Origin: a virus
Taxonomy: Duplodnaviria; Heunggongvirae; Uroviricota; Caudoviricetes
DNA length: 30,649 nucleotides
Virus record (IMG/VR): IMGVR_UViG_2802429244_000003
Reading direction: 5' to 3' (one strand)
In this document: positions 1 through 30,649 of the stretch, in pieces
How positions within the stretch are numbered: the first letter of the stretch is position 1
Layout: each line of letters opens with the position of its first letter
The notes under the pieces: model-generated
What the model was told of the DNA's origin: nothing
Seen by the model: only the letters and a program-made list of their open reading frames with translations
Databases searched by the model: none
Translations under genes and position numbers: made by a program

Positions 1-431
1 GTTTTCGCCGCGTTCTTCGATGATGCCGCTGCAGTTTCGGATTTCTTTGCCGCCGCTGCGCTCTGAGAGGCGGCTTCGGCGTTGCGTGCCGCTTCTTCCA
101 CCATTGCCTCAAAACGACGCAATGCCTCCGGCATGACATCCTCTTCCGTCATGGCACCGAGAAAATCATTCAGCGTACCTGGTCTGGAGCCTTCATAGAC
201 GGTAATGGTTCCGGCATGTGAAGGCGGAAAACCTTCAACCAGCAGGATGACGCTGTACTGGCCATACTCAACATCCATACTGTAACGCCCGGCTTCATCC
301 GGATTTTCAGAGGCCACCGTGTTCACCAGTACCGTGGTGCTGTTACGCTTTGCCTTCAGTTGAATAGTGCAGTTCTGTATTGGTTTTCCCGCACCATCTT
401 TCAGCACACCTGAGATTTTTACTGCTGCCAT
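1..431 (-). CDS. stf: Side tail fiber protein, N-terminal portion (gene continues past the left edge of the window)
   Basis: Reverse-strand translation from the ATG at 431 reads MAAVKISGVLKDGAGKPIQNCTIQLKAKRNSTTV..., closely matching the lambda Stf N-terminus as I recall it; GGAG 6 nt upstream of the ATG; ORF is open to position 1. Confidence 0.85.
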   Translation of the reverse strand, partial: MAAVKISGVLKDGAGKPIQNCTIQLKAKRNSTTVLVNTVASENPDEAGRYSMDVEYGQYSVILLVEGFPPSHAGTITVYEGSRPGTLNDFLGAMTEEDVMPEALRRFEAMVEEAARNAEAASQSAAAAKKSETAAASSKNAAK

Positions 432-442
432 ATCCACTCCAC

Positions 443-468
443 AAAAAAGCCCGCCAGAATCTGCGGGC
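443..468 (-). terminator. Rho-independent terminator downstream of lom
   Basis: On the minus strand: GCCCGC, 8-nt loop, GCGGGC, then TTTTTT; sits between the lom stop (496) and the stf start (431). Confidence 0.6.
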
Positions 469-495
469 TGTCATAACACTGTGTTACCTGGCTAA

Positions 496-1095
496 TCAGA
501 ATTTATAACCGACACCCACGATGAAACCGTCAGTGCGCCAGTCGCCACTGCCGGAACCTTCATAAGCAAGGTCAATGGCCACGGATTCGGTCGGGTTAAA
601 CTGCACGCCAGCCCCCCACGCCAGAGACGTGTTGCTGTGGCGACCGCCATCACTCCCGGTCAGCACATCGTGCGTTTTCCCCTTGTTGTCAGTTACGCGG
701 AGATAATCCCCGGAGAACGTCGAAACACGGCTGTAAGCCACACCTGCCATCGCATAAGCACTGAACCATTCATTCACGCGTACAGACGGCCCCGCCATCA
801 TGCTGAACCAGCGGTTACGCACGGAATCCTCATGCCAGCGGGTATCGCTGTAACGGGTAAGCTGGCGATTCTTGTCTCCTGCATAGCTGAATGACGTCAC
901 CAGCCCCAGCGTGTCCGTAAATTCATAACGGTATTTCACGTTAATGCCCTTCAGGTCATCGTTGCCGGGCATATCAGTATGGGACTGAAGATACCCGCCG
1001 CTTAGTGTGGACTGATGCTCTGCTGCGCTCGCTGGCGTACCAGCGGCGACCAGCCAGACTACTGCAGACAGAATAACAGCACATAATTTACGCAT
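496..1095 (-). CDS. lom: Outer membrane protein Lom (Ail/Lom/PagC family beta-barrel)
   Basis: 199 aa with an N-terminal signal peptide ([24 protein letters not shown]) and C-terminal ...[23 protein letters not shown], matching lambda Lom as recalled; GAGAGG Shine-Dalgarno upstream. Confidence 0.9.
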
Positions 1096-1119
1096 AATTA
1101 CCTCTCGCTTTTCTGCAAT

Positions 1120-1143
1120 AAAAAAGGCGCCATTTCTGGCGCC
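1120..1143 (-). terminator. Rho-independent terminator downstream of J
   Basis: On the minus strand: GGCGCC, AGAAAT loop, GGCGCC, then TTTTTTATT; lies between the J stop (1163) and the lom start (1095). Confidence 0.6.
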
Positions 1144-1162
1144 CGTATTGGGGTTATAAAAT

Positions 1163-4100
1163 TCAACTAATACTGATACCGGAAGCAGCTTTTTTGGTCA
1201 CAATCACCGTACAGTCTGTGATGTTACCTGCGCCCTGATTGCCTTTCTGGAAAATCTTAAACTCCAGAGTGACGCTACCACCACCACTCGGCATATCAAT
1301 AACCGCACTGTAACTACCGGGAATGGCTCCTTTAGTTTCTCTGGATGCGATTAATACGCCGTTTTTGCGAACTTCAAAACCATAACCCGTGTATCGCGTA
1401 CCTCCCGGGTTATTACCGCTCCCCGGATCGTCATACGCCACACCGTTAAAAATAATGGGCGGAATAATAATCTGGCGGTCAAAGTTATGATCATCGTAAA
1501 TGGTGACTGTAACCGTCCCGTTTGGTGTTTCCGTGTTACCCCACGTACCAGCCTGTTTCGGGAATGATTTGGAGACAGTTTTAACGAAGTCACCTCTGAC
1601 CTGGTTCGCCTCCAGCATGCCCTTAATCGTACAGTTTTCATTTACCGTGACGTTGTTGAGCGTCCCGGAGTTCGCGTTCACGTTACCGCTGATATCCGCA
1701 TTTTTCGCCGTCAGCCGCCCGTCCGGTGTCAGGGAAAATACCGGAGGATTGCCGCCGCTGGTAATGGTGGGAGCCGTCAGATACTTCAGGAACACTTCGT
1801 TCATGAATATCTGGTTGCCCTGCGCAACAAACATCGGCGTTTCATTCCCGTTTGCCGGGTCAATAAACGCGATACGGTTAGCGGCAACCAGGAACTGGCT
1901 CAGTTTGCCTTCCTCTGTATCCTCCATGCTGAGGCCAAGCCCCGCGACATAATGCTTACCGTCTTCGGTCTGCTCAATTTTGACGCCCCACATGGCATTC
2001 CACTTATCGTTGGCGTCCTTCCACTCTTTCGAAAACTGATCCAGTCTGCTGGCGTTATCCTCTGTCAGGTCGACTTTTTCCAGCAACTCCTTGCCGAGAT
2101 GGGATTCAGTTATCTGGCCTTTGAAAAAATCCAGGTAACCTTCCGCATCATCGCTCGCCCGACCGACAGCCTCCACGAATGCCGATTTGCCAACGGTGTT
2201 CACACTGCGAATGTAAAAATAATAATCATGGTCCGGCTTAATATTGATACTGGCAGCTATCCAGTACAGCGCCGTGCCAAGATAGCGGGCTGTGGTTTCA
2301 ACCTGCCTGATATCCGCAATCCGCTTTTCCGAGAACCAGAACTCAAACTGTACCGTCGGATCATAAACGGCAAGATGGGGCGTGGCGGTTATCTGAAAAT
2401 AGCCAGGTGTCAGCTCAATCCGAGACGGCGCTGCCGGTGCGGCAATCCGGAACGATACCGATGCCGGATCGCCCTGCTGTCCCCACGCATTTACCGCCCG
2501 GACTGTCAGCCTGTAGTTCCCCAGCGCCAGTTGCGTGAAGCGGTATGTGGTTTCCGTCGTCCGGGCCGTGCTGACCAGCCGCTCACTGCCGTCATCCGCT
2601 GCCACGGTCAGGCGAAGCATAAAGCTCACCCCCTTCACCACCTTCGGCGTGTCCCAGCGCGCCAGCACCTGATATTCCCCGCTGTCTGCGGTGACTTCGG
2701 CAGTCAGGTGCTGCACCGCTGGCGGCGTGACACCATTCACCGTGCCGCTCTGGTCGCCGTCAAAGTGCGCCCCGTTATCCACGATAGCCTCTTTTTCCGG
2801 TACATGCTGCACGGCGGTGATGGCATACGTGCCGTCATCGTTCTCACGGATACTCACGCAGCGGAACAGGCGCTGGCGCAGCGTCGGCAGCTTCAGCCCC
2901 CACACGCTGTATCCGGCAACGCCGTCAGGAACACGGCTCACTTTTACCTTCACGCCGTCGGTGACGGACTGGACCTCCACGCTGACCGGATTGCCACTTC
3001 CGTCAACCAGGCTTATCAGCGTGGTACCGGAGGATGGCAGCGTGATTTCACGGTCGAGCGTCAGCGTCCGGGTCTGGCTGTTCACAGCCAGCACGCGCCC
3101 GCCGATGCTGATCCCCGCATAGTCATCATCGCAGATTTCAATAACATCACCCGGCACATGGCGAAGCCCTTCGGCACCCACGCTGAAATCCACGGTCTGC
3201 GTTTCCAGCAGTTCTGTTTTAATCAGCCACAGCCCGGCGCGGTGTGCCTGCCCCCGACTGGTACAGCCAAAGGCATCCATCTTCGTGACGTTACGACCGT
3301 AACGGGCAATGGCCTGCGTGTCCTCCACAAGCTCTGTCGCCGTCTCCCAGCCGTTATCCGGGTCAATCCAGTTCACCTCAACGGCATTATGGCGGTCCTT
3401 CAGGGCGCTGAAGCTGTAGCGGAACGGCGCGCCATCATCCGGCATCACCACATTACTGCGGTTATAGGTCCACACCTTATCCGACGGTCGGTCCTGCACG
3501 AACGTCAGCGTCTGCCCGTTCCATACCGGCATACAGCGCATCGCCGAGCAGAAATCGCTGAGCACATCCCACGCCTTACGCTGAGTGGTCAGCCAGGCAT
3601 TACAGGTGATGCGCGGCTCCGTGCCGCCAAAGCCGTCCGGCACCGACTGGTCGCAATTCTGGCCGATGACATACAGCGCCCATTTATCCACATCTGCCGC
3701 ACCAAGACGTTTCCCCATGCCGTAGCGCGGGTGGGTCAGCATATCCCACAGACACCAGGCCATATTGTTGCTGTATGCTGGCTTAAACGTTCCGTCCCAG
3801 ATACCGCTGTATTGCCGCGTCTGCGGGTTATAGTTCGACGGCACCTGCAGAATGCGCCCGCGAAGATGATAATTACGGCTCACCTGCTGACTGCCGAACT
3901 GTTCCGAGTCCACCTGCACGCCGACCAGTGCCGTGTTCGGGTAGCACTGTTTCACATCGATGATTTCGGTGTATGACGACCAGAGCGTTTTGTTCTGCAG
4001 CTGGTCTGTGGTGCTGTCCGGTGTCATCCTGCGCATCCGGATATTAAACGGGCGCGGCGGCAGGTTATCCACCACCACCGAGGCCAGATACTGCGACGTG

Positions 4101-4576
4101 GTTTTGCCCTTAATGGTGATGTCTTTTTCCGTCACCCAGCCACCGTTACGCTGTATCTGAACCAGCAGGCGGACTTCCGACGGATTCCGGTCCCCTTTTG
4201 AGGTGGTTTCCACCAGTGCCTGCACACCGAAGGTAAAACGCAGACGGTCGATGTTTGCCGACGTGATGGTGCGGGTTATCGGCGTGTCATATTTCACTTC
4301 CGTACCCAGCACCGTCTCGGAGCCGGAGGATTCAAACCCCTCCGGCGGAGTCTGCTCCTGCTCACCTGCCCGGAACACCACCGTGACACCGGAGATATTG
4401 GTATTCCCCTCACTGTCCAGCACCGGCGTACTGTTCAGCAGCACGCTTTTTAACCCATCCACCGGACCTTCAATCGGCCCTTCGCTGATGACATCGATCA
4501 CACTCAGCAACTGCGTGGATTTCAGGTTGTCCTTCGCTTCGCGCGGGGTATGCCCCTTACTGCTACCTTTACCCAT
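1163..4576 (-). CDS. J: Tail tip / host specificity protein J (central tail fiber)
   Basis: 1137-aa ORF in the position lambda J occupies (lambda J is about 1132 aa), directly downstream of I and upstream of lom; contains Ig/fibronectin-like repeat region. Confidence 0.95.
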
Positions 4577-4636
4577 ACCTCATGCTCCATAAACGACAAA
4601 ACCGCCCGCAGGCGGTTTCACATAAAACATGTTACA

Positions 4637-5278
4637 TCAGCGACCAATCACCACGATTTCACCACCATCACCTTCATCAGCTGTACTGATCTCCTGAGAA
4701 ACCACACGTGACCCCACGCGCATTTCACCGAACAGAACGGGCAGGACATTGCCCTGGGCAACCATGTTATCCAGTGAGGAGAAATAGGTGTTCTGCTTTC
4801 CGTTATCCGTGCTGGTCGTTGTTGCGGTACTCGCTTTCGGTGCCAGCATCTGTGCAACACCGCCAAGCGTCATCGCCGCACCCATTGAAAAGAGAATGTC
4901 ACTGAAAGCGATACTGATCCCCGGCATCCAGATTGCCGTAGCAATCAACGCCGCACCCAGCACCGCCTGAAACACACCGCCACTTTTTGCTCCCGCAAGA
5001 CGCGGCACGATGTGGATCACGGCACCATTTGCCAGCGGCTCATTAAGACGGGATGATAATTCGGTTTCTCCTGCATCACGCCCGGCAATGCGCACCTGAT
5101 ACCAGCCCTCATTCAGTTTCTGACGAAATGCCGGGAGCTGTGTGGCCAGTGCCCGGATGGCTTCAGCCCCCGTTTTCACACGAAGGTCGATGCGGCGGCC
5201 AAATCGTTGCAAATCCCCGTAAAGGCAGATGCGTGCCATGCCCGGTGACGCCAGAGGGAGTGTGTGCGTCGCTGCCAT
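4637..5278 (-). CDS. I: Tail assembly protein I
   Basis: 213 aa; N-terminus MAATHTLPLASPGMARICLYGDLQRFGRRIDLRVKTGAEAIRALATQLPAFRQKL and C-terminus ...YFSSLDNMVAQGNVLPVLFGEMRVGSRVVSQEISTADEGDGG match lambda gpI as recalled. Confidence 0.9.
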   Translation of the reverse strand: MAATHTLPLASPGMARICLYGDLQRFGRRIDLRVKTGAEAIRALATQLPAFRQKLNEGWYQVRIAGRDAGETELSSRLNEPLANGAVIHIVPRLAGAKSGGVFQAVLGAALIATAIWMPGISIAFSDILFSMGAAMTLGGVAQMLAPKASTATTTSTDNGKQNTYFSSLDNMVAQGNVLPVLFGEMRVGSRVVSQEISTADEGDGGEIVVIGR

Positions 5279-5919
5279 TTGTCGGTATACCTCTCTCGTT
5301 TGCTCAGTTGTTCAGGAATATGGTGCAGCAGCTCGCCATCACCACAGTAAATAGCGGCATGATTCGGCACCGATGAACCAAAGCAGCACAGCAGCACATC
5401 GCCCGGCTGCGCCGCTGACAACGGCACCTGATACAGCCCCGTTGCCTCCAGATTATCCAGATAGAGATTCTGACCGTGACGCCACCAGTCATCCTCCCGC
5501 GTAAAATCCGGCATCTCAATCCCCGCCAGATGGTAAGCATCCCGGAACAGCGTGTAACAGTCCGTCACCCCGTGCTCAAAGCGCCGCCCGGTGAGATGCG
5601 GCACACAGCGGAACTTGTGAATCGCCCCCCGGCAGACCAGCCACCACGGCAAATCACTCTGCACCTGCAGCCGCCGGTCGGCCTCACTCAGCCAGGGCAG
5701 ACCACCGGGGTGGCTGTGGACCAGCGCCACAATCTCACCCTGCATCTCTGCCTGCAGCCAGTCCTCCGGAGCCATCCGGAAATACTCCTCCGGCTCACCG
5801 GAAATATTCACGCAGGGAAAATATCTTTCCCCCTCCGGCGTTCTCACCACGAAGCCGCACGACTCCGCTGGCGCACATCGCCGGGCGTGCGCCAGAATCG
5901 CTGATTCTGTCTCTGTCAT
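5176..5919 (-). CDS. K: Tail assembly protein K (JAMM/MPN metalloprotease motif plus NlpC/P60-like cysteine peptidase region)
   Basis: HSHPGG...SEAD JAMM-type motif; a Cys-containing segment consistent with NlpC/P60; overlaps I by about 100 nt as lambda K does. Start chosen at the internal Met (MTETESAIL...) just after the L stop; the ORF track allows 5961 as an alternative start. Confidence 0.8.
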   Translation of the reverse strand: MTETESAILAHARRCAPAESCGFVVRTPEGERYFPCVNISGEPEEYFRMAPEDWLQAEMQGEIVALVHSHPGGLPWLSEADRRLQVQSDLPWWLVCRGAIHKFRCVPHLTGRRFEHGVTDCYTLFRDAYHLAGIEMPDFTREDDWWRHGQNLYLDNLEATGLYQVPLSAAQPGDVLLCCFGSSVPNHAAIYCGDGELLHHIPEQLSKRERYTDKWQRRTHSLWRHRAWHASAFTGICNDLAAASTFV

Positions 5920-5923
5920 GGGA

Positions 5924-6622
5924 TTACTGCGAAAGTTTGTTAATGGAAAGGAAGCCGCCAAAGTTGCCGACGTTATTGCGAAACTTACAGCCGCTCAGGC
6001 ATTTGCTGCATTTATCCTTCGTGATATCGGACGTCGGCTGGTCATATTCATCCGCAACAGCCGGACCGTTATAACCGCACTCATCACCGCGATAGGTCCA
6101 GGTGCAGGTGTTGGCCAGCATGATACGCCCCGGAAAAACAGCGCCATCCGTTTCCGTTGGCGTGGCCAGTACAAAAGAGGCACTGACTGCGCTCAGTTCG
6201 CTGCACTGCTCGATGCGCCAGCGGCTGATCACCTCCTGCTCCGGATCGGCTTCGCTGTTTCCGTTGACGAAGTTCACCGCATCCAGAAAACGGGCATAAA
6301 CCTTACGCCTGACCACCGTTCCGCCGACCAGACTCTGCAGATCTTCCGCCATCCCGGTGACCATACCGTACAGGTTAGAAACCGTCAGCGTGGGGCGCGT
6401 ACTGGTGCCTTTGCCATTCAGTTCAAAACCACTCCCCTGAATGGGATACGCCTGATACTGTCTCCCCTGCCAGGTGACCGGCTCACCTTTTTCGTTCTGC
6501 TCATTACAGAAAAAATAACGTTCTCCACCGATCTCTGTCAGATCGATTTCCCAGAGCACCACGCTGGCCGACTGCTCCGCACGGGTGCATTCATTCAGTG
6601 TGTCCTGTCGGATATCCTGCAT
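5924..6622 (-). CDS. L: Minor tail protein L
   Basis: 232 aa, the same length as lambda gpL, in the syntenic position between M and K; cysteine-rich C-terminus. Confidence 0.9.
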   Translation of the reverse strand: MQDIRQDTLNECTRAEQSASVVLWEIDLTEIGGERYFFCNEQNEKGEPVTWQGRQYQAYPIQGSGFELNGKGTSTRPTLTVSNLYGMVTGMAEDLQSLVGGTVVRRKVYARFLDAVNFVNGNSEADPEQEVISRWRIEQCSELSAVSASFVLATPTETDGAVFPGRIMLANTCTWTYRGDECGYNGPAVADEYDQPTSDITKDKCSKCLSGCKFRNNVGNFGGFLSINKLSQ

Positions 6623-6951
6623 CAGTTCACCACCTGTTCAAACTCTGCGCTAAACTCAACACGCAACATACTGACCCGCGACGACCATTTTGCGCAGGTC
6701 ACCTTTATCTGCCGGTAGCCATAAGGCGGCGTCCACAGAAAGGCCTTCCAGCCCCCGTGCTCAGCCAGAAACGATTCCAGTGCCGTGGCCTCCTCGCGGG
6801 GAACAGAAAGCGTCACGCTGTACGTTTTCAGGTCAGCGTTCAGCCCGGCAGGCGCACGCTGAGAATAGCCATCACCAAAGCGCACCTTTCTTACGGAAGG
6901 GGCCGAAGCCACATCCATACCGGGTTTCACTTTCCAGCGGAAGGTTTTCAT
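6622..6951 (-). CDS. M: Minor tail protein M
   Basis: 109 aa, the same length as lambda gpM, immediately after the tape measure gene; start overlaps the H stop. Confidence 0.9.
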   Translation of the reverse strand: MKTFRWKVKPGMDVASAPSVRKVRFGDGYSQRAPAGLNADLKTYSVTLSVPREEATALESFLAEHGGWKAFLWTPPYGYRQIKVTCAKWSSRVSMLRVEFSAEFEQVVN

Positions 6952-9900
6952 CGTCCACCTCCGGAGAACAGACCACCATCACGGGACTGCTGTTGCATAA
7001 AGTCCGCTGCTGCTTTTTTCCCGAGGTCATAAACCACCTTCAGGGCAGCCGGACCTATCTGCCCGTTCGTGCCATCGTTATTGATCTCAATGTTGTACTG
7101 CGGGGCAAACATCGCCATACCTGAACCACCAATATCCGCCACAACCCCCAGCTTACCATCAGCACCACGACGCAGAGGCAGAATGGCTTCAGGCCCAGCT
7201 TCCCCCATCACACCTGCACCTTTTGCAAAAGCAAAAAACGTCGGACGGTTAACCACCGTGCCACTGTAGCGACTCAAATCAGCAGACTGATAAACACCAC
7301 CATCAGCATTGGGCGTCACACTGGCAGTTGCTGCACTCCCCCAGCCAAACGCCGAACCAATCCCCTTAACTGCCTGCATCATGGACATCTGGGCCATGAT
7401 TTTTGCCAGATCAGAAAGGAGCGAGGCGGTAAAAGATTTGAAGTTCAGTTTTCCGGTGGTACAGAAGGTTGCCAGTGCATTACCTGCACTGTTAAATGCC
7501 GCTGTAAGCATCTGCTCAGCAGTGCCTGCCGCATTATCCGCATCTGCCGTGAAATTCTGAAACGCCCGCATGGCACCGTTTTTCCAGTTACCCTGAGCAA
7601 TTTCAAGCTGTTGCCAGTAACGGCGATTCTCATTCAGTTGTCGGTTCAGGCTCTCCGTCAGCGCCTGCTCGGCCTTTCTGTAGTCATCCGTGTTATATGT
7701 CCCTTTCTGCTCACTATCCCGCCTCAACTGCTCCAGCTGTTGCTGGTATTTCTGGCGAAGACTCAGTTGTACCTGATATCGCTGCCGCTGCTGATCACCC
7801 ATACCCACCGTGGCGATATCCAGGTCATGTTGCTGACGCTGAGCGCGCTCTTCTTCAGCCAGTTGACTGGTCAGCTGAATTGTTTTTTTCTTCAGCTCGT
7901 TGAGTGCCGTCTGTTTCTGAAGCTCCTGCTGTTTTACATCCAGCAGCGTCAATGCCTGAATCAGTTCATCTTTACGGGCAAGCACACTCTTTTCATCTGC
8001 CGTCAGTTTTTTCCCGTCCAGGTCGCTGATGCGCTGCTGCAGAGCCAGAAGCTGTTTATGCGCTTCTGTCATCTTTTCAGTGGCAATGCCTGCTGACTGT
8101 CTTGCAGCAGCAATTTGCCCTTCCACCTGTGCCTGTTGCTGACTGTACTGCAGCAATAACCGGGTGGCCTCATCATTACGGGTTTCGCGTGTTTTTTTCT
8201 TACCGGATGCCAGGGCTTTCTCGTAACGTTCATTTTCACGTTGTATCGCCGCATCCCTGACAGCCTGGTCGGCGTACTGCATGGCATTAATACGCGCAAT
8301 TTCACGCTGATGTCGTGCTGCTTCCGTTTCATTCATCCGGTTCAGTGCAGCATTTTCAGCATTACGGCGTTTCTGTTGCTCCTGATAATTCCGCTCTGCC
8401 TGCTCTTTTGCATCCTGCAAATCCTTCTGGCGTTTTTTCTCCTGAAGCTCGTTAAGACGCTGCTGATCGTATTCAACCTGAGAAGATGATGCCGTCCAGG
8501 GGAGTCTTTTCGCCCGCGACACTTTCTCCTGTAAAGCGGCAATCTGTTCATCCAGCGAGTCTTCACGACCAATATTCATGGCCGCATCCCAGAAACGACT
8601 GCACAAATCAGACAGATACTTCAGCGTACTGCCAAGCGCATTGAGGTTATTATCAATATCCGCAGTACGCCGACCGGTTTCCTCTGCCAGTGCAGACATG
8701 GCTATCCGTGCAGCATCACTGGACCGCCCCTGCTCCCCAAGGACGCGTATCTGCTCAAGCTGAGTGGCAGTAAGAAAATGCAGCTCATTGTCCAGAGCCT
8801 TCGCGGCATTTACAGGATCATCCTTCAGCCGCTTAAACAGATTTATGGTATCGCTGACCGACTGGCCAACCGATCGCTCCATCTGTGCGGCAGCTCTCGC
8901 CACCATACCGATATCGTTTCCACGAAATGCACCACTCCCCACCACCTGAGCCAGCGCACCGGCTGCAGCATGTTGCGTGATACCATTCCCGGAAATAGCA
9001 CGACTGAGCGTCCACAGTTGCCCGGCAGTGACTCCGGCATAATGCCCCGTCAGCGACAACTGGCGGTTAAATTCTTCCCCCTCCTTCTGACCGTCATACC
9101 AGGCTTTACCCAGACCATAGACGGCCGCGGCAATACCGCCAATAACCCCGCCCAGCATCATGCCTTTCGGTGACATCAGTGTGTCTATCCATCCGGCACG
9201 GTTAGCCAGCGTTATCCCGGATCCCCTCAGCGCACCTAAATTGCCGCGGGCCAGTTCACCTATCAGAACGCCTATCTCCTGGCGGGCCGCTGCACTTTTC
9301 AGACCCAGCGAATGCGTGGCTTTTCCTGCCTGCTCCATTTTGCGGATATACACTTCTGCAGCACTGCTTACCCCCAGCTGGGCAGCCTTAGCACGAAGCA
9401 ACTCAGAAGAAGAAAGATTCTGGCGGGTTGCCTGCTCTTTAAGCTGACGGATAAACGCCACTTTCTGTCGGGTAGCCTCTTCCTCAGCCTGTGTAAGAAC
9501 ACGGGTTTTCGCCGTAACCTCAGAAATCAGCGCCAGATAATCCTGCTGACCAACCCCGCCACTGTGTCTGGCCTGTCGGATCTGCTGCTGAATACGCTGT
9601 AATTCCTGCAGCCCCGCACTGGCCTGTTTCACACTGTCAATCTGACGATAAAACGCAGCAGCCGCTTTATCCTGAGCCTCCGCCAGAGCCATGGCCTGCG
9701 CCTGTTCCTCGCGCATTTTCTGGCTCAGTGCCTCCATGCGCTGGCGGGTTTTCTCCACCTCGCGGGCCATGCGTTCATGAGCCTGTGCGCTCTTCTCCAC
9801 CGTCTGCGCATGGACGGATGCGGCTGTTGCAGCCGAAGAAGCCGCCTGCGTTGTCTGCCGGGCGGCCTGAGTCTGACGCTCAATAAAACGCTGCATACGG

Positions 9901-10052
9901 GCAGAAGACCGTTCTGCATCGCTGGCTGCACCATTCAGAAGGTTTTTGATACGGGGAATTTCATTTTTAAACTCTGCCGCATCAATCCCCAAATCAATGA
10001 CCAGGTTGGCTATCTGGTCCATAACGCACACCTCCGGAAATACCTTCCCCAA
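6948..10052 (-). CDS. H: Tail tape measure protein H
   Basis: 1034-aa ORF with extensive Q/A/E/R-rich coiled-coil sequence and Gly-rich hydrophobic segments; located between G/GT and M. Confidence 0.9.
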   Translation of the reverse strand: MGKVFPEVCVMDQIANLVIDLGIDAAEFKNEIPRIKNLLNGAASDAERSSARMQRFIERQTQAARQTTQAASSAATAASVHAQTVEKSAQAHERMAREVEKTRQRMEALSQKMREEQAQAMALAEAQDKAAAAFYRQIDSVKQASAGLQELQRIQQQIRQARHSGGVGQQDYLALISEVTAKTRVLTQAEEEATRQKVAFIRQLKEQATRQNLSSSELLRAKAAQLGVSSAAEVYIRKMEQAGKATHSLGLKSAAARQEIGVLIGELARGNLGALRGSGITLANRAGWIDTLMSPKGMMLGGVIGGIAAAVYGLGKAWYDGQKEGEEFNRQLSLTGHYAGVTAGQLWTLSRAISGNGITQHAAAGALAQVVGSGAFRGNDIGMVARAAAQMERSVGQSVSDTINLFKRLKDDPVNAAKALDNELHFLTATQLEQIRVLGEQGRSSDAARIAMSALAEETGRRTADIDNNLNALGSTLKYLSDLCSRFWDAAMNIGREDSLDEQIAALQEKVSRAKRLPWTASSSQVEYDQQRLNELQEKKRQKDLQDAKEQAERNYQEQQKRRNAENAALNRMNETEAARHQREIARINAMQYADQAVRDAAIQRENERYEKALASGKKKTRETRNDEATRLLLQYSQQQAQVEGQIAAARQSAGIATEKMTEAHKQLLALQQRISDLDGKKLTADEKSVLARKDELIQALTLLDVKQQELQKQTALNELKKKTIQLTSQLAEEERAQRQQHDLDIATVGMGDQQRQRYQVQLSLRQKYQQQLEQLRRDSEQKGTYNTDDYRKAEQALTESLNRQLNENRRYWQQLEIAQGNWKNGAMRAFQNFTADADNAAGTAEQMLTAAFNSAGNALATFCTTGKLNFKSFTASLLSDLAKIMAQMSMMQAVKGIGSAFGWGSAATASVTPNADGGVYQSADLSRYSGTVVNRPTFFAFAKGAGVMGEAGPEAILPLRRGADGKLGVVADIGGSGMAMFAPQYNIEINNDGTNGQIGPAALKVVYDLGKKAAADFMQQQSRDGGLFSGGGR

Positions 10053-10323
10053 GATGCATCAGTTCTTCGTCCGTTCGCTCCGGTATCCCGTTCTCTTCCG
10101 GTAAAAGGCTGAAATCAGCCACCGCAGCATCATTGCTGCCGGACACCATTCTCACGATCAATGCCTTCAGCGAGGCAAACTGCGCATCCATCCACACATC
10201 ACTGAAGCTCTGCATCCGGAAATAATCGCCCCACTCACCAAGCTCAGTGGCTGACATTTCCGACAGCATCCGCCGCCAGTCTGCCCGCCGGAACTCCCGG
10301 GCAAGCCGCATGACAAACTGCAT
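9994..10323 (-). CDS. T: T segment of tail assembly chaperone GT, expressed as a G-T fusion by -1 ribosomal frameshift
   Basis: 109-aa ORF in the -1 frame relative to G, starting 9 nt after the G stop; the -1 frame is open across the G 3' end; lambda G/GT analogy. Confidence 0.7.
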   Translation of the reverse strand: MQFVMRLAREFRRADWRRMLSEMSATELGEWGDYFRMQSFSDVWMDAQFASLKALIVRMVSGSNDAAVADFSLLPEENGIPERTDEELMHLGEGISGGVRYGPDSQPGH

Positions 10324-10331
10324 TTCCCGCG

Positions 10332-10736
10332 TCAGGACTTTTCCGGCGTCAGCGCCTCATGCTCATCATCCCCGGCATTATCAATGGCCCCCATACCGCT
10401 CAGCGACAGAACCATCTCCGCCCCCGCACCCAGGGCATCATACGACCATGTTGTAATAACGGATGCGCAAAGCGTCTCTACATCCTTAGACTGATCCGCA
10501 TTCCACAGTGAGCGGGAAACCAGCCAGGCATTGATATCCATCCCCATCCGCAGAAAAGCAATCTGTCGTTCAGCCTCCGGCAGTTCTCCCTCCCCGGCAT
10601 CAAACTTTGCCGTTCGCTGCTGAACAAACGCCAGATATTCAATTCTCTGCAGCCCGGACAGCTCACTGAGCACCACGGACTGTTTTTCATAATTAAACGT
10701 GCCCTGTTTCAGAAACATCATATTCTCCACCTGCAA
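10332..10736 (-). CDS. G: Tail assembly chaperone G
   Basis: 134 aa (lambda G is about 140 aa) directly upstream of T and H; ends ...LTPEKS. Confidence 0.85.
   Translation of the reverse strand: MQVENMMFLKQGTFNYEKQSVVLSELSGLQRIEYLAFVQQRTAKFDAGEGELPEAERQIAFLRMGMDINAWLVSRSLWNADQSKDVETLCASVITTWSYDALGAGAEMVLSLSGMGAIDNAGDDEHEALTPEKS
10338..10344 (-). promoter_or_regulatory. Candidate -1 frameshift slippery heptamer GGAAAAG at the 3' end of G
   Basis: Minus-strand sequence ...CCG GAA AAG TCC TGA; the heptamer allows a slip from GAA-AAG to GGA-AAA; lambda uses GGGAAAG at the equivalent place. Confidence 0.5.
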
Positions 10737-10777
10737 AAAACCCCGGATAACCGGGGCAAATGATGAGTATCATCCTG

Positions 10778-11521
10778 TTAACCTGCAGCGCTGACAGCCA
10801 CCGTAGCCACTGCCACAAAATCGCCGTCAGAAGTCATGCCCACAATGCTGACACTGCCCTGCTTCACGCCTTTCACCGTGGCCACAAGTCCGTTCAGGGT
10901 CACAGTGGCTGTCTGTGGATCTGTCGAATGCACACTGATCGCTTTGTCACTGGCTCCGTCAGGTTTTACTGTAAAGGTCAGCGTGGTGGTTGCTCCCACA
11001 TTGACACTGGCGGATGCCGGTGCCACCGTCAGCCCGGTAACGCCCACGGTTTCAGTGCCCTCCTCTGCCAGATATGGACGCCCCACACCGCTGATTTTCA
11101 CGGTGCGGGTCATCACGTCTTTTGAGGCAATGGTTTTACCCAGTGAACTCAGCCAGCCACGGAAAACATCAACAGTACCGTTGGGATATTTGATACGAAA
11201 CGCGCAGACTTCACCGGAGTCGAACAACTGAACCAGTTTTTTCTGCCCGCTGTCACCCGGACGCCAGGCCAGCGTCGCCGAAGTATCACCGACGGATTTC
11301 TGCCCCTGGGTTGTCGTTTTCCAGTCTGCATCTTCATCATCGAGATAAGTGTCATCTTCTGCATCAGCGGTCATTTCGCCAGGTTGCAGATCCTTCACCA
11401 TCGCAAGACGCAGCCAGTCAGTGTCCGATAAAGGGTTCGCAAACGCATCGCCCTTGCCGGTGTACATCCAGAACGTCGTTCCCGCACCTTTCGTTTTTGC
11501 CAGTGGATTTGGTGTGGTCAT
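10778..11521 (-). CDS. V: Major tail protein V with C-terminal Ig-like domain
   Basis: 247 aa from the internal Met (MTTPNPLAKTKGAGTTFWMYTG...), which has a GGAGG Shine-Dalgarno; lambda V is 246 aa; C-terminal Thr/Val-rich Ig-like segment. Confidence 0.9.
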   Translation of the reverse strand: MTTPNPLAKTKGAGTTFWMYTGKGDAFANPLSDTDWLRLAMVKDLQPGEMTADAEDDTYLDDEDADWKTTTQGQKSVGDTSATLAWRPGDSGQKKLVQLFDSGEVCAFRIKYPNGTVDVFRGWLSSLGKTIASKDVMTRTVKISGVGRPYLAEEGTETVGVTGLTVAPASASVNVGATTTLTFTVKPDGASDKAISVHSTDPQTATVTLNGLVATVKGVKQGSVSIVGMTSDGDFVAVATVAVSAAG

Positions 11522-11531
11522 TGCCACCTCC

Positions 11532-11945
11532 TTAATTCGTGTACGTGATCTGGTACGTGATTTCCGCCATCGCCCAGGTGGCCATCTCATTATCACGTTG
11601 ATAGTTAAAACCGAGTGGGTTCAGGGTGTCGATGAGTCCGGAAAGTGCCGGTACATCATTCAGGGCCGGGAAAATGGTGCTCTCCATCCACATATCCAGC
11701 TCTGAATCCGGTGCCTGTGCCCGGATGAAGACGGCAATATGCAGAACAGCCTGCCAGTCATCTTCATCCGTCATTTTTCCGGTGTACTGAGCATCACTCA
11801 GCCACACCGCCACGGCAGGCAGTTCCTGCGCATCAATAAATGCCGGAAGCCCGTCAAAAAACGTGGCGCTGTCTCCACACTGTTCCCGAAGGCGTGCCAG
11901 TACGACCTGGCGGATTTGTGTATGTCGGTTCATCGGGTCAGCCAT
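11532..11945 (-). CDS. U: Tail terminator protein U
   Basis: Contains ATFFDGLPAFIDAQELPAVAVWL...PDSELDMWMES, matching lambda gpU as recalled. The true start may be the Met at 11933, which would overlap the Z stop as ATGA. Confidence 0.85.
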   Translation of the reverse strand: MADPMNRHTQIRQVVLARLREQCGDSATFFDGLPAFIDAQELPAVAVWLSDAQYTGKMTDEDDWQAVLHIAVFIRAQAPDSELDMWMESTIFPALNDVPALSGLIDTLNPLGFNYQRDNEMATWAMAEITYQITYTN

Positions 11946-12520
11946 AACCTCAGTTGTTGTTTCAGTGCATACCCCAGCTGTTTCGGCATTTCCGCAGCAA
12001 TGATGCGGTCGCGGGCATCTTCAAATGCCTGTGTCAGCGGTCCGGACAGCGGGATTTTCACTACCTCCACAGGAAGACGATTTTTTCTTGGCCTGCCCTG
12101 ATGGTCATGCCCTGTTGCAAAACGCGCTTCAGGAAGACGCCTCAGAACATGCCAGCGGCCATTCGCCAGTTGCTGAACAAATGCCCCCCGGAAAAAGTAT
12201 TTTCCCACTCTCAGTCCTTCACCAGCACGCCGCCGTGTTGTGTTCAGTTTGATGGCGGGCAGATTGCCCCGGTTAACGCGGATCCTGGCCGTCATTTTTC
12301 CTGACGGACTGGCTTTAAACACCCGGACACGCTGACGTACCAGTTTCAGGGGGATCCCTTTCACCTGGTTATCTCCCGCAACGGTATTCCCGGCAACCTG
12401 CCGGGTGGCAACCGAGACCGCTTTCTGTGCCACACGGTTTATCGCCCATGCGCTGGCCTGTGGCACCATACGGGTATCAAGGCTGTTCAGATTGCGGATG
12501 GCATTCTCAAGCCCCTTCAT
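11930..12520 (-). CDS. Z: Tail completion protein Z
   Basis: 196 aa (lambda Z is 192 aa) in the syntenic position; GAGG Shine-Dalgarno 6 nt upstream. Confidence 0.85.
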   Translation of the reverse strand: MKGLENAIRNLNSLDTRMVPQASAWAINRVAQKAVSVATRQVAGNTVAGDNQVKGIPLKLVRQRVRVFKASPSGKMTARIRVNRGNLPAIKLNTTRRRAGEGLRVGKYFFRGAFVQQLANGRWHVLRRLPEARFATGHDHQGRPRKNRLPVEVVKIPLSGPLTQAFEDARDRIIAAEMPKQLGYALKQQLRLWLTR

Positions 12521-12531
12521 CCCACACCTCT

Positions 12532-12807
12532 TTACTCAATAAAGATCATTGGCTTACCGTTAAAGCGTTCATGCCGTGTGACCGTCCATTGTTGTCCGTC
12601 ATAAACAACGCGATCCCCGCGCCGTGGGCGGTATCCCGAAGAAAACACCACCAGAGAGACCGCAGGTCCGGACAGAGCATTCAGCTCTGCCAGTGTTTCT
12701 CCCGGGATCACAGTCATATCGACATCATTAATCGAGGCTGTCTTTCCCATCTTTCTGACCGTGATCGCATCCATACGCGCTGCCAGCCGGGAAAAGGGAT
12801 CAGACAT
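12532..12807 (-). CDS. FII: Head-tail joining protein (FII-like)
   Basis: 91-aa ORF between the head genes and Z, the position of lambda FII; start overlaps the 3' end of the upstream gene. Confidence 0.65.
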   Translation of the reverse strand: MSDPFSRLAARMDAITVRKMGKTASINDVDMTVIPGETLAELNALSGPAVSLVVFSSGYRPRRGDRVVYDGQQWTVTRHERFNGKPMIFIE

Positions 12808-13123
12808 TGAGTTTTACCGGCACTTCTTCTGCACTGGTTCCGGCATCTGCCCAGACAACCCCGACCAGCGGATCAGAGCCGCTGTTAGTCAGCTGAACTT
12901 TTCCGGACTTCAGATAAACCTTCTTACCCGTTTTCATGTCATCCGTTTTCAGCTTAGGCAGCATAAACACACCTTCGGTCATGCCGTCGCCTGTTTCACC
13001 CTGTGGAATATCGGTCAGCGCCACCGCAAAAACATCACCCACCTGCACCAGATCTCCGCTGCTGATGGCTGCACTGGCAACAATCGCCACCGTTTTTCCT
13101 TCTTCTACAAAATTCTTTGCCAT
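12800..13123 (-). CDS. DUF2190-like small head protein (possible decoration or cement protein)
   Basis: 107 aa from MAKNFVEEGKTVAIVASAAISSGDLVQVGDVFAVALTDIPQGE...; GGAGA 5 nt upstream of the ATG; sits directly after the capsid gene. Family assignment is from memory of the DUF2190 pattern. Confidence 0.5.
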   Translation of the reverse strand: MAKNFVEEGKTVAIVASAAISSGDLVQVGDVFAVALTDIPQGETGDGMTEGVFMLPKLKTDDMKTGKKVYLKSGKVQLTNSGSDPLVGVVWADAGTSAEEVPVKLNV

Positions 13124-13166
13124 AACTGTCTCCGCACAGCCCCGTTCAGGGGCTGATTTCAGGTAC

Positions 13167-13185
13167 AAAAAAAGCCCTTACGGGC
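13167..13185 (-). terminator. Weak rho-independent terminator after the major capsid gene
   Basis: On the minus strand: GCCC, GTAA loop, GGGC, then TTTTTTT; 25 nt downstream of the capsid stop; a second 7-bp hairpin lies just downstream at about 13136..13154. Confidence 0.45.
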
Positions 13186-13209
13186 CATCAGAGTTGTTGT
13201 CTGCGACGT

Positions 13210-15168
13210 TTACGCCATACATTTCACCAGACCGCGGTGATCAACTGGCGCGACACCGGCGTCAATACGCACTTTCGTTGTCACGCCATCCACACTGAAG
13301 CCCTCCATCTGATCAATATATGGCGTATCCACACCGTTGAGATAAGCCACTTCAATCGTATCGGAGCCTTTTGACGCAGCCAGGTAGAAGGTGGTCTGGC
13401 TGTTATCATCAAGACGAGGCTCTGCAATAACGGTCGCAAAATCTTTCACCGGGTTAATAATACCGGCGTTAATGTCAGCCCCCTTGACACTTGAGGAGCG
13501 AATGACCTGGTTAGCAACAGACTCCATCGCCGTCGGTACCAGTACGAACGCAGGACGAATATTCAGATGACGCTCACCCTCTTTCTGAACGCGCATCAAC
13601 TGGCGGGCTTTATCCAGCGATGCCACGTCCATTGCAGCGCTCTCCAGTACGTTTGCATGTTTCGCTTTATCGAACAGACTTACATTATCTGTGGAGATTT
13701 TCGGGTTAGACGTCAGAATGGCATAAACCAGATCGGCAATAGTGGATTTCGCCGCACGGCCCAGTTTCATCGGGACATCGGTCAGCATATTCAGATCATC
13801 ATTGATAATGGCCTGACGGGTGATACTGAACAGCTCGCCATAGGTCGCCAGTGCAATAGTGGCCTGTTTATCTCCGGTGGTGACGTATTTATATTCCGCC
13901 CCTTCACGCACCTGACGCAGAGCACTGAAGCCCCCCATACCCACACGATGGGCAATTTTAAAATCAGACAACTGACCTTTCCGCGTCCACTGTTCATAGG
14001 TTTCAGGGGCATCTTCCCAGCCCTGCAGAATGGCTTTGTTCGCAACATCCAGCAGAATATTACCGAAGTCAGACGTACTGTGTGTGAACGCCGCACCGAC
14101 CATCTGCATCGGGTTATAACTGGAAACCCCAATACCCCGTTCAGTCAGTGACATACGGGCATATTCACGCAGGGTCATCCCGTTGTAGACATTATCACGT
14201 TCGGTTTTTTCAAATCCGGCACGCGCCATCAGCGCCTGGCGGATCCCGTCCCCCACAAAATTACCGTTACCGGCATAAATATGAGCCGGGGTATTTTTAT
14301 TGGATGGCGTGGACTCGCGCCCCATCTCGTTCAACAGCTTTTCGCGGGCCTGCTCCAGCGAACATTCAGGATCGGCAAGACACTGAGCCTGCAGCGACTG
14401 ATAACGCCCGCCAAACATGGCAAACAGATCATTAATACCGTTTACACGCGCTTTTTGCTCTGCCAGGACCTGCGCACGGATGCTGTTTTCATCCACCACG
14501 GGTGCTGCTGCCTGCACTGGCGTCCGGGAGGCTGCAGGTTCATCATCCTGTACGCGTGGAGCACTGTTGCGTGGCGGAGTAATCATGTTTCGAATGGATT
14601 CCGGCATCTTTTTAAATTCCTCTGTACGTTTTGACTGAATACATGCCATTGCCTTAACGGCTGGCGTTACCTGATCAGCAAATCCATGTGCCAGACATTC
14701 GGCACCGGACATCCAGGTCTCATCCGCCAGCATGGCAGCAATTTCATCGGTGGTTTTCCCGGTTTTCTGTGCATAAGCGGGTAACAGAACCGCCTCAACT
14801 TTATCGAGCAGGTCGGCATAGGTGCGCATGTCCTCCGCATCACCGCCCGTAAAGCCAAATGGTTTATGAATCATCATGAAGGTGTTTTCCGGCATAATGA
14901 CCGGGTTTCCCACCATCGCAATGACCGACGCCATTGACGCCGCCACACCGTCGACATAAACGGTAATGGACGCACCATGTGTTTTCAGCGCATTAAAAAT
15001 GGCGATGCCTTCAAAGACATCGCCACCCGGTGAATTAATATGGAGATTAATGTGGGTGATATCGCCCAGTGCATTCAGATCACTGATAAACTGCTTCGCT
15101 GTAACACCCCAGAAACCAATCTCGTCATAAATATAAATATCCGCGTCACTCTGGTGACCAGCCTGCAT
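13210..15168 (-). CDS. Prohead protease (ClpP/S49-like) fused in frame to scaffold-like linker and major capsid protein
   Basis: N-terminal region carries ClpP/S49-like sequence (INSPGGDVFEGIAIFNALKTHGASITVYVDGVAASMASVIAMVG); a single uninterrupted ORF continues about 450 aa further to the stop. Start placed at MQAGHQSDADIYIYDE, 13 nt after the portal stop. Confidence 0.75.
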   Translation of the reverse strand: MQAGHQSDADIYIYDEIGFWGVTAKQFISDLNALGDITHINLHINSPGGDVFEGIAIFNALKTHGASITVYVDGVAASMASVIAMVGNPVIMPENTFMMIHKPFGFTGGDAEDMRTYADLLDKVEAVLLPAYAQKTGKTTDEIAAMLADETWMSGAECLAHGFADQVTPAVKAMACIQSKRTEEFKKMPESIRNMITPPRNSAPRVQDDEPAASRTPVQAAAPVVDENSIRAQVLAEQKARVNGINDLFAMFGGRYQSLQAQCLADPECSLEQAREKLLNEMGRESTPSNKNTPAHIYAGNGNFVGDGIRQALMARAGFEKTERDNVYNGMTLREYARMSLTERGIGVSSYNPMQMVGAAFTHSTSDFGNILLDVANKAILQGWEDAPETYEQWTRKGQLSDFKIAHRVGMGGFSALRQVREGAEYKYVTTGDKQATIALATYGELFSITRQAIINDDLNMLTDVPMKLGRAAKSTIADLVYAILTSNPKISTDNVSLFDKAKHANVLESAAMDVASLDKARQLMRVQKEGERHLNIRPAFVLVPTAMESVANQVIRSSSVKGADINAGIINPVKDFATVIAEPRLDDNSQTTFYLAASKGSDTIEVAYLNGVDTPYIDQMEGFSVDGVTTKVRIDAGVAPVDHRGLVKCMA

Positions 15169-15181
15169 CCTGAACCAGGAA

Positions 15182-16690
15182 TTATTCTTCGGACTGGTCG
15201 TCGGTGTGCTGCGGCTCCTGTCGTTTCGTTGCGGCACTGCTGCCTCCTTTATCACTGGCCGGATCGGTATCAAATACCAGACCCAGCTTGCGGTTTTCAT
15301 CAATTTCGGCCTTGCGCCGACGTTTGACATCATCCGGATTACGACCACCAGCACGTACCCAGTCTGATTCTGTCGCCGCTCCACCACGAATCTGGATTTT
15401 CCAGGCCTCAGCCTCCTTAACAGGGTCAATCCACGGCATCACTGGTCCGGAATACACCGCGGTATATAGTGAAGAACGGTCAAGATCGCGGGGTAACCTG
15501 ATAACACCGGATGCCACAGCCTGTTTCAGCCATGCACGATACATCGGGCGGGTGACGGCACCAATAAACCAGTCCTGCAGGATCAGGTAGCCATCAGTAG
15601 ACTCAACCAGCTCCTGACGCTGGGCGCTGTAAGTGCCGTTATAGTTGCGCGCTGTACTGGAAAAACTCAGACGACTGCCCGCCGCCACTGCACGCAACTG
15701 ACCATTACGAAAAGTTTCAAGATTAGGATTGGGGCGATCCGACTTCACCATTCCGATTTCTTCGCCGGGTTTCAGATCGTCGTAAATAATGCCTGGCTGA
15801 ATGGTAAGCTCGCGTTCCTTATCCTTGCTGCCATTACCATCCGGTTCATAGCTCTGCCCGTCGCCTTTGCGGATGTACATCCCCAGAGCAGCGGCGATCC
15901 TTGCTGCAGTCAGCTCAGAATCTTCATACTCTTTCAGGGCACTGAGGCGGATCAGTACACCGGACAATAAAGACGTCCCGCGCATCTGGTGCAGACGGCG
16001 AACAAATTTAAGATGCAGCATTCGCTCTGCATCCACTTCTTTGGTTTCCATCTGCCGTCCGGATACAGGACGGCTTTTATACACCAGATATTTTTCGGGA
16101 CGCCCCCAGTCATCAACAAACACGCCCTGATTCAGCCTGTTGCTCTCATCACTGGTCATGGGAATAAAGTCCGGCTCGAGCGCCTCCAGCCAGAAATGAA
16201 CACCGGCAGAAGGCGTCAGGCTGTTTATGCGCCCGGAAACCATCTGGGCAAACACCTCACCATCGCGCAGCCAGGTACGCAGCATCAGACGTTCCAGCAT
16301 CGGACGGGTAAACTGCCCGGTGACTTCCGGACTGACAGACCATTCACTCCATCGGGTGCGTATCTCCGCTGCCAGATCACGGGCAATGGCCCCATTGCGT
16401 AATACCGGATGTGGCTCGACAATAATCCCGTTTTTCCCCACCACCCGTTCTTCCAGCTTGTCAAATACACCAATAACCAGATCGTGGTTGTTATCAAGGT
16501 AACGGGCCTGCTCACGTAACGACACGGCCCCGTACTGGCTTAACTGGTCGGCAGTTCGGTTTTCCCGCCGGGCTTTGTGTGTCCGCGTCGTTTTTACGGC
16601 CTCATAAGCCTGGATCACCGCACGGGAACGCAGCCTTGCCGCTTTCCATCCTGGTGAAAAAACGCCAATCACATCATCAAGAATTGCCAT
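15182..16690 (-). CDS. Portal protein
   Basis: 502 aa from MAILDDVIGVF..., with GAGG Shine-Dalgarno; located between the W-like gene and the protease-capsid gene; its ATG shares a base with the W stop. Confidence 0.85.
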   Translation of the reverse strand: MAILDDVIGVFSPGWKAARLRSRAVIQAYEAVKTTRTHKARRENRTADQLSQYGAVSLREQARYLDNNHDLVIGVFDKLEERVVGKNGIIVEPHPVLRNGAIARDLAAEIRTRWSEWSVSPEVTGQFTRPMLERLMLRTWLRDGEVFAQMVSGRINSLTPSAGVHFWLEALEPDFIPMTSDESNRLNQGVFVDDWGRPEKYLVYKSRPVSGRQMETKEVDAERMLHLKFVRRLHQMRGTSLLSGVLIRLSALKEYEDSELTAARIAAALGMYIRKGDGQSYEPDGNGSKDKERELTIQPGIIYDDLKPGEEIGMVKSDRPNPNLETFRNGQLRAVAAGSRLSFSSTARNYNGTYSAQRQELVESTDGYLILQDWFIGAVTRPMYRAWLKQAVASGVIRLPRDLDRSSLYTAVYSGPVMPWIDPVKEAEAWKIQIRGGAATESDWVRAGGRNPDDVKRRRKAEIDENRKLGLVFDTDPASDKGGSSAATKRQEPQHTDDQSEE

Positions 16691-16902
16691 CAGAACCTCG
16701 CCAGCCGGTACCCGGGATGCCCCCGTCGTCGTGTAATCAGAGCCGCAAGGCGGCGCTCCCACTCCTGCCGCCCCTGCCGGATCTCAGATAAGTTTTCCAT
16801 GGTCATCTGCTGACCATTAAAGGTGACGGATTTTCCGTCCAGCACCGCCATTTCAGCTTCCGTATAACGCTGAATCATGGCTTCGATATCATTCTGGTTC
16901 AT
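16690..16902 (-). CDS. W: Head-tail connector / head completion protein (gpW-like)
   Basis: 70 aa, similar in size to lambda W (68 aa), ending in an RRRG...G motif; start overlaps the terminase large subunit stop as ATGA; GGAGG upstream. Confidence 0.7.
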   Translation of the reverse strand: MNQNDIEAMIQRYTEAEMAVLDGKSVTFNGQQMTMENLSEIRQGRQEWERRLAALITRRRGHPGYRLARF

Positions 16903-18998
16903 AACCATCCTCCGGAAGTCAGCCAGGGGTTAACATCGTCAGTTACTGTTTTCTTCCGTTTTTGTTTTTTAACAGGCGTGGATACCGGTTCCGGTGAGGG
17001 TGACGGTTCGGTACTGTCCGGGACACACTCCAGCCAGGTTTCCCGGCTCGCCCACTCCGGTGCATCCGGCCAGCGGATCTTTTCGTATCCATGCAGAATG
17101 ACCAGAGCCTCGGCATACACCATCAGGTCAAAGGCTTCGTTGGCACCGCGACCCGGCTTACTCCATTTCCCGTCACTGCTCCGCTCTTCATACGTCAGTT
17201 CGTCGTAAAACCAGCTCCCCAGCCAGTCAGGGAAATGCACATAGCCGGGACCTGGCGAGTCACGCCATAACGCGTTATTCACCCGGTCTTTCAGGGCATC
17301 CGTCTGAAGAAGCCAGAGCGGCACATCACCTGCGGCCTGCGCCCGTCGGCCCGTTCGTCCGGTGTTATCAGGGAATGTACGGCTGATCAGTTTTGCGCGC
17401 CGGATGCTGTCGCCCTTAAACAGGTAAATACGTTTACCAAGGCCATCACGACGGCAACGACGCCAGAATTTATAGGCATTATCAGTGACCCCGTCTTCAC
17501 CGCCGGAGTCCACCGCCATTGCCATCAGTCGCATTTGTTGAGAAGGATCGGAGGCCAGCGGCCAGCTTTTATGAAAAACATCCGTCAGCAGGACATCCCA
17601 GTCTTCCGGATAGCTGGCCGGATCAATTCGCTGGCTCTCCCCGTCGCAGTCACTGCGCAATGACTGCGTGATGTTGTAACGATCAATAATCCAGCGTTCG
17701 CCACGACTGCCATAGCCTGTTACCTGAACCACAAAACGGCGATGACGTCCCGCCTGCACATCCACTGTCGCCACAAGGAAATTAACGCCATCCGGCACAC
17801 TGCGGGAAGGAACTGGCTCTGCCCGCTGCTCAAGCAGTTCACTTTTTCGTTGCTCCATGCTGGCACGAGGAAGATAAGGCAATCCCCAGTCGGTGTTGAT
17901 AACCGCCCTGAGTGTTTCTTCGCTTCCTGTCGCTTCATACTCCTGTTCTGCAGTCAGTAATTTGTAAACCAGTTGCGCCCAGGTCTGATACGCAGCAGCT
18001 GGCCCTTCCATCCAGAAACTGGCGATACGGGAGCGGCGCGGTTCACCGGAAACGTTGCCGTTACGATCAATGACCTGACCTTCACGCAACCAGACTCCTG
18101 CACTATTGAGCTCACGCTTTTTCTCCGCAGTGATAATGCCGCTGCAGTGCGGGCAAAGTAGATACGCCGCCTCACTGGCTTTAAAGGGATCCGGTTCATT
18201 ACGGTAACCGGTCATGGCATCCATAGCTGGCTGAAAATATTCACCGCAGTGCGGACATGGCCAGTACCAGCGGCGGCGGTCACCACGATTGTAAAGGGAA
18301 AGAATACCAGTCGTCGGTGGCGCTTCATGAGGCGACTTACGTCGCCATTTGCTGTCGCAGATGTCACGTCCCGGCGAGCTCTCCACCAGAGTCATCCCGG
18401 CGGACATAAATGTGGTGGTACGTTTTGAGGCCAGGGAGAAACCATCACCCTCGCTGTCGATATTCTCCGGAAAACGGTCGTAATCGGTTAAGGCGACAAA
18501 CCGGTAATCCGACGACGACATAATGTTGACCGAGGGCCAACCAATTTTAAGGAACGAGCCATCCCTGAACGTCTTATCATGGACATTATTGTCGTTACGA
18601 CGTGGACTCATTCTTTTCTTTACCGCCGCACTGCTTCTGAACGTTCTGTCGAGGCGCTTTTTAGAATGCTCGCGGGCCTTATCTTCGGTCATCTGCACAA
18701 CGAGCATGTCCGAAGGATCGCAAACGATGGTATAGACAATCCATCCATCGATCAGACCAATGGTCTTCCCTGTTCGCGCAGGACCAACAAAAATCACCGC
18801 ATCGTATTCACGCGATGCCAGGCAGTTCATGGGCTCAATGATGTAGGGTGTCAGTTCAGGATCCCATGGCACCGAGTTACCAGCCCCCTTGGGAACACGC
18901 ATGAATTTTTTAACAGCCTCCGAAATCGGCATGCGACGTGGTGGGGAAAATCCTGCCGATATGTCCCTTCCCAAATTTCGGGCTGATGAAAAACCCAT
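16899..18998 (-). CDS. A: Terminase large subunit (lambda gpA family)
   Basis: 699 aa; Walker A-like GPARTGKT; WYWPCPHCGEYFQ resembles the lambda gpA CPHCGE region; strong AGGAGG Shine-Dalgarno. Confidence 0.95.
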   Translation of the reverse strand: MGFSSARNLGRDISAGFSPPRRMPISEAVKKFMRVPKGAGNSVPWDPELTPYIIEPMNCLASREYDAVIFVGPARTGKTIGLIDGWIVYTIVCDPSDMLVVQMTEDKAREHSKKRLDRTFRSSAAVKKRMSPRRNDNNVHDKTFRDGSFLKIGWPSVNIMSSSDYRFVALTDYDRFPENIDSEGDGFSLASKRTTTFMSAGMTLVESSPGRDICDSKWRRKSPHEAPPTTGILSLYNRGDRRRWYWPCPHCGEYFQPAMDAMTGYRNEPDPFKASEAAYLLCPHCSGIITAEKKRELNSAGVWLREGQVIDRNGNVSGEPRRSRIASFWMEGPAAAYQTWAQLVYKLLTAEQEYEATGSEETLRAVINTDWGLPYLPRASMEQRKSELLEQRAEPVPSRSVPDGVNFLVATVDVQAGRHRRFVVQVTGYGSRGERWIIDRYNITQSLRSDCDGESQRIDPASYPEDWDVLLTDVFHKSWPLASDPSQQMRLMAMAVDSGGEDGVTDNAYKFWRRCRRDGLGKRIYLFKGDSIRRAKLISRTFPDNTGRTGRRAQAAGDVPLWLLQTDALKDRVNNALWRDSPGPGYVHFPDWLGSWFYDELTYEERSSDGKWSKPGRGANEAFDLMVYAEALVILHGYEKIRWPDAPEWASRETWLECVPDSTEPSPSPEPVSTPVKKQKRKKTVTDDVNPWLTSGGWL

Positions 18999-19006
18999 TA
19001 TTCCTC

Positions 19007-19534
19007 CTAGAGACTCTCTCCTTCCTCATCAGGAATTAATTCAGCAGCACAAGCCTCGTAAGATTTTTCCTGAAGAGTGTATCGCAGGTCATCAATGGCC
19101 TGCTGTACAACGCCGACGGCCTGAGGAGTCAGGGCGCAATCGCGTTCAAGAACATCCGGAATTGTCTCCAGAACCTGGACGACAGCCTTTCTCATGGACG
19201 AATAGACGATGACTACTTCATCAACTGGGATGAGTTTTCGCTGCTCCTTTTCCAGCTTGATCCTTTCATTTTCAGACTGGTACCAGTCCTTTCTCTCTTT
19301 CGGCTCCATACGGGATGGATCATGAACAGAGTCTGCTGCCTCATGCTTCACACTAAACAGGGCGGGCCCGACATGCTGCAGGGCGTAAACGGGGTTCCCC
19401 CTGACAGTCGCAGCCACAGGAGTGTTGGCCGCGAGGAGCCGTTTTTTTACTGTGTCCCGGTGAAGCCCAAAGGCCTCGGCGATTTTAAAAACACTCCAGT
19501 AATAAGCATCACCGATCCCGCTCACATTTGACAT
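19007..19534 (-). CDS. Terminase small subunit (Nu1-like, helix-turn-helix DNA binding)
   Basis: Start taken at MSNVSGIGDAYYWSVFKIAEAFGLHRDTVKKRL... with GGAG 6 nt upstream; lies immediately downstream of the cos-like site, as lambda Nu1 does. Confidence 0.8.
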   Translation of the reverse strand: MSNVSGIGDAYYWSVFKIAEAFGLHRDTVKKRLLAANTPVAATVRGNPVYALQHVGPALFSVKHEAADSVHDPSRMEPKERKDWYQSENERIKLEKEQRKLIPVDEVVIVYSSMRKAVVQVLETIPDVLERDCALTPQAVGVVQQAIDDLRYTLQEKSYEACAAELIPDEEGESL

Positions 19535-19699
19535 AAGCAACTCCATCTGGCAGGTGAAAATCAGGTTTATTTATATATTTCAATTAATTGCAAACTGGTC
19601 TAATGACAGGGAGAAAAAAATATTGTACTGGTGAAAAGAGAAATAACTTTTAATTATCAATAAATTACCAAACATGCTGCCGCCGCCATGGAAATGCAA

Positions 19700-19760
19700 A
19701 AACTAGCCTTTTTCCGCGACGCTCCCGCCCCGTGGCAGGCCACCCCTCCGGGAGGACCCG
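19700..19760 (-). other. Cohesive end site (cos); candidate cosN core GGGCGGGAGCGT on the minus strand at 19717..19728
   Basis: Minus-strand sequence ACGGGTCCT...CCACGGGGCGGGAGCGTCGCGG resembles the lambda cosN region (ACGGGTCCT...TTACGGGGCGGCGACCTCGCGGG, recalled); positioned between Rz and the terminase small subunit exactly as in lambda. Confidence 0.6.
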
Positions 19761-20183
19761 TCAGCCTGACAGCTCTGACGAACGTCTGATACAACGCCCT
19801 GCATGAATGGCATCGGAATAATCCAGAAAGGCATAGCATCGTGCCCACAAGAATCTGTGTAAGTGTCCTGTTTCTTCCATCCCCGCACAGGACTGGCGAG
19901 CATGAGGGGCAAACCCGCGAACCATAAACGCGCTAAAAACCCTGTGTGCATCGTTTTTGATTATTCCCGCACACTCGCGCAGAAGGAGTTCCCCGTCGGG
20001 CTACGGTCTCTGTTAATGGGGGAATACGGCGACGATACGGCGCACAGAAATAGATCAGAAATCTATTGCCCACAATCCACATAAAGGCAATACATTGCAT
20101 GAGCACAGGTAATCGCCTATGCTCATGTATTGGCATTCTTTTGCCGCCGGCGAATCTTCAGCGGATTATCCTTGGCCGGTTTT

Positions 20184-20648
20184 TTATCTGAGGCATTGCT
20201 CGCTAATATATAGCTGTGCCCCCTCCAGTTGTTTTTGCATCAATATCAGCCGCTCTCTGAGGGTGAAATAATCCCGTTCAGCGGTGTCTGCCAGTCGGGG
20301 GGAGGCTGCATTATCCACGCCGGAGGCGGTGGTGGCTTCACGCACTGACTGACAGACTGCTTTGATGTGCAACCGACGACGACCAGCGGCAACATCATCA
20401 CGCAGAGCATCATTTTCAGCTTTCGCATCAGCTAACTCCTTCGTGTATTTAGCATCGAGTGCATCAGCAGCACGCTGGCGCTGCTGCATGTCAGTAATGG
20501 TGGCGGTCACCTGCTTCAGCTCACTGACTTTTTTATCACGCTGTTCTTTGTAGGCGATGGCGTTATCACGGTAATGATTAACAGCCCATGACAGGCAGAC
20601 GATGATGCAGATAGCCAGAGCATAAATAATCGCGGCAACTCTGCTCAC
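20184..20648 (-). CDS. Rz: Spanin inner membrane subunit Rz (i-spanin)
   Basis: From the GTG start reads [39 protein letters not shown]..., nearly identical to lambda Rz as recalled; GTG overlaps the endolysin stop as GTGA. Confidence 0.9.
20246..20428 (-). CDS. Rz1: Spanin outer membrane lipoprotein Rz1 (o-spanin), embedded in the +1 frame of Rz
   Basis: [60 protein letters not shown]: lipobox VVGC, proline-rich, nearly identical to lambda Rz1 as recalled. Confidence 0.9.
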
Positions 20649-21178
20649 TGCTCTATCCCCCAACAGGCTAATACGCTTTCCTGGTCACGACGAATAACCT
20701 GACCGTAACAATTATTTGAACGAATGCGGCAATCACGTCCACCGTCCTTTATCCACCAGCGAATCGCCTCGCATGCGCCTTTACGATCACCGGCATTCAG
20801 CCGCTTATAAAACGTCGACGGAAAACACTTACCGGGGCCAATGTTATAGGGACAGAATGACGCGATACCGGCTTTCTGTGGCTCGGTCAGTGGAACTTTT
20901 ATATTGCGCTCCACCCATGCCAGCGCCTTATCCCGCTCAATGGCGTTAACCTGGGCGCATTTTTCCTTCGACAGTTTCATTCCCGGAATAACAGGTTTAC
21001 CGTCCACCATCGTTGCTCCCCGACAGATGGTCCATATGCCGGAGCCATCGCGGTATGCAGTGGTGTGATTCCCCTCTTTTTCATCCAGAAACTGATCGAG
21101 AATGTCAGGGGCAGGAGCACTGGCGGCAATCAGAGCCAGAACAGCAGCCGACAGGCTGTATCTGATTTTTACGTTCAT
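20645..21178 (-). CDS. R: Endolysin, T4-lysozyme-type muramidase with a hydrophobic Gly/Ala-rich N-terminus (likely SAR endolysin)
   Basis: 177 aa; catalytic triad pattern E...D...T in [16 protein letters not shown]; N-terminal [24 protein letters not shown]; follows a pinholin-type holin. Confidence 0.85.
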
Positions 21179-21291
21179 GGATATTTATCAGGATTTATCG
21201 GCTTCAAATCCCCGGATATGTTAAATCTTACCTCGCCAGTGATGGGCACTGGCGGGAGGAGGATGTCAATCTGATAAACACAGAGGTGACT

Positions 21292-21552
21292 ATGGATTAC
21301 ACAAATCTACCAAAACAAACTTTTGCTGATTTAATCGCACTCAGGCAAGCAGTCGTAGCTCTAATCAACTTGTTGCCGGAGAAGGAAAAGGAATTAGTTA
21401 AAGCGCTTCTTAACAGAACTGCCGCCGATTTTTCATCATATCCACTGACAGATGACCTTGCGGACCTTCCTGAATTAATTGCAGCGTCCGCCATTAAGCT
21501 TACTGAAGAGATTTACCCTCCTCAAAAATCTTCACAAAATTCCTGCGAGTAA
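21292..21552 (+). CDS. Hypothetical acidic 86-aa protein, oriented opposite to the late operon inside the lysis cassette
   Basis: GAGG Shine-Dalgarno 5 nt upstream of the ATG; followed by a strong intrinsic terminator; no recognisable motif. Confidence 0.45.
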   Translation: MDYTNLPKQTFADLIALRQAVVALINLLPEKEKELVKALLNRTAADFSSYPLTDDLADLPELIAASAIKLTEEIYPPQKSSQNSCE

Positions 21553-22051
21553 CTTCAATGCAATAATCGTAAAACGCCGCAAACTGCTCATCGCGGCGTT
21601 TTTTTTCATCTTCAGAAGGAATAAGCACCGACAATTTTTTATTCAGATCAGCGACGCTGCCCTCCAGTTTTTCAATGAGCGATTCAATATCATCTTTTTC
21701 TGACCGCAATGCCGTCGGTGGCGTCTTCAGAGAACCAGTAATTCTTCCCGGTAGCTTTCCTTTGTAGGTTATCCACACATTCTGCGCCTCTAAAATTATG
21801 GGGCGCTTTTCCGGCGACTGCTCATCCCCTTCACATAACCCGGCAGCAACATCCAGGAATACCTGTCTGATTCTCATTCTGGCTGCTGCCTCATAAAACT
21901 CCAGTGCAGCACCTTCAACACGATCCATAGTGATATCCAGCTCAAAAATCTCACCGTCAAAGCGTTCTTTGTCCTGTAAGGCTAAAGTTACCGTAACTTT
22001 ATGCTCAAAATTACGGACTCCTTTCACAACCAGTTCATAGTCTTGAGTCAT
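21500..22051 (-). CDS. Hypothetical soluble acidic 183-aa protein inserted between holin and endolysin
   Basis: AGGAGA Shine-Dalgarno; start 5 nt after the holin stop; no transmembrane segment or catalytic motif seen; position is analogous to the ydfR-type gene that sits between holin and lysozyme in some E. coli prophages, but the family is not recognised. Confidence 0.55.
   Translation of the reverse strand: MTQDYELVVKGVRNFEHKVTVTLALQDKERFDGEIFELDITMDRVEGAALEFYEAAARMRIRQVFLDVAAGLCEGDEQSPEKRPIILEAQNVWITYKGKLPGRITGSLKTPPTALRSEKDDIESLIEKLEGSVADLNKKLSVLIPSEDEKKRRDEQFAAFYDYCIEVTRRNFVKIFEEGKSLQ
21573..21606 (+). terminator. Strong rho-independent terminator on the plus strand (GC stem followed by T8)
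   Basis: AACGCCGC, loop, GCGGCGTT, then TTTTTTTT; 20 nt after the 86-aa ORF stop; lies inside the 3' coding sequence of the minus-strand 183-aa ORF. Confidence 0.6.
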
Positions 22052-22055
22052 TGGA

Positions 22056-22271
22056 TTACTCTCCTCTCGCAGCCTTACGCCTGTCTTCTTTAATCTTGAA
22101 ATAAAGATTTGTCAGATACGTCAGCAGGCCAAAAACCAGGCTACCCAGCACACCGATTGCAGCCCACTGTGACGGAGTTACTTTATCGAGTAACTGCAAT
22201 GCCCAGAAACCAGCATTACCCGCCGATGTGCCATAGGCAACACCTGTTGTTAACTTATCCATTGATTTCAT
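22056..22271 (-). CDS. S: Holin, phage-21 S-type pinholin with dual-start motif
   Basis: [71 protein letters not shown] matches phage 21 S pinholin as recalled; Met1 and Met4 give the antiholin/holin dual start. Confidence 0.85.
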
Positions 22272-22490
22272 ATCCTCACCCCGATGTACACGGATGGTGC
22301 AATATGTTTGAAAATATCGGAGTCTACGGGGTAGTTTTTACAGCACACGTTGTTCTCAACGGCGCTAAAAAAACATACACATTAAAAATGTGGTTAATTA
22401 TTTTGAAAGAAAATCATATATTAATTAATAATACGAGAAATGTTTTCATATTTAGTGTACTGTATACGGCCATTTATACAGGAAAAGCCT

Positions 22491-22661
22491 ATGTCAGAAC
22501 GTAAAGACTCAAAATCACGCCGTAATTATCTCGTTAAATGTTCCTGCCCAAACTGCACCCAAGAGTCAGAACACAGTTTTTCAAGAGTACAAAAAGGTGC
22601 CCTTTTGATCTGCCCTCATTGCAACAAAGTATTCCAGACAAATCTTAAAGCTGTAGCCTGA
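22491..22661 (+). CDS. Candidate small zinc-ribbon protein (56 aa; CxxC, 17 residues, CxxC)
   Basis: MSERKDSKSRRNYLVKCSCPNCTQESEHSFSRVQKGALLICPHCNKVFQTNLKAVA; AGGA 7 nt upstream; hairpin terminator about 60 nt downstream; possible TTGAAA / TAATAA promoter elements upstream. Confidence 0.4.
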   Translation: MSERKDSKSRRNYLVKCSCPNCTQESEHSFSRVQKGALLICPHCNKVFQTNLKAVA

Positions 22662-22718
22662 TTGATTTTATTCGCAACAAGTATTTTTTATATTTTAATA
22701 ATATATTTAAAGCAGATA

Positions 22719-22745
22719 ATAAAAAACCCGCCTGAGCGGGTTTAA
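22719..22745. terminator. Bidirectional hairpin terminator, stronger on the minus strand (T6 tail)
   Basis: AAAAAACCCGC, CTGA loop, GCGGGTTT; on the minus strand the stem is followed by TTTTTTATT; lies between cspB and the holin. Confidence 0.6.
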
Positions 22746-23024
22746 TATTGTGGTGCTTTTTGTGAGAGTCATCCACTTACGCACTTTGTTTTGCTATGCC
22801 AGCAGTTAGCTTCTGCTGTAAAACTATTCATGCAGCAAACCTGCACTTCACCACAATGGTTAGCATACTTTTCCTGATTAAGTTATTACCAAATATGCTG
22901 GCCATTGTTTCATGTATTGGACCGCCTTACTCTTTATTAAAGAGATCCAATATTCACCACTCTGTCTGTATCTCCACTCAGGCATCAGCCTTCTTCGTTA
23001 TCGTATACAGACAAACTATGAATT

Positions 23025-23240
23025 TTAATCATTAATGATGACATTTGCTGCTGCAGGACCTTTAGCACCACTCTCTACAGAGAAGGTAACCTTTTGACCT
23101 TCAAATAAGGTTCGATAATTATCATTCTGAATCGCAGAAAAATGCACAAACACATCTTTACTACCATCAACAGGAGAAATAAAGCCAAAACCTTTATCAG
23201 CGTTAAACCATTTTACTAAACCAGTCATTTTATTTGACAT
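23025..23240 (-). CDS. cspB: Cold shock protein, CspA family (CspB-like)
   Basis: [67 protein letters not shown]: cold-shock domain with the RNP1 motif KGFGFI; long 5' UTR region upstream. Confidence 0.9.
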
Positions 23241-23539
23241 TCTACATTCCTTAACTTGAGCCTTTCGGCATAAATGGTTTGTATAACAGAAACGACTTCG
23301 TACTTAATTGGAGAGACTCAAAGAAGGAATAAGTGAATAACACCTGAAATGAGAACTGCTTTAGTAAACTACTTCGTATATCGTCTGTTCTTCAAACCGA
23401 CGCAATCATTAACGCATAGTTGAACATATGAAGCAATGTTTATTTTAGACATCCAGCCATCTTCAACCCCATCAAAAAACTATAGCTTTCTTCAGGAACG
23501 TGTGTATAGTGCGCCAAGTTATCAGTATTAAGGAATTTT

Positions 23540-23752
23540 TTGTCCCGTAAAATGACAGGAATTGTCAAAACCTTTGACTACAAAAGCGGCAAAGGTCTTA
23601 TCATACCATCCGATGGCCGTATCGATGTCCAGCTGCACGTTTCTGCTCTCAATCTCCGCGATGCAGAAGAAATTACCACAGGATTACGCGTGGAATTTTG
23701 CCGAATCAATGGTCTACGTGGACCTTCAGCTGCCAATGTTTATCTTTCATGA
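23540..23752 (+). CDS. cspF: Divergent cold-shock-domain protein (CspF/CspH-like, lacking the canonical RNP motifs)
   Basis: (M)[69 protein letters not shown]; the track start is a TTG with AGGA 5 nt upstream; an in-frame ATG lies 12 nt downstream. Confidence 0.85.
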
Positions 23753-23806
23753 GCTATATTAAAGCTTTTACTTTAAGCCCCATCGGATCACACATGGAGA
23801 GTTTTT

Positions 23807-23896
23807 ATGAATAACCCCGTCTGCCTTGATGACTGGTTGATTGGCTTTAAAAGCTTATGCTGTACTTTGGCCGTAATAGCTCTGCTAATAATATAA
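23807..23896 (+). CDS. Candidate 29-aa hydrophobic peptide (type-I-toxin-like small membrane protein)
   Basis: [29 protein letters not shown]; GGAGAG Shine-Dalgarno 5 nt upstream of the ATG; below the ORF-track size cutoff; found by manual reading. Confidence 0.3.
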
Positions 23897-24044
23897 TAAG
23901 CAGACTCATTGTGTTTAGGGACATTGTACTGGAAGAAAACATTTTAAACATCAGGCAAATAACTAAGTCACCAGCTAAATAATAAGTTAACAGACATGGG
24001 TCCCGGGATGAGGTTCAACATCACCATTGCCCCATTTAAAGCAC

Positions 24045-24080
24045 AAAACCCGCTCATCAGCGGGTTTTCTAATTTCTTTC
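24045..24080 (+). terminator. Hairpin terminator downstream of cspF and the small peptide ORF
   Basis: AACCCGC, TCATCA loop, GCGGGTT, then TTCTAATTTCTTT. Confidence 0.5.
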
Positions 24081-24358
24081 TAAACATCAGATATACAAAG
24101 CCCATCATTGAGGGAATCTTATCCATATTTTTTGAAAAATGCAAGCATCACGTTGCCATCTTCATTGAAAAACCTTTATCGTGTTACTTTTATCAATTGC
24201 ACTTCAGCATAGAGTTATCCCAGGCAGCACTTTAAAGACTTCTACATTACACACACCTTGTCTCCCCTTCTCGTCATATCTGCAAGACCGATATGCATGA
24301 CGCAGTACATACGCTGAACTGCTTTATCCATCAGCATATTCTAGTGCTAAAGCGACTT

Positions 24359-24386
24359 CAGTAGCAGAAGCAAAATTCTGCTACTG
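24359..24386. repeat. Perfect 11-bp inverted repeat, CAGTAGCAGAA and TTCTGCTACTG separated by a 6-nt spacer
   Basis: Read directly from the sequence; about 140 bp upstream of the DUF883-like gene; no T-tract on either side, so it is unlikely to be an intrinsic terminator. Confidence 0.5.
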
Positions 24387-24523
24387 TGCCAAACAGGAGT
24401 AAACGTCATTTTATGTAATGTTGATTGAGTGGTCATAGTATCACCTCAATAACAGCTCTTCGCCCTATCATTGAAAGCATATCTGCTATAATTAAAAAGC
24501 CACTTAACATCAGGACTTCAAAC

Positions 24524-24709
24524 ATGACTTCAAATCAATCTGAAAACGAAATAGTTAATACTGTCAAAAAATATGCATCATGTGCTGACGATGCTTTGCA
24601 GGCAGGCAAAGAAAACGTTAAAGATAAATTTAGAAATTATCCACTGACTAGCGTGGTGGTCGCTCTAAGCATAGGGTTAACGCTTGGTTTTATTATTGGC
24701 AGAAAATAA
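24524..24709 (+). CDS. Small C-terminally membrane-anchored protein, DUF883-like (ElaB/YqjD/YgaM family)
   Basis: MTSNQSENEIVNTVKKYASCADDALQAGKENVKDKFRNYPLTSVVVALSIGLTLGFIIGRK; the C-terminal single transmembrane segment ending in basic residues is typical of the family; AGGA upstream. The track ORF would extend to a TTG at 24425. Confidence 0.55.
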   Translation: MTSNQSENEIVNTVKKYASCADDALQAGKENVKDKFRNYPLTSVVVALSIGLTLGFIIGRK

Positions 24710-24766
24710 TCTTAAGCCTCCCATAAGTCGTACACAATCACATCTACCAATTAATGTTCCATTAGT

Positions 24767-24794
24767 AAAAAACCACCTCCTGTGGAGGTGGTTT
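24767..24794. terminator. Bidirectional hairpin terminator (CCACCTCC, TGT loop, GGAGGTGG), T6 on the minus strand
   Basis: A-tract and T-tract flank an 8-bp GC-rich stem; ends the plus-strand DUF883-like gene and the minus-strand small ORFs. Confidence 0.6.
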
Positions 24795-24845
24795 AAGGAT
24801 AGCAACAAAACACAACCTACTTTAAACGGCTATATTCTGCTATAT

Positions 24846-24965
24846 CTAAATAATAGGTTCTCTTTTATCATCCGGTGAAAAAGGGTTCAATGGTTGCCCC
24901 TCATCAGGACGCTCAACGGGCTCATCATCAGGCTTACGGTCATCAAAATCTGGATGTTCTGACAT
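24846..24965 (-). CDS. Candidate small hydrophilic protein (39 aa, acidic, proline-rich)
   Basis: MSEHPDFDDRKPDDEPVERPDEGQPLNPFSPDDKREPII; G-rich sequence upstream (GGGTGG) but only 3 nt from the ATG; followed by a terminator about 55 nt downstream; below the ORF-track cutoff. Confidence 0.3.
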   Translation of the reverse strand: MSEHPDFDDRKPDDEPVERPDEGQPLNPFSPDDKREPII

Positions 24966-25000
24966 ATTCCACCCTAGTATTTTTATGCAGGAAAGATTAT

Positions 25001-25108
25001 TTACTCTTTCCGGTTGTCTTTTTTATTATCCTTACCCTTACTATCCTCATTGTTTTTATTCCTGTCATGAGATTTTTCATTTGAATCACTTACATATAAT
25101 GTATTCAT
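25001..25108 (-). CDS. Candidate small hydrophilic protein (35 aa, lysine- and asparagine-rich)
   Basis: MNTLYVSDSNEKSHDRNKNNEDSKGKDNKKDNRKE; GGAG 5 nt upstream of the ATG; in tandem with the 39-aa ORF. Confidence 0.3.
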   Translation of the reverse strand: MNTLYVSDSNEKSHDRNKNNEDSKGKDNKKDNRKE

Positions 25109-25707
25109 GGGGACTCCAGTTTTTTAACAGCACAATGCTGTATCTGTAATTATAGATGCAATTAATCATTATGGTATGTATGTTTCATGCACAAATCAGA
25201 AACGCATCTAGTGCTTTAATTAATATGGATTTTATTGCTGTAGATTTACAAAAATTTTCATAATTAACCAGCAATATAAGACAAATATCTCATAACATGA
25301 GGGAAATCAAGCTCATTTAAAGCAATTTATAATTTTCATCCTACTATTTTCCCTACACTGCCAACACCAGTTTCGTCGCAACACTCTGACAAGACACCTA
25401 TAAAATCAGTTTCGTTATCACCTTAATTTTCTTCATGGGTAACAAACCGGTAATACATCGATAGCCTGATTGATGCACGTTACTGTTACCTCTTCCCTGC
25501 ATCAGGATGGCTTCCCAAGATGATATGGTTAATCACACTGGAACATTCACGCATAACCGTTTCCTTCATATCCTGCCGTTTTAGCATGTCTTTTCCCCTT
25601 CTTGTTAATATCAATGACTAACACAAATCTAAAAAAGCCAGCAATGTAAAAAAACTGCATTCACGGCAACCAGAATGGTTACCGTTCTGCACAAAGTTTA
25701 TGTCCAC

Positions 25708-25727
25708 AAAAAAACCACTCTGCGCGG
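25708..25727 (-). terminator. Candidate tR'-like terminator about 110 nt downstream of Q
   Basis: On the minus strand a short GC stem (CCGCGCAGAGTGG) is followed by TTTTTTT; position is analogous to lambda tR', where Q-dependent antitermination acts. Confidence 0.35.
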
Positions 25728-25837
25728 CTTATTGATATTTTCCACCGGTATGCATATAAGGCTCATCATTGGAAAACTCTTTGCACGTTTCCTTAGAAAA
25801 TACAATCGTTATGTCGCCATCGTTCGGTGAAAATCTT

Positions 25838-26590
25838 TTATCTTGTCACTTTTCTCAGTTGTGCTTCTGCATACGCTTCTTCCTGCCAGCACTTTGTTAC
25901 CAGTTTATCAATGACGTCCGCATACCCCTTGTACCACTGATAATCTGTCAGGTCCGGTACCAACTTCTGGACATGACGTCGTGCCAGTGTGGTCGGTAAA
26001 CGACTAAACCTGTTTCCATTACAACGCCCACAAATCTTATAAACCGGTACGCCATGAAGCCGGGTTCTTTTTTCATCCAGGACAATACCTTTACCCTTAC
26101 ACCCTCTGCACGCTGTGCTGACTTCGCCCTTACCATGGCAATGCTGACATAGTTCCTTCCCCCATTCTTCCTTGATAACAGATTCCCCACTTCTGTAGTG
26201 TTTCACCACTTCGCGCAATACATTATGAAATCCCGTACCTGCACAATGTTCACAGCGAGCCTTACTTGCCGCAGACCTGGAATAATCAGCAAAGGCAAAA
26301 TTCACAAGGTAAGGGATGATCTGTAACCGGGTTTCTTCACTCAATTTGTTCAATATCGGGTTATCCAGTGCCATCGCGTAATTGAGCAGACCTTCAATCG
26401 CAAACTGAGGGTCCTGAACACCAACTTTTGCCAGGAATAAGGCAAACCCAAGCGGTGCTTTCGACTGCACCATCCCCTGCGCAGCCATCACATCCGTAAT
26501 TGCTAAACCACCTGAGTCTGTCGCCGGTGCGTCATCGCTCAATTTTGGAGGTTTTGGGGAGTAATATTTTGGTAAGGCTTCAAGGTTCAT
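25838..26590 (-). CDS. Q: Late gene antiterminator Q (zinc-binding)
   Basis: 250 aa from MNLEALPKYY...; contains CEHCAGTG...CQHCHGKG...CRGCKGKG...CGRCNG Cys motifs; GGAGA Shine-Dalgarno; located upstream of the lysis cassette as quuQ is in the Qin prophage. Confidence 0.8.
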   Translation of the reverse strand: MNLEALPKYYSPKPPKLSDDAPATDSGGLAITDVMAAQGMVQSKAPLGFALFLAKVGVQDPQFAIEGLLNYAMALDNPILNKLSEETRLQIIPYLVNFAFADYSRSAASKARCEHCAGTGFHNVLREVVKHYRSGESVIKEEWGKELCQHCHGKGEVSTACRGCKGKGIVLDEKRTRLHGVPVYKICGRCNGNRFSRLPTTLARRHVQKLVPDLTDYQWYKGYADVIDKLVTKCWQEEAYAEAQLRKVTR

Positions 26591-26603
26591 GCTCGTTCTC
26601 CAC

Positions 26604-27653
26604 TTACGCCAATACGCCAATTGCCAGCGCACGATCGATAAAACGAAATATCAGCTCCAGCTGGGAGCCATACTTCTTTTCAAATGCCACGGTATCCGCA
26701 TGCAGCTCGTCGTGATGCTTTCTGCACAAAGGCAACACAAAGAGGTCATGCGCTTTTGTACCCATTCCGCCCTGACCATGACCAATCAGGTGATGGGGAT
26801 CGTCAGCTGGCTTACCACAACACGCACACGGCTGTGTCTTCACCCAGCGCGTGTATTTCTCATTTACCCAGCGGCGACGTTTAGGTCGCTTCATGAAAGA
26901 TTCCGGAGACTCCGGATCAACGGCAATGCTGACCTCCGTCTTTTCCTGTGGTGGGTTCTGTTGCTGGTGGGCGTGAGGCGGTAGCACAATATTTTTTGTG
27001 CGCTGCTTCAGTATACTGGTGGCTGTCTGCTCTCCCGGTATGATGTCACTCTCGCGGTAAAGCGAGCGGATTTTTTCAGCACGTAACCCCAGAGAACGAC
27101 GTAATACTGCCTCCGGTAGCGCGTCCGCTACCTGATTGCAGACCGCCCACCAGGATAATTCAGCCAGCGATAATTCCCGCTCCTGCGTGCCATTCATTGC
27201 ATGGCGTATGACGTCAATCATCCATGCTGACAGGTTTTGATGAGCAAGTTGCCCGAGTGATTCGGATGTCTGGTCACGCAGCTGGTTGTCGCAGTGCCAG
27301 CACAACACCATCGCGCCGGTACCGTAACGATGTATGACGATTTCACTGTGATGATAGTCACCATGAGGCCACTGGCAGGATTTGACATGACGCAACAGCC
27401 AGTCAGACAGTGCACCAGCGCCGCCAGCAGCACGAATCACCCGCTCATCGCTGAAAAATGGCAGTAATGATTTATCCTCCGCCAGCGGCTGGCGAACTGC
27501 AGGGACGACTCCGGATGGCAGGCCGCACATGCTTTTTGGTTCCGGCTCCACCAGCACGCGAGGATTATGAAATACCCGCATGGATTCACGGCCCGGTTTT
27601 AGCACCACCAGCCCAAGTTCCGGTACCGGAACAGGTCGAAGTAATACCCGCAC
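26604..27653 (-). CDS. DUF968-domain protein (ydfU-like; Cys/His-rich C-terminus)
   Basis: 349 aa; C-terminal CACCGKPADDPHHLIGHGQGGMGTKAHDLFVLPLCRKHHDELH; immediately upstream of Q, as ydfU is in Qin. Family assignment is from memory. Confidence 0.7.
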   Translation of the reverse strand: MRVLLRPVPVPELGLVVLKPGRESMRVFHNPRVLVEPEPKSMCGLPSGVVPAVRQPLAEDKSLLPFFSDERVIRAAGGAGALSDWLLRHVKSCQWPHGDYHHSEIVIHRYGTGAMVLCWHCDNQLRDQTSESLGQLAHQNLSAWMIDVIRHAMNGTQERELSLAELSWWAVCNQVADALPEAVLRRSLGLRAEKIRSLYRESDIIPGEQTATSILKQRTKNIVLPPHAHQQQNPPQEKTEVSIAVDPESPESFMKRPKRRRWVNEKYTRWVKTQPCACCGKPADDPHHLIGHGQGGMGTKAHDLFVLPLCRKHHDELHADTVAFEKKYGSQLELIFRFIDRALAIGVLA

Positions 27654-27654
27654 G

Positions 27655-27933
27655 TTACCTCCAGATGCGTTGCTGGAATGTGCGGGACGGACGCGGTGGG
27701 CGTTCGGAATAAGGGAGTCTGACGTAGATTATCCAGAGACGATAATCGAGGCTGAGGGCTTTCCTAAACTCATACCCACGTCTGCGGTAGTTCTGAATTA
27801 GCCACTCTGCCTGTTCTTCAGTGCATGGATCATGCTGGAACCAGTCAGATTTGAATGCGTGCGAATGCCGCCCGTGCCTGCTGGCAAAGACGGCGAGATT
27901 ATCAGAATTGTGTGATCTGGAATTTTGCGCCAT
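27655..27933 (-). CDS. Hypothetical protein (92 aa), in the position occupied by rem in the Qin prophage
   Basis: GGAG Shine-Dalgarno 7 nt upstream; stop abuts the start of the DUF968 gene; no recognisable motif. Confidence 0.4.
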   Translation of the reverse strand: MAQNSRSHNSDNLAVFASRHGRHSHAFKSDWFQHDPCTEEQAEWLIQNYRRRGYEFRKALSLDYRLWIIYVRLPYSERPPRPSRTFQQRIWR

Positions 27934-27999
27934 CGGCTTTCTCCGGTGGCACAGTGTTACTCAACAGGGGTTCAGCCCTGCGCTGAATTGTAGATGAAT

Positions 28000-28260
28000 T
28001 CACTCATCTTCAAAAGCAGAAAAACCAGCCTTAATCCCAGCTTCTTTCAGAGACGGCAACGATGTGACAAATTCATTTGCACGCAAAATAAAACCATCCG
28101 TCACAAGCCCATCCACCAAATGAATTAACGCAGCTCCACTCTTCCTTTGTTGAGACTGTAAACATTTAATACGGCAGTGGCTGACAATAGCGCCATTCTC
28201 AACGCGCACAGTATAGAGGCCATCTTCACTAAAAATTTCACGTAATTCTTCGATTTTCAT
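28000..28260 (-). CDS. Hypothetical protein (86 aa)
   Basis: MKIEELREIFSEDGLYTVRVENGAIVSHCRIKC...; AAGGA upstream of the ATG; lies between the hok terminator and the rem-like gene. Confidence 0.4.
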   Translation of the reverse strand: MKIEELREIFSEDGLYTVRVENGAIVSHCRIKCLQSQQRKSGAALIHLVDGLVTDGFILRANEFVTSLPSLKEAGIKAGFSAFEDE

Positions 28261-28380
28261 CAACAGAATCCTTCCAGATAAATAGCACTCCCCTGTTTGG
28301 GGTCCATCCCTCTTCTCCCTGCGCGCTACTTAAGTATTTTTGATTCTATTCCGGCACCGTCCAGAACTTCAAACGCGTTG

Positions 28381-28411
28381 AAAATAAAAACAAAAACCCG
28401 CCGAAGCGGGT
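28381..28411 (-). terminator. Rho-independent terminator of the hok/mok transcript
   Basis: On the minus strand: AACCCGC, TTCG loop, GCGGGTT, then TTTTGTTTTTATTTT; about 70 nt downstream of the hok stop. Confidence 0.6.
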
Positions 28412-28480
28412 TAAGTGCGGGTGCGTTGAGGATGCCTGACACATCAGAGGTGGCGAGGGATTTCTCCCCCGCCTGGTCTC

Positions 28481-28636
28481 TTACTCCTCAGGTTCGTAAG
28501 CTGTGAAGACAGCGACCTCCGTCTGGCCGGTTCGGATTCGTACCTCGCAGAGGTCTTTCCTCGTTACCAGTGCCGTCACTATGACGGTTAAACAGATGAC
28601 GATCAGGGCGATTAACATCGCCTTTTGCTGCTTCAT
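28481..28636 (-). CDS. hok: Hok-family type I toxin (small membrane-depolarising peptide)
   Basis: MKQQKAMLIALIVICLTVIVTALVTRKDLCEVRIRTGQTEVAVFTAYEPEE, matching the Hok/Gef family (HokD-like) as recalled. Confidence 0.9.
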   Translation of the reverse strand: MKQQKAMLIALIVICLTVIVTALVTRKDLCEVRIRTGQTEVAVFTAYEPEE

Positions 28637-28693
28637 AGCCTGCTTCTCCTTGACCTTTCGGTCCGTAAGAGGCAATCTATATGTGACGAGCAT
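28481..28693 (-). CDS. mok: mok, the in-frame upstream reading frame whose translation is coupled to hok
   Basis: 70-codon ORF sharing the hok stop, with a 19-codon N-terminal extension (MLVTYRLPLTDRKVKEKQA) and GAGG upstream; the leader resembles the plasmid R1 hok leader (...CCUCUUAC...CAAGGAGAAG...AUGAA) as recalled. Confidence 0.6.
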   Translation of the reverse strand: MLVTYRLPLTDRKVKEKQAMKQQKAMLIALIVICLTVIVTALVTRKDLCEVRIRTGQTEVAVFTAYEPEE

Positions 28694-28760
28694 ATAGGGG
28701 CCTCACTTCGATTTATAGTCGGGTGGGGCTTTTATCTATCTGCCGTTGGTGTTCATGCCC
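28650..28760 (+). ncRNA. sok: Predicted location of a Sok-like antisense RNA; exact ends not determined
   Basis: Inference from hok/sok architecture: the antisense RNA should be transcribed opposite the mok translation-initiation region. A TTGACC -35-like hexamer sits at 28650..28655, but no convincing -10 element or terminator was found. Confidence 0.25.
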
Positions 28761-28789
28761 GAGGCAGATAGCCTCAAGCACCCGCAGCA

Positions 28790-28817
28790 ATTCTACTTAA
28801 CTCTCCTTTTCCCGCAA
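28790..28817 (-). promoter_or_regulatory. Candidate sigma-70 promoter for the hok/mok mRNA (-35 TTGCGG, 16-nt spacer, -10 TAGAAT)
   Basis: Read on the minus strand about 95 nt upstream of the mok start; the predicted transcript 5' end would lie near a GCUUGAGGC motif resembling the 5' end of R1 hok mRNA as recalled. Confidence 0.45.
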
Positions 28818-28904
28818 ACCGTTTTTATCCCCATCGGCAAATCGAATGCACCACCAGCGCCACCGCCATCGCAATTCCTACCGTAGTGAATGCCTCAGGT
28901 CAGG

Positions 28905-29474
28905 TCATTGATTCACCTCCTGCGGTGGTTCCGGTAGCGGCATCCAGTGAGTTGCTTGCTCAATACCATTACCCGGCTTAATCGTTGCATCTCCGCGCCG
29001 AAAGGTGCTTCCGGTATAGCATGCGGAGCATATTAGCGGTTCAACCAGAGAGCTATCGAAATTCACCGAAATAAGCACGTTCTGGCCCTTTTCAGGCATT
29101 CGATCACTACAGCTTATCCAACTATCCGGAGTTCCCGGAGAGTTGCCATTTACATCGAAGTTTGGCTCTGCGTCCTGAACCAGGAGGATGTAACCATTCT
29201 TGGCTGTATCAAGTTCTAACGCCTCGGTGACGGTGCCGAAATAGCGATTACCTAAATCAGCATCACAAGTGCTTACATCAATGGAAACCTCCATGCCTTC
29301 GATTAATTCTGGCAAGTTGTAAGTTTGGCTTACAGGCTCGGCTTCCAGCGATGTCAGTGCAATTTTGAATAACTCACCCTCTACTCGTGCTACCCCTGAA
29401 TTGGGATGGCATTTCGCAATCGCTATTTTTAATTTGGCTTCTTCGATTAATTGCTCTTTGGTTAATTCAGTCAT
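28905..29474 (-). CDS. DUF551-domain protein
   Basis: 189 aa with C-terminal ...ATHWMPLPEPPQEV, the W-x-P-L-P-E-P-P signature I associate with DUF551 prophage proteins. Confidence 0.65.
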   Translation of the reverse strand: MTELTKEQLIEEAKLKIAIAKCHPNSGVARVEGELFKIALTSLEAEPVSQTYNLPELIEGMEVSIDVSTCDADLGNRYFGTVTEALELDTAKNGYILLVQDAEPNFDVNGNSPGTPDSWISCSDRMPEKGQNVLISVNFDSSLVEPLICSACYTGSTFRRGDATIKPGNGIEQATHWMPLPEPPQEVNQ

Positions 29475-29483
29475 TTTTCATTA

Positions 29484-29505
29484 CCGCCCTTTCGGGCGGC
29501 CTCCT
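29484..29505 (-). promoter_or_regulatory. Structured translation-initiation region: AGGAGG, then a 6-bp GC stem with GAAA tetraloop, then 9 nt, then the ATG of the DUF551 gene
   Basis: Minus-strand AGGAGG CCGCCC GAAA GGGCGG TAATGAAAA ATG; the only strong Shine-Dalgarno is 31 nt from the start codon unless the hairpin folds. Confidence 0.4.
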
Positions 29506-29576
29506 GATGATTTGAGGGTGCAGAAATCCCTCCGGTTAAGGATTAAATTTTATTTACAGAACTGAATTTAATTATT

Positions 29577-29592
29577 CAGATATACGTATCTG
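29577..29592. repeat. Perfect 16-bp palindrome CAGATATACGTATCTG
   Basis: Self-complementary as read; lies in the AT-rich 146-bp spacer between the methyltransferase stop and the DUF551 start. Confidence 0.5.
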
Positions 29593-29620
29593 TAACCTTA
29601 CGAACCTACTCACTGGATGC

Positions 29621-30094
29621 CTATTTCATAAAAATAATCCAGTGGGTTTTATCGTTTTTTTCTGTTCGTTGACCGATAACAGGTTTTCTGTCGGTCAGTA
29701 CCAATATCTGGCGAACAGGTATTTGCGTTTCATTCCATTTAAAAATCAGAGCGCCGTATGGACGCAACACACGAAAGGCTTCTTTAAATCCCTGCCGCAA
29801 ATCATCACGCCAGGTATCTTTATTCAGCCGTCCATATTTCTTTCCCATCCAGGCGTTATCACCAACACGCTCAAGATGCGGAGGGTCGAATATAACCATC
29901 GAAAAAGATGCGTCTGCAAATGGTAGTGCACGAAAATCAGCTATCAGATCAGGACTGATAATCAGGCGTCGTCCATCACACAATGTGTGCTCTTCCTTTC
30001 TGATATCGCTAAATATCGCCCGGTCGTCATTCTTATCGAACCAGAACATGCGACTGCCACAGCACATATCAAGAATGGTTGCCGGTGCACTCAC
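29621..30094 (-). CDS. Small putative SAM-dependent DNA methyltransferase (orphan; DPPH motif)
   Basis: 157 aa; ILDMCCGSRMFWF (motif-I-like Gly-rich SAM site) and VIFDPPHLERVGDNAWMG (a DPP[Y/F/W/H]-type catalytic motif of amino-methyltransferases); start overlaps the upstream stop as ATGA. Confidence 0.55.
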   Translation of the reverse strand: MSAPATILDMCCGSRMFWFDKNDDRAIFSDIRKEEHTLCDGRRLIISPDLIADFRALPFADASFSMVIFDPPHLERVGDNAWMGKKYGRLNKDTWRDDLRQGFKEAFRVLRPYGALIFKWNETQIPVRQILVLTDRKPVIGQRTEKNDKTHWIIFMK

Positions 30095-30513
30095 TGCGCT
30101 ACCTCCTGAAAATTACCCTGATAGAAAGCCAGTACACGCTGCATAGCTTCGCTCTTCCGGCACTCGCGACAGATTATATTCAGGCGCCTGTCGTAGCGGC
30201 GTATTTCTCCGTCTGGTAATGACCAGATAAGGTCAGGATCAACCACAACCGTTTTTTTCACCTTTGCCCTGGATAATTTTTTGCGGGCGTTTTGCCAATC
30301 CTTACGGGCCTGTTCAGACGGAAATAACCCGTAACCAGAGTTGTATACATCGCCACTGGCAACCAGCTCTCTGGCGAGAACGCTCATCAGATATCTTGTC
30401 GCACCTGTCTTGGCTTCCAGTTGCCGTAACGTCTCGCGCCCACTCCGGCGTACCAGCTCAACAACCTGCCCTTTAATTTTTTCCCGCTCTTCTTGTGTAA
30501 ATACTTTTGCCAT
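30091..30513 (-). CDS. Hypothetical nin-region protein (141 aa)
   Basis: From MAKVFTQEEREKIKGQVVELVRRSGRETLRQLEAKTGATRY...; GGAGG 5 nt upstream; contains a C-terminal CRECRK; translationally coupled to the methyltransferase gene. Confidence 0.5.
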   Translation of the reverse strand: MAKVFTQEEREKIKGQVVELVRRSGRETLRQLEAKTGATRYLMSVLARELVASGDVYNSGYGLFPSEQARKDWQNARKKLSRAKVKKTVVVDPDLIWSLPDGEIRRYDRRLNIICRECRKSEAMQRVLAFYQGNFQEVAQ

Positions 30514-30528
30514 AAGCGCCTCCGGCAA

Positions 30529-30649
30529 TCACTTTTCCGATACAACACGGCGGGAAGAATCAGTAATCTGTCGAACAATATCCCGGTGCTTGTTCAGCTC
30601 CCGCAGCGCGGCGCAGACACGCTCCCACTTCTGGACATGATTTTTCGCC
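30529..30649 (-). CDS. 3' end of a hypothetical gene that continues past the right edge of the window
   Basis: Open minus-strand frame from the window edge reading ...AKNHVQKWERVCAALRELNKHRDIVRQITDSSRRVVSEK, with its stop 5 nt before the Shine-Dalgarno of the next gene. Confidence 0.35.
   Translation of the reverse strand, partial: AKNHVQKWERVCAALRELNKHRDIVRQITDSSRRVVSEK

What the first reader, a model, noticed from the sequence alone, without database searches (positions are those of the whole stretch)
21179..22055. Two-gene insertion splitting the lysis cassette between pinholin and endolysin
In phage 21 and lambda the holin and endolysin genes are adjacent. Here about 880 bp separates them and carries (a) a 183-aa acidic soluble protein co-transcribed with the late operon and tightly coupled to the holin, and (b) an 86-aa acidic protein on the opposite strand with its own Shine-Dalgarno and a strong T8 terminator. 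That terminator lies inside the 3' coding region of the 183-aa gene, and the two ORFs overlap by about 50 nt at their 3' ends. Neither protein has a motif I recognise. An independently transcribed, convergent gene inside a late operon is the classic moron architecture, so this could be a lysogeny-expressed cargo gene, an anti-defense or superinfection-exclusion function, or a lysis-timing regulator. This is my best candidate for an undescribed module in the window.
Basis: partly seen in the sequence, partly recalled or inferred. Interest (0 to 1): 0.7.

Follow-up and report, generated by a model that had tools for sequence, protein, structure and literature searches.

The report
Cargo-gene slot inside prophage lysis cassette
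Between the holin and endolysin genes of this E. coli prophage lie a common but poorly studied late protein (YdfR family) and, on the opposite strand, a small conserved gene in a swappable "cargo slot" shared by many related prophages. Both genes are already in the databases as uncharacterised proteins, so this is a useful lead, not a new kind of system.

Summary
In detail: coordinates, ORFs, 53-nt 3' overlap, acidic pI and the T8 hairpin are all there. The interpretation needs correcting.

- **The 183-aa protein is not an insert.** Its first 112 residues are DUF1327/YdfR, a regular resident between S21-type holin and endolysin genes, including in K-12 Qin. This part is 84% identical to the part of K-12 YdfR reported to bind RNase E.
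- **The variable unit is about 510 bp (21206-21715).** It holds the 86-aa gene (PHROG 2572), its hairpin terminator and the last 71 codons of the 183-aa ORF.
- **That tail is a separate small gene ("A") fused in frame.** In Salmonella prophages a free 73-aa A gene and a 93-aa relative of the 86-aa gene ("B") form the same convergent, 3'-overlapping pair. There the pair sits after Rz, in an unrelated lysis cassette.
- **The ydfR-R gap is a polymorphic slot.** At least five unrelated small acidic ORFs, or none, follow one shared leader of about 75 nt with promoter-like hexamers and a hairpin.

Best reading: a moron-type, independently transcribed cargo gene embedded antisense in the late operon. 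Its function is unknown and no known family, fold or defence model matches. About 5% of complete E. coli genomes carry it. Interest is moderate.

The parts
22056..22271 (-). S21-type class II holin (pinholin-like, MKSM dual-start motif), first gene of the lysis cassette
   Evidence: Pfam PF04971 4.4e-34, PHROG holin families. Annotated essD/essQ in near-identical genomes.
21716..22051 (-). DUF1327 (YdfR) domain, codons 1-112 of the 183-aa ORF. Translationally coupled to the holin (4-nt gap, Shine-Dalgarno in the holin 3' end).
   Evidence: PF07041 5.2e-41, 139 bits against a cut-off of 25. Residues 1-74 are 84% identical to K-12 YdfR residues 1-74. K-12 YdfR residues 1-72 were reported to bind the RNase E N-terminal domain (PMC13232886). 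Homology to cargo-free loci resumes at 21716.
21500..21715 (-). C-terminal tail of the 183-aa ORF (codons 113-183), called 'gene A' here and fused in frame. Predicted helical hairpin. Contains the terminator hairpin (KRRDE..AAF codons) and overlaps the 86-aa gene by 53 nt.
   Evidence: Aligns in register with a free-standing 73-aa Salmonella protein: 43% identity over the last 35 residues, pairwise E = 9e-6. Matches PHROGs 36381 and 15975. AF2 helices at 122-143 and 147-182 (low confidence). Absent from the 114-116-aa YdfR forms.
21292..21552 (+). 86-aa acidic helical protein ('gene B', PHROG 2572), convergent to the late operon
   Evidence: PHROG 2572 1.2e-53 over its full length. Distant homologues at 57% and 41% identity. 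Salmonella alleles give dN/dS 0.19-0.58 outside the overlap. AF2 gives a small helical model, pLDDT 75. No match in Pfam, NCBIfam, PADLOC, PDB or BFVD.
21177..21256 (+). Conserved leader of the cargo slot. It contains an invariant 19-nt block ATATTTATCAGGATTTATC (21181-21199, two TTTATC repeats 10 bp apart), a -35-like TTTATC (21194-21199), a 17-nt spacer, a -10-like TATGTT (21217-21222) and a hairpin (21232-21256). It abuts the endolysin start codon.
   Evidence: The 19-nt block is exact in E. coli and Salmonella gene-B loci whose proteins are about 50% identical. The leader is shared by five different cargo ORF types and by cargo-free forms. Hairpin -29 kcal/mol for 21225-21295, z = -4.2. 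A hairpin at the same place in other lineages shows some both-sided changes. The element is below the threshold of the consensus promoter scan.
21571..21606 (+). Intrinsic-terminator-like hairpin (10-bp stem, 12-nt loop) plus T8, immediately after the 86-aa stop codon and inside the 183-aa ORF. Also folds on the minus strand.
   Evidence: -14.6 kcal/mol, z = -3.4 on the + strand and -18.8 kcal/mol on the - strand. The stem is conserved in all gene-B lineages, with one compensatory G-C to A-U change that alters both encoded residues.
21206..21715 (.). The segment that is actually variable relative to cargo-free relatives (the cassette): downstream part of the leader (from the spacer on, with the -10-like hexamer and the hairpin), gene B, terminator and gene-A tail
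   Evidence: blastn against the short-form locus L004: homology covers 20600-21205 and 21716-22297, and 510 nt here correspond to 51 nt there. Found at 80% coverage or more in 281 of 5426 complete E. coli genomes.
20645..21178 (-). Endolysin (phage lysozyme with a hydrophobic N-terminal segment, SAR-like), no Shine-Dalgarno upstream
   Evidence: PF00959 2.6e-24, PHROG 7 endolysin. Upstream sequence read. Annotated rrrQ in relatives.
20184..20663 (-). Rz spanin, with the embedded Rz1 lipoprotein ORF at 20246-20428
   Evidence: PF03245 2.2e-49. Rz1 ORF with a lipobox-like [10 protein letters not shown].

Best explanation
The interval holds one resident late gene and one mobile cassette. It is not a two-gene insertion.

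**Resident gene.** ydfR (DUF1327) is a standard late-operon gene between the S21-type holin and the endolysin. It is translationally coupled to the holin. By homology to K-12 YdfR it probably binds the catalytic half of RNase E.

**Cassette (about 21206-21715).** It carries gene B, the 86-aa acidic helical protein, on the opposite strand. It also carries a small late-strand gene A, which here is fused in frame to ydfR and supplies residues 113-183.

**Proposed expression.** B is an independent transcription unit. A conserved leader abutting the endolysin start codon carries promoter-like hexamers and a 5' hairpin. B has its own Shine-Dalgarno, and a hairpin terminator lies inside gene A. The arrangement is a moron embedded antisense in the Q-dependent late operon, that is, a "noncontiguous operon".
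- In the lysogen only B would be made.
- After induction, terminator-resistant late transcription would read through the hairpin and express YdfR-A and R. It would also produce RNA antisense to B, damping B.

**The slot.** The ydfR-R gap is polymorphic. Homologous recombination in the flanking conserved DNA swaps at least five unrelated small acidic cargo genes, and deletions leave it empty.

**Likely role.** B is most likely a small protein-binding inhibitor (exclusion, anti-defence or host modulation), and A may be its late-expressed partner.

**Shown:** gene identities, cassette limits, conservation of the A/B pair, slot polymorphism, leader and hairpin conservation.
**Inferred:** promoter activity, timing of expression, antisense effect, A-B partnership, biochemical role.
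For: **Identity of the 183-aa protein**
- DUF1327 match at 5e-41.
- Relatives are annotated "YdfR family protein" between essD/essQ and rrrQ.
- The same layout occurs in phages with deposited complete genomes, with E. coli C or K-12 MG1655 as the recorded host for several (2H10, PhiR63_1, PhiR5_1, PhiR12_x).
- K-12 Qin has a compact S-ydfR-R arrangement.

**Cassette limits**
- Window 21206-21715 corresponds to 51 nt in a cargo-free locus.
- PhiR5_1 and Stx2 phage 86 carry other versions of the cassette.

**B is a real gene**
- A full HMMER search finds 93-aa and 89-aa homologues at 57% and 41% identity.
- dN/dS is 0.19-0.58 for B and 0.24-0.34 for A outside the overlap, apart from one near-identical pair with almost no synonymous change.

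**The A/B pair is conserved**
- Three lineages keep a convergent 53-59-nt 3' overlap.
- In Salmonella a free 73-aa A gene, coupled to Rz, plus B lie after Rz in cassettes with other holin and endolysin families.
- In 80 of 80 IMG/VR loci B is linked to the tail and to R.

**Terminator**
- The hairpin is conserved in all lineages, with one compensatory change.

**Leader**
- A 19-nt block plus TAT..T is invariant between E. coli and Salmonella modules.
- The leader is shared by the 86-, 90-, 91-, 98-, 104- and 233-aa cargo types.
- The small cargo types (86-104 aa) are acidic, pI 4.5-5.8.

**Prevalence in 5426 complete E. coli genomes**
- 281 genomes (B cassette), 1112 (90-aa cargo), 94 (104-aa cargo) and 29-58 (91-aa cargo).

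**Precedent**
- Phage phi80 taiEcA and atiEcA form a noncontiguous operon in the Q-dependent late operon. The immune gene is expressed in the lysogen and is reduced when Q is expressed (PMC11364771).

**Context**
- Q lies at 25838-26632 (-), upstream on the same strand as the lysis genes.
Against: - There are no expression data, and the consensus promoter scan finds nothing upstream of B. The proposed hexamers match only 3 of 6 and 4 of 6.
- In E. coli the conserved leader also forms the upstream region of the endolysin and persists in cargo-free forms. Some of its conservation may therefore serve R or recombination, not a promoter.
- B is very uniform within E. coli: 12 differences in 258 nt against PhiR5_1, omega 0.6. 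Within-species evidence for selection on the protein is therefore weak.
- In the IMG/VR sample 7 of 80 copies have ATG changed to ACG and one has a premature stop.
- In Salmonella the A and B alleles reassort, and one locus keeps A with B truncated. A-like domains also exist without B, as in the 296-aa YdfR form. The A-B partnership may therefore be only physical linkage through the overlap.
- The T-tract after the hairpin is poor outside the E. coli lineage.
- Neither structure model gives a functional clue: YdfR pLDDT 58, B pLDDT 75, and no Foldseek match.
Confidence: 0.55

Rival explanations
1. Lysis regulator. B, with or without the YdfR-A protein, tunes lysis timing, for example as a cytoplasmic antiholin-like binder or as a control on endolysin supply. 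That would explain why it sits inside lysis cassettes.
For: Both known contexts are lysis cassettes: between S and R in E. coli and directly after Rz in Salmonella. In both, gene A is translationally coupled to a lysis gene. B is small, cytoplasmic and acidic, while the holin C-terminus is basic. Small cytoplasmic lysis regulators exist, for example T4 RIII (own knowledge, not tested).
Against: The Salmonella cassettes use unrelated holins (Phage_holin_8 and Phage_holin_3_7) and a GH19 endolysin. A specific holin or endolysin target is therefore unlikely. B is on the opposite strand and so is not co-expressed with the late lysis genes by design. The same slot holds at least five unrelated cargo ORFs or none, with deposited complete phage genomes for both a cargo-free and a B-bearing state. 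Lysis-cassette borders are general moron sites, as with lambda bor (own knowledge).
Confidence: 0.15
2. Mainly RNA-level function. The plus-strand transcript acts as a cis-antisense RNA against the late transcript between ydfR and R, through transcriptional interference or RNase III processing. This would set the S:R ratio or silence leaky late expression in the lysogen, and the encoded peptide would be secondary.
For: The predicted transcript (about 21230-21606) is fully complementary to the ydfR 3' end and the R 5' leader. The 3' overlap and hairpin are conserved over three lineages, including a compensatory change. The leader and hairpin are kept even in cargo-free forms. Noncontiguous operons are reported to work through such overlaps (PMC11364771).
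Against: All cargo types are intact ORFs with their own Shine-Dalgarno sequences, and the five small ones belong to full-length PHROG families. B keeps its reading frame down to 41% identity and shows dN/dS below 1. An RNA-only role would not need either.
Confidence: 0.12
3. Hitchhiking or decaying DNA. B is a selfish or nearly neutral passenger with no current function. Its conservation would reflect recent spread and constraints from the overlapping late gene and the endolysin leader.
For: Within E. coli B is at least 98% identical in 80 of 80 loci, with omega about 0.6 against the nearest diverged allele. About 10% of sampled copies carry a start-codon or nonsense change. Many prophages have lost the cargo by deletion, apparently at a GTCTTCAG microhomology. 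PGAP even labels the intact 183-aa ORF a pseudogene in CFT073.
Against: The ORF, its partner, the overlap and the upstream block persist between E. coli and Salmonella at about 50% protein identity. dN/dS is 0.19-0.58 in the non-overlapping part. Only 53-59 nt of B overlap gene A, so the overlap cannot explain conservation of the rest.
Confidence: 0.1
4. Toxin-antitoxin-like pair of the type I kind, in which convergent genes share 3' ends and a bidirectional terminator.
For: Convergent genes with 53-59 nt of 3' overlap and a hairpin that folds on both strands. This resembles par/Fst and bsrG/SR4 (own knowledge).
Against: Neither product is a small hydrophobic peptide: GRAVY is -0.11 to -0.68 and there is no membrane segment. 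Both are protein-coding under purifying selection, so neither is an RNA antitoxin. There are no PADLOC or NCBIfam toxin hits. A survives with B truncated.
Confidence: 0.03

Closest known systems
E. coli K-12 YdfR (b1555, Qin prophage; Pfam DUF1327)
   Same: The first 74 residues are 84% identical. The gene sits in the same place, directly after an S21-type holin and before the lysozyme. K-12 YdfR residues 1-72 were reported to bind the RNase E N-terminal domain and to co-purify RNA (PMC13232886).
   Different: K-12 YdfR is 103 aa and overlaps the rrrQ start, with no gap, no tail and no convergent gene. The window protein carries a 71-residue C-terminal module of separate origin. RNase E binding was not tested for this protein.
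Phage lambda bor and classical morons (Juhala/Hendrix definition; own knowledge)
   Same: A small gene on the strand opposite to the late operon, at the edge of or inside the lysis region. It has its own terminator and deviant composition, and it is present in some relatives and absent in others.
   Different: bor encodes an outer-membrane lipoprotein, whereas B is a soluble acidic helical protein with no signal peptide. Expression from the prophage is shown for bor and not for B. B overlaps a late gene by 53 nt and shares one leader with several alternative cargo genes.
phi80 taiEcA/atiEcA, a noncontiguous operon in the Q-dependent late operon (PMC11364771)
   Same: A gene in the opposite orientation interrupts the late operon near the lysis genes and is flanked by a small late-strand gene. 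In phi80 the opposite-strand gene is expressed in the lysogen, and the late-strand neighbour neutralises it during lytic growth.
   Different: There is no sequence similarity. Tai is 204 aa and B is 86 aa. In phi80 the two genes abut at their 5' ends after rha, whereas here they overlap at their 3' ends between ydfR and R. No defence or counter-defence activity has been tested for B or A.
Anti-CRISPR-type accessory loci, where variable small acidic cargo genes follow a conserved promoter at a fixed genome position (own knowledge)
   Same: One conserved upstream element is followed by alternative, unrelated, small acidic ORFs at the same position in related phages.
   Different: There is no aca-like regulator gene and no match to any known anti-defence family. 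The orientation is antisense to a late operon. Promoter activity is not shown.

Membership tests
YdfR / DUF1327 (PF07041) | Sequence match to the Pfam model above the gathering score | tested here: met
   139.2 bits against a cut-off of 25, residues 1-112. 84% identity to K-12 YdfR over residues 1-74.
YdfR / DUF1327 (PF07041) | Gene position directly downstream of an S21-type holin and upstream of the endolysin in lambdoid prophages | tested here: met
   Window order is S-ydfR-(B)-R-Rz. The same order occurs in K-12 Qin, CFT073 and phages 2H10 and vB_EcoM-606R7.
YdfR / DUF1327 (PF07041) | Binding to the RNase E N-terminal half (reported for K-12 YdfR) | not testable with these tools
   Known only by homology to the residue 1-72 region used in PMC13232886.
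Moron (independent transcription unit added to a phage operon) | Present in some and absent in other closely related phages at the same site | tested here: met
   The cassette 21206-21715 is missing from the short-form locus L004 and replaced by other cargo in Stx2 phage 86 and other loci. It is found in 281 of 5426 genomes.
Moron (independent transcription unit added to a phage operon) | Own terminator | tested here: met
   10-bp stem plus T8 directly after the stop codon, z = -3.4. The stem is conserved with a compensatory change. Termination activity itself was not measured.
Moron (independent transcription unit added to a phage operon) | Own promoter | tested here: inconclusive
   No hit in the consensus scan. 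A weak TTTATC-N17-TATGTT element lies in a block that is invariant between E. coli and Salmonella modules and shared by all cargo types.
Moron (independent transcription unit added to a phage operon) | Expression from the repressed prophage | not testable with these tools
   No transcript data were available, and literature searches found none.
Noncontiguous operon | An opposite-strand gene flanked on both sides by co-oriented genes of one operon | tested here: met
   Q, S and ydfR lie upstream and R, Rz and terS downstream, all on the minus strand. B is on the plus strand.
Noncontiguous operon | The operon transcript reads across the embedded gene and the two RNAs regulate each other | not testable with these tools
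   Inferred from Q antitermination (established knowledge) and from the phi80 precedent.
Type I toxin-antitoxin with 3'-overlapping convergent genes | Small hydrophobic toxin peptide and a non-coding antisense RNA antitoxin | tested here: not met
   Both products are hydrophilic and both are under purifying selection as proteins. No Rfam match at gathering score and only chance-level matches in 21100-22100. No toxin family match.
Known anti-phage defence proteins (PADLOC-DB 2.0) and Tai/Ati | Sequence similarity to a catalogued defence or counter-defence protein | tested here: not met
   No PADLOC hit up to E = 1. No similarity to phi80 gp52 or gp51.
DUF1823 (the label given to the PhiR5_1 orthologue of the 86-aa protein) | Pfam match above the gathering score | tested here: not met
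   The PhiR5_1 protein scores 15.3 bits against a cut-off of 25, E = 0.023. The window protein has no hit.

The most novel reading that the evidence does not exclude
The ydfR-R gap of S21-type lysis cassettes may be a dedicated expression slot with its own promoter. It would carry interchangeable small acidic effector proteins; five PHROG families of unknown function plus one 233-aa ORF were seen here.

The gene B / gene A cassette would then be a new immunity and self-immunity pair wired as a noncontiguous operon. B would be made in the lysogen to block a competitor or a host process. The late-strand A module, here fused to an RNase E-binding YdfR domain, would neutralise B or replace it once Q-dependent transcription starts.
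Probability: 0.2. Interest if true: 0.7.

Novelty: new member of a known kind. Interest (0 to 1): 0.4.

Why it matters
If B and its alternative cargo genes are expressed from the shared leader, this slot is a compact, easily screened source of uncharacterised small phage proteins. Together the cargo genes occur in roughly a quarter of complete E. coli genomes. The slot sits in a place where defence hotspot surveys, which focus on larger multi-gene systems, would not usually look.

It would also add an enterobacterial example of antisense-embedded ("noncontiguous operon") control inside a Q-dependent late operon. The A/B pair gives a concrete candidate for a lysogen-expressed factor with a lytic-cycle partner. 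The fusion of A to an RNase E-binding domain offers a handle on what YdfR proteins do during lysis.

If none of this holds, the result is still useful for annotation. The 183-aa ORF is an intact mosaic YdfR that RefSeq sometimes marks as a pseudogene, and the "insertion" is 510 bp, not 880 bp.

Tried and rejected
- **Family searches for the 86-aa protein.** Pfam, NCBIfam and PADLOC gave nothing above threshold. The ABATE and DUF1823 hits are sub-threshold noise.
- **Solved structures by sequence.** Nothing was found for B. For the YdfR profile only a weak PARP1 BRCT-linker match appeared (E = 0.01), judged spurious.
- **AlphaFold models and fold searches.** No significant match for YdfR against PDB (model pLDDT 58, so uninformative). 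No match for B against PDB or BFVD. The afdb50 library was unavailable.
- **Full HMMER search for B.** One hit is a 975-aa eukaryote-like TPR/CHAT protein matched in eight repeats (P0139). I rejected it as a compositional helical-repeat match. P0142 looks like a frameshifted translation.
- **Remote homology among cargo types.** hhalign was not significant. The best was the 90-aa type, E = 0.029 and probability 1.7%.
- **Rfam on the interval.** Only chance-level matches appeared (GcvB at 18 bits, rli61).
- **Type I toxin-antitoxin reading.** Rejected on hydropathy and coding evidence.
- **Similarity to phi80 Tai and Ati.** None.
- **Other copies of the TTTATC-N4-TTTATC repeat in the window,** looked for as possible operators. 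None beyond chance.
- **Literature.** Nothing was found for DUF1823, the PhiR phages or WP_001306174. The only informative YdfR paper is PMC13232886.
- **Regulator site resemblance.** The repeat read on the other strand (ATAAA-N5-ATAAA) resembles the CpxR consensus GTAAA-N5-GTAAA as I recall it. This is a recollection, not a test.
Full report
**1. The observation**

The lysis cassette lies on the minus strand.
- Holin: 22056-22271 (PF04971, 4e-34).
- 183-aa ORF: 21500-22051.
- Lysozyme: 20645-21178 (PF00959).
- Rz: 20184-20663, with Rz1 embedded.

The 86-aa ORF (21292-21552) is on the plus strand. The S-R gap is 877 bp and the two ORFs overlap by 53 nt at their 3' ends. The 183-aa ORF starts 4 nt after the holin stop, behind a GGAGAG Shine-Dalgarno. 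The pI values are 5.0 and 4.6. The hairpin plus T8 (21571-21606) folds at -14.6 kcal/mol (z = -3.4). It lies just after the 86-aa stop codon and inside the 183-aa ORF. The description is therefore accurate. The consensus promoter scan, however, reports nothing upstream of the 86-aa gene.

**2. What the two proteins are**

*The 183-aa protein.* It is not unknown. Residues 1-112 match DUF1327 (YdfR) at 5e-41, and the whole protein matches PHROG 2091. The identical sequence is in the databases as "YdfR family protein". The first 74 residues are 84% identical to K-12 YdfR.

The only informative paper found is Gopel et al. 2026 (PMC13232886). It reports that K-12 YdfR binds the N-terminal catalytic half of RNase E in two-hybrid and co-purification assays. 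Residues 1-72 suffice, RNA co-purifies, and overexpression changes few transcripts.

ydfR between an S21-type holin and the endolysin is ordinary. It occurs in K-12 Qin, CFT073, S88 and APEC O1. It also occurs in phages with deposited complete genomes, several with E. coli C or K-12 MG1655 as recorded host.

*The 86-aa protein.* It matches PHROG 2572 over its full length (1e-53). It matches nothing in Pfam, NCBIfam, PADLOC or the PDB. The exact sequence is on at least 1000 contigs, always as "hypothetical protein".

**3. The real unit of variation**

Against a cargo-free relative (vB_EcoM-606R7, 116-aa YdfR), homology covers 20600-21205 and 21716-22297. The window's 510 nt in between correspond to 51 nt there. 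The variable cassette is therefore the 86-aa gene, its terminator and codons 113-183 of the 183-aa ORF.

YdfR proteins come in length classes of 103, 114-116, 176, 183, 211, 268 and 296 aa. They share the DUF1327 domain and differ in their tails. The 296-aa form has no convergent gene. Stx2 phage 86 has a 268-aa form plus an unrelated 104-aa convergent ORF.

The cassette is present at 80% coverage or more in 281 of 5426 complete E. coli genomes.

**4. A conserved two-gene module**

A full HMMER search with the 86-aa protein found distant homologues of 93 aa (57% identity) and 89 aa (41%). Their contigs show the same design: a late-strand ORF converging on the gene with a 59-nt 3' overlap.

In Salmonella prophages the order is Phage_holin_8, Phage_holin_3_7, a GH19 endolysin, Rz (DUF2514), a free 73-aa gene whose start overlaps the Rz stop, the convergent 93-aa gene, and then the small terminase. 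The 73-aa protein aligns in register with the window's tail: 43% identity over the last 35 residues, pairwise E = 9e-6. I therefore call the tail "gene A" and the 86-aa gene "gene B". In the window, A is fused in frame to ydfR.

Free-standing A-like genes without DUF1327 also follow the holin in some E. coli loci.

Among Salmonella alleles, dN/dS outside the overlap is 0.24-0.34 for A and 0.19-0.58 for B, apart from one near-identical pair with almost no synonymous change. All reading frames are open, so both are coding.

Within E. coli, B is nearly invariant: 12 differences in 258 nt against PhiR5_1, omega 0.6. In a sample of 80 IMG/VR loci, 7 copies have ATG changed to ACG and one has a premature stop.

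The hairpin after B is conserved in all lineages. In one lineage a G-C pair became A-U through two substitutions that change both encoded residues, which points to selection on the RNA or DNA structure. The T-tract is strong only in the E. coli lineage.

**5. A polymorphic slot with one leader**

A 19-nt block, ATATTTATCAGGNTTTATC (21181-21199), is exact in every gene-B locus, including the Salmonella ones, whose B proteins are only about 50% identical to the window's and which have no endolysin next to the block.

An exact scan of IMG/VR for this block gave more than 119 stretches, and I analysed 80 of them. The ORF that follows the block differs between loci:

| Cargo ORF | PHROG | Loci (of 80) |
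|---|---|---|
| 90 aa | 2411 | 25 |
| Gene B | 2572 | 9 |
| 87-91 aa | 18136 | 4 |
| 104 aa | 1853 | 3 |
| 98 aa | 25324 | 1 |
| 233 aa | none | 1 |
| None | - | about 29 |

- All cargo types share the same leader of about 75 nt. It contains the block, TTTATC-N17-TATGTT and a hairpin (21232-21256). After it the sequences diverge into cargo-specific Shine-Dalgarno sequences and start codons.
- Cargo-free forms keep the leader up to the -10-like hexamer. They then join the ydfR 3' end at what looks like a GTCTTCAG microhomology, so they appear to be deletion derivatives.
- The small cargo proteins (86-104 aa) are acidic (pI 4.5-5.8) and hydrophilic.
- None has an annotated function, and no homology is detectable between types.
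- In complete E. coli genomes the 90-aa, 104-aa and 91-aa types occur in 1112, 94 and 29-58 genomes.

**6. How it most likely works**

*Shown:* the gene identities, the cassette limits, conservation of the A/B pair, and conservation of the leader and hairpin.

*Established knowledge:* Q-modified RNA polymerase ignores intrinsic terminators. Q (25838-26632) lies upstream on the same strand as the lysis genes.

*Inferred:*
- B is transcribed from the leader independently of the late operon and stops at the hairpin inside A.
- After induction, late transcription reads through. It makes YdfR-A and R, and it produces RNA antisense to B.

This is a moron in a noncontiguous-operon arrangement. A documented precedent is phi80 taiEcA and atiEcA in the Q-dependent late operon. 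There the opposite-strand immune gene is expressed in the lysogen, falls when Q is expressed, and is neutralised by a small late-strand neighbour (PMC11364771). B and A show no sequence similarity to Tai and Ati, so the parallel is architectural only.

Given its size, charge and helical model (pLDDT 75), B is most likely a protein-binding inhibitor. Its target is unknown.

**7. Rival explanations**

- **Lysis-timing role.** It fits the location. It is weakened by the unrelated holin and endolysin families in the Salmonella context, and by the fact that the slot can be empty or hold other genes in phages with deposited complete genomes.
- **Purely antisense-RNA role.** It fits the conserved overlap and hairpin. 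It does not explain reading frames maintained at 41-57% identity.
- **Neutral hitchhiking.** It fits the uniformity and occasional decay within E. coli. It does not fit the conservation between genera.
- **Type I toxin-antitoxin pair.** It fails on hydropathy and coding evidence.
- **Caveat on the A-B partnership.** A and B alleles reassort, A survives with B truncated, and A-like domains occur without B. The partnership may be only physical linkage.

**8. Novelty and score**

Both genes are already annotated and widespread, and the architecture belongs to a known kind (moron, noncontiguous operon). In the papers searched I found no description of three things:
- the recognition that the tail is a separate gene fused to ydfR;
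- the conserved A/B module in two genera;
- the multi-cargo slot with a common leader.

I rate it a new member of a known kind, with interest 0.4. It would rise to about 0.7 if B and A prove to be a lysogen-expressed factor and its lytic-cycle partner (probability about 0.2).

**9. Limits**

- There are no expression data.
- The YdfR structure model is poor (pLDDT 58).
- The AlphaFold database fold library was unavailable.
- No multimer prediction could be run.

Noticed in passing
window 21500-22051 (-); L085 4401-4973; L001 3617-3952: RefSeq/PGAP annotates the orthologue of the 183-aa ORF in CFT073 and RM9088 as a pseudogene ("YdfR family protein, incomplete, missing C-terminus", covering only the first 112 codons). 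The full 183-codon ORF is intact in CFT073. This looks like an annotation artefact caused by the mosaic tail.
   Followed up: partly
window 22960-23401 (-): An Rfam cspA thermoregulator (156 bits) lies upstream of a CspB-like cold-shock gene (23025-23240). A CspF-like gene (23540-23752, +) and a YnfU zinc-ribbon ORF (22491-22661, +) also lie between Q and the holin, as in K-12 Qin. The late operon therefore already contains several opposite-strand genes.
   Followed up: partly
window 28634-28783 (-): Rfam sok antitoxin RNA (104 bits), implying a hok/sok-type type I toxin-antitoxin locus in the early region of the prophage.
   Followed up: no
window 21257-21276 (+): A three-codon mini-ORF (ATG TCA ATC TGA) sits behind a strong GGAGGAGG Shine-Dalgarno, in the predicted 5' leader of the 86-aa gene just after the leader hairpin. 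The ATGTCAATCTGA sequence is kept in PhiR5_1 behind a weaker Shine-Dalgarno and is absent from the Salmonella leaders.
   Followed up: no
L100 (motif at 3169-3187, -) and 24 similar IMG/VR loci: The commonest occupant of the slot is a different 90-aa acidic ORF (PHROG 2411). It converges on a 114-aa YdfR with a 35-nt overlap. It is present in 1112 of 5426 complete E. coli genomes, in two identity classes (99% or more, and 80-90%).
   Followed up: partly
L106, L114, L127 (IMG/VR): In some prophages the gene after the S21-type holin lacks DUF1327 altogether. It begins with the gene-A-like coiled-coil and KRRDEQFAAFYDDC motif, followed by a further C-terminal region of roughly 130 aa that it shares with the 268- and 296-aa YdfR forms (185-213 aa in total).
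   Followed up: no
L095 4164-4415 (-): In one Salmonella prophage the promoter region and first codons of gene B are deleted while the 73-aa gene A is intact.
   Followed up: no
window 21181-21199: Read on the late strand, the invariant block contains ATAAA-N5-ATAAA. This resembles the CpxR box GTAAA-N5-GTAAA as I recall it. It is an untested lead for envelope-stress control of the slot.
   Followed up: no
L094 500-1225 (+): One of the Salmonella prophages carrying the A/B module has a pertussis-toxin-S1/scabin-like ADP-ribosyltransferase gene between its antiterminator and the holin genes.
   Followed up: no

Follow-up and report, generated by a model that had tools for sequence, protein, structure and literature searches.

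Genes and features at the locus

The window, by which we mean the whole stretch of viral DNA analyzed here (30,649 nucleotides), holds a prophage that looks complete, with terminase, tail, lysis, and Q genes all present. Between cspB and a gene for a P21 S-type holin lies a plus-strand ORF (Table 1) that starts with ATG and encodes the 56-residue product MSERKDSKSRRNYLVKCSCPNCTQESEHSFSRVQKGALLICPHCNKVFQTNLKAVA. This ORF is ynfU, catalogued in Escherichia coli K-12 as b4776, and it is a genuine gene, located 219 bp upstream of the holin start and divergent from the holin gene. An earlier sequence-only reading of this DNA had placed a 56-codon gene here, oriented against the late operon just upstream of the holin, and both points are correct. 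The minus strand encodes Q, CspB, the holin, the DUF1327 protein, the endolysin, and Rz, and ynfU therefore opposes late transcription. It shares this antisense orientation with cspF and a 94-aa ORF, which is likely another moron, as both of these oppose the late operon as well.

The hairpin that follows Q is plausibly tR', which would place pR' within positions 25731 to 25837. The DUF1327 protein encoded between the holin and endolysin genes has 183 aa, compared with 103 aa in K-12 YdfR, and thus carries about 80 extra C-terminal residues.

Table 1. Features in and around ynfU in the window, in order of position
Feature	Position	Strand	Evidence and remarks
DUF1327 protein gene, 183 aa	21500-22051	-	phrog_2091, unknown function; between holin and endolysin
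P21 S-type holin gene	22056-22271	-	Pfam PF04971, 116.7 bits; first gene of the lysis cassette
Sigma-70-like site TTGAAA-18-AATAAT	22403-22432	+	consensus scan; alternative promoter
-10-like box TACTGT	22458-22463	+	upstream alignments, 80 species loci; 33 nt before ATG
Inverted repeat CTGTATA-N8-TATACAG	22460-22481		perfect 7-bp arms; overlaps -10-like box and leader
Shine-Dalgarno AGGA	22480-22483	+	7 nt before ATG; SD-like motif at -16 to -5 in 80/80 loci
ynfU CDS, 56 aa plus stop	22491-22661	+	Pfam, NCBIfam, RefSeq annotation, conservation, dN/dS
GC-rich hairpin AAACCCGCCTGAGCGGGTTT	22724-22743		terminator scan; 63 nt after ynfU stop
cspB with cspA-type thermoregulator 5' UTR	22960-23401 (CDS 23025-23240)	-	Pfam CSD; convergent with ynfU
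cspF-type box GTGTGTATAGT	TATAGT at 23505-23510	+	35 nt before cspF start; TAGCTTT ahead; conserved, loci L001-L080
cspF-like gene, TTG start	23540-23752	+	divergent from cspB
94-aa ORF, hydrophobic C-terminal tail LTSVVVALSIGLTLGFIIGRK	24425-24709	+	phrog_11629, no Pfam match; between Q/tR' and cspF
tR'-like terminator	25730->25712	-	terminator scan; hairpin and T-run about 110 nt past Q stop
Q antiterminator gene	25838-26632	-	Pfam PF03589, 178.5 bits

The ORF is ynfU, a known and translated gene

The homology and profile searches that had been proposed as a check gave matches far above the curated cutoffs. Against Pfam PF23499 (YnfU), the product scored 107.7 bits (cutoff, 27) and covered profile positions 1 to 49 of 49, and against NCBIfam NF038384, it scored 79.8 bits (cutoff, 36). 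It also has the two CPxC knuckles 18 residues apart and the SEHSF core of the family, and its gene occupies the position between an essQ-type holin gene and cspB that is orthologous to that in K-12. The K-12 protein (YP_010051186.1) is of equal length and 96% identical to that of the window, from which it is set apart by D6N and K53N. The flanks are likewise alike, with the order essQ, ynfU, cspB, and cspF found in a Qin-type prophage in both cases, although Qin of K-12 MG1655 is cryptic, whereas the prophage of the window is seemingly complete. More broadly, among 5426 complete E. coli genomes, 1653 contain the 753-bp essQ-cspB spacer at 95-99% identity, and in these RefSeq labels the product "putative zinc-binding protein YnfU."

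Weaver et al. found ynfU in 2019 through ribosome profiling, detecting the protein by Ribo-RET and confirming it by chromosomal SPA tagging and western blotting (bioRxiv 10.1101/511675). In K-12, where the gene resides in Qin, the tagged protein was seen in both exponential and stationary phase, its level was the highest among the newly found small proteins, and its translation at 37°C was comparatively high (bioRxiv 10.1101/511675). PIRT-seq later confirmed translation (PMC12350097). The papers found to mention YnfU assign it no function or phenotype; one of them, an evolution experiment, lists an intergenic ynfU/cspB polymorphism that was present at low frequency and was not followed up. The gene is thus already known, in that it is named, shown to be translated, and covered by family models, and the new angles offered by our comparison are its csp linkage, a deeply conserved promoter-like box, and a list of residues to mutate. 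It remains a lead, being a small protein of E. coli that is well expressed yet uncharacterized.

Among 5.8 billion proteins, a word-indexed search recovered 49 relatives; in 1.84 billion representatives, a profile search yielded just 36 matches. Given how few matches both searches returned, we regard YnfU as a narrow family whose members stand alone and are 50-60 aa long. The 36 profile matches included no informative domain fusions or distant relatives; the real ones all stand alone, whereas every long match either reads through a frameshift or is a false positive, HMA repeats being an example.

We also considered a longer frame of 73 aa beginning at the ATG at 22440 and rejected it. An in-frame stop lies no more than 17 codons upstream in 39/80 loci, the upstream part has no codon-position pattern, and the Shine-Dalgarno motif precedes the 56-aa start.

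YnfU is conserved as a protein across Enterobacteriaceae

By scanning one genome per species, we collected 80 loci, all effectively from Enterobacteriaceae, which together with the window give 81 orthologues. The two zinc knuckles, C19-P-N-C22 and C41-P-H-C44, are separated by 18 residues; the sequence-only reading had recognized both CxxC pairs and had counted the spacer as 17. The full CxxC-18-CxxC arrangement is intact in 80 of the 81 orthologues, the exception being a truncated copy, so that the four cysteines are conserved as that reading required. Because a fifth, nearly invariant cysteine is present at C17, the first motif in fact reads CxCxxC, a form intact in 78/81. Between the knuckles stands the sequence SEHSF, of which S26-E27-H28-S29 is invariant and F30 is kept in 96%. 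R32, K35, G36, and L39 are invariant as well, and N12, L14, C19, P20, C22, C41, P42, and C44 are invariant or nearly so. No other surface of the protein is as well conserved as the hairpin that lies between the two knuckles. The basic N-terminal tail is conserved at R4, K5, and R11, and in all 80 orthologues the protein carries a net charge of +6 to +8 and has a pI of 9.4-10.

Length is 54-56 aa in 71 of the 81 orthologues, the median pairwise dN/dS over the core of the protein is ~0.10, and the entropies at codon positions 1, 2, and 3 are 0.59, 0.30, and 1.23. The ORF is far beyond chance and under strong purifying selection. A short ORF in an AT-rich spacer that is highly conserved within E. 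coli might be a chance open frame overlying a noncoding conserved signal. However, the codon-position pattern, the dN/dS of 0.10, the conserved length, the invariant cysteines and SEHSF segment, and the ribosome-binding motif at every locus all argue against this explanation; the coding pattern together with the published evidence of translation refutes it, and its probability is negligible.

YnfU is predicted to be a basic zinc ribbon

AlphaFold2, run on a 34-sequence alignment, predicted a small beta-hairpin fold resembling a zinc ribbon (mean pLDDT, 71.6; core, 77-84), with strands at residues 14-18, 25-29, 38-40, and 47-49; residues 30-35 form a short helix. In this model the knuckles sit on beta-hairpins and the four cysteines come together, as in a Cys4 zinc ribbon, and one Zn2+ would be held by C19, C22, C41, and C44. 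The zinc-ribbon reading proposed earlier is thus upheld by the conserved knuckles and by the ribbon-like model. Weaver et al. had also remarked that the protein has two CPXC zinc knuckles (bioRxiv 10.1101/511675).

Apart from YnfU itself, no Pfam family scored above threshold. The PhnA/YjdM N-terminal zinc ribbon (PF08274) reached 22.4 bits against a threshold of 30.8; in a sequence profile search of the PDB, the PhnA-like protein PA0128, noted by Weaver et al. (bioRxiv 10.1101/511675), came in at E = 0.31. An anti-sigma-like role, which had been suggested as one that small zinc-ribbon proteins often play, finds no footing here: the HxxxCxxC motif of the ZAS family is absent, since V15 and A37 occupy the places where His would precede C19 and C41, and anti-sigma Pfam domains gave no match at E <= 1. 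We conclude that YnfU is, as modeled, a basic and generic Cys4 zinc ribbon without a significant specific structural match.

The closest neighbors, all below significance, are nevertheless of a kind: aS21, L44e, S27e, Tim15, and HVO_2753 are all small zinc ribbons with a place on the ribosome or with partners that they bind. The top Foldseek match was archaeal aS21 (9znf/9o17; probability, 0.91; TM, ~0.45; 34% identity over 35 columns), and L44e ranked second in the PDB profile search (E = 0.038), matching in CP.C...EHS.S. Like YnfU, aS21, HVO_2753 (6ydh, from Haloferax), L44e, and S27e are basic proteins of about 50-60 aa in which two CPxC-type knuckles form a beta-hairpin ribbon. In contrast to the enterobacterial YnfU, aS21 and HVO_2753 are archaeal. 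None of the matches is significant, and a place for YnfU on the ribosome is hypothetical.

Alternatively, YnfU may modulate a larger protein rather than bind nucleic acid, as is the case for most E. coli small proteins that have been characterized, for example as a chaperone-escort zinc finger of the Hep1/Tim15 type. The core ribbon motif of Tim15/Zim17/Hep1 (PF05180) does align with that of YnfU: Tim15 was the best sequence match in the PDB (E = 0.014), sharing the motif CxxC...S.H..S..(x)KG..LI.CPHC, and it ranked third in Foldseek. Binding to larger proteins is what Weaver et al. anticipate for most small proteins (bioRxiv 10.1101/511675), and in one Kosakonia locus an HSP20 gene converges on ynfU. 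Yet all of these scores are below threshold, with the Pfam DNL-type zinc finger at 13.4 bits against 27 (E = 0.076), and the (H)LIADNL motif is missing after the second CxxC, where the segment following C44 reads NKVFQTNL and is variable in the family. Because the motif is missing and the Pfam score is below threshold, YnfU is not a DNL-type zinc finger, and its strong, conserved positive charge fits nucleic acid binding at least equally well. We consider a larger protein partner, the main rival to RNA or the ribosome, possible but doubtful.

A conserved promoter-like box and a shared hairpin flank ynfU

We aligned the 150 nt upstream of ynfU from all loci. Within the family the box reads GTGTAtgGT, beginning ~36 nt before the ATG, and the TA..GT inside it is invariant from -33. 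The box is also kept in two homologues of only ~40% protein identity that lie in nonphage contexts, as GTGTATGGT in L088 (positions 3960-4003; 33 nt before the ATG) and as TATGGTATGGT in L090 (positions 2480-2528), a conservation that is unusually deep for what would be a promoter element. It shows the signature of a sigma-70 -10 hexamer (T-12, A-11, T-7), and the -35 region is poor, yet with a conserved GAGCTAT/AAGCAAT element. Judging from these alignments, the TACTGT box is likely the core promoter and would give a leader of ~20 nt. Compared by eye with consensus sequences, the box gave no convincing match to sites for sigma-32, sigma-E, sigma-S, sigma-28, or sigma-54, nor to Fur, Zur, LexA, or Y-box sites.

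The Shine-Dalgarno motif that the sequence-only reading had judged reasonable is borne out by its presence across the family. Its possible sigma-70 promoter fares less well: the TTGAAA-18-AATAAT site exists, but promoter-like sites in this AT-rich upstream region are no more numerous than chance would give (3 found versus 4.6 expected in shuffles), and the site is specific to Escherichia, other genera being without it. The inverted repeat across the box and leader is similarly confined to Escherichia/Shigella copies and absent from other genera. As RNA it is not stabler than shuffled sequences (z = -0.46), and it could be an operator gained in the prophage lineage. RNAalifold found no conserved pairs (0) in the leader across 32 genera.

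Genomic SELEX in K-12, performed before ynfU was annotated, placed peaks for the RpoH and RpoE holoenzymes within the essQ-cspB spacer (PMC5493296). These peaks are too coarsely resolved to be attributed to ynfU; shifted by the assembly offset, they would presumably fall in or just after the gene.

Downstream, the earlier reading was right that a terminator-like hairpin follows ynfU, but the terminator scan scored this hairpin on the minus strand, where a T-run follows, as the terminator of cspB. Because the plus-strand tail, TAATATTGT, has 5 T in 9, the hairpin can serve either direction but is weaker for ynfU, and it therefore closes both convergent units, strongly for cspB and more weakly for ynfU. 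The 104-nt region downstream of ynfU folds with z = -3.5. Transcripts of cspB would run ~280 nt past the stop codon, via a weak terminator (22846->22830), to this hairpin (22743->22724). We thus picture ynfU as a unit that would comprise the -10-like box, the Shine-Dalgarno motif, the 56-codon CDS, and the hairpin it would hold in common with cspB.

In this prophage, ynfU is probably a moron

The gene is an insert between conserved modules; related phages lack it, and it is found elsewhere. A terminator hairpin follows it, and the conserved -10-like box, with a weak -35 region, would be its promoter. Only 8 of 50,697 phage records contain ynfU. Identical copies are carried by HannyBb, Tritos, 2H10, and PhiR63_1, and a 98% identical copy by PhiR42_1, all of them plaque-forming or induced phages; in the HannyBb record, the sole one that we inspected, ynfU is in the same place, adjoining the holin gene. 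Together with cspB and cspF, ynfU would appear to be a moron occupying the interval from Q/tR' to the lysis genes in a lambdoid prophage resembling Qin and phage 21. The identity of the gene and its moron status in this prophage are, in our view, nearly certain.

The bor gene of lambda encodes an outer-membrane lipoprotein and, as Juhala, Hendrix, and co-workers are reported to have found, has a promoter of its own from which it is transcribed in the direction opposite to the late genes. Morons of the bor type resemble ynfU in that they lie between modules of the late region as apparently self-contained genes, run antisense to the late operon, have a terminator hairpin behind them, and are expressed in the lysogen, as ynfU is in K-12 Qin. 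They differ from it in product and distribution, since YnfU looks like a cytoplasmic zinc ribbon rather than a lipoprotein and its family is mostly chromosomal.

One might suspect a moron in this classic slot, expressed in the lysogen and carried by temperate phages, of guarding the lysogen against other phages through superinfection exclusion or defense. YnfU matched none of the PADLOC defense-protein models, however, and in the PHROG library it gave only subthreshold matches, to families of unknown function. Most members of the family, moreover, are found outside prophages, and we give a defensive role very little credence.

Cold-shock genes, not lysis genes, are the persistent neighbors of ynfU

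We searched the neighbor proteins of the window against the 80 species loci, each fetched with ±4 kb of flanking DNA. A P21-type holin gene lies within ±4 kb of ynfU at 8/80 loci and a lysozyme gene at 10/80, whereas 56/80 loci have a cold-shock-domain gene no farther than 1.5 kb away, in at least three architectures. A cspB-like gene is convergent with ynfU within 800 bp at 37 of the 80 loci (median gap, 270 bp), a cspF-like gene follows on the same strand at 20, and a csp gene lies upstream within 800 bp at 13. Given 56 loci with a csp gene against 8 with a holin gene, we conclude that the persistent partner of ynfU is a csp gene and not the lysis cassette. With nine csp paralogues in the 4.6 Mb of K-12, a random 3-kb segment would be expected, as a rough estimate, to contain one in less than 1% of cases.

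The flank opposite the csp gene is variable and may hold short-chain dehydrogenases, LysR regulators, a 75-aa phrog_3425 protein, or YmcF-like proteins. Gene calls labeled with Pfam domains place ynfU amid ordinary chromosomal genes for metabolism or stress, as with the HSP20 gene in Kosakonia. In Klebsiella, ynfU is found between Cys/Met-metabolism genes and a CSD gene, which is followed by a PTS operon, and in Enterobacter it is found between a tautomerase gene and an HTH or T6SS PAAR gene. The two distant homologues adjoin DinI/Usp/ABM/YdhR genes and a TetR/MFS pair. YnfU is therefore a chromosomal small-protein family of Enterobacteriaceae, mostly outside prophages, and not a gene of the phage lysis module.

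These counts bear directly on the suggestion of the sequence-only reading that ynfU, through head-on transcription or as a regulator, damps expression of the holin gene or late operon in the lysogen. The geometry fits, in that Q-dependent late transcription from ~25.8 kb must cross ynfU antisense, and ynfU is actively expressed in the Qin lysogen. But the comparison lends the idea no support: the holin is adjacent in only 8 of the 80 species loci, and elsewhere the family is conserved in nonphage contexts at a dN/dS of 0.10, so that selection acts on the YnfU protein and not on its position. Further, cspF and the 94-aa ORF oppose the late operon in the same way, late transcripts in a lysogen should already be stopped short of the ynfU region by the tR'-like terminator that follows Q, plaque-forming phages carry the same arrangement, and YnfU matches no PADLOC or regulator family. 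A selected role in lysis control is thus very unlikely; interference with the holin gene is possible as a local side effect, for which nothing suggests that ynfU was selected. The comparative data instead move the functional hypothesis from phage lysis control to csp gene islands.

Taken as a whole, the reading that we favor is that ynfU is an autonomous unit encoding a small zinc-ribbon protein and forming a moron together with csp genes, to which we assign a probability of roughly 80%. Under this reading, the hairpin surface formed by SEHSF, R32, and Q34-K35-G36 and the basic N-terminal tail would bind a macromolecular partner, which would most likely be RNA or the ribosome, or else a protein acting in the context of the Csp RNA chaperones. 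We advance the RNA or ribosome mechanism tentatively, as a possibility that the charge and the ribbon relatives make worth pursuing. A stronger version, in which YnfU is a dedicated zinc-ribbon RNA- or ribosome-binding partner of the cspB/cspF-class paralogues, is co-inherited with them across Enterobacteriaceae, and is perhaps co-regulated with cspF-type genes, strikes us as speculative and rather unlikely. SEHSF, R32, Q34-K35-G36, and the basic tail make up the surface worth mutating.

The csp neighborhood offers further signals of its own. The cspB gene has a full-length match to the cspA thermoregulator (Rfam RF01766; 156 bits; gathering score, 78), and this prophage-borne cspB therefore has a cold-sensing 5' UTR. 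The boxes ahead of cspF and ynfU resemble each other, with PWM column correlations of 0.34-0.40 that are not sharply peaked against shifted controls. The likeness is suggestive of a shared promoter type or of co-regulation, and the two genes may be co-regulated via GTGTAyrGT at ~33-35 nt before the start with an AGC-containing element ahead.

A YmcF-like Cys-rich protein (PF23641) is encoded within 4 kb of ynfU at 22/80 loci and is absent from the window. The YmcF/YnfQ proteins are similar to YnfU in size, Cys4 pattern, and csp adjacency, but homology between the two is not detectable; we tried this relationship and rejected it (hhalign probability, 1.6%), and YnfU does not belong to PF23641. 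The 75-aa phrog_3425 protein (MKKVIVFFNANPGK...), which has no Pfam match, is encoded divergently upstream of ynfU at 20/80 loci. With the csp genes, the phrog_3425 and YmcF-like genes (upstream, minus strand; L008, L041-L047, L053-L080) form small-gene islands.

Four nonenterobacterial records contain enterobacterial ynfU-csp DNA: a Veillonella MAG (L002), Vagococcus (L024), Kocuria (L038), and a Bacillota MAG (L040). The contigs concerned look like contamination. In the Veillonella MAG, YnfU is identical to that of the window, and the flanking holin and cspB genes are 97-100% identical.

Follow-up and report, generated by a model that had tools for sequence, protein, structure and literature searches.

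A close described counterpart of the locus studied here is the intergenic region between cspF and quuQ in the Qin prophage of E. coli K-12, which possesses one late-control module. In the lambda-type late-control module, pR'-qut-tR', the promoter is followed by a -10-like pause element in the first transcribed bases and by an intrinsic terminator. Pause elements of late promoters have been described (PMC5001585), and the short leader RNA of a lambda-type module can act as a small RNA, as observed for lambda 6S RNA and StxS (PMC7547250). Lambdoid phages also carry morons, such as bor and lom of lambda and the Q-driven stx situated between Q and S. These are AT-rich extra blocks which vary among relatives, have their own promoter and terminator and occupy accessory hot spots near Q or the lysis genes. 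On the host side, ElaB, YqjD and YgaM of E. coli are DUF883 proteins of about 101 aa which are C-tail-anchored, RpoS-dependent and ribosome-inactivating, and the N-terminal region of YqjD is needed for ribosome binding/inactivation (bioRxiv 10.1101/2024.08.16.608256).

The window, which is the whole stretch of 30,649 nt analysed here, belongs to a Qin-like E. coli phage, and all positions are given in it. It is colinear with K-12 Qin from 22001 to 24233, a part including ynfS, a terminator and a promoter block, at 96% identity, whereas 24234-25753 is absent from Qin and the window has two late-control modules instead of one. We consider it fairly probable that the locus as a whole is a recombination scar carrying a moron, with the late promoter beyond the cargo, reciprocal decay of the two modules and a cassette of stress type.

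A rare patchwork insert in a Qin-like phage

The AT-rich stretch is a rare patchwork insert. Alignment with K-12 Qin showed that window positions 22001-24233 match at 95.9% and 25754-27000 at 90.7%, leaving 1.5 kb (24234-25753) as extra DNA. Among 5426 complete E. coli genomes, 40 contain the insert, as do two sequenced phages, while about 1250 E. coli genomes possess the K-12-type junction without it. Like a moron, it is thus present or absent at the same site among close relatives, and the earlier suggestion of horizontally acquired, variable cargo agrees with its absence from K-12 Qin and about 99% of E. coli genomes. The deposited phage genomes HannyBb and PhiR63_1 carry the whole arrangement at 99% identity, which suggests that a phage with this arrangement can still grow lytically. 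In phage PhiR47_1, colinearity with the window ends at 24199, beyond which the two diverge. A literature search with the orf61 protein accession, its PHROG family and phages HannyBb and PhiR63_1 found no report.

The preliminary description had drawn the AT-rich, low-coding interval at 23760-25840. Its GC content is 0.372 compared to 0.511 for the whole window, 0.515 for Q and ydfU and 0.544 for the structural genes, though the AT-richness runs on across the csp genes to about 22250, where GC is also 0.372. Supported ORFs account for about 24% of the 2081 nt (ynfS 90 nt, orf61 186, orf39 120 and orf35 108). Thirteen terminator-like sites were detected in 22400-26700, against 3.1 +/- 1.8 in shuffled sequences, and the anticipated three or more hairpin terminators could be placed at 24045-24068, 24770-24794 and 25712-25730. 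In place of the single perfect 11-bp inverted repeat noted before, two are present, at 24770-24794 (3-nt loop) and 24359-24386 (6-nt loop). An Rfam search of 20000-30649 at a permissive threshold gave no credible RNA family inside the island. A match to RsmY at 24045-24165 was rejected as chance, as it extends no further than the leader and terminator and its 19.9 bits fall short of the gathering score (57). The O145 and Stx-type prophages have a tRNA cluster at the equivalent spot, whereas no tRNA gene was found in 22000-27000 of the window.

Several gene remnants, all on the minus strand, were recognised. In the truncated first late ORF, orf67' (25486-25587), homology to a 67-aa ORF situated directly after Q in O25b-type prophages is confined to the initial ~10 codons and the preceding DNA (25557-25759). 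A ren' pseudogene fragment (25329-25469) shows about 73% DNA identity to ren of many E. coli genomes, the DLP12 prophage of K-12 included. The 5' fragment of a P22AR-type antirepressor gene (24254-24448; 79% DNA identity) is a pseudogene, its reading frame holding in-frame stops when translations were compared. The fourth remnant, Q' (24176-24233), is the decayed 3' end of a Q gene and a direct repeat of 25838-25895 with 75% identity. The non-coding DNA of the island is mostly this pseudogene debris (ren', antirepressor', orf67' and Q') and not regulatory sequence, a feature overlooked in the first reading.

Two copies of the late-control module

The insert is flanked by two diverged direct copies of a module comprising the 3' end of Q, late promoter, short leader and terminator. 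The direct repeat (24136-24233 against 25797-25895) extends over 73-99 nt with 75% identity. Intact Q lies at 25838-26590 on the minus strand and encodes a 250-aa antiterminator of quuQ/ydfT type (Pfam PF03589 Antiterm, E 2.7e-53; ydfT in the annotation of relatives), which places it outside the lambda Q family.

The two promoters were compared using a 29-nt block of -35, spacer and -10 which is nearly invariant across ten Q-downstream regions. The distal, csp-proximal block (24101-24144, minus strand) is of canonical pR' type and has no mismatch to the consensus (0/29). It consists of a -35 TTGCAT (24144-24139), a -10 TAAGAT (24121-24116), AATGAT (24109-24104) and GGG (24103-24101). The Q-proximal block (25760-25837, minus strand), identified by alignment of the 10 Q-downstream regions, is degenerate. 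It differs from the consensus at 12 of 29 positions, where seven others of the Q-linked regions have 0-1 mismatches. Eight of the 17 spacer positions are changed, and the -10 position reads AAAGAG (25782-25777), lacking the final T which is otherwise conserved. The Q 3' end shows the reverse, with 12/43 mismatches to its consensus in the distal and 6/43 in the Q-proximal copy. The terminators also differ in strength. The distal tR'-type hairpin (24045-24068, minus strand) is bidirectional with a 10-bp stem (centroid -16.3 kcal/mol), is conserved in K-12 and other prophages and is predicted to end a leader RNA of about 69 nt. The Q-proximal one (25712-25730, minus strand) is weak, with 7 bp including two G-U pairs followed by U7 (-7.8 kcal/mol).

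The full pR'-qut-tR' set of promoter, AATGAT with GGG and 10-bp hairpin is hence present in the distal copy (24045-24144), where the -10 is separated by 6 nt from an element of AACGAT/AATGAT type and GGG, with the strong terminator lying about 45 nt beyond, and is not preserved in the Q-proximal copy (25712-25837). The layout of lambda pR' is the same as that of the distal block. The distal -10 and pause element were assigned by this analogy and could be shifted, and from it we infer a +1 near 24109. A sigma-70 consensus scan did not list the distal promoter, TTGCAT and TAAGAT being modest by generic criteria. The locus departs from a lambda-type module in that the module is doubled, its copies are reciprocally decayed and the working copy would lie 1.7 kb from Q. 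The distal module adjoins only the Q remnant, with intact Q 1.7 kb upstream.

The island had been thought to be crossed by late transcripts from Q on their way to the lysis genes. This does not agree with the finding that only the csp-proximal copy has an intact promoter block (0/29 against 12/29, with AAAGAG at the other -10), which makes it probable that the late promoter in use is the one at about 24101-24144, on the downstream side of the cargo. Late transcripts most probably start past the cargo and traverse only 23760-24109 of the interval. Alternatively, the Q-adjacent promoter (about 25770-25805) may work, with Q-modified polymerase crossing the island and three terminators and the distal copy being redundant or additive. 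That promoter directly follows intact Q as in all relatives, and it retains a -35-like TTGTAT (25805-25800), a pause-like AATGAT (25770-25765) and the hairpin with U7, so residual activity is conceivable. Given its AAAGAG and its many mismatches against a perfectly matching distal copy, we regard this alternative as unlikely.

The arrangement would have arisen by the joining of two lambdoid phages whose Q genes were related, giving two direct module copies 1.66 kb apart. Reciprocal decay would then have followed: the Q-proximal copy would have kept the coding end of Q and lost its promoter, and the csp-proximal copy would have kept the promoter and lost the Q coding part. Between them would remain dead debris (orf67', ren' and antirepressor') and one live cassette. 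Q from 25838-26590 would most likely act on the distal promoter, and RNA polymerase would thereby pass the terminator at 24045-24068 and continue towards cspB and the holin gene. Since Q would act there, the cargo would be upstream of the late operon and not within it. This would correct the transcription map of the phage group by placing the cargo outside the Q-controlled late operon, and the two modules would represent a clean case of reciprocal decay after duplication.

The orf61/orf35/orf39 cassette

The candidate live part of the insert comprises orf61 on the plus strand and orf35-orf39 on the minus strand, two convergent units with one predicted hairpin terminator common to both. Its GC content of 0.356, against 0.511 for the window, deviates as in a moron. 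The gene orf61 (24524-24709) encodes a 61-aa tail-anchored protein starting at the ATG at 24524, as annotated in RefSeq and in agreement with the conserved promoter and Shine-Dalgarno sequence. On the opposite strand, the two tandem hydrophilic ORFs reported before were recovered as orf35 (25001-25108) and orf39 (24846-24965). The first encodes a Lys/Asn/Asp-rich micro-protein of 35 aa which is extremely hydrophilic (GRAVY -2.5) and is preceded by a GGAG Shine-Dalgarno (25117-25114), and the second an acidic, proline-rich micro-protein of 39 aa (pI 4.2, 8 prolines) with its own Shine-Dalgarno; both products are expected to be disordered and highly charged. The plus-strand ORFs 24875-25084 and 24985-25149, antisense to orf35 and orf39, were rejected as not coding. 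A 94-aa form of orf61 initiated by TTG at 24425 was likewise ruled out by the RefSeq start, the conserved promoter and the Shine-Dalgarno.

Both units possess transcription signals of their own, as proposed in the preliminary description. The predicted promoter and the 5' UTR of orf61 (24484-24523, plus strand) contain an extended -10 TGCTATAAT (-10 at 24487-24492) and an AGGA Shine-Dalgarno (24512-24515), and its CTATnnT is kept in all three clades, the Atlantibacter version being CTATACTTAA. The predicted promoter and 5' end of the orf35-orf39 unit (25127-25177, minus strand) read TCTATAAT, with the -10 at 25154-25149 and a conserved palindrome ACAGCAnnnTGCTGT at 25141-25127. This region is kept in Enterobacter prophages and shows zero differences among the E. 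coli carriers. The terminator between the units (24770-24794) is one of the perfect 11-bp inverted repeats with U6 on the minus strand (-17.3 kcal/mol, z -4.6), and Enterobacter has a non-homologous hairpin at the equivalent position. The cassette therefore resembles lambdoid morons in having conserved TATAAT promoters and a shared hairpin, and in its hot spot near Q. It differs from them in being a convergent two-unit set of three very small genes, and, unlike the Q-driven stx, it lies between Q and the putative working late promoter and would not be Q-driven.

The three ORFs occur together in 17 of 17 E. coli-type and 12 of 12 Enterobacter-type loci, travelling as a set between phages of different genera. 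In Enterobacter prophages, where the ORFs share about 51-70% of their nucleotides with the E. coli type, all three are open, and the cassette is located between the lysis genes and terminase, away from Q, adjoining a GnsAB-type gene. The orf35 homologue there adjoins those of orf61 and orf39. The product of orf39 is 56% identical to that of a 45-aa Enterobacter ORF, with an 18-nt indel in frame and the Shine-Dalgarno and ATG conserved. All three ORFs show dN below dS (orf61, 0.41 and 2.26; orf39, 0.30 and 0.82; orf35, dN 0.45 with dS saturated), each value being a single pairwise comparison between two independent lineages which are near-identical within themselves. Variation within E. coli was too low for a selection test. 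A profile search with orf39 reached no third lineage, its matches all being variants of the E. coli or Enterobacter type or frameshifted calls. In the Leclercia clade, orf61 is present without orf35 and orf39.

The small ORFs could instead be functionless chance frames in AT-rich recombination junk. Pseudogene debris can be demonstrated for more than half of the insert, PGAP annotates only orf61 among the cassette ORFs, and Pfam, NCBIfam and PADLOC give no family for orf35 or orf39; other candidate small ORFs also lacked a Pfam or NCBIfam family. This view is very improbable in light of the retention of the ORFs, Shine-Dalgarno sequences, promoters and a terminator in Enterobacter at a different genomic position, the dN/dS values and the in-frame indel of orf39. 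A frame antisense to orf39 would misplace the changes, most of them falling at its second codon position as computed. Conservation across genera, as well as recurrence in Enterobacter at another position with dN below dS, argues that the three ORFs are real genes of a mobile moron, as the preliminary description had supposed for the small ORFs. What this comparison newly adds is a relative of ElaB/YqjD/YgaM which is truncated and carried by prophages, and two families of micro-proteins which lacked annotation.

Predicted role of the cassette, and ynfS

Homologues of orf61 with 34-57% identity were found in prophages of Leclercia, Atlantibacter, Silvania and Enterobacter by exhaustive HMMER search, a word-indexed search returning near-identical proteins only. 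In PHROGs its sole match is phrog_11629, a family of unknown function. Hydropathy places the transmembrane segment at residues 41-59, and the AlphaFold2 model shows a helix at 4-38, a break at Pro40 and a helix at 40-60. P40, G55, G59 and R60 are invariant in the family. In hhalign, the family matched ElaB/YqjD/YgaM sequences translated from the K-12 genome with 90% probability (E 1.5e-6) over the last 30 C-terminal columns only.

The label DUF883-like given earlier thus fits the anchor, which has a glycine-zipper transmembrane helix, a preceding proline and a basic end, but it does not extend to the N-terminal part. Only about 39 residues precede the anchor, the N-terminal DUF883 domain (about 70 residues) gave no Pfam match at E <= 10, and DUF883_C scored 12-17 bits, below its gathering score of 27. 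Like ElaB, YqjD and YgaM, orf61 has a proline kink, a glycine-rich transmembrane helix with RR or RK at its end and a helix-kink-helix model, together with a promoter resembling the sigma-S type; it differs in its length of 61 against about 101 aa, its prophage location, its score under the Pfam threshold and the missing N-terminal region.

Both cassette units have a -10 of CTATAAT type with C at -13; their discriminators are A/T-rich and their -35 elements weak, a combination of sigma-S type. C at -13 is also seen in sigma-70 promoters. The promoters match the sigma-S -10 consensus KCTAYRCTTAA (quoted in PMC5650638) at 8-10 of 11 positions, with 10/11 for orf61. Conservation of such sigma-S-like promoters speaks for expression under certain conditions and not for the silence in the lysogen assumed before. 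By analogy with the RpoS-dependent ElaB, YqjD and YgaM, we infer that the cassette would be expressed from the prophage in stationary phase or stress and act at the inner membrane. The genes of this rare and narrowly distributed cassette are hence candidates for a part in the stress physiology of lysogens.

A toxin-antitoxin, superinfection-exclusion or anti-phage module, with orf61 as effector and the micro-proteins as modulators, would suit the small membrane-anchored protein, the GnsAB-type neighbour in Enterobacter and the sites occupied (Q-lysis, lysis-terminase and prophage ends), which are classic moron and defence hot spots. The six proteins searched gave no PADLOC match at E <= 1, orf61 stands alone in the Leclercia clade, which is unusual for an obligate toxin-antidote pair, and its anchor has its homologues in stress proteins which are not toxic. 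A defence or toxin role is accordingly rather improbable.

We would attach still less weight to the idea that orf61 is a phage-made decoy of host ribosome-hibernation factors and that the duplicated module yields a constitutive regulatory leader RNA of about 69 nt. As orf61 keeps the proline kink and glycine-zipper anchor, the dimerisation route of YqjD, ElaB and YgaM, it could trap them in inactive heterodimers, alone or together with the charged micro-proteins. Ribosome inactivation would then be tuned in the stationary-phase lysogen, or ribosomes kept for the phage. The leader RNA may, by analogy, have a regulatory role like StxS.

At the csp end of the interval, the 29-aa hydrophobic frame noted earlier (23807-23896, plus strand) is the known small gene ynfS of Qin. 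It belongs to Pfam PF23697 (E 4.7e-23; 80.9 bits against a cut-off of 27), and the YnfS protein has been detected in K-12 (bioRxiv 10.1101/511675).

Gene layout and composition of the interval

The window corresponds to an intact lambda-like phage or prophage, the late genes of which lie on the minus strand. Its structural genes (1-19.7 kb) match phages Tritos, cdtI and HannyBb, and are accompanied by lysis genes (about 20.2-22.3 kb), cspB (23025-23240, minus), cspF (23540-23752, plus) and the antiterminator gene Q (25838-26590, minus; Pfam PF03589). The K-12 Qin prophage shows the same layout. The neighbourhood is rich in cold-shock and stress genes (cspB, cspF, cspI, ynfQ and gnsB).

What the preliminary description observed between Q and the csp genes (23760-25840) was correct. 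This interval is AT-rich (GC 0.372 against 0.511 in the window) and of low coding density, with about 24% in supported ORFs; the AT-rich stretch extends beyond it, across the csp genes and as far as about 22250. The described elements were all recovered. The plus-strand ORF (orf61, 24524-24709) encodes 61 aa and starts with the ATG at 24524, in agreement with the RefSeq annotation and with a conserved promoter and Shine-Dalgarno sequence. Two hydrophilic ORFs, orf39 (24846-24965) and orf35 (25001-25108), lie on the minus strand. The 29-aa ORF is YnfS, a protein previously detected in K-12 (bioRxiv 10.1101/511675). Three good hairpin terminators are present, and there are two perfect 11-bp inverted repeats, where one had been described. 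The second of these (24359-24386; CAGTAGCAGAA N6 TTCTGCTACTG) is situated within an antirepressor pseudogene and is not followed by a U-tract.

K-12 Qin aligns to two parts of the window, 22001-24233 and 25754-27000, which leaves 24234-25753 as additional sequence. The complete interval was found in 40 of 5426 complete E. coli genomes, as a single copy in each and always in the same context. The deposited genomes of the two phages HannyBb and PhiR63_1 carry it with 99% identity, and in an IMG/VR contig (L027) it is 100% identical. The suggestion that this is accessory cargo equipped with transcription signals of its own is supported. Elements of this kind are well known; the specific cassette and a promoter duplication with reciprocal decay are the new details, and are of moderate interest.

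The orf61-orf39-orf35 cassette and its relatives

The live cassette covers about 24480-25180. An exhaustive HMMER search recovered orf61 homologues with 36-50% identity, and profile search together with contig scans placed them in prophages of Leclercia, Atlantibacter, Silvania and Enterobacter. The Enterobacter homologue sits between the lysis cassette and terminase, convergent with ORFs of 45 and 36 aa, which are homologues of orf39 (56% identity) and orf35, respectively. All three genes occur together in 17/17 E. coli-type and 12/12 Enterobacter-type loci, and the 15 Leclercia-type loci carry the orf61 homologue alone. In nine contigs of Leclercia, Atlantibacter and Silvania (L009-L012, L015-L019) the homologue is positioned at the prophage end, past the tail-fibre genes and adjoining host genes, with no orf35 or orf39 partner beside it. 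One of them, L009, has a 56-aa zinc-ribbon-like ORF (5335-5505) convergent on it.

Pairwise estimates of dN and dS were 0.41 and 2.26 for orf61 and 0.30 and 0.82 for orf39; for orf35 dN was 0.45 and dS was saturated. The 18-nt indel in orf39 is in frame. Conservation extends to the start codons, the Shine-Dalgarno sequences, a TATAAT -10 element for each unit and a 5'-terminal palindrome in the orf35 transcript. A hairpin separates the convergent units in both lineages, although the two hairpins are not homologous. These features make the cassette most probably a mobile moron of real genes. Its terminator segment (24764-24810) matches 47 nt with 91.5% identity both in E. coli ECOR29 and in NZ_MH579767.1, a conjugative plasmid of Salmonella; this hairpin apparently circulates as a separate module.

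The orf61 model consists of a helix, a break at Pro40 and a hydrophobic helix (mean pLDDT 67). In a profile-profile comparison the K-12 translations of ElaB, YqjD and YgaM were matched with 90% probability (E 1.5e-6), over the last 30 columns only. Pfam DUF883_C matched four family members below threshold, and the DUF883 N-terminal domain is absent from orf61. Ribosome inactivation by YqjD requires its N-terminus, transmembrane-helix dimerisation and a conserved proline (bioRxiv 10.1101/2024.08.16.608256); orf61 has the latter two features but not the N-terminus. The acidic, proline-rich orf39 (pI 4.2) and the Lys/Asn/Asp polyampholyte orf35 (GRAVY -2.5) matched no family in Pfam, NCBIfam, PHROGs or PADLOC. 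The homologue search also returned a giant protein of 3151 aa (P0003) with 26 stretches resembling orf61 residues 15-49 (E 1e-66); its Pfam matches, each a sum of weak repeat hits, look spurious.

All promoters of the cassette family share a -13 C, CTATnnT and a discriminator rich in A/T. Their agreement with the sigma-S -10 consensus KCTAYRCTTAA (quoted in PMC5650638) is 8-10 of 11 positions, and the Atlantibacter promoter is exactly CTATACTTAA. These motifs point to sigma-S-type regulation of the cassette, which would fit the RpoS dependence of ElaB, YqjD and YgaM, the csp, ynfQ and gnsB stress genes nearby and the GnsAB-type gene adjoining the Enterobacter cassette.

Two copies of the late-promoter module

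A direct repeat that has diverged (24136-24233 and 25797-25895, 75% identity) flanks the insert. Its makeup emerged when the window was aligned with K-12, an O145 prophage and six other Q-linked regions: the final ~58 nt of Q are followed by a promoter, a short leader and an intrinsic terminator. The promoter block TTGCAT-N17-TAAGAT (-35, spacer and -10; 29 nt) is nearly invariant, with 0-1 mismatch in 7 of the 10 Q-linked regions aligned. The csp-proximal, distal copy of the module (24045-24144) has 0/29 mismatches to the block consensus. The proximal copy (25712-25837), directly after intact Q, has 12/29 and AAAGAG in the -10 position; assignment of the -10 and pause hexamers could be shifted, and this copy is degenerate either way. 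In the Q-coding part the pattern is reversed, with 12/43 mismatches in the distal copy against 6/43 in the proximal. The distal block reads -10, 6 nt, AATGAT, GGG, the same arrangement as lambda pR' including the sigma-dependent pause element. Pause elements are described in PMC5001585. The distal hairpin has 10 bp (centroid -16.3 kcal/mol) and would end the leader at ~69 nt, while the proximal one is weak (-7.8 kcal/mol). Colinearity of PhiR47_1 with the window ends at 24199.

From these alignments we infer that the distal copy is the late promoter in use, in which case late transcripts would start downstream of the cargo. The earlier proposal that late transcripts have to traverse the island is thus probably wrong, the intact block being present in the distal copy only. 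The putative leader RNA (24041-24109, minus) would be produced constitutively in lysogens; its counterparts by position are lambda 6S RNA and the regulatory sRNA StxS (PMC7547250).

History of the region and neighbouring elements

The insert also holds pseudogene debris on the minus strand. The stretch 25557-25759 shows ~75% identity to the post-Q region of O25b-type prophages, a similarity reaching as far as the first ~10 codons of a 67-aa ORF (orf67). It is accompanied by a ren fragment (25329-25469) and by the 5' portion of a P22AR-type antirepressor gene that has acquired stop codons (24254-24448). The simplest history would be replacement followed by deletion: a phage of "Q, pR', orf67" type may have had its late region swapped for a Qin-like segment starting inside the nin region, and an internal deletion may then have fused the second Q, at its end, with the antirepressor fragment. 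At the ren fragment edge (about 25463-25471), ~23-32 nt present in the other carriers compared are missing in the window and L027; the BLAST pieces overlap there by 9 nt, suggesting deletion between short repeats.

Between cspB and the holin lie a strong hairpin terminator 3' of cspB (22724-22743, minus) and, on the opposite strand, the small zinc-knuckle gene ynfU (22440-22661, plus); Q-modified polymerase must pass both. IsrK is a Salmonella prophage sRNA, and a weak, sub-threshold match to this Hfq-binding RNA was found at 28391-28472 (minus; 24.9 bits against a gathering score of 50, E 0.047). The strong Rfam match to sok antitoxin RNA upstream of Q (28634-28783, minus; 103.9 bits, E 2.9e-23) is consistent with a hokD/sok type I toxin-antitoxin locus, as in Qin. 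In front of cspB, the cspA thermoregulator 5' UTR is matched over its full length (22960-23401, minus; 156 bits), and cspB, as first gene downstream of the late promoter, thus carries a cold-shock RNA thermosensor.

Follow-up and report, generated by a model that had tools for sequence, protein, structure and literature searches.

Does the 29-codon reading frame lying directly downstream of cspF at 23807-23896 (plus strand) encode a real protein, and if so, what kind of protein is it? The frame is found in IMG/VR virus record IMGVR_UViG_2802429244_000003, analyzed here as a single stretch of 30,649 nucleotides (the window), which is a lambdoid prophage with tail and head genes in its first 20 kb. 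The original prediction, made from the nucleotide sequence, described an unannotated hydrophobic peptide with a strong Shine-Dalgarno sequence and offered three readings of it, as a small toxin, as a peptide regulating a membrane protein, or as a frame open by chance. We find that the frame belongs to a genuine, translated and already known gene, ynfS, which has been named since 2018, carries reference annotation, and has a Pfam family of its own. Our overall reading, to which we assign a probability of about 85%, is that this known small-protein gene of Qin-type lambdoid E. coli prophages encodes a young accessory membrane peptide, expressed from the cspF transcript, and not a classical type I toxin.

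Inspection of the frame and its signals bears out the coordinates and the layout originally described. The ATG occupies 23807-23809, and 29 codons on the plus strand lead to a TAA at 23894-23896. Upstream, the Shine-Dalgarno sequence GGAGAG occupies 23796-23801, and TTTTT fills the interval up to the ATG, giving the 5-nt gap that had been claimed. It lies within the 54-nt spacer (23753..23806, plus strand) that separates ynfS from cspF; the cspF stop codon is at 23750-23752, so that the ynfS ATG is indeed found 3' of cspF, 54 nt beyond. The gene cspF itself (23540..23752, plus strand) encodes a cold-shock-domain protein (Pfam CSD, E=2e-21), and E. coli genomes carry the annotation cspF at the corresponding position. 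Downstream of ynfS, a 3' untranslated stretch (23897..24044, plus strand) leads to an intrinsic-terminator-like hairpin with a T-rich tail (24045..24078, plus strand; stem AAAACCCGC-TCAT-CAGCGGGTTTT), which starts 149 nt past the ynfS stop, in agreement with the terminator expected about 150 nt downstream. The hairpin proper (24045-24068) contains 10 pairs, 5 of them G-C, with a T run after it, and its stem is conserved in all haplotypes; we presume that it forms the 3' end of the cspF-ynfS transcript. Since it is flanked by an A-run on its 5' side as well as by the T-run on its 3' side, it may work on the opposite strand too.

The same signals are maintained across natural variants of the region. 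GGAGAG is invariant in all compared haplotypes, the variable sites of the spacer being confined to 23753-23791 and 23806. Variable columns make up 11% of the ynfS frame in the haplotype alignments versus 22-24% of the 3' untranslated stretch, which also contains a 7-nt indel among haplotypes. We note that a short frame with such a signal is unremarkable by itself: in the window, ATG frames of 20-50 amino acids preceded by a Shine-Dalgarno-like 4-mer number 11, compared with 22 +/- 5 in shuffled sequence. However, ynfS is the sole one among them to contain a 14-residue segment whose Kyte-Doolittle hydropathy is >= 2.5, a combination that shuffles produce 0.03 times per window.

Comparison with E. 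coli K-12 identifies the gene. The window peptide is identical in 29/29 residues to K-12 YnfS (b4750), encoded in the Qin cryptic prophage of MG1655, where the gene is annotated as ‘protein YnfS’ between cspF and ydfT/quuQ. At the DNA level, the window and K-12 ynfS are separated by a single silent difference in codon 6 (TGC vs TGT). The peptide matches Pfam family PF23697 ‘YnfS’ over its full length (80.9 bits, with the family cut-off at 27; E=4.7e-23; residues 1-29 aligned to all 29 profile positions), the 90%-identity sequence cluster that contains the exact peptide is named ‘Protein YnfS’, and UniProt holds it as YNFS_ECOLI. RefSeq likewise places a CDS (WP_120795389.1, ‘hypothetical protein’) at exactly the matching position after cspF in complete E. 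coli genomes. The description of the peptide as unannotated was therefore right for the list of open reading frames on which it was based, but not for MG1655 or RefSeq E. coli, which both carry the gene.

Published work on K-12 establishes that ynfS is translated. In the study by VanOrsdel 2018 (PMC6001520), ynfS (cspF/ydfT, 1642122-1642211, 29 aa, identical sequence) is among 36 short ORFs for which an SPA-tagged chromosomal product was detected, and it was already positive in tetracycline-arrested ribosome profiling. Weaver 2019 (bioRxiv 10.1101/511675) describes ‘strong start peaks’ at ynfS under retapamulin as well as under Onc112, together with a detectable tagged protein. Tagged YnfS accumulates in LB in both exponential and stationary phase (PMC6001520; bioRxiv 10.1101/511675), as detected through a C-terminal SPA tag that is larger than the peptide itself. 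This evidence belongs to the published K-12 gene, to which the window is identical in Shine-Dalgarno sequence, Shine-Dalgarno-to-ATG spacing and start codon. Taken together, the identical K-12 protein, its detected tagged product and the strong ribosome peaks at its start codon exclude chance as an explanation of the frame. As for what the protein does, the literature naming ynfS reports no function; the gene was listed in 2024 among uncharacterized Qin-region genes, and a NaF transcriptome paper includes it among the down-regulated genes.

What kind of protein, then, is YnfS? Its GRAVY is 1.47, and the original description of a short polar head followed by a hydrophobic helix is correct, the helix corresponding to C-terminal residues 10-29 with a mean hydropathy of 2.2-2.5. 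Mean Kyte-Doolittle hydropathy is 2.18 for residues 10-29, 2.46 for residues 11-29 and 2.86 for residues 16-29, and the 19-residue windows starting at residues 10-11 score 2.2-2.5. YnfS thus has one segment long enough to span a bilayer and is predicted, from hydropathy, to be a single-pass membrane protein. The hydrophobic stretch includes K15 and has no flanking positive charges, leaving the topology uncertain. We also considered whether YnfS could be a lipoprotein and rejected this: the sequence before C18 and C19 is K-S-L and does not conform to the lipobox L-[AS]-[GA]-C, and there is no upstream n-region/h-region.

In its genetic neighborhood, which is that of a Qin-type lambdoid prophage, ynfS follows cspF directly, within the interval that separates the lysis cassette from the Q gene. 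On one side are a holin gene of the P21 holin S family (22056-22271, minus strand) and cspB (23025-23240, minus strand), the latter with a full-length cspA-type thermoregulator leader (22960-23401, minus strand; Rfam RF01766, 156 bits). Between these two lies ynfU (22491-22661, plus strand; Pfam PF23499, E=2.5e-31), a recently named small gene for a 56-aa zinc-ribbon protein, which, like ynfS, points against the late operon. On the other side is the Q antiterminator gene (25838-26632, minus strand). The cspF leader scores 12.6 bits against the cspA-type thermoregulator model, which is below threshold, and cspF and ynfS are therefore probably without that form of cold-shock control. The roughly 1.5 kb between the ynfS terminator and Q, DNA that is absent from K-12 Qin, contains a second small gene on the ynfS strand: a 62-aa ORF (24521-24709, plus strand; phrog_11629, E=6e-46; weak DUF883_C match) that is membrane-anchored by prediction through a hydrophobic, glycine-zipper-like C-terminal tail. 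The insert with this ORF is found in some E. coli strains, e.g., FHI_NMBU_03 (WP_000203370.1).

How the gene is likely to be transcribed follows from this arrangement. A search for promoter-like sites gave none in the interval from cspF to ynfS, and the simplest model would consequently be a bicistronic transcript ending at the hairpin. In K-12, genomic SELEX shows binding of RNA polymerase holoenzyme to the divergent cspB/cspF spacer, which is consistent with a cspF promoter at that position; the accessible papers contain no report of co-transcription of ynfS with cspF. In lambdoid phages, late transcription proceeds from Q across the lysis genes. The cspF-ynfS pair on the plus strand is opposed to this late operon (Q, cspB and holin, all on the minus strand), and from gene order it looks like an independently expressed accessory unit, a lysogen ‘moron’.

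The original prediction drew attention to the architecture of type I toxins, and the size of YnfS and its hydrophobic C-terminal helix do fit such a toxin. In this scenario, a membrane-damaging YnfS would be held in check by antisense RNA, either a dedicated one starting just past the stop codon or the convergent late transcript. Prophages of this type carry type I loci, and the window itself has a hokD/sok-type locus (28481-28693 and 28634-28783, minus strand), which served as a positive control for our searches (Pfam HOK_GEF, E=2.9e-23; Rfam sok, 104 bits). In contrast to these clear hits from the same libraries, YnfS has no match among the toxin models of Pfam, NCBIfam or PADLOC at E<=10 (in Pfam, the YnfS family alone is matched), and a search of Rfam on both strands across 23250-24450, even at E<=10, yields no RNA overlapping ynfS. 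A candidate start for an antisense RNA can be pointed out, a minus-strand promoter-like site at 23917-23888 (TAAACA-16/18-TATATT/TATTAT, 9/12 match). However, promoter-like sites in the region occur at chance level (7 vs 5.5 +/- 1.9 in shuffles), both the -35 and the -10 of this site vary between haplotypes, and the fold of the antisense strand is unremarkable (z=-0.75). As for the convergent late transcript, gene order implies that transcription from Q to the holin must cross ynfS in antisense.

The mode of expression also speaks against a toxin. The translation of known type I toxins is normally repressed, whereas K-12 YnfS is strongly translated and builds up in cells growing under ordinary conditions. 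Hok/Gef, Ldr, Ibs, TisB, ShoB, ZorO and DinQ resemble YnfS in being very small with a single hydrophobic helix, but they are encoded at stand-alone loci with a structured leader; ynfS would instead be the second cistron after a protein gene, sharing its transcript layout with cspF and being without a long structured leader of its own. Two qualifications apply to this comparison: toxicity could be masked by the C-terminal tag on YnfS, and a search based on Rfam covers described RNA families, so that an antisense RNA of a new kind may exist. The literature naming ynfS reports neither toxicity nor an over-expression phenotype, and the supplements of Adams 2021, consulted for an antisense RNA, mention neither ynfS nor cspF. 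We therefore find no support for the toxin proposal, given the missing toxin-family and Rfam matches, the chance-level antisense promoter and the translation in normal growth, and consider a classical type I toxin to be scarcely probable at all.

One annotated feature antisense to ynfS deserves comment here. The genome record of phage HannyBb (PP925841.1) includes a minus-strand ORF at 23847-23951, which we rejected as a candidate since it belongs to an over-called annotation. In that record, about 20 tiny minus-strand ‘hypothetical proteins’ extend across the cspB-cspF-Q region, one of them antisense to ynfS, while cspB, cspF and ynfS are all omitted. We regard this annotation as an artifact that provides no evidence for antisense genes.

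The distribution of ynfS is narrow. The region that extends from the cspF end through the terminator is present in full in 1406/5426 complete E. coli genomes (~26%), with 89-97% identity to the window, and ynfS always follows cspF in the genomes that carry it; every locus with sufficient flanking sequence (122/122) aligns through cspF. Five phage records with the region represent four Escherichia phages. We scanned one genome per species from 185,579 bacterial and archaeal species with a degenerate back-translation of DDWLIGFK and recovered 3 true matches, two in the E. coli group and one in Shigella flexneri, while the other ten matches fall inside unrelated larger frames. Sequence clusters added a few Salmonella contigs. 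A scan of metagenomes with the looser pattern DDWLIGF returned no YnfS-like frame among at least 120 matched loci, which are apparently chance matches and carry no information on distribution. By the genome and cluster searches, the YnfS family is essentially restricted to Escherichia/Shigella prophages.

Within this range, the window itself is somewhat apart. Its identity to prophages of complete E. coli genomes is ~93% over 11.6 kb, and the best values among the 5426 genomes are 97% over 323 nt (the end of cspF to the terminator) and 95.7% over 901 nt. Identities above 99% around ynfS are found only with IMGVR_UViG_2802429248_000011 and IMGVR_UViG_2802429247_000004 (99.2-99.4% over ~5 kb). 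On these figures, the host of the window may be an unusual Escherichia lineage.

Conservation of the frame in close homologs, on which the original prediction had made its case depend, is high but not complete. Among 135 loci with the frame, representing 10 nucleotide alleles, the 29 codons are intact in 132 (~98%). Disrupted versions include (I) a nonsense allele, K15* (AAA to TAA), in O145:H28 strain RM12761, flagged ‘internal stop’ in RefSeq, (II) a start-loss allele (ATG to ATA) in one IMG/VR contig, and (III) an IS1 element inserted after codon 26 (strain TKEC21-59). An allele-specific 31-mer search matched 2 genomes for the nonsense allele, against 1338 for the intact one. Stops and disruptions of the frame are therefore rare, with the nonsense allele in 2 of ~1400 carriers and a single case each of start loss and IS1 insertion. 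Against this stands a ~258-bp deletion allele (e.g., NZ_CP082327.1; window ~23747-24004) in roughly 225 complete E. coli genomes. In these, cspF has lost its last codons and is frameshifted, and its end is fused to the sequence immediately ahead of the terminator, so that ynfS is missing altogether along with most of the 3' stretch.

The variation within intact copies is more informative about selection on the peptide. The variable sites of ynfS comprise 1 synonymous and 9 non-synonymous sites, with a pN/pS of 2.46, whereas those of cspF in the same haplotypes comprise 19 synonymous and 11 non-synonymous sites, with a pN/pS of 0.19 (Fisher p=0.008). The search pattern is blind to protein changes in codons 8-15 of ynfS, and the non-synonymous excess holds despite that; in fact, protein clusters reveal additional missense alleles in precisely these codons, with I12T on 661 contigs, L11M on 559 and D9N on 180. 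The counts are small (10 variable sites), and comparison from region to region is confounded by the mosaic structure that recombination has given the locus. Under neutrality, the probability of observing at most one synonymous change among 10 sites is 0.33, and the data are therefore compatible with neutral evolution. We also asked whether a hidden overlapping gene could explain the pattern and rejected it: none of the other five frames renders the variants mostly silent, the best accounting for 4/10. We conclude that purifying selection on the YnfS sequence is weak or undetectable, which is not proof that it has no function.

These data raise the possibility that ynfS is a proto-gene, in which a strong Shine-Dalgarno sequence and an ATG arose by chance in the cspF 3' region and the product is translated without a selected function, being tolerated since it is small and either rapidly turned over or placed in the membrane without harm. 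The excess of protein-changing sites over that in cspF agrees with this, as do the many missense alleles at appreciable frequency and the persistence of nonsense, start-loss, IS1 and deletion alleles in natural strains; the restriction of the family to Escherichia/Shigella and a few Salmonella contigs, and the fact that no function had been reported as of 2024, point the same way. However, frame, length and Shine-Dalgarno sequence are intact in ~98% of the examined loci, and the co-occurrence of a hydrophobic helix with a strong Shine-Dalgarno sequence is rare by chance. Moreover, the common replacements (A22T, V23L, I29M, N3K and N2D) are conservative, and with the high proportion of intact loci there may be some constraint on hydrophobicity and on the 29-codon length. 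With ten variable sites, the P value of 0.33 leaves neutrality indistinguishable from weak selection. On balance, we see a proto-gene as possible but doubtful. YnfS may have a selected membrane-modulating role or no function, and the population data lean toward weak or no constraint.

A different possibility is that the selected feature is not the peptide at all, but the RNA or the act of translation, for instance through control of cspF mRNA stability or termination, or through interference with the convergent late transcript. Synonymous variation is indeed low in ynfS (1/~19 sites vs 19/~50 in cspF, p=0.007), although the deficit is not significant when the comparison is made with flanking non-coding DNA. 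Similarly, the window and K-12 differ at 2 positions in the 175 nt of 23790-23964, compared with 20 in the 250 nt before 23790. Yet this low-divergence block runs past the ORF, and its edges vary with the pair of haplotypes compared, as expected from recombination mosaicism. Finally, a long hairpin that encloses the Shine-Dalgarno sequence and ATG can form in most haplotypes by pairing of AAAGCTTT(T) in the spacer with (A)AAAGCTT of codons 14-17. The sense-strand folding energy around ynfS is not significant, though (z=-1.28), and the hairpin is missing from the minimum-energy fold of the K-12 haplotype and has no compensatory changes. With z=-1.28, no covariation and no counterpart in the K-12 fold, we discarded the hairpin as evidence, and consider selection on RNA or translation very improbable.

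The mosaic character of the region is apparent in several haplotypes. Over 23540-24080, divergence between the window and K-12 is 8% in cspF and the early spacer, ~1% at 23790-23964, and then higher. Phage 2H10 has a cspF identical to that of K-12 and a strongly diverged 3' region; in 2H10 and strain M-17, an identical or near-identical cspF is joined to a diverged 3' region with the 7-nt indel. The two palindromic AAAGCTT(T) copies lie within 23762-23856 (plus strand), one in the spacer and the other in ynfS codons 14-17. Phage-type recombination mosaicism adequately explains the low-divergence blocks that shift between haplotype pairs.

Comparison with known systems helps to delimit what YnfS may be. 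The nearest is the Qin prophage of K-12, in which the identical 29-aa peptide lies 54 nt after cspF with the same Shine-Dalgarno sequence and terminator, and in which the module ynfU, cspB, cspF, ynfS and then Q/ydfT is shared with the window; the two differ in that the window has ~1.5 kb extra between terminator and Q. A second point of reference is provided by the small inner-membrane regulators of E. coli, such as AcrZ, MgtS, MgrB, CydX and KdpF, which form a functional class and not a homologous family. Like YnfS, these are shorter than 50 aa, have one predicted transmembrane helix and are encoded beside, or in an operon with, a larger gene, and they were found by the same tagging and ribosome-profiling approaches. 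Unlike the AcrZ-type regulators, YnfS has as its neighbor CspF, a cytoplasmic nucleic-acid-binding protein and not a membrane complex, is limited to one prophage lineage, and is under no detectable purifying selection. YnfS may regulate a membrane protein, which was the second of the readings first offered.

A third comparison is with DicB, a small Qin prophage protein reported to target inner-membrane proteins of the host and to confer protection from phage (PMC6832061). DicB and YnfS have no sequence relationship, and DicB differs in being cytoplasmic and encoded in another operon; a DicB-like role for YnfS would be speculation by analogy. In a broader form, YnfS might be a membrane effector expressed in the lysogen, acting in superinfection exclusion or in modulation of a membrane protein, or else a weak toxin silenced in cis by antisense Q-antiterminated late transcription, and we judge this improbable. 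If it were true, silencing of a weak toxin by late transcription would tie ynfS expression to the lysogenic or lytic state, and the fast amino-acid turnover of an effector or weak toxin would mean an arms race and not neutrality.

We thus return to YnfS as an accessory membrane peptide and propose the following sequence of events. Transcription of a cspF-ynfS mRNA would begin within the divergent spacer between cspB and cspF and stop at the hairpin (24045-24068). In the lysogen, ynfS would be the second cistron of this mRNA, and ribosomes would initiate on it independently at its own GGAG, which precedes the ATG by 7 nt. Residues ~10-29 of the product would form a single helix spanning or anchoring in the inner membrane, preceded by a 9-residue acidic head and with K15 positioned near the interface. 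The product would be a recently evolved small accessory peptide in the membrane that may modulate a membrane protein.

In sum, ynfS matters little as a discovery, being a gene that was already known. Its recovery indicates that the cue of a strong Shine-Dalgarno sequence combined with a hydrophobic tail works, since reading of the raw sequence picked out an experimentally validated small gene. The weak constraint seen in the population data points to a small membrane peptide that is young, narrow in distribution and probably dispensable. Robust translation and a narrow range, combined with protein-changing variants that outnumber silent ones 9 to 1 next to a constrained cspF, suggest that YnfS may be young or dispensable, and its case bears on how many of the small proteins validated by ribosome profiling truly function.

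What the first reader, a model, noticed from the sequence alone, without database searches (positions are those of the whole stretch)
28381..28820. Complete hok/mok-type type I toxin locus in the nin-like region, without the relBE genes that accompany hokD in Qin
The Hok peptide is unmistakable. It sits inside a 70-codon in-frame mok frame, with a candidate promoter (TTGCGG, 16 nt, TAGAAT) about 95 nt upstream and an intrinsic terminator downstream, and the leader resembles the R1 hok leader. In the K-12 Qin prophage hokD lies downstream of relBE; here the upstream neighbour is a DUF551 gene. The Sok antisense RNA could not be located with confidence, so it is open whether this copy is regulated or decayed.
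Basis: partly seen in the sequence, partly recalled or inferred. Interest (0 to 1): 0.5.

Follow-up and report, generated by a model that had tools for sequence, protein, structure and literature searches.

The report
Intact hok/mok/sok toxin–antitoxin locus
This is an ordinary, apparently complete copy of the well-known hok/sok small-toxin/antisense-RNA module sitting in a Qin-like lambdoid prophage; it is the untruncated form of the E. coli K-12 hokD gene and is found in about four in ten complete E. coli genomes.

Summary
On the minus strand at 28386-28817 lies a complete hok/mok/sok type I toxin-antitoxin locus. Its 51-codon hok is 156/156 nt identical to K-12 hokD, and it sits inside a 70-codon in-frame mok.

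Aligned to the annotated sokC (K-12) and sokW (933W), a 54-nt Sok gene lies on the plus strand at 28685-28738. It has a promoter (TTGACC, 17 nt, CAATCT), a free 5' tail and a terminator hairpin.

The predicted 396-nt hok mRNA has every R1-type regulatory pairing. These are tac/fbi end-pairing, mok-SD/ucb, the tac/ucb plus mok-SD/dcb switch after 3' trimming, and the metastable 5' hairpin. Compensatory changes in 51 distinct homologues support the long-range, metastable and local helices.

K-12 hokD is the derived form. [quoted passage not shown] Every relBE-linked copy found is truncated within about 11 nt of that point (mRNA positions 134-145), and no full-length copy has relBE.

The locus is 100% identical to IMG/VR prophage contigs and to PPompW. 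It is 86% identical to hokW-sokW, which has been characterised experimentally. PGAP routinely annotates it as hokD.

Verdict: already known, low interest. Expression and toxicity of this copy were not tested.

The parts
28812..28817 (-). hok/mok promoter -35 (TTGCGG)
   Evidence: Read from the sequence. Identical in 933W hokW and E. coli M19. Only 3/6 to consensus, so the generic scan did not call it.
28790..28795 (-). hok/mok promoter -10 (TAGAAT), 16-nt spacer, 6 nt before +1
   Evidence: Aligns with the TATAAT of K-12 hokC.
28388..28783 (-). Predicted full-length hok mRNA (about 396 nt; +1 = 28783, the first position of the Rfam model)
   Evidence: RF01794 hit begins at 28783. MFE -166.3 kcal/mol, z -7.1. 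On 51 homologues, 87.5% of cells are paired against 40-44% for slid controls, and 47 pairs change on both sides.
28772..28783 (-). tac element (GGGUGCUUGAGG), the 5' end of the mRNA
   Evidence: Pairs with fbi in the full-length fold and with ucb in the 3'-trimmed fold. Entropy 0.2 bit.
28755..28781 (-). Metastable 5' hairpin (mRNA 3-13 with 19-29) that holds tac in the nascent transcript
   Evidence: -18.8 kcal/mol, z -4.5. 96.6% paired in 51 homologues, with compensatory changes at 4/28 and 12/20.
28723..28731 (-). ucb, the mok anti-SD (AAGCCCCAC)
   Evidence: Pairs with mok SD 78-84 in the full-length fold and with tac 1-8 in the trimmed fold.
28701..28704 (-). mok Shine-Dalgarno (GAGG), 7 nt before the mok AUG
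   Evidence: Conserved.
28481..28693 (-). mok, a 70-codon leader ORF in frame with hok
   Evidence: The ATG is nearly invariant (entropy 0.09). The frame and length of mok vary among homologues (in frame in 31/51), so what is conserved is translation up to the hok start, not the Mok peptide.
28677..28697 (-). Sok target hairpin around the mok start codon (CUAUAUG-CUCGUCA-CAUAUAG). The loop carries a YUNR-like CUCG and is complementary to the Sok 5' end.
   Evidence: Folds. Loop positions are hypervariable among homologues.
28669..28673 (-). dcb (GCCUC). Pairs with mok SD after 3' trimming and overlaps the sok -10 on the other strand.
   Evidence: Entropy 0.03 bit.
28646..28651 (-). hok Shine-Dalgarno (AAGGAG), partly sequestered by CCUCUU
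   Evidence: The hok start region 144-151 pairs with 278-285 in both folds.
28481..28636 (-). hok (51 aa), 156/156 nt identical to K-12 hokD
28495..28498 (-). UACG at Tyr47, a TadA-type A-to-I editing motif (Tyr to Cys recoding)
   Evidence: The codon is TAC followed by G in 47/51 homologues and TGC in 4/51. K-12 hokD mRNA is reported as 6% edited (PMC12214031). Not tested for this copy.
28452..28473 (-). 3' stem-loop expected to cap the processed mRNA
   Evidence: Helices 17/18 are 98% paired, with GC/AU exchanges. The role is inferred from R1 (PMC9841398).
28419..28431 (-). fbi element (CCUCAACGCACCC)
   Evidence: Pairs with tac 1-12. Helix 91% paired, 4 pairs with changes on both sides.
28386..28412 (-). 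Intrinsic terminator of hok mRNA
   Evidence: 7-bp stem, 5 GC pairs, T run.
28650..28678 (+). sok promoter: TTGACC (28650-28655), 17 nt, CAATCT (28673-28678)
   Evidence: Same layout as K-12 sokC (TTGACC, 17 nt, CACTCT). -35 and -10 are conserved in 51 homologues. The -10 matches only 2/6 of TATAAT but keeps the A at position 2 and the T at position 6.
28685..28738 (+). Sok antisense RNA (about 54 nt): single-stranded 5' tail GACGAGCAU..., hairpin, U run
   Evidence: Ends mapped by alignment to annotated sokC (K-12) and sokW (933W). Fold -21.4 kcal/mol, z -4.6. The complementary helix shows Watson-Crick covariation at 4 pairs (helix 4).

Best explanation
The locus is a complete, R1-type hok/mok/sok type I toxin-antitoxin module in the nin region of a Qin-like lambdoid prophage. 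It is the untruncated form of K-12 hokD and a close relative of hokW-sokW.

The mechanism below is inferred from R1; the RNA pairings are predicted here from sequence and supported by covariation.

1. A weak constitutive promoter makes a stable 396-nt mRNA.
2. While the mRNA is being made, a 5' hairpin holds the tac element.
3. In the finished mRNA, the 5' end (tac) pairs with the 3' fbi element and the mok SD is masked by ucb. The mRNA is therefore neither translated nor bound by Sok.
4. Slow 3' trimming removes fbi. tac then captures ucb, the mok SD moves onto dcb, and the hairpin at the mok start becomes available.
5. The short-lived 54-nt Sok RNA, made from the opposite strand, pairs its free 5' end with that loop and the duplex is destroyed.
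6. If Sok supply stops, ribosomes translate mok into the hok start region and the 51-aa membrane toxin is made.

The likely biological role is prophage addiction, phage exclusion, or help with lysis on induction, as shown for hokW-sokW. Which of these applies here is not shown.
For: Identity and family:
- Pfam HOK_GEF E 2.9e-23.
- Rfam RF01794 103.9 bits.
- hok CDS identical to K-12 hokD.

RNA structure:
- Full-length fold has tac/fbi and mok-SD/ucb, z -7.1.
- The trimmed fold switches to tac/ucb and mok-SD/dcb.
- Metastable hairpin.
- On 51 distinct homologues from Escherichia, Kluyvera, Citrobacter, Pantoea and Photorhabdus, 87.5% of cells are paired against 40-44% for slid controls, and 47 pairs change on both sides. 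The metastable hairpin is 96.6% paired.

Sok:
- Mapped to annotated sokC and sokW.
- Folds as a tail plus terminator hairpin.
- Promoter layout conserved.
- Functional elements have 0.03-0.4 bit entropy, against 1.2-1.35 bit in loops.

Occurrence and literature:
- The mRNA is 100% identical to IMG/VR contigs and PPompW.
- Full-length copies occur in 2234 of 5426 complete E. coli genomes.
- hokW-sokW is experimentally a type I TA system (PMC8621323).
- The R1 mechanism is described in PMC9841398.
- The HokD CDS is reported as toxic on overexpression (bioRxiv 10.1101/2025.08.07.668861).
Against: - There are no expression, processing or toxicity data for this copy.
- Both promoters are weak by consensus: hok -35 matches 3/6 and sok -10 matches 2/6. 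The generic scan found neither.
[quoted passage not shown] An intact sequence therefore does not prove an addiction function.
- tac/ucb could not be tested by covariation because both sides are nearly invariant.
- The structure tested by covariation was derived from the window's own fold, which favours it over the slid controls.
Confidence: 0.9

Rival explanations
1. The copy is structurally intact but functionally silent: a hok/sok locus carried along in a mosaic prophage, with promoters too weak or regulation too tight ever to release Hok, as proposed for other chromosomal hok loci.
For: - Weak promoter hexamers.
- Earlier reports that chromosomal hokA, hokB and hokC loci do not mediate post-segregational killing (bioRxiv 10.1101/2025.08.07.668861).
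- HokD carries Tyr, not Cys, at the position whose Cys (DNA-encoded or made by editing) is reported to matter in Hok homologues. K-12 hokD mRNA is only 6% edited (PMC12214031).
Against: - All regulatory elements are under visible constraint, with low entropy and compensatory changes.
- The allele is 100% identical in many independent prophage contigs.
- The 86%-identical hokW-sokW is active, and its loss halves phage release (PMC8621323).
Confidence: 0.25
2. It is a hokD-like remnant without a working sok, in which hok is expressed only as a passenger of the upstream early-right prophage transcript, analogous to relF in the relBEF operon.
For: hok is co-oriented with all neighbouring nin-region genes, so read-through transcripts are plausible. 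K-12 hokD is such a passenger.
Against: - The whole 133-nt leader that K-12 lacks is present here.
- The sok promoter, tail and hairpin align with annotated sokC and sokW.
- The locus has its own promoter and terminator.
- Truncation is seen only in relBE-linked copies.
Confidence: 0.04

Closest known systems
hokW-mokW-sokW of phage 933W / Sakai prophage Sp5 (Plunkett 1999 annotation; Takada et al. 2021, PMC8621323)
   Same: - 86% nucleotide identity over 375 nt.
- Identical promoter and first 49 nt of the leader.
- In-frame 70-codon mok and a 51-aa Hok.
- Same tac, ucb, dcb and fbi elements.
- Antisense Sok starting at the equivalent base.
   Different: - The Sok body is 54 nt here against 71 nt as annotated for sokW (about 76 nt over the equivalent alignment span), because of a 21-nt indel in the hairpin.
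- The Sok 5' tail is GACGAG here against GUUCAG.
- The sok promoter is TTGACC/CAATCT here against TTGCCT/TAACCT.
- The Hok C-terminus is ...FTAYEPEE here against ...FVDYESEK.
- The 933W copy lies after the large late-region ORF L0134 near the end of the phage map, not in the nin region, and it lacks the hairpin terminator seen here.
hokD (relF) of the E. coli K-12 Qin prophage
   Same: The hok CDS is 156/156 nt identical. The hok SD, 3' UTR, fbi and terminator are the same, and so are the downstream neighbours (rem-like, DUF968/ydfU, Q antiterminator).
   Different: K-12 lacks everything upstream of mRNA position 134: promoter, tac, ucb, mok start, Sok target and the sok gene. relE-relB takes their place, and the window has none of relBE.
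hokC-mokC-sokC (gef) of E. coli K-12
   Same: In-frame mok with a similar leader peptide (MLNTCRVPLTDRKVKEKRA against MLVTYRLPLTDRKVKEKQA). Same sok promoter layout (TTGACC, 17 nt, CA(C/A)TCT). Short Sok (59 nt annotated).
   Different: About 78% nucleotide identity. It sits in a core-chromosome location, and the K-12 copy has IS186 abutting the 3' side.
hok/mok/sok (parB) of plasmid R1
   Same: Same family by Pfam and Rfam. Conserved blocks at tac, ucb, GCCUCUUAC (dcb), the hok SD and UACGAA. The predicted conformational switch is the same.
   Different: Too diverged for blastn. In R1, mok is reported only as overlapping hok; that it lies in a different frame is my own recollection, not checked here. 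The R1-type leader is longer, and the R1 locus is plasmid-borne with a proven post-segregational killing function.

Membership tests
[quoted passage not shown] | Hok/Gef-type small membrane toxin ORF (about 50 aa, PF01848) | tested here: met
   HOK_GEF E 2.9e-23, full-length profile match. Identical to K-12 HokD.
[quoted passage not shown] | Overlapping mok leader ORF, with its own SD, that starts upstream of hok and reads into the hok start region | tested here: met
   70-codon ATG ORF 28481-28693, with GAGG 7 nt upstream. The ATG is conserved in 50 of 51 homologues. Translational coupling itself was not tested.
[quoted passage not shown] | cis-encoded antisense Sok RNA gene opposite the mok translation initiation region, with its own promoter and terminator hairpin | tested here: met
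   28685-28738 (+) aligns with annotated sokC and sokW. Hairpin z -4.6. Promoter layout conserved. Transcription was not tested.
[quoted passage not shown] | Long-range tac/fbi 5'-3' end pairing in the full-length mRNA | tested here: met
   The MFE pairs 1-12 with 353-365. 91% paired, with 4 pairs changed on both sides in 51 homologues.
[quoted passage not shown] | Alternative pairings: mok SD/ucb (closed form), and tac/ucb plus mok SD/dcb (open form, after 3' trimming) | tested here: met
   Predicted folds of the 396-nt and 344-nt forms switch exactly in this way. The mok SD/ucb helix covaries (helix 4). tac/ucb is invariant, so it is uninformative.
[quoted passage not shown] | Metastable 5' hairpin that sequesters tac in the nascent transcript | tested here: met
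   (-18.8 kcal/mol). (96.6% paired, compensatory changes at 2-3 pairs).
[quoted passage not shown] | Match to the curated RNA family of the hok leader/sok region (Rfam RF01794) | tested here: met
   103.9 bits against a gathering score of 59, full model 1-157.
[quoted passage not shown] | 3' exonucleolytic processing of hok mRNA, RNase III cleavage of the Sok duplex, and differential RNA stability | not testable with these tools
   Needs northern blots or rifampicin chase experiments.
[quoted passage not shown] | Toxicity of Hok and its neutralisation by Sok | not tested
   Literature only. The HokD CDS is toxic on overexpression. hokW is neutralised by sokW.
K-12-type hokD (relBEF operon arrangement) | hok placed directly downstream of relB-relE, with the leader, mok and sok missing | tested here: not met
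   The window has the full leader and no relBE. Homology to Qin ends at 28650. The PGAP name 'hokD' for such copies reflects the peptide only.

The most novel reading that the evidence does not exclude
The five or so bases of Sok's free 5' end, and with them the loop of its target hairpin (mok codons 2-3), are hypervariable between otherwise highly conserved loci. There are 25 different 8-mers in 51 sequence clusters, and co-resident copies within single genomes differ.

This would fit diversifying selection that keeps each prophage's hok/sok pair orthogonal, so that one prophage's Sok cannot rescue loss of another. Combined with the position of hok inside the early-right operon, read-through transcription at induction could override Sok and make Hok a timed lysis helper.
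Probability: 0.3. Interest if true: 0.35.

Novelty: already known. Interest (0 to 1): 0.1.

Why it matters
It matters little for discovery. The locus is a textbook module, already annotated in thousands of genomes as hokD, gef or mokW.

Three points are useful for annotation:
- Copies labelled 'hokD' by PGAP are usually the intact, sok-bearing form. K-12 hokD is a relBE-truncated derivative.
- sok is generally left unannotated.
- The Rfam 'sok' model reports the hok-sense strand, which can mislead strand assignment.

Tried and rejected
- **Generic promoter scan.** It found neither the hok nor the sok promoter, because both fall below its 9/12 threshold. Homology to annotated loci was used instead.
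- **tRNA scan of the window.** Nothing found, unlike the Q-downstream tRNAs of the closest E. coli hit.
- **blastn against plasmids.** It reaches P1-like phage-plasmid copies at 81% identity but not R1-type hok. The R1 comparison therefore rests on Pfam, Rfam and a pairwise alignment with an IncFII hok fetched by protein search.
- **Local hairpin around the UACG editing site (third sequence).** Not more stable than shuffles (z +0.56), so a tRNA-Arg-like stem could not be supported.
- **Remnant-without-sok reading.** Rejected.
- **Source of the window.** No complete E. coli genome covers more than 76% of 20000-30649, so the prophage is a mosaic. This was not pursued.
- **Searches not run.** Large protein-database searches and structure prediction were skipped, because the peptide is identical to a characterised protein.

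Full report
**Observation.** Every gene in this part of the window runs on the minus strand. The ORF list shows a 70-codon ATG ORF at 28481-28693 (-). Its last 51 codons, from the ATG at 28636, read MKQQKAMLIALIVICLTVIVTALVTRKDLCEVRIRTGQTEVAVFTAYEPEE. Pfam HOK_GEF matches it over the whole profile (E 2.9e-23). The hok CDS is 156/156 nt identical to K-12 hokD.
- TTGCGG at 28817-28812;
- a 16-nt spacer;
- TAGAAT at 28795-28790, followed 6 nt later by GGGUGCUUGAGG at 28783.

The generic scan does not list this promoter because the -35 is only 3/6. It does find the terminator at 28412-28395 with its T run. The upstream neighbour, 28905-29474, is a DUF551 protein. The downstream genes are a rem-like ORF, a 92-aa ORF, a DUF968 (ydfU-like) gene and a Q antiterminator.

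**What it is.** Rfam RF01794 ('sok') matches 28634-28783 over its full length (103.9 bits, E 8e-23).
- The hit is on the hok strand. Its first position is the predicted mRNA 5' end and its last three positions are the hok AUG.
- The same orientation is seen for K-12 hokC, where the annotated sokC is on the opposite strand, for 933W hokW, and for an R1-type IncFII hok.
- The model therefore describes the hok leader, which contains the Sok complement, rather than Sok itself.

**Where sok is.** Alignment of the plus strand with K-12 sokC (annotated ncRNA) and 933W sokW (annotated misc_RNA) places the Sok start at 28685 and its end at about 28738.
- Upstream lie TTGACC (28650-28655), a 17-nt spacer and CAATCT (28673-28678). 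This is the same layout as sokC (TTGACC, 17 nt, CACTCT), and the -35 and -10 are conserved in 51 homologues.
- The 54-nt RNA folds into a free 5' tail of 9-13 nt, a long hairpin and a U run (-21.4 kcal/mol, z -4.6).
A sok gene is present and looks intact.

**How it most likely works.** The mechanism is taken from R1 as summarised in PMC9841398. The pairings below are predicted here from the sequence.
- *Full-length mRNA.* The 396-nt mRNA folds with z -7.1. Its 5' end (tac, 1-12) pairs with 353-365 (fbi). The mok SD (GAGG 80-83) is masked by ucb (55-61). The hok start region (144-151) pairs with 278-285.
- *After 3' trimming.* Removing the last 52 nt, which mimics 3' processing, makes the predicted fold switch to tac/ucb (1-8 with 53-59) and mok-SD/dcb (80-84 with 111-115).
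- *Nascent transcript.* The first 34 nt form an alternative hairpin that occupies tac (-18.8 kcal/mol, z -4.5).
- *Sok target.* The hairpin at the mok start (87-107) exposes a loop complementary to the first six bases of Sok.

**Covariation support.** I collected 141 loci from IMG/VR and GTDB genomes and reduced the full-length mRNA segments found in them and in four annotated records to 51 sequence clusters at 97% identity; the alignment holds the window plus 50 homologues. They come from Escherichia, Kluyvera, Citrobacter, Pseudocitrobacter, Pantoea and Photorhabdus.
- On that alignment the window's structure is 87.5% paired, against 40-44% for slid controls. 47 pairs change on both sides, and 0 of 500 shuffles reach the observed values.
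- The tac/fbi helix is 91% paired with four compensatory pairs. For example U4-A becomes C4-G in Photorhabdus.
- The same position 4 also covaries with position 28 in the metastable hairpin, which is 96.6% paired. This is the family's known signature of mutually exclusive structures.
- Functional elements have 0.03-0.4 bit entropy, while loops have 1.2-1.35 bit.
- Caveat: the tested structure came from the window's own fold, which favours it over slid controls. tac/ucb is invariant and so uninformative.

**Relation to K-12 hokD.** The window region 25754-28650 is collinear with Qin ydfT-ydfU-rem-hokD at 88% identity, and the homology stops at 28650, 14 nt upstream of the hok ATG. In K-12 the sequence beyond that point is the end of relE.
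- The relBE-linked copies found are L004, L103, L104, L130 and L135, which start at mRNA position 134, and the Kluyvera copy L116, which starts at position 145.
- None of the 123 full-length copies has relBE upstream. Their upstream neighbours vary, whereas rem and ydfU downstream recur.
- The window therefore carries the common, untruncated form, and K-12 hokD is the derived one.

**How common it is.** The 601-bp region matches 4726 of 5426 complete E. coli genomes. In 2234 genomes at least 80% of it, leader included, is covered, with a median of 2 and up to 11 places per genome. PGAP annotates these copies as hokD. The mRNA is 100% identical to several IMG/VR prophage contigs and to PPompW, where the gene is annotated as 'gef, phage maintenance protein'. 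P1-like phage-plasmids carry an 81% identical copy.

**Closest characterised relative.** This is hokW-mokW-sokW of 933W/Sp5, at 86% identity. It has been shown to be a type I TA system that partly depends on RNase III and Hfq, and whose loss halves phage release after mitomycin C (PMC8621323). The differences here are:
- a shorter Sok hairpin (a 21-nt indel);
- a different Sok 5' tail;
- different promoter hexamers;
- a different Hok C-terminus;
- a nin-region rather than a late-region location.

**Extra layer.** The Tyr47 codon is UAC followed by G, the TadA-type motif. It is TAC-G in 47 of 51 homologues and a DNA-encoded TGC (Cys) in the other four. K-12 hokD mRNA is reported as 6% edited at this site (PMC12214031). 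I could not support a local tRNA-like hairpin.

**Limits.** Nothing here shows transcription, processing, toxicity or biological role for this copy. Both promoters are weak by consensus. Earlier work, summarised in bioRxiv 10.1101/2025.08.07.668861, found that chromosomal hokA, hokB and hokC loci do not give post-segregational killing. So 'intact' is a statement about sequence.

**Verdict.** The finding is real and correctly interpreted, but it describes a known and very common module. Novelty: already known. Interest: low.

Noticed in passing
window 28685-28692 (+) / 28692-28699 (-); alignment A2: The first 5-6 bases of the predicted Sok RNA, which are also the loop of its target hairpin and mok codons 2-3, are hypervariable. 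There are 25 different 8-mers among 51 sequence clusters (entropy 1.2 bit), while the flanking mok AUG and dcb are nearly invariant. Co-resident copies in one genome (for example E. coli ECMA0423 and S. flexneri SFBU1023) carry different tails. This may be a specificity or anti-cross-talk determinant.
   Followed up: partly
window 28634-28783; L146 502-654; L148 182-353: Rfam RF01794, named 'sok antitoxin', is oriented along the hok mRNA leader. In K-12 it hits the strand of mokC/hokC, opposite to the annotated sokC. Strand calls taken from this family will place 'sok' on the wrong strand.
   Followed up: yes
window 28650; L004 about 3789; L103, L104, L130, L135, L116: The relBE-linked hok copies found (Escherichia, Shigella, Kluyvera) break at mRNA position 134, or 145 in the Kluyvera copy L116, and no full-length copy has relBE. 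This suggests one ancestral event in which relBE (with ydfV-flxA in K-12) replaced the leader and the sok gene.
   Followed up: partly
alignment A2 (51 homologues): The mok frame is not conserved. It is in frame with hok in 31 of 51 (as here). It is a 19-codon ORF stopping just upstream of the hok ATG in 10. It is a long ORF (55-68 codons) in another frame in 9, and one sequence has no mok start. Only the start codon and translation up to the hok start region are kept.
   Followed up: partly
window 28495-28498 (-): A UACG motif sits at Tyr47 of Hok, the TadA A-to-I editing context (Tyr to Cys). It is conserved in 47 of 51 homologues, and the remaining 4 encode Cys directly.
   Followed up: partly
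window 22960-23401 (-): Full-length match to the cspA thermoregulator family (RF01766, 156 bits). This is a cspB-like cold-shock gene with its long 5' UTR, in a stretch (21846-24233) that is 95% identical to the essQ-cspB-cspF region of Qin.
   Followed up: partly
window 28343-28372 (-): A promoter-like site (TTGAAG, 18 nt, TAGAAT) lies directly after the hok terminator and about 80 nt upstream of the rem-like ORF (28000-28263). It may be a separate promoter for the downstream nin genes.
   Followed up: no
window 20000-30649: No complete E. coli genome covers more than 76% of this stretch (best 92.6% identity). The prophage is a mosaic of Qin-like lysis, csp, Q and ydfU modules with other nin genes (DUF977, a small methyltransferase, DUF551).
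   Followed up: no
L090, L109, L113, L138, L144: E. coli-like hok loci (79-96% identity) appear on contigs labelled Veillonella parvula MAG, Xanthomonas pisi, Acinetobacter idrijaensis, 'Ca. Scatousia' and a Haemophilus MAG. Several of these contigs are very short (275-2995 bp), so contamination or mis-binning is likely.
   Followed up: no
L114 2369-2783 and 2887-3302; L118; L131: Tandem hok/sok loci lie a few hundred bases apart in Pseudocitrobacter faecalis and Photorhabdus, with different Sok tails in the two Pseudocitrobacter copies.
   Followed up: no
plasmid hits H61-H83: Non-mobilizable plasmids of about 84-130 kb in E. coli, whose size and mobility class would fit P1-like phage-plasmids (not verified), carry an 81%-identical full-length copy annotated as hokD. 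The lineage therefore moves between lambdoid prophages and these plasmids.
   Followed up: no

Follow-up and report, generated by a model that had tools for sequence, protein, structure and literature searches.

A small gene near one end of this stretch of phage DNA raises two questions: on what does a methyltransferase of so few residues act, and does it act by itself? The window, by which we mean the whole 30,649-nucleotide stretch that was analysed, carries the gene in overlap with another, and a preliminary description made from the letters had proposed an orphan DNA methyltransferase working together with its upstream neighbour. The analysis presented here indicates that the enzyme most likely methylates DNA, a substrate that we infer, and that it does so on its own.

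Both reading frames lie where they had been placed, the methyltransferase with its 157 codons on the minus strand (Table 1). Its GTG is the first possible start past the upstream in-frame stop, and the identical start has been chosen by RefSeq annotators in matching prophages. When compared with relatives that are 91-98% identical in DNA, the gene has a dN/dS of 0.11-0.24 and is thus under purifying selection rather than a chance open reading frame; in comparisons with relatives that still share 58-81% of residues, synonymous sites are saturated. Direct reading of the junction, CAGGAGGTAGCGCAGTGAGTGCA, reveals that the methyltransferase has a strong ribosome-binding site of its own, AGGAGG. 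The overlap of the two genes had been given as ATGA, and while the overlap itself is there, its letters are GTGA (30091-30094) and the start codon is GTG; similarly, the upstream product, which had been put at 141 residues, has 140 when counted from the ATG at 30513. Consensus scans detected nothing that resembles a promoter in 28800-30649, nor any terminator-like sequence that separates the two genes on their own strand, and the pair is therefore most simply read as co-transcribed in a single message.

Table 1. Positions in the window of the methyltransferase gene, its motifs and its neighbours.
Feature	Coordinates	Strand	Description
Methyltransferase gene	29621-30094	minus	157 aa, GTG start, TAG stop; PHROG 954 / PADLOC MTase_II-oMTase family
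Motif I codons (ILDMCCGSR, residues 7-15)	30050-30076	minus	SAM-binding loop after strand 1; family form LDxCCGxR
Beta-hairpin codons (residues 33-47)	29954-29998	minus	between strands 2 and 3; poorly conserved; candidate specificity element
Motif IV codons (DPPH, residues 70-73)	29876-29887	minus	GAC CCT CCG CAT; catalytic loop after strand 4
Gene junction	30091-30107	minus	Shine-Dalgarno AGGAGG 30102-30107, 7-nt spacer, GTG 30092-30094 overlapping TGA 30091-30093
DUF977 gene (YdaW/LygF-like, 'Ren-like')	30091-30513	minus	140 aa, ATG at 30513, TGA at 30091
DUF551	28905-29474		downstream of the methyltransferase
Hok/Gef toxin	28481-28693		downstream of the methyltransferase
DUF968/HNHc_6	26604-27653		downstream of the methyltransferase
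Antiterminator Q	25838-26632		downstream of the methyltransferase

The window is an E. coli lambdoid prophage of the Rac/Qin type. Over the 1.25 kb that surrounds both genes it is 95-96% identical to E. coli chromosomal prophages whose annotation reads 'DUF1627, DUF977, class I SAM-dependent methyltransferase', and the methyltransferase gene alone shares 99.2% identity with a copy in E. coli O177:H21. In the matching prophages the gene order runs from the repressor region through YdaT, a replisome organiser or DnaC-like gene (ydaV), DUF977, the methyltransferase, small genes, DUF551, hokD, DUF968 and in some cases RusA to Q, and the placement of the locus in a nin region is therefore borne out, in the form of a nin-equivalent early region between the replication genes and antiterminator Q. 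Endolysin, Rz and terminase were also confirmed in the window; a Qin-like cspB/cspF/ynfU/essD block sits between Q and the lysis genes, and no tRNA genes were found in the window. The claim that no restriction endonuclease accompanies the methyltransferase held for the neighbours that were scanned (DUF977, DUF551, hok and DUF968/HNHc_6), among which PADLOC models gave zero matches; DUF968/HNHc_6, which is frequent in lambdoid nin regions, matched none of the defence models. Nor did a recurrent endonuclease appear among the larger neighbour clusters inspected in 80 methyltransferase loci. The methyltransferase is an orphan, with no cognate endonuclease among the scanned neighbours, and the locus lacks the gene pair that would mark a Type II restriction-modification system.

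The upstream gene, which had been called unknown, belongs to PF06163 (DUF977; E 1.3e-29; 103.4 bits, where the cut-off is 22.1; residues 1-136 aligned to the entire profile of 134 positions), the family labelled 'YdaW family' or LygF in phage records, so that its product is YdaW/LygF-like. It also matches PHROG 142, 'Ren-like exclusion protein', at E 5e-48. Lambda ren lies directly after the replication genes, as does DUF977 here, and the PHROG 142 match and this position suggest a likeness to Ren. In one overexpression screen, ydaW blocked the toxin activity of retron-Sen2 (bioRxiv 10.1101/2020.06.22.160242). The predicted structure exceeds a pLDDT of 90 for about residues 10-70, which form a helix-helix-helix-wing, while the C-terminal half is poorly modelled; weak Foldseek matches to MarR, GntR, IclR and ArsR winged helices (E about 0.03) are consistent with an N-terminal half that, in the model, is winged-helix-like.

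It is easy to see how these features might be assembled into a two-subunit enzyme, in which the winged helix of DUF977 would supply DNA recognition to a methyltransferase that has no recognition domain: the GTGA overlap implies co-translation, and DUF977 is directly upstream in 23 of 36 full-length E. coli copies taken as an evenly spaced sample. We nevertheless regard such an arrangement as extremely unlikely, given what is found when the sampling is widened. In the best 80 IMG/VR loci encoding the methyltransferase (58-98% identity), DUF977 occurs within 4 kb in only two, and even three copies with 90-93% identity lack it as a neighbour. Across 81 loci the gene directly upstream belongs to one or another of 52 unrelated clusters, and across 79 loci the gene downstream to one of 53; in O157:H7 and O111 the methyltransferase lies in a different prophage region and has other neighbours. 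Conversely, DUF977 is far commoner alone, as 4301 of 5426 complete E. coli genomes match parts of a 1.25-kb query that comprises DUF977 and its flanks, versus 947 (about 17%) that have the methyltransferase. The taxonomic ranges of the two also differ: DUF977 (887 clusters, with all 120 of the matches listed named Escherichia or Shigella) is confined to enterobacteria, whereas the methyltransferase is spread across many phyla. As for the overlap, the N-terminus of the methyltransferase abuts or overlaps whatever gene precedes it in 63 of 81 loci, with starts extrapolated from tblastn, which points to ordinary phage gene packing. The suggestion that the overlap means that the two genes act together is thus not supported, given their low co-occurrence and the unrelated neighbours, and DUF977 is an operon neighbour of the methyltransferase and no obligate partner.

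Taken by itself, the methyltransferase is readily placed in a family. Profile searches matched it to PHROG 954, 'DNA methyltransferase' (E 1.8e-85, residues 5-157), to PADLOC PDLC03288 (MTase_II, 'Type II methyltransferase'; E 1.2e-71, residues 6-157 on profile positions 3-161 of 169) and to PADLOC PDLC03730 (oMTase, 'orphan methyltransferase'; E 2.5e-49, profile positions 5-152 of 153), and the profile search that had been proposed as a check therefore yields a class, that of a small methyltransferase that depends on SAM and has the motif IV of amino-methyltransferases. In Pfam it finds only the generic Methyltransf_11, whose cut-off of 21.2 bits it barely passes with 22.0, and Methyltransf_25, and nothing meaningful in NCBIfam, which is presumably why RefSeq names it 'class I SAM-dependent methyltransferase'. 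The family comprises 7468 clusters at 90% identity, and at least 1115 at 50% identity with E <= 1e-10; it is widespread in phage genomes, many of them temperate, and spans phages of Gram-positives and Bacteroidota as well as a haloarchaeal virus. Identity to the window protein is 60-65% in Gordonia, 57-60% in both Corynebacterium and Acinetobacter, 55% in Bacteroides, 52-57% in Porphyromonas, 52-54% in Enterococcus, about 50-54% in Vibrio and 35% in the haloarchaeal virus. Listeria phage A118 gp50 (52%) and Streptococcus phage T12 gp28 (46%) are equal to it in size and likewise have DPPH. Some relatives carry N-terminal extensions, which in 15 sequences inspected were unrelated to one another and do not represent a conserved extra domain; the Pfam matches within them (HTH_23, DUF6291, ASCH) are isolated one-offs, and the extensions are probably miscalled starts or sporadic fusions. 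A C-terminal extension of ~90 residues in 248-residue enterobacterial variants has no Pfam match and is absent from the window protein.

The window protein is an intact copy of this very common and already catalogued small phage methyltransferase. It shares 97% identity with RefSeq WP_021575571.1, the common E. coli allele, from which it is four amino-acid substitutions apart. It might be asked whether this allele has instead lost some or all of its activity in a prophage that is decaying, as the four nucleotide changes relative to WP_021575571.1 are all non-synonymous, two of the resulting substitutions (V115A and G145E) are rare in the family, with the window protein the sole one of 88 representatives to have either residue, and some O157:H7 copies are pseudogenes. 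This seems improbable, since the frame is intact, the invariant residues are all kept and the structural model is confident throughout; four changes are, in any case, too few for a selection test.

That model, built with AlphaFold2 on 88 diverse family representatives, has a pLDDT of 95.8 and a pTM of 0.89 and shows the full seven-stranded sheet expected of a class I (Rossmann-fold) enzyme; the loop that binds SAM comes after strand 1, and strands 2 and 3 end in acidic residues. The preliminary description had named an incomplete catalytic fold in structure prediction as the result that would count against it, and the predicted fold is complete. It is also spare. There are only three helices (82-87, 95-109 and 127-131); residues 10-25 after motif I, with the conserved RMFWFDK, form a loop where helix A usually sits, and helix B is replaced by a beta-hairpin (strands 34-37 and 43-46), such that helices A to C are missing or replaced in the model. 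We therefore describe the protein, as predicted, as a complete but stripped-down class I core, and the family is among the smallest amino-methyltransferases known to us. Its conserved core is basic, with a pI of 9.07 in the window protein and a median of 8.7 in the family.

The motifs on which the original assignment had been based are present, with one amendment: the SAM-binding motif is there but is hardly Gly-rich, as LDMCCGSR has one glycine and two cysteines. The DPPH motif is as described; it directly follows strand 64-69 and is kept in 87 of the 88 representatives. Seven residues (D9, D30, P48, P71, P72, L90 and R108) are invariant in all 88 and are all kept in the window protein, and L8, C12, G13, R32, D49, D53, F54, D70, H73, Y87, G88, W95, K119 and W120, among others, are at least 90% conserved. 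D9/G13, D30 and D53 are what we take to be the SAM-binding positions of motifs I, II and III in the class I fold. No target-recognition domain is present beyond the catalytic core in the 157-residue model, in which the sole insertion is the hairpin, of 13 residues, and which leaves no room for such a domain. The length of the hairpin region (residues 33-47) differs among inspected members (P0133, P0154 and P0250, for example), and it is conceivable that this element may set or tune specificity.

DPPH after strand 4 conforms to the motif IV, (D/N/S)PP(Y/F/W/H), that marks methyltransferases acting on exocyclic amino groups (N6-A, N4-C or N2-G), and one parallel among DNA enzymes is with the beta class of N6-adenine and N4-cytosine methyltransferases (PF01555; M.RsrI, M.PvuII, M.BceJIV, TTHA0409 and the M.EcoGII type). 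These have a (D/S)PP(Y/F/H) loop after strand 4 and, as in the window family, a further loop comes next and leads into a long helix and then a strand reading 'RVLkpgG'. The beta class differs, however, in having SAM motif I at its C-terminal end, whereas the window family is unpermuted, with motif I N-terminal, has no target-recognition domain and is about half the size. A second parallel is with PamA of S. aureus (mosaic phi11; PF05869), which is also a tiny orphan phage enzyme, of 141 residues, with an (N/D)PP(Y/H) loop near residue 65-70 and a gene that, like the window methyltransferase gene, comes just after replication genes. PamA lacks the N-terminal LDxCCG motif of the window protein. 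As a candidate characterised relative, PamA (NPPY, GATC) was set aside, since BLASTP reveals no sequence relationship between the two (E 0.15) and PamA matches PF05869 at E 5.6e-30 while the window protein does not. M.EcoGIX, a plasmid-borne and single-strand-specific enzyme, M.EcoGI/M.EcoMV and M.EcoGII were considered as well, but nothing in what is described of these enzymes links any of them to the family.

What, then, is the substrate? Several observations point to DNA. The names given to the family in PHROGs and PADLOC do so, as do Foldseek matches to the DNA enzymes M.TaqI, M.BceJIV and TTHA0409, and the basic core lends further support. In 26 of the 88 members, positions 2-59 of the PF01555 N6_N4_Mtase profile resemble the segment between motif IV and strand 5, with scores of 13-18 bits that are all below the cut-off of 26.7, and phmmer gave a weak alignment to the Thermus methylase TTHA0409 over the same segment. 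The methyltransferase gene follows replication or recombination genes in A118, T12, Gordonia phage Pickett and the type of prophage found in the window; a large 'DNA methylase' gene is directly upstream of it in Pickett, and a C5 DNA methylase gene directly downstream in 8 of 79 loci. Such a setting is typical of phage DNA methylases and fits a DNA substrate. Small size alone would be no bar, as PamA, at 141 residues, is a phage DNA adenine methyltransferase that renders S. aureus DNA sensitive to DpnI (PMC12435837).

Other observations count against DNA or are neutral. No dedicated DNA-methylase model in Pfam or NCBIfam reaches threshold, and in the Pfam profile search the window protein matches none of PF01555, PF02086, PF02384 and PF05869 at E <= 1. 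The 'DNA' label that the family bears in PHROGs, PADLOC and phage records may have been carried over from earlier annotation. The protein has no target-recognition domain, its helices A to C are missing or replaced, and 45-65% identity across phyla is, to our knowledge, higher than would be expected of phage DNA methylases. In the fold search, the best structural neighbours are PH0226, an uncharacterised archaeal methyltransferase, and the RNA enzymes nucleomethylin, Bud23, Trm11, TrmN, RsmC and TrmM; M.TaqI, M.BceJIV and TTHA0409 (E 2e-4 to 7e-4) rank below these. Beyond PH0226, at E 5e-6, there was no solved structure related to the protein by sequence, and fold searches cannot separate DNA from RNA enzymes here.

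An alternative is that the amino group methylated belongs to RNA (m2G or m6A in tRNA or rRNA) or to some further molecule that is not DNA, for instance a nucleotide or a glutamine residue of a protein, and that the phage uses the enzyme to alter host translation or blunt host defence. We consider this unlikely. Trm11, TrmN/Trm14, RsmC and TrmM are cellular housekeeping enzymes with RNA-binding or duplicated domains (THUMP and others), to which the window protein shows 13-19% identity and no family-level sequence match, and in the family THUMP, PUA and S4 modules are neither present nor recurrently fused. All scores fall close together, in the range of generic class I matches, and the similarity to N6_N4 DNA methylases in 26 of 88 members compares with at most three for RNA families (RsmD-like in three, UPF0020 in one). 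The gene also resides among those for DNA replication, recombination and DNA methylation, and the PADLOC defence-system models place the family as a Type II or orphan methyltransferase.

A related thought is that a family of ~150 residues that lacks a recognition domain has an activity other than ordinary site-specific DNA methylation: either m6A or m4C methylation of DNA, single- or double-stranded, with almost no dependence on sequence, or counter-defence by methylation of an RNA or nucleotide target that is conserved universally. We offer this tentatively, as a rather unlikely idea. Either alternative, if true, would explain why identity stays at 45-65% among phages whose hosts belong to at least five bacterial phyla, and near-sequence-independent DNA methylation, were it to be established, would make the protein a compact tool enzyme comparable to M.EcoGII.

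Weighing these observations together, we lean towards a self-sufficient orphan SAM-dependent amino-methyltransferase that would methylate exocyclic amino groups of phage DNA, an inferred substrate, in an anti-restriction role. In such a scheme, the gene would be expressed as a member of the early rightward operon, in which it follows the replication genes and Ren-like DUF977, whose product would be no part of the enzyme. During lytic growth, the methyltransferase would modify N6-adenine or N4-cytosine on replicating phage DNA with a specificity that is probably short or relaxed, as there is no target-recognition domain, and that the hairpin of residues 33-47 may set. Progeny genomes would then be shielded against restriction by the next host. 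Within a lysogen, the gene would probably be silent, like other prophage methyltransferases.

It has also been suggested that orphan methyltransferases of this kind might change host gene expression, and the main role could accordingly be that of an epigenetic regulator in the lysogen. There is a precedent in PamA of S. aureus, an unrelated prophage methylase (PMC12435837), and the gene is intact and under purifying selection in many prophages. Yet it is located inside an early lytic operon and has no promoter-like site of its own, and the prophage orphan methylases of E. coli ST131 and group A streptococci, which belong to other families, are usually transcriptionally silent in lysogens and leave no methylome mark (PMC4659465, PMC8597746). 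We consider a principal role in the lysogen quite unlikely; the silence of these other prophage methylases fits a role in the lytic cycle, as proposed above.

As a single instance, the window methyltransferase matters little, since it is common and already catalogued, with protein alleles 97% identical to it annotated in RefSeq. The interest lies in the family, because of its minimal size, its lack of a recognition domain and its unusual conservation across phages of distant hosts, and because we found in the literature no experiment on the substrate or motif of any member. If its members prove to be broad anti-restriction DNA methylases, the family might possibly also provide a useful compact reagent.

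The window allele of the methyltransferase gene differs from the widespread allele (WP_021575571.1) at exactly four nucleotides, too few for a test of selection, and all four differences are non-synonymous: read from the window to the common allele, they are Y113S, A115V, V132I and E145G. At two of these positions the window protein stands alone, as its A115 and E145 are unique among the 88 family representatives, in which valine or threonine prevails at residue 115 and glycine at residue 145. The family also varies in length, and many of its members in Leclercia, Citrobacter, Klebsiella and Enterobacter (P0010, P0013, P0084 and others) are 248-aa versions with a C-terminal extension of ~90 aa that is conserved among them and had no match in a Pfam search. 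In the family scan DUF551 was matched only once and weakly (E 0.012), apparently by the C-terminal tail of one representative, the 304-aa protein P0125; DUF551 is also the family of the window gene that lies downstream of the methyltransferase.

The spacer between these two window genes, which begins 3' of the methyltransferase stop, is 146 nt long and, judged by eye, appears A+T-rich. It contains a perfect GC hairpin, CCGCCC-tttc-GGGCGG, directly upstream of the DUF551 start, as well as the short palindrome CAGATAcgtaTATCTG.

Coordinates of the methyltransferase, its surroundings and other genes of the window
Feature	Window position	Strand	Assignment
Qin-type block, Q to lysis genes	21900-25900		cspB / cspF / ynfU / essD
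DUF968 protein, 349 aa	26604-27653	-	HNHc_6 nuclease-like C-terminal part; PHROG 96 'HNH endonuclease'
Type I toxin gene, Hok/Gef family	28481-28693	-	PF01848, E 2.9e-23; PHROG 251 MokW-like
Methyltransferase-DUF551 spacer	29475-29620
GC hairpin	29484-29499	+
Methyltransferase gene	29621-30094	-
DUF977 gene	30091-30513	-

Among the other genes of the window, the DUF968/HNHc_6 gene, ~2 kb downstream of the methyltransferase, is one of the common nin genes of lambdoid phages and not a restriction partner; its product had no match in a PADLOC search. The Hok/Gef toxin gene is located within the nin region and agrees with the hokD annotation of related prophages; its long open reading frame probably includes a mok-like leader. 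Farther along, the stretch from Q to the lysis genes has few long open reading frames and corresponds to a Qin-type block present in many E. coli genomes; 40 of them match it at 97% identity across 4 kb.

The neighbours of the methyltransferase gene differ among loci. In five of them (L046, L048, L053, L056 and L076) a common 242-aa gene lies directly upstream; its product is ASCH/PUA-like in appearance, as judged by eye, and had no match in a Pfam search. In Gordonia phage Pickett, a gene labelled 'ASC-1' (gene 54 of locus L004) is located three genes upstream of the methyltransferase. A family-wide scan returned one weak ASCH match (E 3e-4), assigned to the family member P0144, and this match was absent from P0144 in two direct scans. 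It is possible that the methyltransferase is loosely associated with putative readers of modified bases.

E. coli O157:H7 strain 2571 has a 97%-identical copy of the methyltransferase gene (locus L087, 4001-4474) in another prophage region, one that is degraded. The annotation gives this copy as a pseudogene that has an internal stop; next to it are a yfdR-like 5'-deoxynucleotidase gene and the remnant of an exonuclease. Other O157:H7 and O111 matches are likewise without a DUF977 gene upstream. Phage records assign ydaW of the Rac prophage to the DUF977 family. In an overexpression screen, ydaW was among the prophage genes that blocked the toxicity of RcaT from retron-Sen2 (bioRxiv 10.1101/2020.06.22.160242), a hint that the DUF977 gene of the window may have an anti-defence function separate from the methyltransferase.
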